Notes: generated from the letters alone by a model not told the origin. A stretch of DNA of 32,000 bases from Dickeya dadantii NCPPB 898 (GCF_000406145.1 NZ_CM001976.1:73186-105185), one strand, 5' to 3'; shown: positions 1 through 32,000, numbered from the stretch's first letter. Numbers and translations: made by a program.

Positions 1-14
1 GCGGGGATCACGTC

Positions 15-1223
15 TTACCCCAGCGCCTGTGCGCACGCCCAGGCGGAGCTCCAGGCCCACTGGAAGTTGTAACCGCCGAGCCAGCCGGTGACGTCCACCA
101 CTTCGCCAATGAAGTACAGGCCCGGCACGTTGTTGGCTTCCATCGTTTTTGACGACAACTCGCGGGTGTCAACGCCGCCGAGCGTCACTTCCGCCGTGCG
201 GTAGCCTTCAGTGCCGTTAGGCTGGACCCGCCACTGTTGCAGCGTGGTTTCCACCTCGGCCTGTTGCGGCTTGTTGAGCTGTTTCAGCGTGACGTCCGGT
301 AATTGCCCCAGCGCCTGCAGGCTTTCCACCAGCCGTTTCGGCAGCCATTGCGCCAGCGTGTTTTTCAGGCTTTGATTCGGGTGTGCCAGACGTTCATTGT
401 TAAGGCATTCGGTCAGATCAAGGTTGGGCAACAGGTTGATGGTGACGAATTCCCCCGGTTGCCAGTAGCTGGACAGCTGTAGGACCGCCGGGCCGGACAG
501 GCCGCGGTGGGTAAACAGAATATTTTCGCGGAAGGTGGTGCCGTTTTCGGCCGTAACCACCGCCGGTACCGACACGCCGGAGAGCGTCTGCAACTGTTCC
601 AGCAGCGGTTTGTGCAGGGTAAACGGCACCAGCGCGGCGCGGGTCGGTAACACCTTGAGGCCAAACTGCGCCGCCAGTTGATAGCCGAACGGGGTGGCGC
701 CCAGCCCCGGCATCGACAGCCCGCCGGTGGCGATCACCACCGCCGGCGCCTGCATCACCCCGGTGTTGAGCGTCACCTGAAACTGCTCGCTTTTTTCCAC
801 CGACAGCACCTCGCTGCGCAGGCGCAGCGTCACCTTGCCGGTTTCACACTCTTTCATCAGCATATCGACGATCTGCTGCGCGGAATCGTCGCAGAACAGC
901 TGGCCGAGGGTTTTTTCGTGGTACGCGATGCCATGACGGTTGACCAGATCGATGAAATCCCACTGGGTGTAGCGGGCGAGGGCGGATTTACAGAAGTGCG
1001 GGTTGTTCGACAGATAGGCCGCGGGTTCGGCGTACAGATTCGTGAAGTTGCAGCGCCCGCCGCCGGACATCAGAATCTTGCGGCCCGGTTTTTTGCCGTT
1101 GTCCACCAGCAGCGCCCGCAGCCCTTTCTGGCCTGCCTGCGCCGCACAGAACAGCCCGGCCGCGCCCGCGCCAATGATGATTACGTCAAACTGTTCCACA
1201 TTACACTCCCGTTGTTCCGCCAT
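15..1223 (-). CDS. yhiN: NAD(P)/FAD-dependent oxidoreductase, YhiN/BaiN (HI0933-like) family
   Basis: 402-aa ORF. Rossmann motif DVIIIGAGAAGLFCA near the N-terminus, plus MSGGGRCNFTN and C-terminal GGYNFQWAWSSAWA motifs. Colinear with E. coli YhiN as I recall it, and divergent from pitA as in E. coli. Confidence 0.9.
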   Translation of the reverse strand: MAEQRECNVEQFDVIIIGAGAAGLFCAAQAGQKGLRALLVDNGKKPGRKILMSGGGRCNFTNLYAEPAAYLSNNPHFCKSALARYTQWDFIDLVNRHGIAYHEKTLGQLFCDDSAQQIVDMLMKECETGKVTLRLRSEVLSVEKSEQFQVTLNTGVMQAPAVVIATGGLSMPGLGATPFGYQLAAQFGLKVLPTRAALVPFTLHKPLLEQLQTLSGVSVPAVVTAENGTTFRENILFTHRGLSGPAVLQLSSYWQPGEFVTINLLPNLDLTECLNNERLAHPNQSLKNTLAQWLPKRLVESLQALGQLPDVTLKQLNKPQQAEVETTLQQWRVQPNGTEGYRTAEVTLGGVDTRELSSKTMEANNVPGLYFIGEVVDVTGWLGGYNFQWAWSSAWACAQALG

Positions 1224-1502
1224 GCCATCGCCCCACAGGGCGGCCGATTATAGGCGATGTCCCGACGCCGGTCATCGCCCGGCGCGCCTTGTTTCTGACG
1301 CCATGCCGCGCCGCCGCCGTTTGCCGGTAACAAAGTGTGTGGATGGGTAAAAACAATAATGCTTTGATTTTTATTAACTAAATCATTGTCACCGGCAGAA
1401 GTGGCGTAAATTAAGTCAAAATAATGTCATATTTTGCTTTTCCCGTTTCCGCTTGTCACCGATAATGCGCCGCGTTCATGACCACTACATGGCCTAACAC
1501 TT

Positions 1503-3011
1503 ATGCTACATTTATTTGCCGGGCTTGATTTCCACACCGGTCTGATGCTGGTTCTCGCCCTGCTGTTTGTTCTGTTCTATGAAGCCATTAACGGCTTTCA
1601 CGATACCGCCAACGCGGTAGCCACCGTTATCTATACCCGTGCGATGCGTGCCCAACTGGCGGTTGTTATGGCCGGGGTTTTCAACTTTCTTGGGGTATTG
1701 CTGGGCGGCCTGAGCGTTGCATACGCCATTGTTCACCTGTTGCCGACCGATTTGCTGCTGAACGTTAGCTCCACCCACGGGCTGGCGATGGTGTTTTCGA
1801 TGCTGCTGGCGGCGATTATCTGGAATTTGGGCACCTGGTATTTCGGGCTGCCGGCTTCCAGCTCGCATACGCTGATCGGTTCCATCATCGGCATCGGTCT
1901 GACCAATGCGCTGGTGACCCATACCTCGGTGGTGGATGCGCTCAATATTCCCAAAATGGTCAGTATCTTCCTGTCGCTGCTGGTTTCGCCGGTGGTCGGC
2001 ATGATCATCGCCGGGTTGATGGTGTATCTGCTGCGCCGTTACTGGAGCAATAATAAGAAGCGTCAGCGCGTTCATCTGACGCCGGCCGAGCGCGAAAAAC
2101 AAGACGGTAAACGCAAACCGCCGTTCTGGACCCGTACCGCGCTGATCCTGTCTGCGGTAGGCGTGAGCTTCTCCCACGGCGCGAACGACGGCCAGAAAGG
2201 CATCGGTCTGATCATGCTGGTGCTGATTGGCGTGGCGCCGGCCGGATTTATGCTGAACATGAATGCGTCCGGTTACGATATCAGCCGCACCCGCGACGCG
2301 GTGTTGAACCTGCAGGCTTACTACCAGTCTCACAGCGCGGCGCTGACGCAGGTGATCGACCTGTCGCACCCGGTGATCCCGGCGCCGGAAAACGTCATTC
2401 CATCCACCGGAAACAAACCGGATTTTCACTGTGATACGTCTCGCGCGATGATCGCCATCGACCGTGTGCAGGGGCTGCTGAATAACATCAAAAGCTACGA
2501 TGAACTGGCTGCGGATGACCGCGCCCGCGCTCGTCGCTTGCTGATGTGCATGGCCGATACGCTGGATCGCGTCGTCAAGCTGCCGGAAACGTCGTCTGAC
2601 GACAAACGCCTGCTCAACAACCTGCGCAGCGACCTGCTGTACACGGTGGAATACGCGCCGCTGTGGATTATCGTTGCGGTGGCGCTGGCACTGTCGCTCG
2701 GCACTATGGTGGGCTGGAAGCGCGTGGCGGTGACCATCGGCGAGAAGATTGGCAGAAAAGGCATGACCTATGCGCAGGGCGTTTCGGCGCAGGTGACGGC
2801 GGCGATGTCTATTGGTATCGCCAGCTATACCGGCATGCCGGTTTCTACGACCCACGTACTCTCGTCCGCCGTGGCCGGAACCATGATTGTGGACGGCGGC
2901 GGCGTGCAGGGGAAAACCGTGAAAAGCATTCTGCTGGCCTGGGTGTTTACCCTGCCGGTGTCGATGCTGCTGTCCGGCGTGCTGTACTGGCTGTCGTTGA
3001 AGCTGATCTGA
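1503..3011 (+). CDS. pitA: low-affinity inorganic phosphate transporter PitA (PiT/PHO4 family)
   Basis: 502-aa ORF. N-terminal [21 protein letters not shown] and C-terminal [16 protein letters not shown] PiT repeats. Near full-length identity to E. coli PitA by eye. Confidence 0.95.
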
Positions 3012-3042
3012 ATCGGCACGGTGATAAAACCGTAGTGAGCAT

Positions 3043-3077
3043 AAAAAAGGCGGCCGTAAGGTCGCCTTTCTGCTTTT
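3043..3077. terminator. bidirectional rho-independent terminator shared by convergent pitA and uspB
   Basis: Stem AAGGCGGCC / GGTCGCCTT (8 of 9 bp) with loop GTAA. Flanked by an A-run on the left and a T-rich tract on the right, so a U-tract follows the hairpin on both strands. Confidence 0.6.
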
Positions 3078-3142
3078 AGCGTATACGGTTGTGGGGTGAT
3101 AGAGACACGACCCGCCTACGCCGTCATGACTGCCGCGGCGCC

Positions 3143-3481
3143 TCAGTGCCAGATGATCAAGGCAATGAGGCTGACCACAACCAGCCCGCACAAGGCGGAG
3201 GTCAGCAGAAACTGACCGCGCACCCGCGCACAGCGGCGGATGAACTCGGGGTCGTGATGGTCGAGATAACGTTGTGCGTAGATGTAGCGAACCAACCGCA
3301 GCTGTTTACTGGGCTGCCCGTGGGAGGTAAAAAAGCCGCCTCCGTCCACATACTGGTACAGTAGCGGATCGCAGTCTCTCAGTATCAGCAGCAGCACTCG
3401 TAACGAAGAATAATATCGCGCCATATTGATGACACAGACGACACATAAAGCCCAGAAAAGCGCAAATGTACTAATCATCAT
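3143..3481 (-). CDS. uspB: universal stress protein B
   Basis: 112-aa ORF (M)[16 protein letters not shown]...LIALIIWH, almost identical in length and sequence to E. coli UspB. GGAGGG SD lies 5-8 nt upstream. The start could be the second ATG at 3478. Confidence 0.9.
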
Positions 3482-3822
3482 GCTTCCCTCCCGGATTATG
3501 ACCCATCAGATGCTTTGACGTGTCGGGTCCTGCCGACATCACATCTGTGGGTATTTATGCCACACGTTATTCACGCGATGTTATGGGGCTGCCAAGCCAT
3601 GGCGAGTTGCCCGGGTGTTCTTCTTCACCGCTGTATCCTTGCCCGGAGAAAGACCTGCAGGGTCCCCCTCAATTTCATTGTAGAAGAGCCTTACGTTTTT
3701 TTTCCATATCTGACGCAAGGTTCCTGCCAGCAAAAAACATCACCACTTCTTTTGATCTGGCACCGGCTTTCTTCGCCGTAGGCTCTGTCCTTTTCAACTA
3801 CACTTCATGTACGGGCGAGAGG

Positions 3823-3883
3823 TTTCACCATTGTAGATAGTTTCACCGTTGTAGATAGTATCGGCATGTAGATAGTATCGGCG
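3823..3883. repeat. tandem 17-18 bp direct repeats (3.5 copies) upstream of uspA
   Basis: TTTCACCATTGTAGATAG (3823-3840), TTTCACCGTTGTAGATAG (3841-3858), TATCGGCATGTAGATAG (3859-3875) and partial TATCGGCG (3876-3883). Confidence 0.8.
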
Positions 3884-4075
3884 CAAACGGGCGGCCACTT
3901 CAGGGCAAGTGGTTACCAGCGTTCTCAGAACCGTTACAAAATATGTGGCGTTGTGATCTGTGGAACATAACCCCGAATTGGTGGGGTGTTATGCTCATCA
4001 CCGTCATCGGTTATCAGACTGGCAGGAGAAATATCTGCTGACCCATCAGTTAGTCATTACGGAAGGAGCTTGATC

Positions 4076-4510
4076 ATGGCTTACAAACACATCCTTATCG
4101 CGGTTGACCTGTCACCGGAAAGTAAGGTGTTAGTGGAAAAAGCGGTCTCCATGGCGCGGCCGTATGATGCCAAAGTCTCTTTGATCCATGTTGACGTGAA
4201 TTACTCCGATCTCTACACCGGGCTGATCGATGTCAACCTGGGCGACATGCAGCAACGTATTTCCGAAGAAACCCAGAACGCCCTGAAGGAACTGGCGGAC
4301 AACGCCGGCTATCCGATCTCGGAAACCCTGAGCGGCAGCGGCGATTTGGGCCAGGTGCTGGTTGACGCCATCCGTAAGTATGATGTCGACCTGGTGCTGT
4401 GCGGTCATCATCAGGATTTCTGGAGCAAACTGATGTCGTCCGCGCGCCAGCTGATCAATACCGTCCACATCGACATGCTGATTGTGCCGCTGCGTGAAGA
4501 AGAGGAGTAA
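4076..4510 (+). CDS. uspA: universal stress protein A
   Basis: [24 protein letters not shown]... 144 aa, matching E. coli UspA. GGAAGGA SD at 4061-4067. The ORF-track start at 3986 is an upstream extension with no homology. Confidence 0.95.
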
Positions 4511-4560
4511 GCCGGCTGAAGCGGCTCTGATACGGGTCGGGTGAGTAGGTGGATACGAAT

Positions 4561-4587
4561 AAGGCATAGCCATCGGCTATGCCTTTT
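4561..4587 (+). terminator. rho-independent terminator of uspA
   Basis: GGCATAGCC-ATC-GGCTATGCC hairpin followed by TTTT. Confidence 0.75.
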
Positions 4588-4647
4588 GCGCAATGTCTGA
4601 CGCCAGAAAAACCCATCACCCCGTTTAATAAAGTTGTCAGCAATCTG

Positions 4648-4727
4648 AGGCATAGCCATTGGCTATGCCTCAATTTTTGGCGCCGTGCCGGCGACGCGAA
4701 TCATTGCGGGATAGCGCCTGCTATCCC
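4648..4727. repeat. two further REP-like hairpins related to the uspA terminator stem
   Basis: GAGGCATAGCC-ATT-GGCTATGCCTC (4648-4671) is a near copy of the 4563-4583 stem. GGGATAGC-GCCT-GCTATCCC (4708-4727) is a variant. Confidence 0.6.
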
Positions 4728-4813
4728 GTTGGCAAAAGGCGCTGTTTTTCTGGCTTCGTCCGGCGAAATCGCGTTAGCATGCGGGGTAGTTAGGTTGATT
4801 ATTGGGGAAATTC

Positions 4814-5629
4814 ATGGCGATAAAACTGATTGCGATTGATATGGACGGCACGCTGTTAACGCCGGAAAATCAAATCTCGCCAGCGGTGAAACAGGCGATT
4901 GTCGCCGCCCGTGAAAAAGGTGTCTATGTGGCATTGGCTACCGGGCGTCCGTTCATCGGCGTCGAGCGCTATCTGAAACAACTGGGGTTGCAGCAGGAAG
5001 GACATTACTGCATCACCAATAACGGCGCGCTGGTGCAGCGCACGGCGACGGGCGAATGCGTGGCGCAGACGACGCTGAGCTTCGACGACTATCTCCACTT
5101 CGAGGCGCTGTCGCGCGAGCTGGGCGTGCACTTCCACGCGCTTGATTTCAATTACGTTTACACCGCCAACAAAGATATCAGCGCCTATACGGTGCATGAA
5201 TCCCACCTGACCAGCATGCCGCTGAAATACCGGGCGGTGGAGGAAATGGACCCTGGCCTGCGTTTCCCAAAAGTGATGATGATCGACGAGCCAGAGGTGC
5301 TGGATGCCGCTATCGCCCGCATTCCGCGCGAGGATTTAGCGCGTTACACCATCATGAAAAGCGCCGCGTTCTATCTGGAGATTTTGGACAAGCGCGTTAA
5401 CAAAGGCGAAGGGGTGAAAATGCTGGCGCAACATCTTGGTCTTGAGCGGGATGAAGTGATGGCGTTGGGCGATCAGGAAAACGATCTGGCGATGATCGAG
5501 TTTGCCGGGCTGGGTGTGGCGATGGGCAATGCCATCGACGCCGTCAAGGCGGCAAGCCAGTTCGTTACTCGCTCCAACAGTGAAGACGGCGTGGCTTACG
5601 CTATCGAGAAGTTTGTGTTGAACGTCTGA
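4814..5629 (+). CDS. yidA: Cof-type HAD-IIB sugar phosphatase YidA
   Basis: MAIKLIAIDMDGTLL... with the DxD nucleophile motif and C-terminal GDQENDLAMIEFAG. Colinear with E. coli YidA by eye. ATG at 4814 is preferred over the TTG at 4802. Confidence 0.9.
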   Translation: MAIKLIAIDMDGTLLTPENQISPAVKQAIVAAREKGVYVALATGRPFIGVERYLKQLGLQQEGHYCITNNGALVQRTATGECVAQTTLSFDDYLHFEALSRELGVHFHALDFNYVYTANKDISAYTVHESHLTSMPLKYRAVEEMDPGLRFPKVMMIDEPEVLDAAIARIPREDLARYTIMKSAAFYLEILDKRVNKGEGVKMLAQHLGLERDEVMALGDQENDLAMIEFAGLGVAMGNAIDAVKAASQFVTRSNSEDGVAYAIEKFVLNV

Positions 5630-5646
5630 CCCGTGCGGGCCAGACA

Positions 5647-5921
5647 TATATACCCGTCATACTTCAAGCTGCAGATGCGTTGGCTTTCTTACTCGACCCA
5701 TCCATGGGCCTCGCCCCTTCGAGGCCGCTGCCAGCAGCGTTCAACTCTGCTCCCGGCAGAGTTGTCGCTCACCCCAGTCACTTACTTGAGTAAGCTCCTG
5801 GGGATTCGCTGCGTCGCCGCGTTACAAGACTCATTATGAGTCTTGCCCTGAAGGGCCAACGCTTTGCGTTGTTCAAAACGCCACGCGTTTTGTCCTGCAA
5901 CTTGAATTATTTAGGGTATAG
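5647..5921. repeat. expanded ERIC/IRU element (275 bp), copy 1
   Basis: Contains the exact reverse complement of the ERIC2 primer (CGCTCACCCCAGTCACTTACTT, 5766-5787) and a near match to ERIC1R (GTAAGCTCCTGGGGATTC). TATACCCGTCATACTTCAAG...TTAGGGTATA termini. Two internal insertions of about 70 bp relative to the 126-bp copy at 8718. Confidence 0.9.
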
Positions 5922-5934
5922 GGGAGTGTGCGGG

Positions 5935-7119
5935 TCAGTCGTTAAAGAACGTCTGTTTGATCGCCAGTTCGACGCCGCGCACTTCCGCCAGCCCTTTCAG
6001 CCGTCCGATGGCGGAATAACCGGGGTTGGTTTTCTTCTTCAGGTCATCCAGCATCTGATGGCCGTGATCCGGGCGCATCGGAATAGCGCGGGTATTGCCC
6101 TGCTGACGGCGGCGGTATTCTTCCGCCAGAATCGCTTTCACTACCTTCACCATGTCCACATCGCCATGCAGGTGCGCCGCTTCGTGGAAGCTTTTCGGGT
6201 TGTCCTCGCGGCAGGTCGCGCGCAAGTGGGTGAAATGGATACGGTCGGCGAAGGTTTCGATCATCTTCACCAGATCGTTGTCCGCCCGCACGCCGTAAGA
6301 CCCGGTGCACATGGTGAAACCGTTATGGATGCTGTCGACGGCGTCTTTCAGCCACTGCATATCCTCAATAGTGGAAACGATTCGCGGCAGGCCGAGAATC
6401 GGGCGCGGCGGATCGTCCGGATGCACCGCCAGCACAATGCCGGCCTCTTCCGCCACCGGCACGATCGCCCGCAGGAATTCCGCCATATGCTCACGCAGTT
6501 TCGCCTTGTCGATGCCGTCGTACTGCGCCAGCTGGGCGCGGAACTGGTCCAGAGTGTAGCCTTCTTCGGCGCCCGGCAGGCCGGCGATGATATTGCGGGT
6601 CAGTTTGTCTTTGTCCGCGTCGCTCATGGCGGCGAAATAGGCGGCGGCCTGACGTTGCTCGTCGTCGGTGTAGTCGGCAGCGGCACCGTCACGTTTTAGC
6701 AGGTGCAGCTCAAACGCTGCGAAAGCGGTATGGTCAAAACGCAGCGCCCGGGAGCCGTCCGGCAGCGGGTATTCCAGGTCGGTACGGGTCCAGTCCAGCA
6801 CCGGCATAAAGTTGTAGCACACGGTATCGATGCCGCAGGCGCCCAGATTACGCAGCGACTGCTGGTAGTTGGCGATGTACTTGCGGTAGTCGCCGGTCTG
6901 GGTTTTGATGGCTTCGTGTATCGGCACGCTTTCCACCACCGACCAGATCAAGCCTTTTTCAGCCAGTTGCGCCTGGCGCTTCTTAATCTCTTCGATGCTC
7001 CACACTTCGCCATTCGGGATGTGATGCAGGGCGGTGACGATACCGGTCGCGCCCGCCTGGCGGGCATCATCCAGCGACACCGGATCGTTGGGGCCGTACC
7101 AGCGCCAGGTGTGTTCCAT
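5935..7119 (-). CDS. uxuA: mannonate dehydratase
   Basis: 394-aa [19 protein letters not shown]...[18 protein letters not shown]...[12 protein letters not shown], colinear with E. coli UxuA. AGGAG SD upstream. Confidence 0.95.
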
Positions 7120-7136
7120 AAAGCAGCTCCTTAAGC

Positions 7137-7411
7137 TATATACCCGTCATACTTCAAGTTGCAGATGCGTTGGCTTTATTACTCGGCCCATCCCTGGGCC
7201 TCGCCCTTTCAGGGCCGCAGCACGCTGCGTTCAACTCTGCTCCCGGCAGAGTTGTCGCTCACCCCAGTCACTTACTTATGTAAGCTTCTGGGGATTCGCT
7301 GCGTCGCCGCGTTACAAGACTCATTATGAGTCTTGCCCTGAAGGGCCAACGCGTTGCGTTGTTCAAAACGCCACGCGTTTTGTCCTGCAACTCGAATTAT
7401 TTTGGGTATAG
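7137..7411. repeat. expanded ERIC/IRU element (275 bp), copy 2, same orientation as copy 1
   Basis: Aligns end to end with 5647-5921 with only scattered substitutions. Same two internal insertions. Begins 18 bp upstream of the uxuA start codon. Confidence 0.9.
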
Positions 7412-7441
7412 ATCGGAAAATAATCGAGTCGGATAATTATC

Positions 7442-7513
7442 GGTCTGGTGGCCTGACCACCGGACCGGTTCACTATTCACCACCTGTGGTGATATTTCTG
7501 TGATTCAGATCAC
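7442..7513. promoter_or_regulatory. cluster of three palindromes in the uxuA/GntR divergent control region (candidate GntR/FadR-type operators)
   Basis: GGTCTGGTGG-CCTGA-CCACCGGACC (7442-7466, 9 of 10 arms). TCACCAC-CT-GTGGTGA (7477-7492, perfect). GTGAT-TCAG-ATCAC (7500-7513). All share GGTG/CACC-type half sites. Confidence 0.3.
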
Positions 7514-7648
7514 GTAAGCGCCAGACTGGCGGTTAGCGCCGCACCCGGATGTGAGGCGTCGGCATTTAATTTTCTGGCGTTTTGGCGGCTATGATAAGCT
7601 GCGGGCTGTTGTTTATAGGACACGACTGACGGGGGATCCGGAGGGGAT

Positions 7649-8344
7649 ATGGTGTTACCCACACTGAAAGTTGAGCGGCTGTACCGGCAAATCTCCAACC
7701 TGCTGATTAACTGCATCAGGAACGGTCAGTTTGCGGCCGGGCAACTGCTGCCCTCAGAGCGTGAACTGGCGAAACAGCTGGGGGTGAGCCGCTCATCCAT
7801 CCGCGAGGCGCTGATTGCGCTGGAAATCACCGGCTGGGTGGAGATTCGCACCGGCAATGGCGTGTACGTCAACGATCCGCTGCCGGACGCGCCGCCCGCC
7901 GCGCCGCCGGAAGAGGAATTCAGCTTACGGGCGTTTATTCAGGCCCGCCAGGTATACGAGGCGATGATGGCGGAACTGGCGGCGGTGCATGCCACCGACG
8001 AGCAGCGCGCCGCGTTGCAGGATATCACCCGCGACCTGTCTCGCCTGCACGTCAATGACGCGCAGTTTCTGCATGAAGACAAGCGGTTCCACCTGCTGAT
8101 CAGCGAGATGTCCGGCAATGAAGTGTTGCAGGACATGATGGATTACCTGTGGAACAAGCGTCAGAGCAGCCGGTTTGTGCGGCTGGAAACGCTTTACGCC
8201 GACTCCGATTTTCCCCGCACCATGAATCAGGACCACGCCGATATCGCTGAGGCCATCGTCGCGCGCGACCCGGCCCGGGCGCGCGCCAGCATGGAGCGCC
8301 ATCTCCAGCATGTGTACGACCATCTGTTCAGCGGCGATAAGTAG
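7649..8344 (+). CDS. GntR/FadR-subfamily transcriptional regulator, UxuR/ExuR-like
   Basis: 231-aa ORF. N-terminal winged HTH LPSERELAKQLGVSRSSIREALIALEITGWVEIRTGNGVYV resembles ExuR/UxuR. Helical FCD-type C-terminal domain. Divergent from uxuA. Confidence 0.85.
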   Translation: MVLPTLKVERLYRQISNLLINCIRNGQFAAGQLLPSERELAKQLGVSRSSIREALIALEITGWVEIRTGNGVYVNDPLPDAPPAAPPEEEFSLRAFIQARQVYEAMMAELAAVHATDEQRAALQDITRDLSRLHVNDAQFLHEDKRFHLLISEMSGNEVLQDMMDYLWNKRQSSRFVRLETLYADSDFPRTMNQDHADIAEAIVARDPARARASMERHLQHVYDHLFSGDK

Positions 8345-8363
8345 ACGACGTTTCGCCAGGCAT

Positions 8364-8397
8364 AAAAAAACCCCGGGGGGACACAGGCACCGGGGTT
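8364..8397 (-). terminator. rho-independent terminator of the bhsA-like gene
   Basis: AACCCCGG...CCGGGGTT stem. On the minus strand it is followed by T7 (the A7 at 8364-8370). Confidence 0.65.
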
Positions 8398-8421
8398 GAG
8401 GGTAATGATGAGCGCGGGCGA

Positions 8422-8679
8422 TTATTTATAGATCACCGCGTTGCCCCGCAGCGTGTTGTCGCCGCCGGCATAGGTGATGGTGTAAGCGGAAGCGCCCGCG
8501 GCTTCAGCCTGATGGGCCAGTTTGGCTTGCAGCGAGCTCAGGTCGTTGGCGGTGGCGGAAACGGAACCGATTTTGTCCAACTGCTGAGCCTGTTCATAGC
8601 TGACGCTCTGGGCGGCGAAAGCGCCAAAAGAGAGGGTGGCAAGGGTAGCGGCGATAGCGATGGTTTTAACGTTTTTCAT
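8422..8679 (-). CDS. DUF1471 (YdgH/BhsA/McbA family) periplasmic stress protein
   Basis: 85 aa: MKNVKTIAIAATLATLSFGAFA signal peptide and C-terminal LRGNAVIYK, very like E. coli BhsA. The ORF-track start at 8775 runs into the ERIC and is rejected. Confidence 0.85.
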   Translation of the reverse strand: MKNVKTIAIAATLATLSFGAFAAQSVSYEQAQQLDKIGSVSATANDLSSLQAKLAHQAEAAGASAYTITYAGGDNTLRGNAVIYK

Positions 8680-8717
8680 GTCTCTTTCCTTCTTCGGTAA
8701 CTGGGTTGAAAGGCGCG

Positions 8718-8843
8718 TATACCCGTCATACTTCAGGTTGCAGATGCGTTGGCTGCCCTTGCTCACCCCAGCCACTTACTGATGTAAGCGCCTGGTGATT
8801 TACTCGGTTGCCGCCTTTCTGCAAATCGAATTATTTTGGGTAT
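8718..8843. repeat. canonical-length ERIC/IRU element (126 bp), copy 3
   Basis: TATACCCGTCATACTTCAGGTTGCAGATGCGTTGGC...CACCCCAGCCACTTACTGATGTAAGCGCCTGG...TTTTGGGTAT. Lacks the two insertions of copies 1 and 2. Confidence 0.9.
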
Positions 8844-9036
8844 GTCCTTTCGATAACGGAAAGGTTACGCCCTGTTGGCCTTCGTGGAAAACGGAGGTTG
8901 TTGAAGATATCTTTCTATTTTTTTGATGGGAAATACAGTCAGGAATGGAAAACAACTCAATGATTTTTATTGAATTTGTTGTTTTTTGAGCGATTTTTTA
9001 GGATATGCCAAGTTACGTCAAGAAGGCGAAAAATTT

Positions 9037-10323
9037 GTGAAGAATGAAGACAGTCAGATAACACTTAATGCTTTTTCACACCAGTTAACCAATATAAATA
9101 TCTGGTCGTGCGATGGCAAATGGTTGATTTATGACGTTCGGCCGCATGGATCTTCATTCACAGGATTGACCATCGAACGCGTCAACGTGGAAACCCGCCA
9201 GCGCGAGGTGCTTTACCGTGCCGGGCAGGGCGCGCATGTCGGCGTGGCGACCGGCAGCCCGGTGGCGCCGCAGCGTTATGTGTTTATCCACGGCCCGGAA
9301 AATCCCGATGAACACTGGCAGTACGATTTCCATCACCGCCGCGGCGTGATGATGCACGATGATGACCGCCGGCAGGCGACGACGCTGGATGCCTGCGTGC
9401 TGACGGCACCGTATCTGGCCGGCGCGCTGCGCGGCGGTTCGCATGTGCATGTGTTCAGCCCGGACGGCAGTCGGTTGAGCTTTACCTACAACGACCATGT
9501 GCTGCACGAGCGCGACCCGGCGCTGGATCTGCGCAACGTCGGGGTGGCGGTGCCGCTGCATCCGGTGGTTGCTCCGCACCGCCATCCGCGCGAGCACGAC
9601 GGCAGCCATTTCTGCGTGCTGGTGAGCGACACCACGCCGCAGCCGCGCCCCGGCAGCGATGACATCAACCGCGCCTATGAGGAAGGCTGGGTGGGAACCG
9701 CGGGCTATCTGCGCCCGGATGGCCGCCGCCAGCGCTGGGCGCTGGCGTTTATCGGCGATACGCTGTCGGCGCGCGGCGAGAAAGTGCCGGAGGTGTTTCT
9801 CGTCGATTTGCCGGAACAGCTGGACGACTACGCCCGCCCCGGCGACCGGCCGCTGGGCGGCACCGACGCCGCATTGCCCGCGCTGCCTGCCGGCGTGCGC
9901 CAACGGCGGCTCACCTTCACCACCGACAGGCCGCATCCCGGTGTGGTCAATCAGCCGCGCCACTGGTTACGCAGTTCGCCGGACGGCAGCCAAATTGCGT
10001 TTCTGATGCAAGACGACCGCGGCGTGGTGCAACTGTGGACGGTATCGCCGAACGGCGGCGCGCCGCGTCAGGTGACGCAGGGCGACTGGCCGGTGCAGTC
10101 GGCGTTCAGCTGGCATCCGGACGGCAGGCATCTGGCGTTCATTTGCGACAACAGCGTGATGCTGTGCGAGGTGGCAACCGGCCGGCTAATTCGCCAGACC
10201 GCGCGTAGCGAAACGCCGCCGGTGGGGGACGCGGTGGTGTTTTCACCGAATGGCGATCGCATCGCCTACCTGCGGGATATTGATGGCTGCAACCAGATTT
10301 TCGTGGTGACGGCCATGCGTTAA
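9037..10323 (+). CDS. yidR: YidR (DUF3748) beta-propeller protein of unknown function
   Basis: Colinear with E. coli YidR (LTNxNxW..D..WLxxDVRP, GGSHVHVFSPDG, INRAYEEGWVG, VVFSPNG). GTG at 9037 with GAAGG upstream is preferred. TTG at 8986 is the longest possible start. Confidence 0.85.
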   Translation: MKNEDSQITLNAFSHQLTNINIWSCDGKWLIYDVRPHGSSFTGLTIERVNVETRQREVLYRAGQGAHVGVATGSPVAPQRYVFIHGPENPDEHWQYDFHHRRGVMMHDDDRRQATTLDACVLTAPYLAGALRGGSHVHVFSPDGSRLSFTYNDHVLHERDPALDLRNVGVAVPLHPVVAPHRHPREHDGSHFCVLVSDTTPQPRPGSDDINRAYEEGWVGTAGYLRPDGRRQRWALAFIGDTLSARGEKVPEVFLVDLPEQLDDYARPGDRPLGGTDAALPALPAGVRQRRLTFTTDRPHPGVVNQPRHWLRSSPDGSQIAFLMQDDRGVVQLWTVSPNGGAPRQVTQGDWPVQSAFSWHPDGRHLAFICDNSVMLCEVATGRLIRQTARSETPPVGDAVVFSPNGDRIAYLRDIDGCNQIFVVTAMR

Positions 10324-10340
10324 CGACGGCGTTTTTCCTG

Positions 10341-10374
10341 ACGGGCGGCGCGTGCAGACGGGTTCGCCGCCCGT
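10341..10374 (+). terminator. strong hairpin after yidR (terminator-like, weak U-tract)
   Basis: Perfect 10-bp stem ACGGGCGGCG / CGCCGCCCGT with a 14-nt loop. It separates yidR from the downstream operon. Confidence 0.45.
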
Positions 10375-10423
10375 TGCTTACCTCTCTTCCGCCATTCCCC
10401 TCTGCGGTTTTCATCGAGCCACT

Positions 10424-10473
10424 GTTTTGATTGCGATCTACGGTTTTGATTGCGATCCACTGTTTTGATTGCC
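10424..10473 (+). repeat. three tandem direct repeats, period 19 bp, in the kinase-operon promoter region
   Basis: GTTTTGATTGCGATC at 10424-10438 and 10443-10457. GTTTTGATTGCC at 10462-10473. A degenerate fourth copy starts near 10407. Confidence 0.7.
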
Positions 10474-10573
10474 CAATAAAACTGTTTCCTTTCAAACGAT
10501 TACTTTTTATTCACCGATCCGCCTCACAGTTCACAGCAAAAAACATTGTCACCTGCTCTGCGCTTCCAATACA

Positions 10574-10593
10574 TTGCTAACTCGACTTAGCAA
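10574..10593 (+). promoter_or_regulatory. 20-bp CG-centred palindrome, candidate LacI-family operator
   Basis: TTGCTAACTC|GACTTAGCAA, 9 of 10 symmetric with a central CG. Ends 12 bp before the kinase ATG, just upstream of its AAGAGA SD. Confidence 0.4.
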
Positions 10594-10605
10594 AGAGATT
10601 TCAGC

Positions 10606-12192
10606 ATGAAAAACGGTTGCTTCATCGGTGTGGATGTCGGGTCGGCCAGCGTCAGGGCCGGGGTGTTTGACGGCGAGGGCCAACGCCTGGCGTTTGCGGT
10701 GCGGCCTATCGAACAGTTTCATCCCCGCACCCACATGGTGGAGCAATCATCGACGGATATCTGGCAGGCGGTCGGCGCCTGTGTGCGTGAGGCGCTGAGC
10801 GTAGCGGCGGTTGCCCCTTCGCTGGTGCGCGCCATCGGCTTTGACGCCACCTGCTCGCTGGTGGCGGTCGGGCCGCAAGGGCATCCGGTATCGGTGGCCG
10901 AGCAGCACGACCCGCAGCGGGACATCATCATGTGGATGGATCACCGCGCCGCCGCCGAAACCGCCGACATCAACGCCACCGGCGACGAGGCGCTGCGCTA
11001 TGTGGGCGGCGAGGTCAGTATTGAGATGGAATTGCCCAAGATCCTGTGGCTGAAGCGTCATTTCCCGGCACGTTATCAGCAGGTATGGCGCTTTTTCGAT
11101 CTGGCGGACTATCTGGTGTGGCGCGCCACCGGCGCGGACGCCGCCAGCGTCTGCACCCTGACCTGCAAGTGGAACTATCTGGCGCACGAAAACCGCTTTA
11201 GCGACAGCCTGTTGCAGGCGGTCGGGCTGGCCGATCTGCAGCAGAAAATCCCGCCGCGCATCCTGCAACTGGGCGAGGCGGCCGGAACGCTGGCGGCTGA
11301 CGTGGCGCGCGACTGGGGGCTGCCGGAAAACGTGGTGGTCGCCGGTGGCATTATTGACGCCCACGCCGGTGGGCTGGCGCTGGTGGGCAGCGAACCGCAG
11401 GGCAGCCTCGCCGTCATCAGCGGAACGTCTAACTGCCATATGCTGGTCAGCCGCCAGCCGGTTGAAGTACCCGGCGTGTGGGGGCCGTACTGGGGGGCGA
11501 TGCTGCCGCAGTGGTGGCTCAACGAAGGCGGGCAGAGCGCGGCGGGCGCGCTGGTGGAATGGACGTTGCGCCAGCATGCGCAGTGGCCAGTGTTGACCGC
11601 GCAGGCGGAGCAACAGCGCCGTAGCCCGTATGCATTGCTGAACGAGTGGGTAGCGTCGCTGGAGCAGCGCGAGCCGTTGCCGACCCGCCATCTGCACGTG
11701 CTGGCGGATCACCACGGCAACCGCTCGCCGCGCGCCAACCCGGATGCGCGCGGTGTCGTGATGGGGCTGACGCTGGAACAAGGGCCGGATGCGCTGGCGC
11801 GGCTGTATCTGGCGACATTGCAGGCGATCGCCTACGGCACCCGGCACATTATTGAGGCGTTGAATCAAGACGGTCATCAGATTACCCGGCTGACGATGTG
11901 CGGCGGCGCCACCAAAAATCCGCTGTGGCTGCGGGAATACGCCGCCATCACCGGTTGCGATATTCAACTGGCGAGCGAAGAAGACGCGGTCACGCTCGGC
12001 GCCGCGTTGCTGGGGGCGGTGGCCTGTGGCGCGTATCCCTCGCTGCCGCAAGCGGCGCAGGCGCTGGTGCAGCCCGGCCCGCTTATCCGCACCGACCGCC
12101 GCAATCAACCGTTTCACGACGCCAAATACCAGATTTATCTACAGATGTATGACTACCAGCAGGCCGTCCAGCAACAGATGAGCCGTCACTGA
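10606..12192 (+). CDS. FGGY-family carbohydrate kinase (pentulose/ribulokinase-like clade)
   Basis: 528-aa ORF. N-terminal FIGVDVGSASVRAGVFD phosphate-1 motif, GTSNCHM and MCGGATKNPLW FGGY motifs. Length is typical of FGGY pentulose kinases. Confidence 0.8.
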   Translation: MKNGCFIGVDVGSASVRAGVFDGEGQRLAFAVRPIEQFHPRTHMVEQSSTDIWQAVGACVREALSVAAVAPSLVRAIGFDATCSLVAVGPQGHPVSVAEQHDPQRDIIMWMDHRAAAETADINATGDEALRYVGGEVSIEMELPKILWLKRHFPARYQQVWRFFDLADYLVWRATGADAASVCTLTCKWNYLAHENRFSDSLLQAVGLADLQQKIPPRILQLGEAAGTLAADVARDWGLPENVVVAGGIIDAHAGGLALVGSEPQGSLAVISGTSNCHMLVSRQPVEVPGVWGPYWGAMLPQWWLNEGGQSAAGALVEWTLRQHAQWPVLTAQAEQQRRSPYALLNEWVASLEQREPLPTRHLHVLADHHGNRSPRANPDARGVVMGLTLEQGPDALARLYLATLQAIAYGTRHIIEALNQDGHQITRLTMCGGATKNPLWLREYAAITGCDIQLASEEDAVTLGAALLGAVACGAYPSLPQAAQALVQPGPLIRTDRRNQPFHDAKYQIYLQMYDYQQAVQQQMSRH

Positions 12193-12242
12193 TAGCCGAA
12201 TTTTCTTCCGGCGCAGTCCGGAGAGGACACCAGGAGCATACT

Positions 12243-13913
12243 ATGTTGGAACAACGTGTTTCGTTGACACTGAATCTTCCCGCTTCACCCCGCCGGCTTT
12301 CCGTCGGCGAACGTGAGGTTTTGCTGGTTACCAACGCGGATCTGCGGGAATCCGCCAACCTGACCTGCTGGCCGACCCAGCAGCAGTTTGAAAGCCGCCT
12401 GCAGAGCGCGCTGGAGCAACTGGGATACCGCATGACGCGCGCCCATGCGGTGGACAGCGCCCGCGGGCACGGCTTCATCAGCAGCCAGCGGGAAGGCAGC
12501 GACGTGTTCGCCGCGCTCGACCCCGACGCGCCGGTCATCGTGTTGCTGACCGCCTGGCAGTATTCCCACCATATCGCGCCGTCGCTGGTGCATCACCGCG
12601 GCCCGGTGCTGCTGCTGGCTAACTTCGACGGCACCTGGCCGGGGCTGGTGGGCATGCTGTGCATGGCGGGCTGCCTGACCAGCCTTGGGCGCGACTATTC
12701 CCGGTTGTGGTCGGCGACGTTCGACGATGACGCGTTCCGTCAGGGGCTGGCGACCTGGCTGCGCGACGGCGCGGTGAGTCACAAGACCGGCTATTTGCGC
12801 CTGGTGGCGGCGTCTCACCCGGTGCTGGCGACCCCGGCCGGTCAGGTCGGCCGTCAGGTCGGGGAATACATTCTGCGGCATAAGGCGATTATCGGGCTGT
12901 TCGACACCTTCTGCATGGGGATGATTAACGGCGTGTTCCCGCAGCAGGCAATGGTGACTATCGGTATGCCGATCGAATCGTTGTCGCAGTCGGCGTTGCT
13001 GGTGGAGATGGCGAAGGTGCCGCACGCTCTGCGGGAAAGCTGTCTGGCATGGTATGAGCAGCGCGGCATGCGGTTTGAGTTCGGTGATGACGGCAGCCGC
13101 CAGCTGACGCGCGATCAGGTGCTGGAACAGTGCGCGATGATGATCGCCATGGCGCGCTTTACCCAGCGTTTCGGGCTGGCGGCGGTTGGGGTGCAGTACC
13201 AGCAGGGGCTGAAGGACAGCTGCGCCGCGTCTGATTTCGCCGAAGGGGCCATCGGTAACGCGGAACGCTTCCCGCTGCCGGATGAGCAGGGCGAGCCGAT
13301 TCGTCCCGACGTCGCCATCCCCTGCATCAACGAGGTGGACATGGGCAGCGCCATTCCGCAGGTGATGTTGTGGCACCTGCTGCACGGGCTGGGGCTGCCG
13401 GCGGAAACCACGCTGCACGATATTCGCTGGGGCAGCGAGCATCAGGGCGTCTTCTATTGGGATCTGGAAATTTCCGGCGCGGTGCCGTTCGCTCATCTCA
13501 AAGGCGGCATCGCCGGCGCCACCGGCTATCGTCAGCCACCGATGTTCTTCCCGTACGGCGGTTCCACCATCGCCGGGCAGGGCAAAGCGGGGCGTTTTGT
13601 CTGGGCGCGGGCGCATTACGAAGGCACGCAGGTGATGATGCATATCGGCACCGGCACGGCGGTGGAACTGCCTGCAGATGAATTTGAACGCCGCCGCCGT
13701 GCTACCAACTACGAGTGGCCGCTGCTCAACGCGGTGCTGGACGGCGTCACCCGCGACGACCTGATGGCGGGCCACCAGAGCAACCACCTGACGGTGGCGT
13801 ATGTGGACGAGGATAAGCTCGCCGAGGTGCTGAAAGCCTTTGTCGCGCAGGCGTTGACGCAACACATTCAGGTATGGACGGCGGGCGACGCTCACCGGTT
13901 GCTGGCGGAGTAA
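12243..13913 (+). CDS. L-fucose/L-arabinose isomerase superfamily protein (divergent FucI-like aldose-ketose isomerase)
   Basis: 556-aa ORF. By-eye alignment to E. coli FucI: LLANFDGTWPGLVGML vs WGFNGTERPGAVYL; CINEVDMGSA vs ATENDSLNG (Glu337); HDIRW vs ADVRT (Asp361); QSNHLTVAY vs GANHGVLTIGH (His528). AGGAG SD. Confidence 0.65.
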   Translation: MLEQRVSLTLNLPASPRRLSVGEREVLLVTNADLRESANLTCWPTQQQFESRLQSALEQLGYRMTRAHAVDSARGHGFISSQREGSDVFAALDPDAPVIVLLTAWQYSHHIAPSLVHHRGPVLLLANFDGTWPGLVGMLCMAGCLTSLGRDYSRLWSATFDDDAFRQGLATWLRDGAVSHKTGYLRLVAASHPVLATPAGQVGRQVGEYILRHKAIIGLFDTFCMGMINGVFPQQAMVTIGMPIESLSQSALLVEMAKVPHALRESCLAWYEQRGMRFEFGDDGSRQLTRDQVLEQCAMMIAMARFTQRFGLAAVGVQYQQGLKDSCAASDFAEGAIGNAERFPLPDEQGEPIRPDVAIPCINEVDMGSAIPQVMLWHLLHGLGLPAETTLHDIRWGSEHQGVFYWDLEISGAVPFAHLKGGIAGATGYRQPPMFFPYGGSTIAGQGKAGRFVWARAHYEGTQVMMHIGTGTAVELPADEFERRRRATNYEWPLLNAVLDGVTRDDLMAGHQSNHLTVAYVDEDKLAEVLKAFVAQALTQHIQVWTAGDAHRLLAE

Positions 13914-13916
13914 ATC

Positions 13917-14876
13917 ATGACTTACGACAACCCATCTTTTAACGATGAAAACAAGTACGCCGGCATCTGGCCGGTGATGCTCACCCCGTTCGACGCGCGC
14001 GGCGAAATCGACTATGCCTCGCTGGCGCGGCTGGTGGAGTGGTATCTGGACGCCGGCGTGCACGGGCTGTTCGCCGCCTGCCAGTCCAGCGAGATGTTTT
14101 TCTTAAGCGATGCGGAAACCCGCGAGCTGGTGCGCTTTATCGTAGCGCAGGTGGACGGCCGGGTGCCGGTGGTGGCGTCAGGCCATACCGCCAGCGCGTT
14201 CAGCCAGCAGGTGGACCAACTGAACGGCGTGGCGGAAACCGGCGTGGACGGCGTGATCCTGATCAGCAACCGGTTGGCGCTGGCGGGCGAGCCGGACGAA
14301 CAGGCGCTGGCTCGCTTGCAGGCATTGACGGCGCAACTGCCCGCGCAGGTGGATCTGGGCATCTACGAATGTCCTTACCCTTACAAACGGCTGCTGTCTG
14401 ACGAGACGGTTGCCTGGTGCGCGCGCAGCAGGCGTTACACCTTCATTAAAGACACCTGTTGCGATCTGCCGACCATTCGCCGGCGGTTGCAACTGGCGCA
14501 GAACTCGCGCCTGCATCTGGCGAATGCCAACAGCCAGACGCTGCTGGCGTCGTTGCAAGCCGGCTGTCAGGCCTACAGCGGGGTGATGGCCAATTTCCAT
14601 CCGCAGCTGTACGTGTGGCTGTTCGAACACTGGCGCGAGCATCCGGCGGCGGCGCAGCAACTGGCGGACTATCTAGGTACGGCGGCGCTGGCGGAGTTTC
14701 TCGATTATCCGGCCTGCGCCAAGTTCTATCAGCAGCAATGTGGTACGTTCTCGACCCACGTGTGCCGGGTGCGCAACAGCGCGGCTTACGGCGAGAGTTT
14801 CTTCCCGCAGGCGATTGAGAGCATGCTCCGGCTGGGCCAGACGCTGGAGACGCAGCTCCCGGCATCGCTCCGGTAA
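13917..14876 (+). CDS. DHDPS / N-acetylneuraminate lyase family class I (Schiff-base) pyruvate aldolase
   Basis: 319-aa ORF. PVMLTPFDARGEIDYASLARLVEWYLDAGVHGLF, IYECPYPY (catalytic Tyr position) and YTFIKDT (Schiff-base Lys position). The usual GTTGE motif is replaced by CQSSEM. Start lies 3 bp after the isomerase stop. Confidence 0.8.
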   Translation: MTYDNPSFNDENKYAGIWPVMLTPFDARGEIDYASLARLVEWYLDAGVHGLFAACQSSEMFFLSDAETRELVRFIVAQVDGRVPVVASGHTASAFSQQVDQLNGVAETGVDGVILISNRLALAGEPDEQALARLQALTAQLPAQVDLGIYECPYPYKRLLSDETVAWCARSRRYTFIKDTCCDLPTIRRRLQLAQNSRLHLANANSQTLLASLQAGCQAYSGVMANFHPQLYVWLFEHWREHPAAAQQLADYLGTAALAEFLDYPACAKFYQQQCGTFSTHVCRVRNSAAYGESFFPQAIESMLRLGQTLETQLPASLR

Positions 14877-14892
14877 CCTGAAGGACACCCTG

Positions 14893-15939
14893 ATGAAGCT
14901 GACAATGACAACACAGCAATTCGTCCTGCCCGAAGGGCATGACTACTTCGGCAACTGCCACGCCTCGACCGCGGCGGTATTGCCGGAGGGGCGGCTACGG
15001 GTGGCCTGGTTTGCCGGTGAAAAGGAAGGCAGCGGCGATACCGCTATCTGGCTGGCCTGCGCCGAGCAGGGGCGCTGGCTGCCGCCGGTACGGGTGGCGT
15101 GGGAAGACGGGCTGGCGCACTGGAACCCGGTGTTGCATTGGCAGGCGGGCACGCTGTGGCTGTTCTATAAAGTGGGCGCCGATGTGCACCACTGGCAGAC
15201 GCGGGTGACGGTATCGACGGATGACGGCGCGAGCTGGTCCGCCCCACGCCCGCTGGTGCCCGGCGACAGTGCGCCGCGCGGGCCGGTGAAGAACAAACTG
15301 CTGGTGATGTCCAACGGCGAGTGGCTGGCGCCTGCATCGGTTGAAGACGATCGTCATTGGGACGCGTTTGTCGACCTTAGCGGCGATCGGGGGCGGAGCT
15401 GGCAGACGGTGCCGATTCCGCTGACCCACCGGACGCCCGGTGAGCGTGACGGCGAGGCGTTGTGGCAGGGGCTGGAGCAGGCGGCGCTGTGGGAAAATGA
15501 CCTGACGCGGGTGTTTCAGTGGGACGGCGTGATCCAGCCATCGGCATGGGAGTCGTCGCCGGGGCAGGTGCATGTGCTGATGCGCAGCACCCGCGGCGCG
15601 CTGTACCGCAGCGATTCGGACGATTACGGCCGCCGCTGGCGCGAGGCTTACGCCATTGATTTGCCGAACAACAACAGCGGCGTCGATCTGGCGCATCTGG
15701 GCGCGGGCCGTCTGGTGCTGGTCTACAACCCGGTGACCGGTAACTGGCGCCACCGCTATCCGCTGACGGTGGCCTGTTCCACCGACAACGGCGAGCACTG
15801 GGAAAACAGTATCGATCTTGAGCAGGAACCCGGCGAGTTCTCTTATCCCGCCATTATTGCCGATGGCGACACGTTACATGTGACCTACACCTGGAATCGA
15901 AAAAATATCGTTTACTGCGCGCTGATATTCAGCGGGTAG
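14893..15939 (+). CDS. BNR/Asp-box sialidase-like six-bladed propeller protein, no signal peptide
   Basis: 348 aa from MKLTMTTQQF with GAAGGA SD. Three Asp-boxes: STDDGASW, SGDRGRSW and STDNGEHW. CHASTAAVLPEG, WNPVL, GPVKNK, PNNNSG and YPAII..G..LHVTYTW resemble the BNR_2 exo-alpha-sialidase-like family. The ORF-track start at 14740 overlaps the lyase and is rejected. Confidence 0.8.
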   Translation: MKLTMTTQQFVLPEGHDYFGNCHASTAAVLPEGRLRVAWFAGEKEGSGDTAIWLACAEQGRWLPPVRVAWEDGLAHWNPVLHWQAGTLWLFYKVGADVHHWQTRVTVSTDDGASWSAPRPLVPGDSAPRGPVKNKLLVMSNGEWLAPASVEDDRHWDAFVDLSGDRGRSWQTVPIPLTHRTPGERDGEALWQGLEQAALWENDLTRVFQWDGVIQPSAWESSPGQVHVLMRSTRGALYRSDSDDYGRRWREAYAIDLPNNNSGVDLAHLGAGRLVLVYNPVTGNWRHRYPLTVACSTDNGEHWENSIDLEQEPGEFSYPAIIADGDTLHVTYTWNRKNIVYCALIFSG

Positions 15940-16052
15940 TCGTTGTAGCACTCAAAAAAACCTGTACCCTACACCCCCCGCCGACCTCCGGGTACGGCGG
16001 CGTCCGGATGGCTTTGCCTGAAGGGCGATAAAATCATAAAGCGAGGAACATC

Positions 16053-17405
16053 ATGTCGATTTCCGTGGAATTATCCCAACACCAGGCGATGCACAATAAA
16101 TCCAATATCCGCCGCGTGGTGATCTCCAGTTGGATTGGCAACACCATCGAGTTTTACGATTTCCTGCTCTACGGACTGGCGAGCGCGCTGGTGTTTGGCA
16201 AACTGTTCTTTCCCACCGTCAGCCCGATGGCGGCGATGCTGGCGTCGTTCGCTACCTTTGGCGTGGGGTTCATTGCCCGCCCGCTGGGCGGCATCTTCTT
16301 CGGCCACATGGGCGACACCCTGGGGCGTAAGCTGACGCTGCTGATTACCCTCGGCGGTATGGGGATGGCGACGTTTCTGATCGGCTGCCTGCCCACCTAT
16401 CACCAGATTGGCGTCTGGGCGCCGGTGCTGCTGGTGGTGCTGCGTTTCGTACAGGGCTTTCTGGTGGGCGGCGAGTGGGGCGGCGCCATGCTGATGGTGG
16501 TGGAAACCGCGCCCGCCAACCGTCGCGGCCTGCTCGGCTCCATTCCTCAGACCGGCGGTTTTTCCGGACAGCTGCTGGCGACGGCGATATTCGCCATGGT
16601 GTCGACGCTGCCGGAAGATCAACTGATGTCCTGGGGCTGGCGCGTGCCGTTCATGCTGAGCGTGGCGCTGGTGCTGGTGGGGCTGTATATGCGCCGTAAG
16701 GTGGATGAAACGCCGGTGTTCCAGCAAGTCCAGCAGCAACAACAGCAACAGCAAACGCGTGAGCAGGAGCCGGTGCGCCGTCAAAGCCCGGTGGTGGAAG
16801 TGCTGCGTAAACAGTGGCGCAGCGTTTGCCTGATCATGGTGCTGCGCTTCGCGGAAAGCGTGCCGTTCTTTTTGGCGACGGTGTTTGCGGTGTCCTACGC
16901 CACCGTACAGCTGGGCGTGCCCAAACAGACCATGCTTAACGTGATCATGGCGACCTGCGTGATGGCGTTCCCGATGCATGCGCTGTTCGGCGCGCTGTCC
17001 GACCGGGTCGGCCGCCGTCCGATCTATATCTTCGGGGCGCTGTGCGCCGCGGCGATGGCGTTCCCGTTCTTCTATCTGCTGGAAAGCGGCTCCTTTGGTC
17101 TGATGGTGCTGGGATACATTCTGCTGATTAATATTGCCCACAACTCCATCAACGCGGTGCAACCGGCGTTCTTTACCGAACTGTTCGGCCCGAAAGTACG
17201 TTACAGCGGCGCGTCCATCGGCGCACAACTGGGGGCGATTGTGGCGGGCGGTTTCACCCCGTTTATCGCCAAGGGGCTCACCGCGATGGATAACGAGTCC
17301 TGGACGCTGGTGGCGACCTACGTCACGGTAGCGGCGCTGGTGGCGGCGTTCGCCGCCTGGAAAGCGCCGGAAACCTCGCACCGTGATATGACCAAAGACG
17401 TGTGA
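16053..17405 (+). CDS. MFS transporter, metabolite:H+ symporter (MHS; KgtP/ShiA/ProP-like) family
   Basis: 450-aa ORF. WIGNTIEFYDFLLYGLASALVFGKLFFP and GHMGDTLGRK motifs are typical of MHS. 12 predicted TM segments by eye. Poly-Q in the central loop. Confidence 0.85.
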   Translation: MSISVELSQHQAMHNKSNIRRVVISSWIGNTIEFYDFLLYGLASALVFGKLFFPTVSPMAAMLASFATFGVGFIARPLGGIFFGHMGDTLGRKLTLLITLGGMGMATFLIGCLPTYHQIGVWAPVLLVVLRFVQGFLVGGEWGGAMLMVVETAPANRRGLLGSIPQTGGFSGQLLATAIFAMVSTLPEDQLMSWGWRVPFMLSVALVLVGLYMRRKVDETPVFQQVQQQQQQQQTREQEPVRRQSPVVEVLRKQWRSVCLIMVLRFAESVPFFLATVFAVSYATVQLGVPKQTMLNVIMATCVMAFPMHALFGALSDRVGRRPIYIFGALCAAAMAFPFFYLLESGSFGLMVLGYILLINIAHNSINAVQPAFFTELFGPKVRYSGASIGAQLGAIVAGGFTPFIAKGLTAMDNESWTLVATYVTVAALVAAFAAWKAPETSHRDMTKDV

Positions 17406-17414
17406 TTTATTGAT

Positions 17415-17438
17415 CGCGGCCAGGGTCGGCCGCGCTTT
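17415..17438 (+). terminator. hairpin after the MFS gene (weak terminator)
   Basis: CGCGGCC-AGGGTC-GGCCGCG followed by CTTT. Confidence 0.4.
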
Positions 17439-17505
17439 AGCTGCGTCGAGTTAGTTATTCCGTTACACTGGCTGTCTTTCAGTTCTCACAGGGATATTCT
17501 GTTTC

Positions 17506-18510
17506 ATGGCGAAAACAGTTGAACAGATTGCCAGTGCCTTGAAGCTGTCCGTGACCACGGTGCGTCTGGTGCTGAATGGAAAAGCGGAACAGTATCGAAT
17601 CAGCGCCAAAACCCAGCAACGCATCCACCAGTACGTAACCGAGTACGGTTACACCGTCAATCACGTCGCCCGCAGCCTGAAGCTGAACAAAACCGAAACA
17701 TTGGGGCTGATCGTGCCCCGCTTATCCAACCTGTTTTTCTCGACGCTGGCCGAAAAGCTCGAAACCCGCTGCCGCGAGGTGGGCTATCAGTTGATGATCA
17801 GCTGTTCTTACAGCGACCCGCAGTACGAAAACCGGCTGGTGGAGGCGCTGTTGCAGCGCAATGTCGACGGGCTGTTCGTGGTGCCGTCGTCGCTACAGGC
17901 GGCTCAGCACCACGCGAAGGTGGTGAAAAAGCCGCTGGTGCTGCTGGACCGCGACTTCGGCATCGATCAACTGCCGCTGGTAATGAGTGACAACCTGCAG
18001 GGCGGGGCGGCGCTGACCGAAGCGATGCTGGCCGTCCAGCCCGCTGCGCCGTTGTTTTTCATGGCCGGCGACGTGCAGCAGCCGGCGATCCGCGACCGTT
18101 TGCGCGGCTATCACCAGTCGGTGCAGCAGGCCGGGCTGACCCCGGCGGTGCTGGAGGCCAGTCATAACCGTCGCGAGGACGGCATGTTGATGATGGAGCA
18201 GTTTTTGCGCCAGCACGACGCGCCGCCGCCGGCGTTCATCGCGTCGTCACTGCCGGTGCTGGAAGGGATGTTAAGCGTGGTGCGTGAGCGCTATGGCTAT
18301 ATTCCGGCGCACATCAATATCGGCACCTTCGATGAACACGCCATGCTGGGATTTTTGCCGAATACCTTGTGGTCGATGCGCCAGAACGAAGACGCCTGGA
18401 CTGAACAGGCGTTTGCGGCGATGCAGCAGGCGCTGAACGGCGAGGCGCAGCCGCACAAGGCGGTGATCCCCATGACCTTGATCCACCGCCGCCAGGCTGA
18501 ACGTCACTGA
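17506..18510 (+). CDS. LacI/GalR-family transcriptional regulator
   Basis: 334-aa ORF. N-terminal HTH TVEQIASALKLSVTTVRLVLNG...VNHVARSLK and a periplasmic-binding-protein-like sugar-binding core. Confidence 0.9.
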   Translation: MAKTVEQIASALKLSVTTVRLVLNGKAEQYRISAKTQQRIHQYVTEYGYTVNHVARSLKLNKTETLGLIVPRLSNLFFSTLAEKLETRCREVGYQLMISCSYSDPQYENRLVEALLQRNVDGLFVVPSSLQAAQHHAKVVKKPLVLLDRDFGIDQLPLVMSDNLQGGAALTEAMLAVQPAAPLFFMAGDVQQPAIRDRLRGYHQSVQQAGLTPAVLEASHNRREDGMLMMEQFLRQHDAPPPAFIASSLPVLEGMLSVVRERYGYIPAHINIGTFDEHAMLGFLPNTLWSMRQNEDAWTEQAFAAMQQALNGEAQPHKAVIPMTLIHRRQAERH

Positions 18511-18875
18511 CCGGCGTTATTGGCTGAGACGGGTATCATCGTCGGCGGCGGATCGCCTGCCGGTTTGCGGCGTTCGTATTCTTCCAGCCGGTCGCGGGCC
18601 GAAGTATTGTGGTGGTCGCTGTGGGTTCGATAATAGTCATAGGGTAACAGCAGCGTATCCAGCATGGCGGAGAAGGGAACATCCAGCGCTACCATCGGCA
18701 TCATCGCCCAACTGGTGTCCTCGTTTTTTAGCGTGGTCATGCTGGATTTGGTGCCGGAATAGTACCCCTGCTCGCCGCCAGAGTGAGTCATCACACTAGA
18801 GCAGCCACCGCATGTCACCAGTATCCCGCCTGACAACACAAACGACAATGAGGCATTTTTCAGTATGGTCATCAT
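18504..18875 (-). CDS. yidQ: YidQ (DUF1375) lipoprotein
   Basis: Lipobox-like LVTCGGCSSVMTHSGG and LDVPFSAMLDTLLLPYDYY match E. coli YidQ. Adjacent to ibpA as in E. coli. Its 3' end overlaps the LacI gene by 7 bp (convergent). Confidence 0.8.
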   Translation of the reverse strand: MMTILKNASLSFVLSGGILVTCGGCSSVMTHSGGEQGYYSGTKSSMTTLKNEDTSWAMMPMVALDVPFSAMLDTLLLPYDYYRTHSDHHNTSARDRLEEYERRKPAGDPPPTMIPVSANNAGQ

Positions 18876-19036
18876 GTTACCCTGAGAAGCGTTTGCCCGG
18901 TTACGTGGTTGACTGCGCGTACATCGCCCTGCATATGGTTACGACCTTCACATGTTTTAGCAAAATGTGCTTGCTGTCCAGTGTATGTGATTACACCTGA
19001 ACCGGGGAAAGAATAAGAGAATTTTCCTTCACGGTG

Positions 19037-19063
19037 TTGAAAAGCGGAAGTGGGTCACCATAT
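19037..19063 (+). promoter_or_regulatory. sigma32 (heat-shock) promoter of ibpAB
   Basis: TTGAAA (19037-19042), 13 nt, then CACCATAT (19056-19063). Compare the sigma32 consensus CTTGAA-N13-14-CCCCATNT. Confidence 0.55.
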
Positions 19064-19147
19064 TTGATATCAGGCAAGCGGAAATACGCCGACAGGGTAT
19101 TTCTCCCACGCCAGACGCCTGTCCAAATGGAAGGCGGTTATCTTTGA

Positions 19148-19168
19148 CCTCGCTGCATGATTAGGAGG
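19148..19168 (+). promoter_or_regulatory. ROSE-like RNA thermometer hairpin sequestering the ibpA SD
   Basis: CCUC(G)CUG pairs with UAGGAGG (SD at 19163-19168) with a bulged G. UCGCU matches the ROSE U(U/C)GCU signature. E. coli ibpA is known to carry such an element. Confidence 0.5.
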
Positions 19169-19174
19169 CAGTTT

Positions 19175-19588
19175 ATGCGTAACCCCGATTTTTCCCCGTT
19201 GTATCGCTCCGCTATTGGTTTTGATCGTCTGTTTAATCTGCTGGAAGCCGGCCAAAGCCAGGGCAATGGCGGATATCCCCCGTATAACGTTGAGTTGGTT
19301 GACGAAAACCAGTATCGCATTGCGATTGCCGTGGCCGGTTTCGCCGAAAGCGAACTGGAGATCACCGCGCACGACAACATGCTGATTGTCAAAGGATCGC
19401 ACAGCGGCGACGCCACCCCGCGCAATTACCTCTATCAGGGCATTGCCGAGCGCAATTTTGAACGCAAATTCCAGCTGGCGGAACACATTCAGATTAACGG
19501 CGCCAATCTGGAAAACGGTTTGCTGTTCATCGACCTGCAACGCGTGATTCCGGAAACGCTGAAACCGCGCCGTATCGAAATCAAATAA
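19175..19588 (+). CDS. ibpA: small heat shock protein IbpA
   Basis: [24 protein letters not shown]...[31 protein letters not shown], 137 aa, near-identical to E. coli IbpA. AGGAGG SD. Confidence 0.95.
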
Positions 19589-19712
19589 TCATGACGGCCG
19601 CCGGCGCGCGACGCCGCGGCGATGAGTACACCTACCTCAGAGATCCCTCTGAGTGATGGCATCTATTCGTCCGCCGAATGGGGACGACCCGGCTACCGCC
19701 GGAAACCGTTAT

Positions 19713-19730
19713 CTCGCTTCACAGAAGGAG
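19713..19730 (+). promoter_or_regulatory. ROSE-like hairpin sequestering the ibpB SD
   Basis: CUC(G)CUUC-ACA-GAAGGAG. The same UCGCU and bulged-G arrangement as upstream of ibpA. Confidence 0.45.
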
Positions 19731-19738
19731 TTATCAGT

Positions 19739-20188
19739 ATGCGCAACTACGATTTATCCCCCCTGCTGCGTCAGTGGATTGGCTTCGACAAACTCGCCAG
19801 CGCGATGGGCAGCCAGGAAGCGGTGGAGTTCCCGCCGTACAACATCGAAAAAGTCGATGATAACCATTACCGTATTACGCTGGCGCTGGCTGGGTTCCGC
19901 CAGTCGGAGCTGGATATTGAAGTGGAAGGCCAGCGCCTGACCGTGAAGGGCGCGCCGACGTTGCCGGAGAAAAAGGCGCAGTATCTGCATCAAGGGCTGG
20001 TGTTCAAGCCGTTCTCGCTGAGCTTTACGCTGGCTGAACACCTGCATGTGTCCGACGCGCAGTTCCAGCACGGGCTGCTGCACATTGACCTGATTCGCGA
20101 CGTGCCGCAGGCGCTGCAACCGCAGCGTATCGCCATCGGCCGCCGTGCGCCCGAACTTCAGGAGAAGACGCCGGATGAACAGGCTTAG
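19739..20188 (+). CDS. ibpB: small heat shock protein IbpB
   Basis: [24 protein letters not shown]...[30 protein letters not shown] matches E. coli IbpB. GAAGGAG SD. The ORF-track start at 19622 is rejected. Confidence 0.95.
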
Positions 20189-20204
20189 CCGGCCATAATC
20201 GACC

Positions 20205-20233
20205 GCCCGCGAGATGCTCGCGGGCATTTTTTT
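20205..20233 (+). terminator. rho-independent terminator of ibpAB
   Basis: GCCCGCGAG-ATG-CTCGCGGGC (9-bp perfect stem) followed by A and T7. Confidence 0.85.
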
Positions 20234-20588
20234 AACATTTTTTCCCGCGTTTCCCAGCCCATCATCCGGCGCTGGTGATTATTTACATTAATTCTTAATG
20301 ACTATTTTTCCATATTTAAAGGGAAAATATCGGAAAATACTTCAGAAGTATTTTATTTCCTGTCTGAATAGAATGAAATAAATCGATAAATAATGAGTGT
20401 TGAACCGGTGTTCATTAATGGATTGTCATTAACATTATCGTTAATCTCATGTTCCATAATTGTTATTTTGTGGCTTTATTTTCTGGTTTATTTATTTTTG
20501 AAATGGCGTTTTTATTTTCAAAAGTAAATTATTAAACCTATTTAGTAATTAAAATAACAGTAGTGGATTCCACTTTTATAATACTATT

Positions 20589-20666
20589 TTTCCCGTTGAT
20601 CACTTCACTTGATTTTGATGGGACGAGAAAAGCACCCTGTTCTTTTCGTTTTCTCGTCTTTTTTTT
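20589..20666 (+). ncRNA. candidate small RNA or leader transcript (orphan promoter plus strong terminator)
   Basis: ATAACA (20554-20559), 17 bp, then consensus TATAAT (20577-20582). Stem GACGAGAAAA (20622-20631) / TTTTCTCGTC (20649-20658) followed by T8 (20659-20666). No CDS ends here. Confidence 0.35.
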
Positions 20667-20862
20667 ACTGATGCTGTACCCGTTGTGTTTGTCAGGCTGT
20701 ATCCCGCCATGAAAGATGGCGATGGCGCGCCGGAAAACTCGCTGTCTGCATTGCCGGACGGCGGAAATAAGGGTGATGAAGAAATAAAACAACTCCTCCA
20801 CTCGTAACGCGGGACGTCCGGTAAAAGCGGCTGATTTCGTTTTAATCTTGAGTGGTGTTGGT

Positions 20863-22275
20863 ATGTCTGCAAATAACAGCAGGTTAGTGAAGCTTCTTAT
20901 TATCCTCGGCATAGCCGTTATATTTTGGTTTGTTCCCGTTCCTGAGGGCGTTAGTCCTGCCGCATGGCACCTGCTGGCAATATTTATTGCTACGGTCATC
21001 GGTCTGATTCTCTCTCCTTACCCCCTTGGCGCCATTGCCATTTTTAGTATCACCGCCGTCGCGGCGCTCGGCTTGCTGCCGGTCAAGGATGTGTTGGTCG
21101 GGTTTGGCGACCCCACCATCTGGATGATTGCCTGCGCCTTTTTCATCTCGCGCAGCTTTATCAAAACCGGTTTCGGCCGCCGCATCGGGTTTTTGTTCAT
21201 CAGCAAACTCGGCAACAGCAGCCTGGGGTTGGCGTATGGTCTGGTGTTCACCGACCTGCTGTTTTCCCCGGCGATGCCGTCAACCTCCGCACGCTGCGGC
21301 GGCATTATCACCCCGCTGTTCCGCTCGATCGCCGAGGCTTACGGTTCAACGCCGGAGCAGGGCACTCAACGCCGCATCGGTTCATTTCTGGTGCAAACCA
21401 TTTTCCAGTGCAACGCCATTACGTCGGCGATGTTTATGACGTCTATGGCCGGTAACCCGCTGATCAGCAAGCTGGCGACCCAATTCGGCGTTCACCTGAC
21501 CTGGACCGAATGGGCGGCGGCGACGCTGGTGCCGGGGCTGCTGTCGTTGATCGTGATCCCGCTGGTGCTCTACCGTTTCTACCCGCCGGAACTGAAGAAA
21601 ACCCCGGAAATGCGCGAGCTGGCCAAGGTTCGCCTGCACGAAATGGGGCCGATGAGCCGCAACGAATGGATTGTGCTGTGCGTGTTCCTGGGGCTGGTAG
21701 TGTTCTGGGTGCTGGGGTCGACGCTGAATATCGACGCTACCCTGACCGCGCTGGGCGGCCTGAGCGTGCTGTTGCTGACCCGCGCATTGAGCTGGGAAGA
21801 CGTAACCGGCGAGAAAGAGGCCTGGCACACCGTGGTGTGGTTCGCGGTGTTGATGATGCTGGCGACCCAGTTGAACAAGATGGGGCTGATCGCCTGGCTG
21901 GGCGGCATCGCCGGTCACGCCGTCGCCGGGATGCACTGGCTGCCGATGGTGGGCCTGCTGCTGCTGGTGTATTACTACAGCCACTATTTTATGGCCAGCG
22001 CGGTGGCGCACATCAGCGCCATGTACGCCATTTTCGTGTCGATCGCCATTGCGGCGGGCGCGCCGCCGGTGCTGACGGTGCTGGCGTTTGCCGCTTTCAG
22101 TAACCTGTTTATGGCGACCACGCACTACTCCGGCGGCCCGGCGCCGATCATGTTCGGCTGCGGCTACCTGTCGCTGGGAACCTGGTGGAAGATCGGCTTC
22201 CTGGTTGGGCTGGTGGTCATTCCCATTTGGCTTGGCATCGGCAGCCTGTGGTGGAAGGTTTTGGGGATGTGGTAA
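20863..22275 (+). CDS. DASS (divalent anion:Na+ symporter / CitT-TtdT-YbhI-like) di/tricarboxylate transporter
   Basis: About 470 aa. PVPEGVSPAAWHLLAIFIATVIGLI, SPAMPSTSARCGGII (SNT-type hairpin motif) and YSGGPAPIMFGCGY resemble E. coli CitT/TtdT. ATG at 20863 is preferred over TTG at 20848. Confidence 0.85.
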   Translation: MSANNSRLVKLLIILGIAVIFWFVPVPEGVSPAAWHLLAIFIATVIGLILSPYPLGAIAIFSITAVAALGLLPVKDVLVGFGDPTIWMIACAFFISRSFIKTGFGRRIGFLFISKLGNSSLGLAYGLVFTDLLFSPAMPSTSARCGGIITPLFRSIAEAYGSTPEQGTQRRIGSFLVQTIFQCNAITSAMFMTSMAGNPLISKLATQFGVHLTWTEWAAATLVPGLLSLIVIPLVLYRFYPPELKKTPEMRELAKVRLHEMGPMSRNEWIVLCVFLGLVVFWVLGSTLNIDATLTALGGLSVLLLTRALSWEDVTGEKEAWHTVVWFAVLMMLATQLNKMGLIAWLGGIAGHAVAGMHWLPMVGLLLLVYYYSHYFMASAVAHISAMYAIFVSIAIAAGAPPVLTVLAFAAFSNLFMATTHYSGGPAPIMFGCGYLSLGTWWKIGFLVGLVVIPIWLGIGSLWWKVLGMW

Positions 22276-22319
22276 TAAATTTTGGGGATGTGGTAATACG
22301 TTTTGGGGATATGGTGATC
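22259..22319 (+). repeat. three tandem 21-bp repeats spanning the DASS stop codon
   Basis: TTTTGGGGATGTGGTAATA at 22259-22277 and 22280-22298. TTTTGGGGATATGGTGATC at 22301-22319. Each copy reads (V/I)LG(M/I)W-stop in the gene frame. Confidence 0.85.
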
Positions 22320-22345
22320 GTCTTTTTGCCTATCTGTTTGATTCG

Positions 22346-22375
22346 CCGCCGCCGGATATGGGCGGCGGTTTTGTT
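22346..22375 (+). terminator. rho-independent terminator of the DASS transporter gene
   Basis: CCGCCGCC-GGATATG-GGCGGCGG followed by TTTTGTT. Confidence 0.75.
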
Positions 22376-22431
22376 CTCTGCGCGTGGAAATGGCGCAGAA
22401 ATGGCGCGAACAGGTTAAGATAGCGGGATCG

Positions 22432-24069
22432 ATGATGCGAATTCCGGAGCGAGAGATGAGTAAGAAAAAGACACCGCTGAAATTAGGCACCTCGATCATT
22501 TTGATGGTGTCGGCGGTGATTGGCTCGGTACTGCTGGTGGTTTACGCGCTGCTGTTTTTCCGTATCACCGAACTGACCGAAACTCACCTCAAGGACAAAG
22601 CCTTCGCCATCGCTCGCACCGTCGCAAATTCGCCGATTGTGGTGGACGACCTGAAAGGTATCGGCGACCCGATGCTGGTACAGCGTTTTTCCGAGGATGT
22701 GAAAAGCCGTAACCACCTGCTGTTTGTGATCGTTACCGATATGGACGGCATCCGTCATTCCCATCCGGAACCGGGGCAGATTGGCCGTCACTTTATCGGC
22801 GATGACCTCTACCCGGCGCTGCTGGGGCTGGAGAATACCGCGGTGAACCGCGGGGTGCTGGACCCGGCGCTGCGGGTGTTCACGCCGGTGTTTGACAAGA
22901 ATAACCAGCAACTCGGGGTGGTGGCGGTGGGGATTTCGCTGTCCAGCGTGCAGTCGGTGATTAACGAAAACCGCTGGATCATCCCCTGGACCATCCTGTT
23001 CGGCGCGCTGGTCGGCCTGCTCGGCACCTATTTTCTGGTGAAAACCCTCAAGCGCATCATGCTGGGGTTCGAACCGTTCGAAATCTCCAATCTGTTCGAA
23101 CAACGCAACGCGATGCTCAAACAAATCAAGGAGGGGGTGATCGCGGTGGATACCGATCTGCGCGTCACCATCATCAACGACGAAGCCAAGCGGTTGTTCA
23201 GTCAGCATGGGTCCGGCGAAACGCTGGCGATCGGCAGCACCATCAGCCGCTGGCCGGCGCTGATGAATCTGGAAAAGGTGTTGGAAACCGGTGCGCCGCG
23301 GCAGGATGAGGAAATCAATTTCAACGGCAACCTGTTGTTGATCAACACCGTGCCGGTAGTGGTGAAGGGCGATATCATCGGCACCATCGCCACCTTCCGC
23401 GATAAAACGGAAGTCAGCCAGTTGTTGCAGCGCCTGACCGGGATGTCGTATTACGCCGACGCCCTGCGCGCCCAGTCACACGAATTCATGAACAAGCTGC
23501 ATGTGATTCTCGGCATGCTGCATTTGAAATATTACCCGCAGCTGGAAGAATATATTTTAAAAACCGCCAATAATTATCAGGCGGAAATCGGCTCGATTAT
23601 CCGAAAAGTAAAATCTCCGGTGATTGCCGGGTTCCTGTTGGGTAAAATCAATCGGGCACGGGATTTGGGCGTGACGTTGTCCATCAGCGAAGACAGTCTG
23701 TTGCCGGATACCGACGACGCCCAGGCCACCAATGAGCTGATCACCGTGCTGGGCAACCTGATCGAAAACGCGATGGATGCCTTGTCCGGTCTGGAAAACC
23801 GCGAAATCAGCGTGACCTTCCATCATCAGGATGGGCAGTTACACTGCACGGTGAGCGACGACGGGCCAGGCATTGCGCCGGATATTCAGCAGCGCATTTA
23901 CCAGGAAGGATTTTCCACCAAAGGCTCCGGGCGCGGCATTGGCCTGTATCTCACCCGGCAGAGTCTGGAAAAAATCGGCGGTACCATCGATTTTGAATCC
24001 GAACCGGACGTTTACACCCAGTTTTTTGTGAATATCCCGTATCAAGCAAGGCAGTTTGACCATGATTAA
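22432..24069 (+). CDS. dcuS: DcuS/CitA-family sensor histidine kinase (C4-dicarboxylate-type periplasmic PASp domain)
   Basis: Colinear with E. coli DcuS: LKLGTSIILMVSAV, VTDMDGIRHSHPE, ALRVFTPV, SHEFMNKLHVILGMLHLK (H-box) and GNLIENA...DDGPGI...GRGIGL (ATPase). Alternative starts at 22384 (GTG), 22435 and 22456. Confidence 0.9.
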   Translation: MMRIPEREMSKKKTPLKLGTSIILMVSAVIGSVLLVVYALLFFRITELTETHLKDKAFAIARTVANSPIVVDDLKGIGDPMLVQRFSEDVKSRNHLLFVIVTDMDGIRHSHPEPGQIGRHFIGDDLYPALLGLENTAVNRGVLDPALRVFTPVFDKNNQQLGVVAVGISLSSVQSVINENRWIIPWTILFGALVGLLGTYFLVKTLKRIMLGFEPFEISNLFEQRNAMLKQIKEGVIAVDTDLRVTIINDEAKRLFSQHGSGETLAIGSTISRWPALMNLEKVLETGAPRQDEEINFNGNLLLINTVPVVVKGDIIGTIATFRDKTEVSQLLQRLTGMSYYADALRAQSHEFMNKLHVILGMLHLKYYPQLEEYILKTANNYQAEIGSIIRKVKSPVIAGFLLGKINRARDLGVTLSISEDSLLPDTDDAQATNELITVLGNLIENAMDALSGLENREISVTFHHQDGQLHCTVSDDGPGIAPDIQQRIYQEGFSTKGSGRGIGLYLTRQSLEKIGGTIDFESEPDVYTQFFVNIPYQARQFDHD

Positions 24070-24086
24070 GGCAGTTTGACCATGAT
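24048..24086 (+). repeat. tandem duplication (19-bp unit, period 20) at the dcuS/dcuR junction
   Basis: AAGGCAGTTTGACCATGAT at 24048-24066 and 24068-24086. Copy 1 supplies the dcuS end and its TAA stop. Copy 2 supplies the dcuR ATG. Confidence 0.9.
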
Positions 24087-24804
24087 AAATGTACTGATCG
24101 TCGATGACGACGCCATGGTGGCGGAGTTGAATAAGTGTTATCTGAATCAGATTTCCGGGTTTAGCTGCTACGCGACGGTGCCGACGCTGCAGCAGGCGCG
24201 AAATCTGCTGATGCAGCCGGACTGCGAGATCGATCTGGTGCTGCTGGATATCTACATGCAGCAGGATAACGGTCTGGATTTGCTGCCTACGATCCGTGAA
24301 TTCAGCGAACACACGGACGTAATTATCATTTCGTCGGCCAGTGATGTGTATACCATCAAAAAAGCGCTGCATTACGGCGTGGTGGATTATCTGATCAAGC
24401 CGTTCCAGTTTGCCCGCTTCGAGCAGGCGCTGACCGCCTATCGGGAAGAAGCCAACCTGCTCAAGCACCGTGAGTTCGTGGCGCAGTCGGACATTGATAA
24501 CCTGATTCGCCGTACCAGCGGCACACCGACGGTAGAGCGCAAGAAACTGCCGAAAGGGCTGACCAGCCTGACGCTGCGCACCGTCTGCGAATGGGTCGAG
24601 GGCAATCAGGGCGCGGAATTCTCCACCGAGATGCTGGCCAATGCCATTGGCATTTCCCGCGTGTCTTGCCGTAAATACCTGATCTATCTGGCTGACACCG
24701 GTATTCTCGATACCAACATTCTCTACGGCTCCACCGGCCGCCCGGTTTATCTCTACCGGCTACTGCCGGAAAAGCAGGACGCGCTGCGTCAGTACTGCGA
24801 ATAA
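24082..24804 (+). CDS. dcuR: DcuR/CitB-family response regulator
   Basis: MINVLIVDDDAMVAELN...LLDIYMQQDNGLDLLP...DYLIKPFQ...ISRVSCRKYLIYL is near-colinear with E. coli DcuR. The ORF-track TTG at 24076 is less likely than the ATG at 24082. Confidence 0.9.
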   Translation: MINVLIVDDDAMVAELNKCYLNQISGFSCYATVPTLQQARNLLMQPDCEIDLVLLDIYMQQDNGLDLLPTIREFSEHTDVIIISSASDVYTIKKALHYGVVDYLIKPFQFARFEQALTAYREEANLLKHREFVAQSDIDNLIRRTSGTPTVERKKLPKGLTSLTLRTVCEWVEGNQGAEFSTEMLANAIGISRVSCRKYLIYLADTGILDTNILYGSTGRPVYLYRLLPEKQDALRQYCE

Positions 24805-24838
24805 CATCAAAACAACGAAGCCACGGATACCGTGGCTT

Positions 24839-25261
24839 GAGGCTGTTGACAAACAGCTATATTGCCTTGTGAATGGTGAAGTTTGTCCGGTCAGTGAATA
24901 ATTTCGTGCGGGATAAACGGTGTAATTCTTTGCTGCTTCATCGCACGCCCGACAAGGAGAGGTTCAAACGCCACCTCTCCTTGACCACTGGCTGGTGGCT
25001 AAACTGCGGCGCTACGCGCTACCTTCGGCGTTCGACTTCGCGGTTCGGGCCGCCCGTGACGTGATTACTCGCCCCATCCCTGGGGCTCGCCCTACGGGCC
25101 AGCGTAAACGCTGTTCAAAAACGCTCCCGGCGTTTTTGTCCAACACGACACGGGCTTTCGCCGCGTATATGCGGCTCACCCGGCGAAGTCGCCCACCTCA
25201 GCGCAGTTTTTGACGCCGGAAAGATGCCTCATCCTGTACTTAATGCGTTTGTCAGCAGTCT
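24839..25261. mobile_element. non-coding MITE-like insertion (423 bp) inside the dcuR terminator
   Basis: Flanked by a 22-bp direct duplication GAAGCCACGGATACCGTGGCTT (24817-24838 and 25262-25283). Imperfect terminal inverted repeats CTGTTGACAAAC (24843-24854) and GTTTGTCAGCAG (25247-25258). Carries a copy of the two-hairpin module found inside the expanded ERICs (25065-25141). No credible ORF. Confidence 0.45.
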
Positions 25262-25262
25262 G

Positions 25263-25288
25263 AAGCCACGGATACCGTGGCTTTTTTA
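25263..25288 (+). terminator. rho-independent terminator (displaced dcuR terminator)
   Basis: AAGCCACGG-ATA-CCGTGGCTT followed by TTTTTT. The upstream copy at 24818-24838 lacks the T-tract. Confidence 0.75.
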
Positions 25289-25304
25289 TCGGGTGCATAA
25301 AACG

Positions 25305-25328
25305 AAAAAGGCCACGCTATCCGTGGCC
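25305..25328 (-). terminator. rho-independent terminator of the 2-hydroxycarboxylate transporter gene
   Basis: GGCCACG-CTATC-CGTGGCC preceded by A5 (T5 on the minus strand). The stem is an inverted variant of the dcuR terminator stem. Confidence 0.7.
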
Positions 25329-25354
25329 TTGTCGTATAAAAATCAGTGGGGCGA

Positions 25355-26698
25355 TTACACCAGCCAGCCGAGCAGCAGGGTAGCGGCGATCACGGTGGAA
25401 GCGCCGCCGATACGGGTGGCGATTTGCGCGAACGGCATCAACGACATGCGATTGGAGGCGGACAGAATCGCCACGTCGCCGGTGCCGCCCAGACCGCTGT
25501 GGCAACTGGTCACGATAGAGGCTTCAACCGGATACATCTTCAGGTACGGCGCGATGAAGAAGCTGATCAGCGCCATTGAGAGCACTACGGAGCCGCACAC
25601 CACCACGTAACCGACGGAGAATACCGCCACCACGCTTTCCAGCGGCACGTACAGCATGCCCAGACCGATCATCAGCGGCCACACCAGCGAACTGGATACG
25701 AACTTGTAGAAGCTGTTGGCACCGGTTTCCATGCTGGATGGGATAACACGGCCGTATTTGCACAGCACCGCGATCAGAATCATCAGCACCGGACCGGGGA
25801 TATGCAGCACTTTTTCAAACAGCCCGCCGACGATGAAGAAGGTGCAGATCAGCAGCAGACCGCCGCCCATCAGGTGGAAATCCACCGTTTTCGGCGCGTC
25901 TTTCACCGCAAACAGCGCGTTATCGGCTTCGTTGCGCACCAGATTGCCGTTACCGTTCAGGTCGCTGCGCCATACGCCGATGCGGGCCAGCACGCCGGCG
26001 CAGATGATGGCGAAAATGTTGCCGACGACGGCGGCAGGCACTAATTGGGCGACGTACACGTCCGGCGCCTGGCCGAGGATGGCGGAATAGGCCAGCGACA
26101 GCGGCAGAATGCCTTCGCCGATACCGCCGCCGATGATCGGCACGATGATGAAGAAGAAGGTGTGATAGAAGCTGTAGCCGAACAGTTTACCCACCAGCAG
26201 GCCGGTCACCACCGCGGTGGCGGTGCCTATCACCAGCGGAATGAACATGCGGATCATGCCCTGAATCAGGATGACGCGGTTCATGCCGAGAATACTGCCC
26301 ACTACCAGACTGGCGATGACGAAATAGAGGAAGTTGGCGTCTTTCATCAACAGCTTGACGGTATCCAGCGTGTTGGCGTTGAACAGATGGAAATACACCA
26401 GAATGGACGGCACCATCAGGCAAAGAATCGCCGGACCGCCGATTTCTTTCAGCACCGGAATACGCTGGCCGATATAAGCCAACAGGAATCCCATGGTCAT
26501 AATAACAGCGAATCCGCCGATCATGTTTTTAGGCAAATAACTGGCATAGGCGGCAATAAAGACAACGGCGGAAATGACCAGAAAAAGAATAAACGGCACT
26601 GATCCAATGCGCATTTTATTTAAACTTTCCAGTAAGCCTGATGGGGCGGTGGTGGCGAGCGTGTTATCGCTCATGATTTCAGTTTCAATGTTTTTCAT
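25355..26698 (-). CDS. 2-hydroxycarboxylate transporter family (CitS/MaeN/CimH-like) citrate or malate:cation symporter
   Basis: 447 aa from MKNIETEIMSDN. GGFAVIMTMGFLL, VPIIGGGIGEGILPLS and GLGGTGDVAILSASNRMSLMPFAQIATRIGGA resemble Klebsiella CitS. The ORF-track start at 26860 adds 54 non-homologous residues. Confidence 0.85.
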   Translation of the reverse strand: MKNIETEIMSDNTLATTAPSGLLESLNKMRIGSVPFILFLVISAVVFIAAYASYLPKNMIGGFAVIMTMGFLLAYIGQRIPVLKEIGGPAILCLMVPSILVYFHLFNANTLDTVKLLMKDANFLYFVIASLVVGSILGMNRVILIQGMIRMFIPLVIGTATAVVTGLLVGKLFGYSFYHTFFFIIVPIIGGGIGEGILPLSLAYSAILGQAPDVYVAQLVPAAVVGNIFAIICAGVLARIGVWRSDLNGNGNLVRNEADNALFAVKDAPKTVDFHLMGGGLLLICTFFIVGGLFEKVLHIPGPVLMILIAVLCKYGRVIPSSMETGANSFYKFVSSSLVWPLMIGLGMLYVPLESVVAVFSVGYVVVCGSVVLSMALISFFIAPYLKMYPVEASIVTSCHSGLGGTGDVAILSASNRMSLMPFAQIATRIGGASTVIAATLLLGWLV

Positions 26699-26769
26699 TA
26701 TATTCACCCTGTTGTAGCGGCATAGGACAGAGATAAGCAACTTGCTCTGCAAGACGTGGAAAATTGTGT

Positions 26770-26839
26770 TATGGGCGCAAGGCACGGTTATGAGCGCAAA
26801 ATACAACCATATATGGGCACAAATCATGTATGGGCGCAA
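26770..26839 (-). promoter_or_regulatory. four direct 11-bp repeats upstream of the 2-HCT transporter gene (candidate response-regulator binding array)
   Basis: TATGGGCGCAA (26770), TATGAGCGCAA (26789), TATGGGCACAA (26812) and TATGGGCGCAA (26829). Spacing is 19, 23 and 17 bp, lying 72-141 bp upstream of the start codon. Confidence 0.4.
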
Positions 26840-27875
26840 AGTACAACAGCCATGCGGCACACCATCAAAAGCAAAAGGCGATGTTATTTTTATTGCAGGA
26901 TGTTCTTTAGGTAATCTAGCATGGGTAAATGTTAAAAATAATAGCCGTTCACTGCAAATATGAGGGATTTGTGAACCTCACAGCAATTCGCCTTTAAATA
27001 ACTTAATTCGTAGTTTTGTAATTAAAATTAATTTGTGAATGTTTTGGCGGGATTATTTATATAGGCGGGTTAGTTTTAGCAATATAAAAATAACACGGCA
27101 GGGTTAAATAAAAAATAAAATTTAAAAAGTTATATAAATAAAACTCCAGCGCGATGGGATCTGTCGGCAGGGGGCTGGCTATCCGGCAGACGCGCCATTT
27201 TCTGCCATACTGTGACGAGCAGGGAAGAAACCAGCGGACGTAGTGTGACGGTCGTCCGACCGACGCGCTTTACGTTCGGGGCTTTTGCCGCGGTGGTATA
27301 AAGTTTTTTTATAGTGCGCAAATAGTTACAGAAGGAACATCGTGGATGATAGGAATACATCATCCATGTCGGGGTTTTGTCAGTATTTTCACCTGATTTT
27401 AACCTTTTTAACACGCTTTATTGTGCAGTAATTCACCATTCGAGAGGATTTTCCTATGAGTTCTTACATGGTGATAATTATTGTCTGATGCTGTTTTTGT
27501 GGTGCTACCTGTTGTTTTCTTATTATTTTGCGGACTTTATCACCAATAAAATGGCTATTTAAGCTAACTTTATACCCTGATGATTCTGTGGTTTCTGTTT
27601 GTAAATCCTAACAGGTTATATTGACGCGATTGTGATCTGTTGACACATTGTGGGCGTCACAAGGAGGAGGGCGGCAGAGTACCTGGAATCATTATGGTTG
27701 ATCCGACAGGGCTGGCGGGGGTTTTCCTGCTTGTCCCGCACTGTTGTCTCTCCCTGTTTACTATTACATCAGTCTCCGGACGCGTTCCTCGGGCTGAGAC
27801 AGAGAAAAGTACAGACCACCGCGATAAAAATCGTCGCGATAATCCCCATCGCGATAGCAACGTTGTAATGACAAC

Positions 27876-27937
27876 AGTCAGACAACAATCGCGATGACAA
27901 CAACAGGTCTGACTGACACACAACATCCACAATGGAG
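27876..27937 (+). promoter_or_regulatory. dppA 5' leader: stem-loop presenting a C/A-rich loop plus a C/A-rich tract before the SD (GcvB-target-like)
   Basis: AGTCAGAC (27876-27883) / GTCTGACT (27907-27914) enclose AACAATCGCGATGACAACAACAG. This is followed by ACACACAACATCCACAA and GGAG (27934-27937). GcvB is known to pair with C/A-rich dppA leaders in Salmonella and E. coli. Confidence 0.4.
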
Positions 27938-27945
27938 TTCATGTA

Positions 27946-29553
27946 ATGGCTAAATCCCTGATGAAATCAAGGGTGCTGAAATTCAGCCTTGGTTTGCTGG
28001 CGCTGTCCGTTGCCGCCGGCGTACAGGCAAAAACCCTGGTGTATTGCTCAGAAGGTTCTCCGGAAGGTTTTAACCCGCAGCTGTTCACGTCCGGCACCAC
28101 CTTTGACGCCAGCTCCATTCCTATTTACAACCGTCTGGTCGAGTTCAAAAACGGCACCACGGAAATTGAACCGGGTCTGGCCGAAAAATGGGATATCAGC
28201 GCCGACGGCAAAACGTATACGTTCCATCTGCGTAAAGACGTGAAGTGGCAGGACAATAAAGAGTTCAAACCGAGCCGTACCTTCAACGCTGACGACGTGC
28301 TGTTCTCCTTCCAGCGTCAGATGGACGCCAACCACCCGTTCCACAAAGTTTCCGGCGGCAGCTACGAATACTTTGAAGGTATGGGGATGCCGGATCTGAT
28401 CAGCAAAATCGAGAAAGTGGATGACTATACCGTCCGCTTCCAGCTGACCCGCGCCGAAGCGCCGTTCCTGGCCGACCTGGCGATGGACTTTGCTTCCATC
28501 ATGTCCGCCGAGTATGGCGACAAAATGCTGAAAGCCGGTTCGCCGGAGAAAATCGACCTGGATCCGATCGGTACCGGTCCGTTCCAGTTGCAGCAGTACC
28601 AGAAAGATTCCCGCATCCTCTACAAACGTTTTGACAGCTTCTGGGGCACCAAGCCGGGCATCGACCGTCTGGTGTTCTCCATTACGCCGGATGCGTCCGT
28701 GCGTTACGCCAAGCTGCAAAAAGACGAATGTCAGGTGATGCCGTACCCGAACCCGGCCGATCTGGCCAGCATGAAGCAGGACAAGAACATTGAACTGCTG
28801 CAGAAGCCGGGCCTGAACGTGGGCTACCTGTCGTTCAACGTCGAGAAGAAACCGCTGGATAACGTGAAAGTGCGTCAGGCGCTGACTTACGCGGTGAACA
28901 AGCAGGCGATCATCGAAGCGGTGTATCAGGGCGCCGGTCAGGCCGCGAAAAACCTGATTCCGCCGACCATGTGGGGCTATAACGACGACGTTAAAGACTA
29001 CGCTTACGACCCGGCCAAAGCCAAGGCGCTGCTGAAAGAAGCCGGTCTGGAAAACGGTTTCGAAATCGACCTGTGGGCGATGCCGGTACAGCGTCCGTAC
29101 AACCCGAATGCCCGCCGTATGGCGGAGATGATTCAGGCTGACTGGGCGAAAGTGGGCGTGAAAGCCAAGATCGTCACCTACGAGTGGGGCGAGTACCTCA
29201 AACGCGCCAAAGCCGGCGAACACCAGACCGTGCTGATGGGCTGGACCGGCGACAACGGGGATCCGGATAACTTCCTGGCTACCCTGTTCAGCTGCGACGC
29301 GGCGAAAAAAGGCTCCAACTACTCCAAGTGGTGCTACAAGCCGTTTGAAGACCTGATCCAGCCGGCTCGTGCGGTGTCCGATCAGGCTAAACGTATCGAA
29401 CTGTACAAGCAGGCTCAGGTTGTGATGCACGATCAGGCTCCGGCGCTGATTGTGGCGCACTCCACCGTGTATGAACCGATCCGTAAAAACGTGAAAGGCT
29501 ACGTCATCGAGCCGCGCGGCGTGCACAGCTTCAACCACGTATCAGTAGATTAA
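27946..29553 (+). CDS. dppA: dipeptide ABC transporter periplasmic binding protein DppA
   Basis: 535-aa ORF. Signal peptide ...AAGVQA|KTLVYCSEGSPEGFNPQLFTSGTT. Near-identical to E. coli DppA throughout. Confidence 0.95.
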   Translation: MAKSLMKSRVLKFSLGLLALSVAAGVQAKTLVYCSEGSPEGFNPQLFTSGTTFDASSIPIYNRLVEFKNGTTEIEPGLAEKWDISADGKTYTFHLRKDVKWQDNKEFKPSRTFNADDVLFSFQRQMDANHPFHKVSGGSYEYFEGMGMPDLISKIEKVDDYTVRFQLTRAEAPFLADLAMDFASIMSAEYGDKMLKAGSPEKIDLDPIGTGPFQLQQYQKDSRILYKRFDSFWGTKPGIDRLVFSITPDASVRYAKLQKDECQVMPYPNPADLASMKQDKNIELLQKPGLNVGYLSFNVEKKPLDNVKVRQALTYAVNKQAIIEAVYQGAGQAAKNLIPPTMWGYNDDVKDYAYDPAKAKALLKEAGLENGFEIDLWAMPVQRPYNPNARRMAEMIQADWAKVGVKAKIVTYEWGEYLKRAKAGEHQTVLMGWTGDNGDPDNFLATLFSCDAAKKGSNYSKWCYKPFEDLIQPARAVSDQAKRIELYKQAQVVMHDQAPALIVAHSTVYEPIRKNVKGYVIEPRGVHSFNHVSVD

Positions 29554-29575
29554 TTACCTATCACGTCACATTTAT

Positions 29576-29598
29576 GGGCGATGGCAGCGCTGTCGCCC
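29576..29598 (+). terminator. intercistronic hairpin after dppA (possible attenuator or mRNA stabiliser)
   Basis: GGGCGA...TCGCCC stem with an 11-nt loop, followed by the T-rich CTGTTGTTTCT. Confidence 0.3.
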
Positions 29599-29749
29599 CT
29601 GTTGTTTCTAAAGGAGAGTGTTTCTCTGTAGGGGAACGGCAGGGGGCGCTTCAACGTCCGTTTTAACGCAGTGAGCAATGTCAGGCTCGATGGTGAGCGC
29701 CATCGGGCCCTTTATATCTCTATAAGAGAAAGCACAGAGAGTTCGGGAT

Positions 29750-30769
29750 ATGTTGCAGTTCATACTCCGTCGTTTGGGGCTGGTTATCCCAACGTTTATC
29801 GGTATTACCCTACTGACTTTCGCTTTCGTGCACCTGATCCCCGGCGACCCGGTGATGATCATGGCAGGAGAGCGCGGTATTTCTCCGGAGCGCCACGCGC
29901 AGCTGATGGCGGAACTGGGGCTGGACAAGCCTCTCTGGGAGCAATACCTCCACTACATCAACGGTGTGTTGCACGGCGATCTGGGCATGTCCCTGAAGAG
30001 CCGCATACCGGTCTGGGACGAATTCGTGCCGCGTTTTAAAGCCACGCTGGAACTGGGCGTCTGCGCGATGATTTTCGCGGTGATCGTCGGTATTCCGGTC
30101 GGGGTGCTGGCGGCGGTCAAGCGTGGTTCCGTGTTTGATCACACCGCGGTCAGTATTGCGCTGACCGGCTACTCCATGCCGATTTTCTGGTGGGGCATGA
30201 TGCTGATCATGCTGGTGTCGGTGCAGCTTAACCTGACGCCGGTATCCGGCCGGGTGGGCGACACGGTGTTTCTGGACGACTCCCTACCGCTGACCGGCTT
30301 TATGCTGATCGATACCTTGATCTGGGGCGCGGAGGGCGACTTCAAAGACGCCGTGATGCACATGTTGCTGCCGGCTGTGGTGCTCGGCACCATTCCGCTG
30401 GCGGTGATCGTGCGTATGACGCGCTCGGCGATGCTGGAAGTACTGGGCGAGGATTATATCCGCACCGCCCGCGCCAAGGGGCTGGGCCGCCTGCGGGTGA
30501 TTGTGGTGCATGCGTTGCGTAACGCCATGCTGCCGGTGGTGACGGTGATTGGCTTGCAGGTGGGCACTATGCTGGCCGGGGCGATCCTCACCGAAACCAT
30601 CTTCTCCTGGCCGGGGCTGGGCCGTTGGTTGATCGATGCGCTGCAGCGCCGTGACTATCCGGTGGTGCAGAGCGGGGTACTGCTGGTCGCCACCATGATT
30701 ATTCTGGTGAACCTGCTGGTGGATGTACTCTACGGCGTGGTGAACCCGCGTATCCGGCACAAGAAATAA
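29750..30769 (+). CDS. dppB: dipeptide ABC transporter permease DppB
   Basis: 339 aa: MLQFILRRLGLVIPTFIGITLLTFAFVH... Near-identical to E. coli DppB. Confidence 0.95.
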   Translation: MLQFILRRLGLVIPTFIGITLLTFAFVHLIPGDPVMIMAGERGISPERHAQLMAELGLDKPLWEQYLHYINGVLHGDLGMSLKSRIPVWDEFVPRFKATLELGVCAMIFAVIVGIPVGVLAAVKRGSVFDHTAVSIALTGYSMPIFWWGMMLIMLVSVQLNLTPVSGRVGDTVFLDDSLPLTGFMLIDTLIWGAEGDFKDAVMHMLLPAVVLGTIPLAVIVRMTRSAMLEVLGEDYIRTARAKGLGRLRVIVVHALRNAMLPVVTVIGLQVGTMLAGAILTETIFSWPGLGRWLIDALQRRDYPVVQSGVLLVATMIILVNLLVDVLYGVVNPRIRHKK

Positions 30770-30781
30770 GGGGAAGCGGAG

Positions 30782-31684
30782 ATGACTCACGTTACCGAAT
30801 CCGCAGCGACGACTGCGCCGAAGCCGATGACCCCGCTGCAGGAGTTCTGGCACTATTTCAAACGTAATAAAGGGGCCGTGGTCGGCCTGGTCTACATCAT
30901 TCTGATGCTGGTGGTGGCGATTGGCGCCAGCGTGCTGGCGCCGCATTCGCCGGCCGAGCAGTTCCGCGACGCGCTGCTTAAACCGCCGGTATGGCAGGAA
31001 GGCGGCAGCTGGCAGTACATCTTCGGCACCGACGACGTGGGCCGCGACGTTCTGTCGCGCCTGATGTACGGCGCGCGCCTGTCGCTGCTGGTGGGCTGTC
31101 TGGTGGTGGTGATGTCGCTGATCCTCGGCGTCGTCTTCGGTCTGGTCGCCGGTTACTTCGGCGGCGCGGTCGATGCCGCCATCATGCGTCTGGTGGATAT
31201 CATGCTGGCGCTGCCGAGCCTGCTGCTGGCGTTGGTGCTGGTGGCGATTTTCGGGCCGTCTATCGTCAATGCGTCACTGGCGCTGACCTTCGTGTCGCTG
31301 CCGCACTACGTGCGCCTGACCCGCGCCGCGGTGCTGGTGGAAGTCAACCGCGACTACGTCACCGCCTCGCGCGTGGCGGGCGCCGGTCCGCTGCGCCAGA
31401 TGTTCGTCAACATTCTCCCTAACTGCCTGGCGCCGTTGATCGTGCAGGCATCGATGGGCTTTTCCAACGCCATTCTCGACATGGCCGCGCTTGGGTTCCT
31501 CGGCATGGGCGCACAGCCGCCCACACCGGAATGGGGCACCATGCTCTCCGACGTGCTGCAGTTTGCGCAGAGCGCCTGGTGGGTGGTGACGTTCCCCGGT
31601 CTGGCGATTCTGCTGACGGTATTGGCATTTAACCTGATGGGGGACGGCCTGCGTGATGCTCTCGACCCCAAACTCAAGCAGTAA
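30782..31684 (+). CDS. dppC: dipeptide ABC transporter permease DppC
   Basis: 300 aa: ...[22 protein letters not shown]...[14 protein letters not shown]. Near-identical to E. coli DppC. Confidence 0.95.
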
Positions 31685-31712
31685 CAGAGCAAGCAGTTAT
31701 AGAGGTAGAGAG

Positions 31713-32000
31713 ATGGCGTTACTCAACGTAGAGAAACTGTCCGTTCACTTTGGCGACGAGGGGCTGCCGTTTCGCGCGGTAGACCGTATCAGCTATCAGG
31801 TGGAGCAAGGGCAGGTGGTCGGCATCGTCGGCGAGTCCGGCTCCGGCAAGTCCGTCAGTTCGCTGGCGATCATGGGGTTGATTGATTTCCCCGGCAAGGT
31901 GATGGCCGACCGGCTGGAGTTCAACCAGCGCGACCTGCAGACGCTGTCCGGCAAGGAGCGGCGTCAGCTGGTGGGGGCGGAAGTGGCGATGATCTTCCAG
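31713..32000 (+). CDS. dppD: dipeptide ABC transporter ATP-binding protein DppD (5' part, runs off the window)
   Basis: ATG at 31713. Translates to [48 protein letters not shown]... (Walker A), matching the E. coli DppD N-terminus. Absent from the ORF track because it is open-ended. Confidence 0.9.

Follow-up and report, generated by a model that had tools for sequence, protein, structure and literature searches.

The window analysed here is a 32,000-nt stretch of the Dickeya dadantii NCPPB 898 genome, in which ORF calling placed six co-directional plus-strand genes between positions 10606 and 18510, separated by intergenic gaps of 50, 3, 16, 113 and 100 nt (Table 1). The original prediction had named the gene families, their common direction, the first four gaps and a LacI regulator after the first five genes; all of these were matched by ORF calling and profile searches, which also recovered the regulator. 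It had further stated that NanK and NanE are missing, and neither was seen by the same searches among the six ORFs or their flanks. The block is bordered by a yidR-like gene, whose K-12 orthologue, next to yidQ, is annotated as galacturonate catabolism protein YidR, and by yidQ itself, which the 3' end of the LacI gene overlaps by 7 nt. Because yidQ and yidR are adjacent in E. coli K-12 (gap of 1 bp), the block was read as an insertion of ~8.2 kb between them, bearing out the accessory insertion that had been proposed. GC content is 0.60-0.66 in this island versus 0.51-0.55 in the downstream flank; yidR itself is GC-rich too.

Table 1. Features of the island and its borders in the 32,000-nt window.
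Feature	Position	Strand	Evidence
yidR-like gene, DUF3748 beta-propeller, left island flank	8986..10323	+	PF12566, 206 bits
Three tandem copies of the 19-bp unit CGATCCACGGTTTTGATTG in the regulatory region	10415..10472		TRF
Putative sigma-70-like promoter, TTGTCA, 18-nt spacer, TACATT	10546..10575	+	Consensus scan, 9/12 matches
Predicted LacI-type palindromic operator TTGCTAACTCGACTTAGCAA	10574..10593		Cross-locus conservation
FGGY pentulose kinase, 528 aa	10606..12192	+	TIGR01315, 550 bits
Divergent FucI/AraA-superfamily aldose-ketose isomerase, 556 aa	12243..13913	+	AlphaFold model and Foldseek
DHDPS/NAL-family class I (Schiff-base) lyase, 319 aa	13917..14876	+	PF00701, 81 bits
Leaderless six-bladed sialidase-fold protein (BNR_2), 348 aa	14893..15939	+	PF13088, 244 bits
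MHS-type MFS organic-anion:H+ symporter, predicted importer, 450 aa	16053..17405	+	TIGR00883, 432 bits
Degenerate operator-like sequence TAGCTGCGTCGAGTTAGTTA 5' of the regulator gene	17437..17457		Direct sequence reading
LacI-family repressor, FruR/Cra-like subfamily, 334 aa	17506..18510	+	TIGR02417, 252 bits
yidQ, DUF1375 lipoprotein, right island flank	18504..18875	-	NF008628, 128 bits (cutoff 91)

Profile searches assigned the kinase, the lyase and the propeller to the families claimed for them. The kinase scored 550.4 bits against TIGR01315, well over the cutoff of 408.7, and stayed under the cutoffs of the AraB, XylB, FucK and GlpK equivalogs; its best solved relative is 3gg4/3l0q (E 9e-141). 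TIGR01315 is the subfamily that includes D-ribulokinases, and the protein is a predicted D-ribulokinase that would make D-ribulose 5-phosphate. The FucI-like assignment of the isomerase did not pass by profile (Fucose_iso_C 28.4 bits, GA 29.3; neither a FucI N1 or N2 Pfam domain nor any NCBIfam match was found) and was upheld at fold level by structural modeling. Structure prediction was needed because sequence searches of the isomerase-like and sialidase-like proteins against PDB chains returned no match. The AlphaFold model of the isomerase (pLDDT 86.6) matched, at E ≤ 0.001, FucI, D-arabinose isomerase and AraA only (Foldseek E 1e-19 to 1e-13), with 13-15% identity to the solved members, a likeness at the level of the fold. 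In an hhalign comparison with FucI (probability 30%), the invariant H515 fell on the Mn ligand H528, Glu348 lay near Glu337 and an ELP...TN..WP block was aligned, while the equivalent of FucI Asp361 was left unaligned. The homologues (74-99% identical) carry no functional annotation, and at NCBI the protein itself goes by the name "signal transduction protein". Going by the model, the 556-aa protein forms a third, functionally unannotated branch of the FucI/AraA fold and is a predicted D-arabinose isomerase.

The DHDPS/NAL-family lyase, which had been claimed as a Schiff-base aldolase, retains both the Schiff-base Lys and the catalytic Tyr of class I pyruvate aldolases: Lys178 (FIKDT) and Tyr150 (IYECP) align with the VKHT and LYNIP catalytic positions of a NanA-like lyase. 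It reached no NCBIfam equivalog cutoff, including those of DapA and KdgD, and scored far below those of the NanA models (NF003164, 38.5 bits against 281; TIGR00683, 33.7 against 382). The GxDE sugar-binding motif was not found, the region aligned to NGFDE reading ANANSQ. With neither this motif nor an equivalog score, the sequence does not constrain the substrate, and homologues are all generically named in databases.

The sialidase-like propeller starts at ATG 14893, 3 nt past a TTG at 14890, and its N-terminus MKLTMTTQQFVLPEG has no hydrophobic leader, in line with the leaderless BNR/Asp-box propeller that had been described. An exact-sequence lookup returned no record. The six-bladed fold indicated by PF13088 was also recovered by modeling (AlphaFold pLDDT 88), the top Foldseek PDB matches all being GH33 sialidases (E 4e-16, TM ~0.72). 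In a profile alignment (numbered from ATG 14893), Tyr318 corresponds to the nucleophile, Glu220 to its partner, and Arg231 and Arg288 to two triad arginines; against the B. thetaiotaomicron sialidase 4bbw, GEFSYP aligns with GEgWGYS and LWES with VVET. Across 40 homologues the Tyr never varies and the Glu is kept in at least 90%. Both arginines, at the second and third triad positions, are invariant. A weak alignment to Neu2 (E 0.015), extended by hand without gaps, puts an invariant Cys-His-Ala-Ser at the spot of the RIP-motif arginine, with His23 on the first triad arginine and Asp49 on the acid/base, and the first triad arginine appears to be replaced by this invariant His. Judged from the alignments, the lyase keeps its catalytic residues, the sialidase-like protein keeps most of its set, and the isomerase keeps part of its metal site.

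The claim of an MHS-type carrier is supported by the TIGR00883 metabolite/H+ symporter model, although the score of 432 bits falls just short of the cutoff (443); the shikimate transporter model gave 434 bits, also under its cutoff. In other loci this carrier is exchanged for TctCBA (TctABC), TRAP or ABC systems; for the TRAP and TctC binding proteins encoded in sister loci, the names of the PDB relatives gave no information on ligands.

An inverted-repeat search of three intergenic regions detected no operator, and the palindrome listed in Table 1 emerged only when the upstream regions of orthologous loci were compared. It lies ~13 nt 5' of the kinase start codon and has one match in the window at ≤3 mismatches, with none in 100 shuffles. 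An 18-20 bp palindrome is kept before the first gene in most related loci, more than 25 in all, including those of Proteus, Klebsiella, Brenneria, Serratia, Budvicia, Rhodoferax, Martelella, Pleomorphomonas, Vibrio, Telmatospirillum, E. coli and Chimaeribacter. The operator-like sequence 5' of the regulator gene differs from it at 6 of 20 positions, with the right half kept. Because promoter and terminator scans gave counts not above the shuffled expectation, the promoter call is a position-based one, the putative -10 element adjoining the operator. The upstream tandem repeat (period 19, 3.1 copies, 87% matches) was absent from the upstream regions of the other loci set out for comparison. The regulator scored under the TIGR02417 cutoff and carries PF00356, PF00532 and PF13377; its helix-turn-helix, its periplasmic-binding-protein fold and the conserved palindrome at the target promoter are consistent with a LacI repressor and its cognate operator. 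In the E. coli and Chimaeribacter variants, this operator again occurs together with an orthologue of the regulator (60-64% identity).

To compare gene neighbourhoods, we used a locus scan of one genome per species, which returned 80 loci, and analysed 83 non-redundant loci. The module was found to recur and to extend over Proteobacteria and Firmicutes, and given its recurrence in many genomes the gene arrangement is not a matter of chance. Its hosts include gut- and plant-associated Enterobacterales (Proteus, Klebsiella plasmids, Atlantibacter, Dickeya, Brenneria), Rhizobiales and Paenibacillus, and homologues of all module proteins bear generic or wrong database names. A DHDPS gene lies near a sialidase-like gene in 43 of the 83 loci (Gamma-, Alpha- and Betaproteobacteria, Paenibacillus and Clostridia), and the neighbours of this pair include transporters for carboxylates or oligosaccharides. 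In about 16 loci with the pair, neither an isomerase nor a kinase gene lies within 9 kb. The four enzyme genes and LacI are kept together in Proteus, Martelella and a Klebsiella plasmid, with the MFS gene exchanged for TctCBA. In Paenibacillus (L067), the sialidase-like and DHDPS genes are followed directly by those for a genuine FucI (1069 bits) and an AraB-type ribulokinase (769 bits), to which L049, L048 and L050 add a DUF386 gene. The Vibrio sinensis locus (L043) has the sialidase-like/DHDPS pair and TctCBA next to fucO-A-U-K-I. A Chimaeribacter plasmid (L092) carries a genuine FucI next to orthologues of the kinase (65% identity) and LacI (60%). The operator is present there in two copies, and the locus also has a GH172 gene and a GPH symporter. 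In an E. coli/Klebsiella variant, the same kinase, isomerase and LacI are joined to an enolase-superfamily dehydratase, an SDR and a NanA-like lyase, a set with no obvious route to D-arabinose. Across these gene sets, the aldose-processing step reads as replaceable between lineages. The GH172 family includes characterised exo-alpha-D-arabinofuranosidases (PMC10509167, PMC10115798).

Genuine FucI and ribulokinase take the place of the isomerase and kinase in other loci, and elsewhere FucI and GH172 genes accompany the kinase, LacI and operator; the back end of the island therefore most likely processes D-arabinose. FucI also acts as a D-arabinose isomerase. A D-arabinose intermediate in turn points to Kdo, the ulosonic acid that yields D-arabinose plus pyruvate. 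We consider it probable, though well short of secure, that the island imports Kdo or small Kdo glycosides and splits Kdo into pyruvate and D-arabinose. The acid would be imported by the MHS carrier; the sialidase-fold enzyme, a predicted cytoplasmic Kdo-glycoside hydrolase, would free Kdo from its ketosidic linkage; the lyase, a predicted Kdo aldolase (orphan EC 4.1.2.23), would cleave it; the isomerase would convert D-arabinose to D-ribulose; and the kinase would pass D-ribulose 5-phosphate into the pentose phosphate pathway. All of these steps are assigned from the families to which the proteins belong and from the context of their genes. What was observed is the families themselves, the order of the genes, a conserved operator and the swapping of modules; from these we infer every substrate. 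The original prediction had drawn the same chain, from glycoside to ulosonate, to pyruvate plus aldose, to ketose and to ketose phosphate, which the cross-phylum pairing and the FucI/ribulokinase substitution support; its choice of Kdo with D-arabinose as intermediate gains from the FucI and GH172 loci that share the kinase, LacI and operator. Its label of "salvage" is better replaced by catabolism. The repressor would bind the palindrome, overlapping the promoter, and since it is common to other front ends that produce D-arabinose without Kdo, the ligand that releases it is probably a metabolite derived from D-arabinose, not Kdo. The role of the propeller is the weakest link: a monosaccharide-type carrier next to a cytoplasmic glycosidase is awkward, as free Kdo needs no hydrolase.

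The recurrence of the kinase, LacI and operator with other front ends, which makes the repressor not Kdo-specific, also feeds an alternative that we regard as unlikely, namely that the locus serves D-arabinose or D-arabinoside utilisation and that the propeller and DHDPS proteins neither release nor cleave Kdo. The propeller might, for example, hydrolyse an acidic glycoside that contains D-arabinose, and 2-keto-3-deoxy-D-arabinonate might be the substrate of the DHDPS protein. The GH172 and FucI locus, which has no lyase at all, fits this, as does the dehydratase, SDR and NanA-like lyase set, typical of oxidative sugar routes. However, the sialidase-like and DHDPS genes pair across phyla even without isomerase or kinase, which argues that the two act sequentially on one substrate; of the sialidase active site, the Tyr/Glu pair is kept, as are two arginines of the triad; the transporters are anion carriers, not sugar porters; and the window holds no dehydrogenase or dehydratase to make a 2-keto-3-deoxy-pentonate. 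The E. coli variant also suggested a triose route (glyceraldehyde to dihydroxyacetone to DHAP), which we rejected, since in other loci the substitutes are a genuine FucI and a ribulokinase.

That another 3-deoxy-2-ulosonic acid (KDN, Neu5Ac, Dha or a rhizobial or algal Kdo-like acid) is broken down by the same hydrolase-lyase-aldose logic seems quite unlikely. The classic nan clusters consist of a sialidase, a NanT or SiaPQM transporter, the NanA lyase, NanK and NanE, and the island resembles them in its anion transporter, GH33-fold enzyme, DHDPS/NAL pyruvate lyase, aldose-returning enzymes and local repressor; SiaP-related TRAP systems among the carboxylate carriers and DUF386 (YhcH/YjgK/YiaL family, known from nan operons) in L048, L049 and L050 point the same way. 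Unlike the nan clusters, the island has an isomerase and a pentulose kinase in place of NanK/NanE, NagA/B genes were not found either, its lyase is distant from NanA, and its propeller is cytoplasmic with the apparent His. KDN would give D-mannose and Neu5Ac ManNAc, neither a known substrate of the FucI or ribulokinase-type enzymes that stand in for the isomerase and kinase in Paenibacillus and Chimaeribacter. We discarded classic sialic acid breakdown on the missing NanK/NanE and the remote lyase, and Dha, which the original prediction had also named, because its cleavage gives a tetruronic acid rather than a pentose, a misfit with the downstream enzymes. We regard it as very improbable, and set aside, that the propeller trims Kdo off the cell's own lipopolysaccharide precursors while its neighbours dispose of the freed Kdo. 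The catalytic subunit of KdhAB (Francisella/Helicobacter), which remodels lipopolysaccharide, is likewise sialidase-like (PMC3573668), but KdhAB requires a membrane subunit and no small membrane-protein ORF lies next to the propeller gene, which encodes no leader or anchor; the operon holds an importer and repressor control as in catabolic loci, and close homologues occur in Gram-positive Paenibacillus and Clostridia, organisms without lipopolysaccharide.

Kdo is a constituent of almost all lipopolysaccharide of Gram-negative bacteria, of many capsules and of plant rhamnogalacturonan-II, and Bacteroides degrading the latter secretes free Kdo. Kdo aldolase activity was reportedly described by Ghalambor and Heath in 1966, when the enzyme is also said to have been purified, and by Knappmann and Kula in 1990. 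To our knowledge no Kdo catabolic genes have been assigned so far; in line with the original prediction, which knew of no assigned gene for the aldolase, literature searches and database names yielded no gene assigned to this enzyme or to the breakdown of Kdo. Papers of 2025-2026 name the aldolase only by EC number, one of them with the 1966 and 1990 references (PMC12199768). The reaction proposed for the DHDPS-family protein is that of EC 4.1.2.23, which differs in being known as an activity only, with no sequence for comparison.

If the Kdo assignment is true, the island would define a Kdo catabolic pathway genetically for the first time and would supply genes for this orphan aldolase; it would also contain a GH33-like Kdo-glycosidase that is cytoplasmic and has His-Arg-Arg as its carboxylate site, a third, misannotated FucI/AraA-fold clade of D-arabinose isomerases, and a mobile D-arabinose regulon (kinase, LacI, operator) with interchangeable front ends, for Kdo, for D-arabinofuranosides via GH172, and for the substrate of the dehydratase/SDR/NanA-like lyase set in E. 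coli/Klebsiella. That all of these hold jointly we rate as an even bet. Confirmation would correct thousands of "signal transduction protein", "exo-alpha-sialidase" and "dihydrodipicolinate synthase family" annotations, supply enzymes for Kdo analytics and synthesis, and explain a cross-feeding niche of plant pathogens and uropathogens.

D-arabinose catabolism through FucI and a D-ribulokinase is known from the E. coli fuc system and RbtK-type kinases. The predicted back end of the island, D-arabinose to D-ribulose to D-ribulose phosphate, is the same, and genuine FucI stands in for its isomerase in related loci, but here D-arabinose would form intracellularly from Kdo and not be imported. Among Kdo-releasing enzymes, compared by description rather than sequence, KdhAB and the C-terminal domain of BT1013 are sialidase-like as the propeller is, but neither is linked to a lyase, isomerase or kinase. 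BT1013 of Bacteroides thetaiotaomicron, a fused rhamnosidase and Kdo hydrolase, acts on rhamnogalacturonan-II chain C (PMC13501991). Unlike the island, it belongs to an exported polysaccharide-utilisation system, and B. thetaiotaomicron secretes Kdo and makes no use of it. A GH106 rhamnosidase-family gene adjoins the sialidase-like gene in 7-9 Firmicute loci, an adjacency that mirrors the BT1013 fusion.

The six genes of the island are co-directional and separated by gaps of 50, 3, 16, 113 and 100 nt, the first four exactly as in the original prediction. In E. coli K-12, yidQ and yidR lie 1 bp apart, so the block is an insertion of about 8.2 kb, in agreement with the earlier impression of an accessory insertion between yidR and yidQ. 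GC content is 0.60-0.66 in the island versus 0.51-0.55 in the downstream flank, and yidR is likewise GC-rich; beyond yidQ lie ibpA and then ibpB. The nearest relatives of the island proteins are from Dickeya: a D. dadantii protein matches the isomerase-like protein at 99% identity, and the lyase shares 95% identity with one from D. fangzhongdai. At their 3' ends, the LacI gene and yidQ, which converge, overlap by 7 nt (18504-18510), which places the right boundary of the island within the yidQ stop region. Annotation of K-12 assigns its yidR orthologue to galacturonate catabolism, which puts the island beside a pectin-related gene.

Features of the island and its flanks (window coordinates)
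Feature	Position	Strand	Basis
yidR-like gene, left flank	8986-10323	+	ORF call and profile match
Palindromic operator TTGCTAACTCGACTTAGCAA	10574-10593	.	Aligned upstream regions of orthologous loci
FGGY pentulose kinase	10606-12192	+	ORF call
Isomerase-like protein	12243-13913	+	ORF call
DHDPS-family lyase	13917-14876	+	ORF call
Sialidase-like protein	14893-15939	+	ORF call; ATG start three bases past TTG at 14890
MHS-like MFS carrier	16053-17405	+	ORF call
LacI regulator	17506-18510	+	ORF call
yidQ, right flank	18504-18875	-	ORF call and profile match

Profile searches agreed with the families originally named for the kinase, lyase, propeller, carrier and regulator. The kinase scored 550 bits against TIGR01315 (FGGY pentulose kinase subfamily; curated cutoff: 408.7) and stayed below the cutoff of every other FGGY equivalog in the NCBIfam-type search. 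The lyase (319 aa) belongs to PF00701 (DHDPS family) and reached no equivalog cutoff, NanA models giving 34-38 bits; its best solved relatives were DapA and YagE (E-values 1e-16 to 1e-13). On alignment to a NanA-like lyase, its Lys178 and Tyr150 fall on the Schiff-base lysine and catalytic tyrosine positions, and the GxDE motif was not found. The carrier is MHS-like and under the TIGR00883 cutoff (432 versus 443 bits), and the regulator is a FruR/Cra-like LacI protein. A glutamine run (QQVQQQQQQQQ; 16722-16760) occupies the central cytoplasmic loop of the carrier.

The only profile match of the isomerase-like protein (556 aa) was a sub-threshold one to Fucose_iso_C, and sequence search of the PDB returned no match. 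At E-value ≤ 0.001, its structure model (pLDDT 86.6) had matches to L-fucose, D-arabinose and L-arabinose isomerases and to nothing else. Alignment to FucI with hhalign, at a probability of only 30%, placed His515 on the Mn ligand His528, also aligned a clear C-terminal block, and left the equivalent of Asp361 unaligned. The family is highly conserved, and the best 120 of 5757 homologues (P0121-P0240; 74-99% identity) carry the NCBI name "signal transduction protein", which appears to be a misnomer because nothing in the modelled fold supports it.

The sialidase-like protein (348 aa) matched BNR_2 at 244 bits; no leader peptide was found in it and no relative by sequence search against the PDB. 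Structural matches of its model (pLDDT 88) were GH33 sialidases. Profile alignment placed Glu220 and the invariant Tyr318, Arg231 and Arg288 on the glutamate partner, the nucleophilic tyrosine and two triad arginines, respectively. In a weak alignment to human Neu2, the invariant Asp49 falls on the acid/base and, upon extension by hand without gaps, the invariant His23 (of a Cys-His-Ala-Ser motif) on the first triad arginine, a tentative hint that histidine might replace this arginine.

The operator (TTGCTAACTCGACTTAGCAA) lies 13 nt ahead of the kinase start, abutting a promoter-like -10 element, and occurs once in the window and never in shuffled sequence; a degenerate copy precedes the regulator gene. 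Variants of it precede whichever gene opens the module in Proteus, Klebsiella, Brenneria, Serratia, Budvicia, Rhodoferax, Martelella, Pleomorphomonas, Vibrio and Telmatospirillum loci. About 45-60 nt upstream, there is a GATC..N..TCACA motif (10516-10529), which keeps its relative position in loci of Brenneria, Serratia, Budvicia, Proteus, Atlantibacter and Buttiauxella and may be a CRP-type half-site for catabolite control. Further upstream are three tandem 19-bp repeats (CGATCCACGGTTTTGATTG; 10415-10472), not evident in the upstream regions of the other loci, which could be sites for another regulator or an insertion remnant.

The locus set comprised 80 loci from a one-genome-per-species scan plus four further non-redundant loci (83 analysed in all). 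The DHDPS gene is near the sialidase-like gene in 43 of 83 loci, spanning Gamma-, Alpha- and Betaproteobacteria, Paenibacillus and Clostridia. Several organisms have the LacI gene and all four enzyme genes together as a module. Proteus mirabilis has TctCBA in place of the MFS carrier; Martelella has the order lyase, sialidase-like gene, TctCBA, isomerase, kinase, LacI; and on a Klebsiella pneumoniae plasmid the module sits within an IS-flanked segment. Transporter type differs among loci (MFS, TctABC, TRAP, CUT1-type ABC). In about 16 loci that have the sialidase-like and DHDPS pair, neither an isomerase nor a kinase appeared within 9 kb; the rough ORF caller misclassified at least one of these loci.

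Three cases inform which aldose is formed. Paenibacillus L067 carries a genuine FucI (1069 bits) and an AraB-type ribulokinase (769 bits) immediately after the pair; FucI occurs with DUF386 in L049, and the ribulokinase with DUF386 in L048 and L050. In Vibrio sinensis, the lyase gene (operator upstream), TctCBA and the sialidase-like gene adjoin fucO-A-U-K-I. On the Chimaeribacter arupi plasmid CP119397 (L092, 6928-14592), a 65% identical kinase, a 60% identical LacI and two operator copies accompany a genuine FucI, a GPH symporter and a GH172 gene. GH172 includes exo-alpha-D-arabinofuranosidases (PMC10509167, PMC10115798). The plasmid locus is apparently a D-arabinofuranoside utilisation regulon. 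To our knowledge, Enterobacterales offer no published precedent for it. These loci together indicate that kinase, LacI and operator form a D-arabinose module and that the new isomerase of the window is interchangeable with FucI; FucI with ribulokinase, not FucK with FucA, fits the route D-arabinose to D-ribulose to ribulose phosphate. As several front ends share the repressor, it probably responds to something derived from D-arabinose and not to Kdo.

We consider it likely that the locus encodes a pathway for an ulosonic acid that runs through a lyase, an isomerase and a kinase. With a sialidase fold, a Schiff-base pyruvate lyase and anion carriers, the front end would be expected to split an acid into pyruvate and D-arabinose, and the natural acid giving both would be Kdo; Kdo or a Kdo glycoside is, on balance, the substrate we favour. 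Three other acids have products mismatched with the FucI and ribulokinase replacements: KDN (D-mannose), Neu5Ac (ManNAc) and Dha (tetruronic acid). Of the predicted chain from ulosonate through pyruvate plus aldose and ketose to ketose phosphate, independent comparative evidence supports the version with Kdo, and the Dha version falls with its product.

Some weak points attach to Kdo. One is that a glycosidase in the cytoplasm sits awkwardly with a carrier of the monosaccharide type; the enzyme could act on a small Kdo glycoside, or in some other way on free Kdo. Another is a variant island (82 of 5426 complete E. coli genomes; also on IncF plasmids; IS-flanked), as in L088 7309-16577 (E. coli CP033762) and L091 (Klebsiella plasmid CP118937). 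It keeps the kinase (67% identity), isomerase, LacI (64%) and operator, and its front end, without an obvious D-arabinose route, comprises a different MFS carrier, an enolase-superfamily dehydratase, an SDR, GlcG and a NanA-like lyase (274 bits, slightly below the NanA cutoff). Speculatively, Ko, a related acid, might there be reduced to an octonate, dehydrated to Kdo and cleaved.

The locus is a new form of sialic-acid-type catabolic cluster, assembled from known folds. Database names of its three key proteins were all generic or wrong in homologue listings. The known Kdo hydrolase, KdhAB, consists of a sialidase-like protein and a membrane partner and trims lipopolysaccharide (PMC3573668). 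In a 2025 article, Kdo aldolase is cited only through its EC number (4.1.2.23) and biochemical papers of 1966 and 1990 (PMC12199768), in keeping with the earlier remark that no gene assignment for it was known. If our reading is true, an activity that has been an orphan for 60 years would gain its genes.

The pair has an oligosaccharide ABC system and a gene of the GH106 rhamnosidase family on its flanks in seven to nine Firmicute loci, an adjacency that may be set beside BT1013 of Bacteroides thetaiotaomicron, in which a GH78 rhamnosidase and a Kdo hydrolase are joined in one protein that targets Rha-Kdo in rhamnogalacturonan-II chain C (PMC13501991). In five Paenibacillus and Clostridia loci (L056, L062, L065, L072, L081), two ABC permeases, a binding protein, the DHDPS and sialidase-like genes, a GH106 rhamnosidase-like gene (~1040 aa) and a 790-aa AraC-type regulator form a conserved module, which resembles the BT1013 fusion. 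Close homologues of the sialidase-like protein (59-60% identity) in Polaromonas, Akkermansiaceae and Propionivibrio (L017, L022, L031) have no DHDPS gene and neighbour a TRAP transporter, GFO/IDH/MocA oxidoreductases, a Zn-dependent alcohol dehydrogenase and an IclR regulator, which suggests a second, different use of the propeller.
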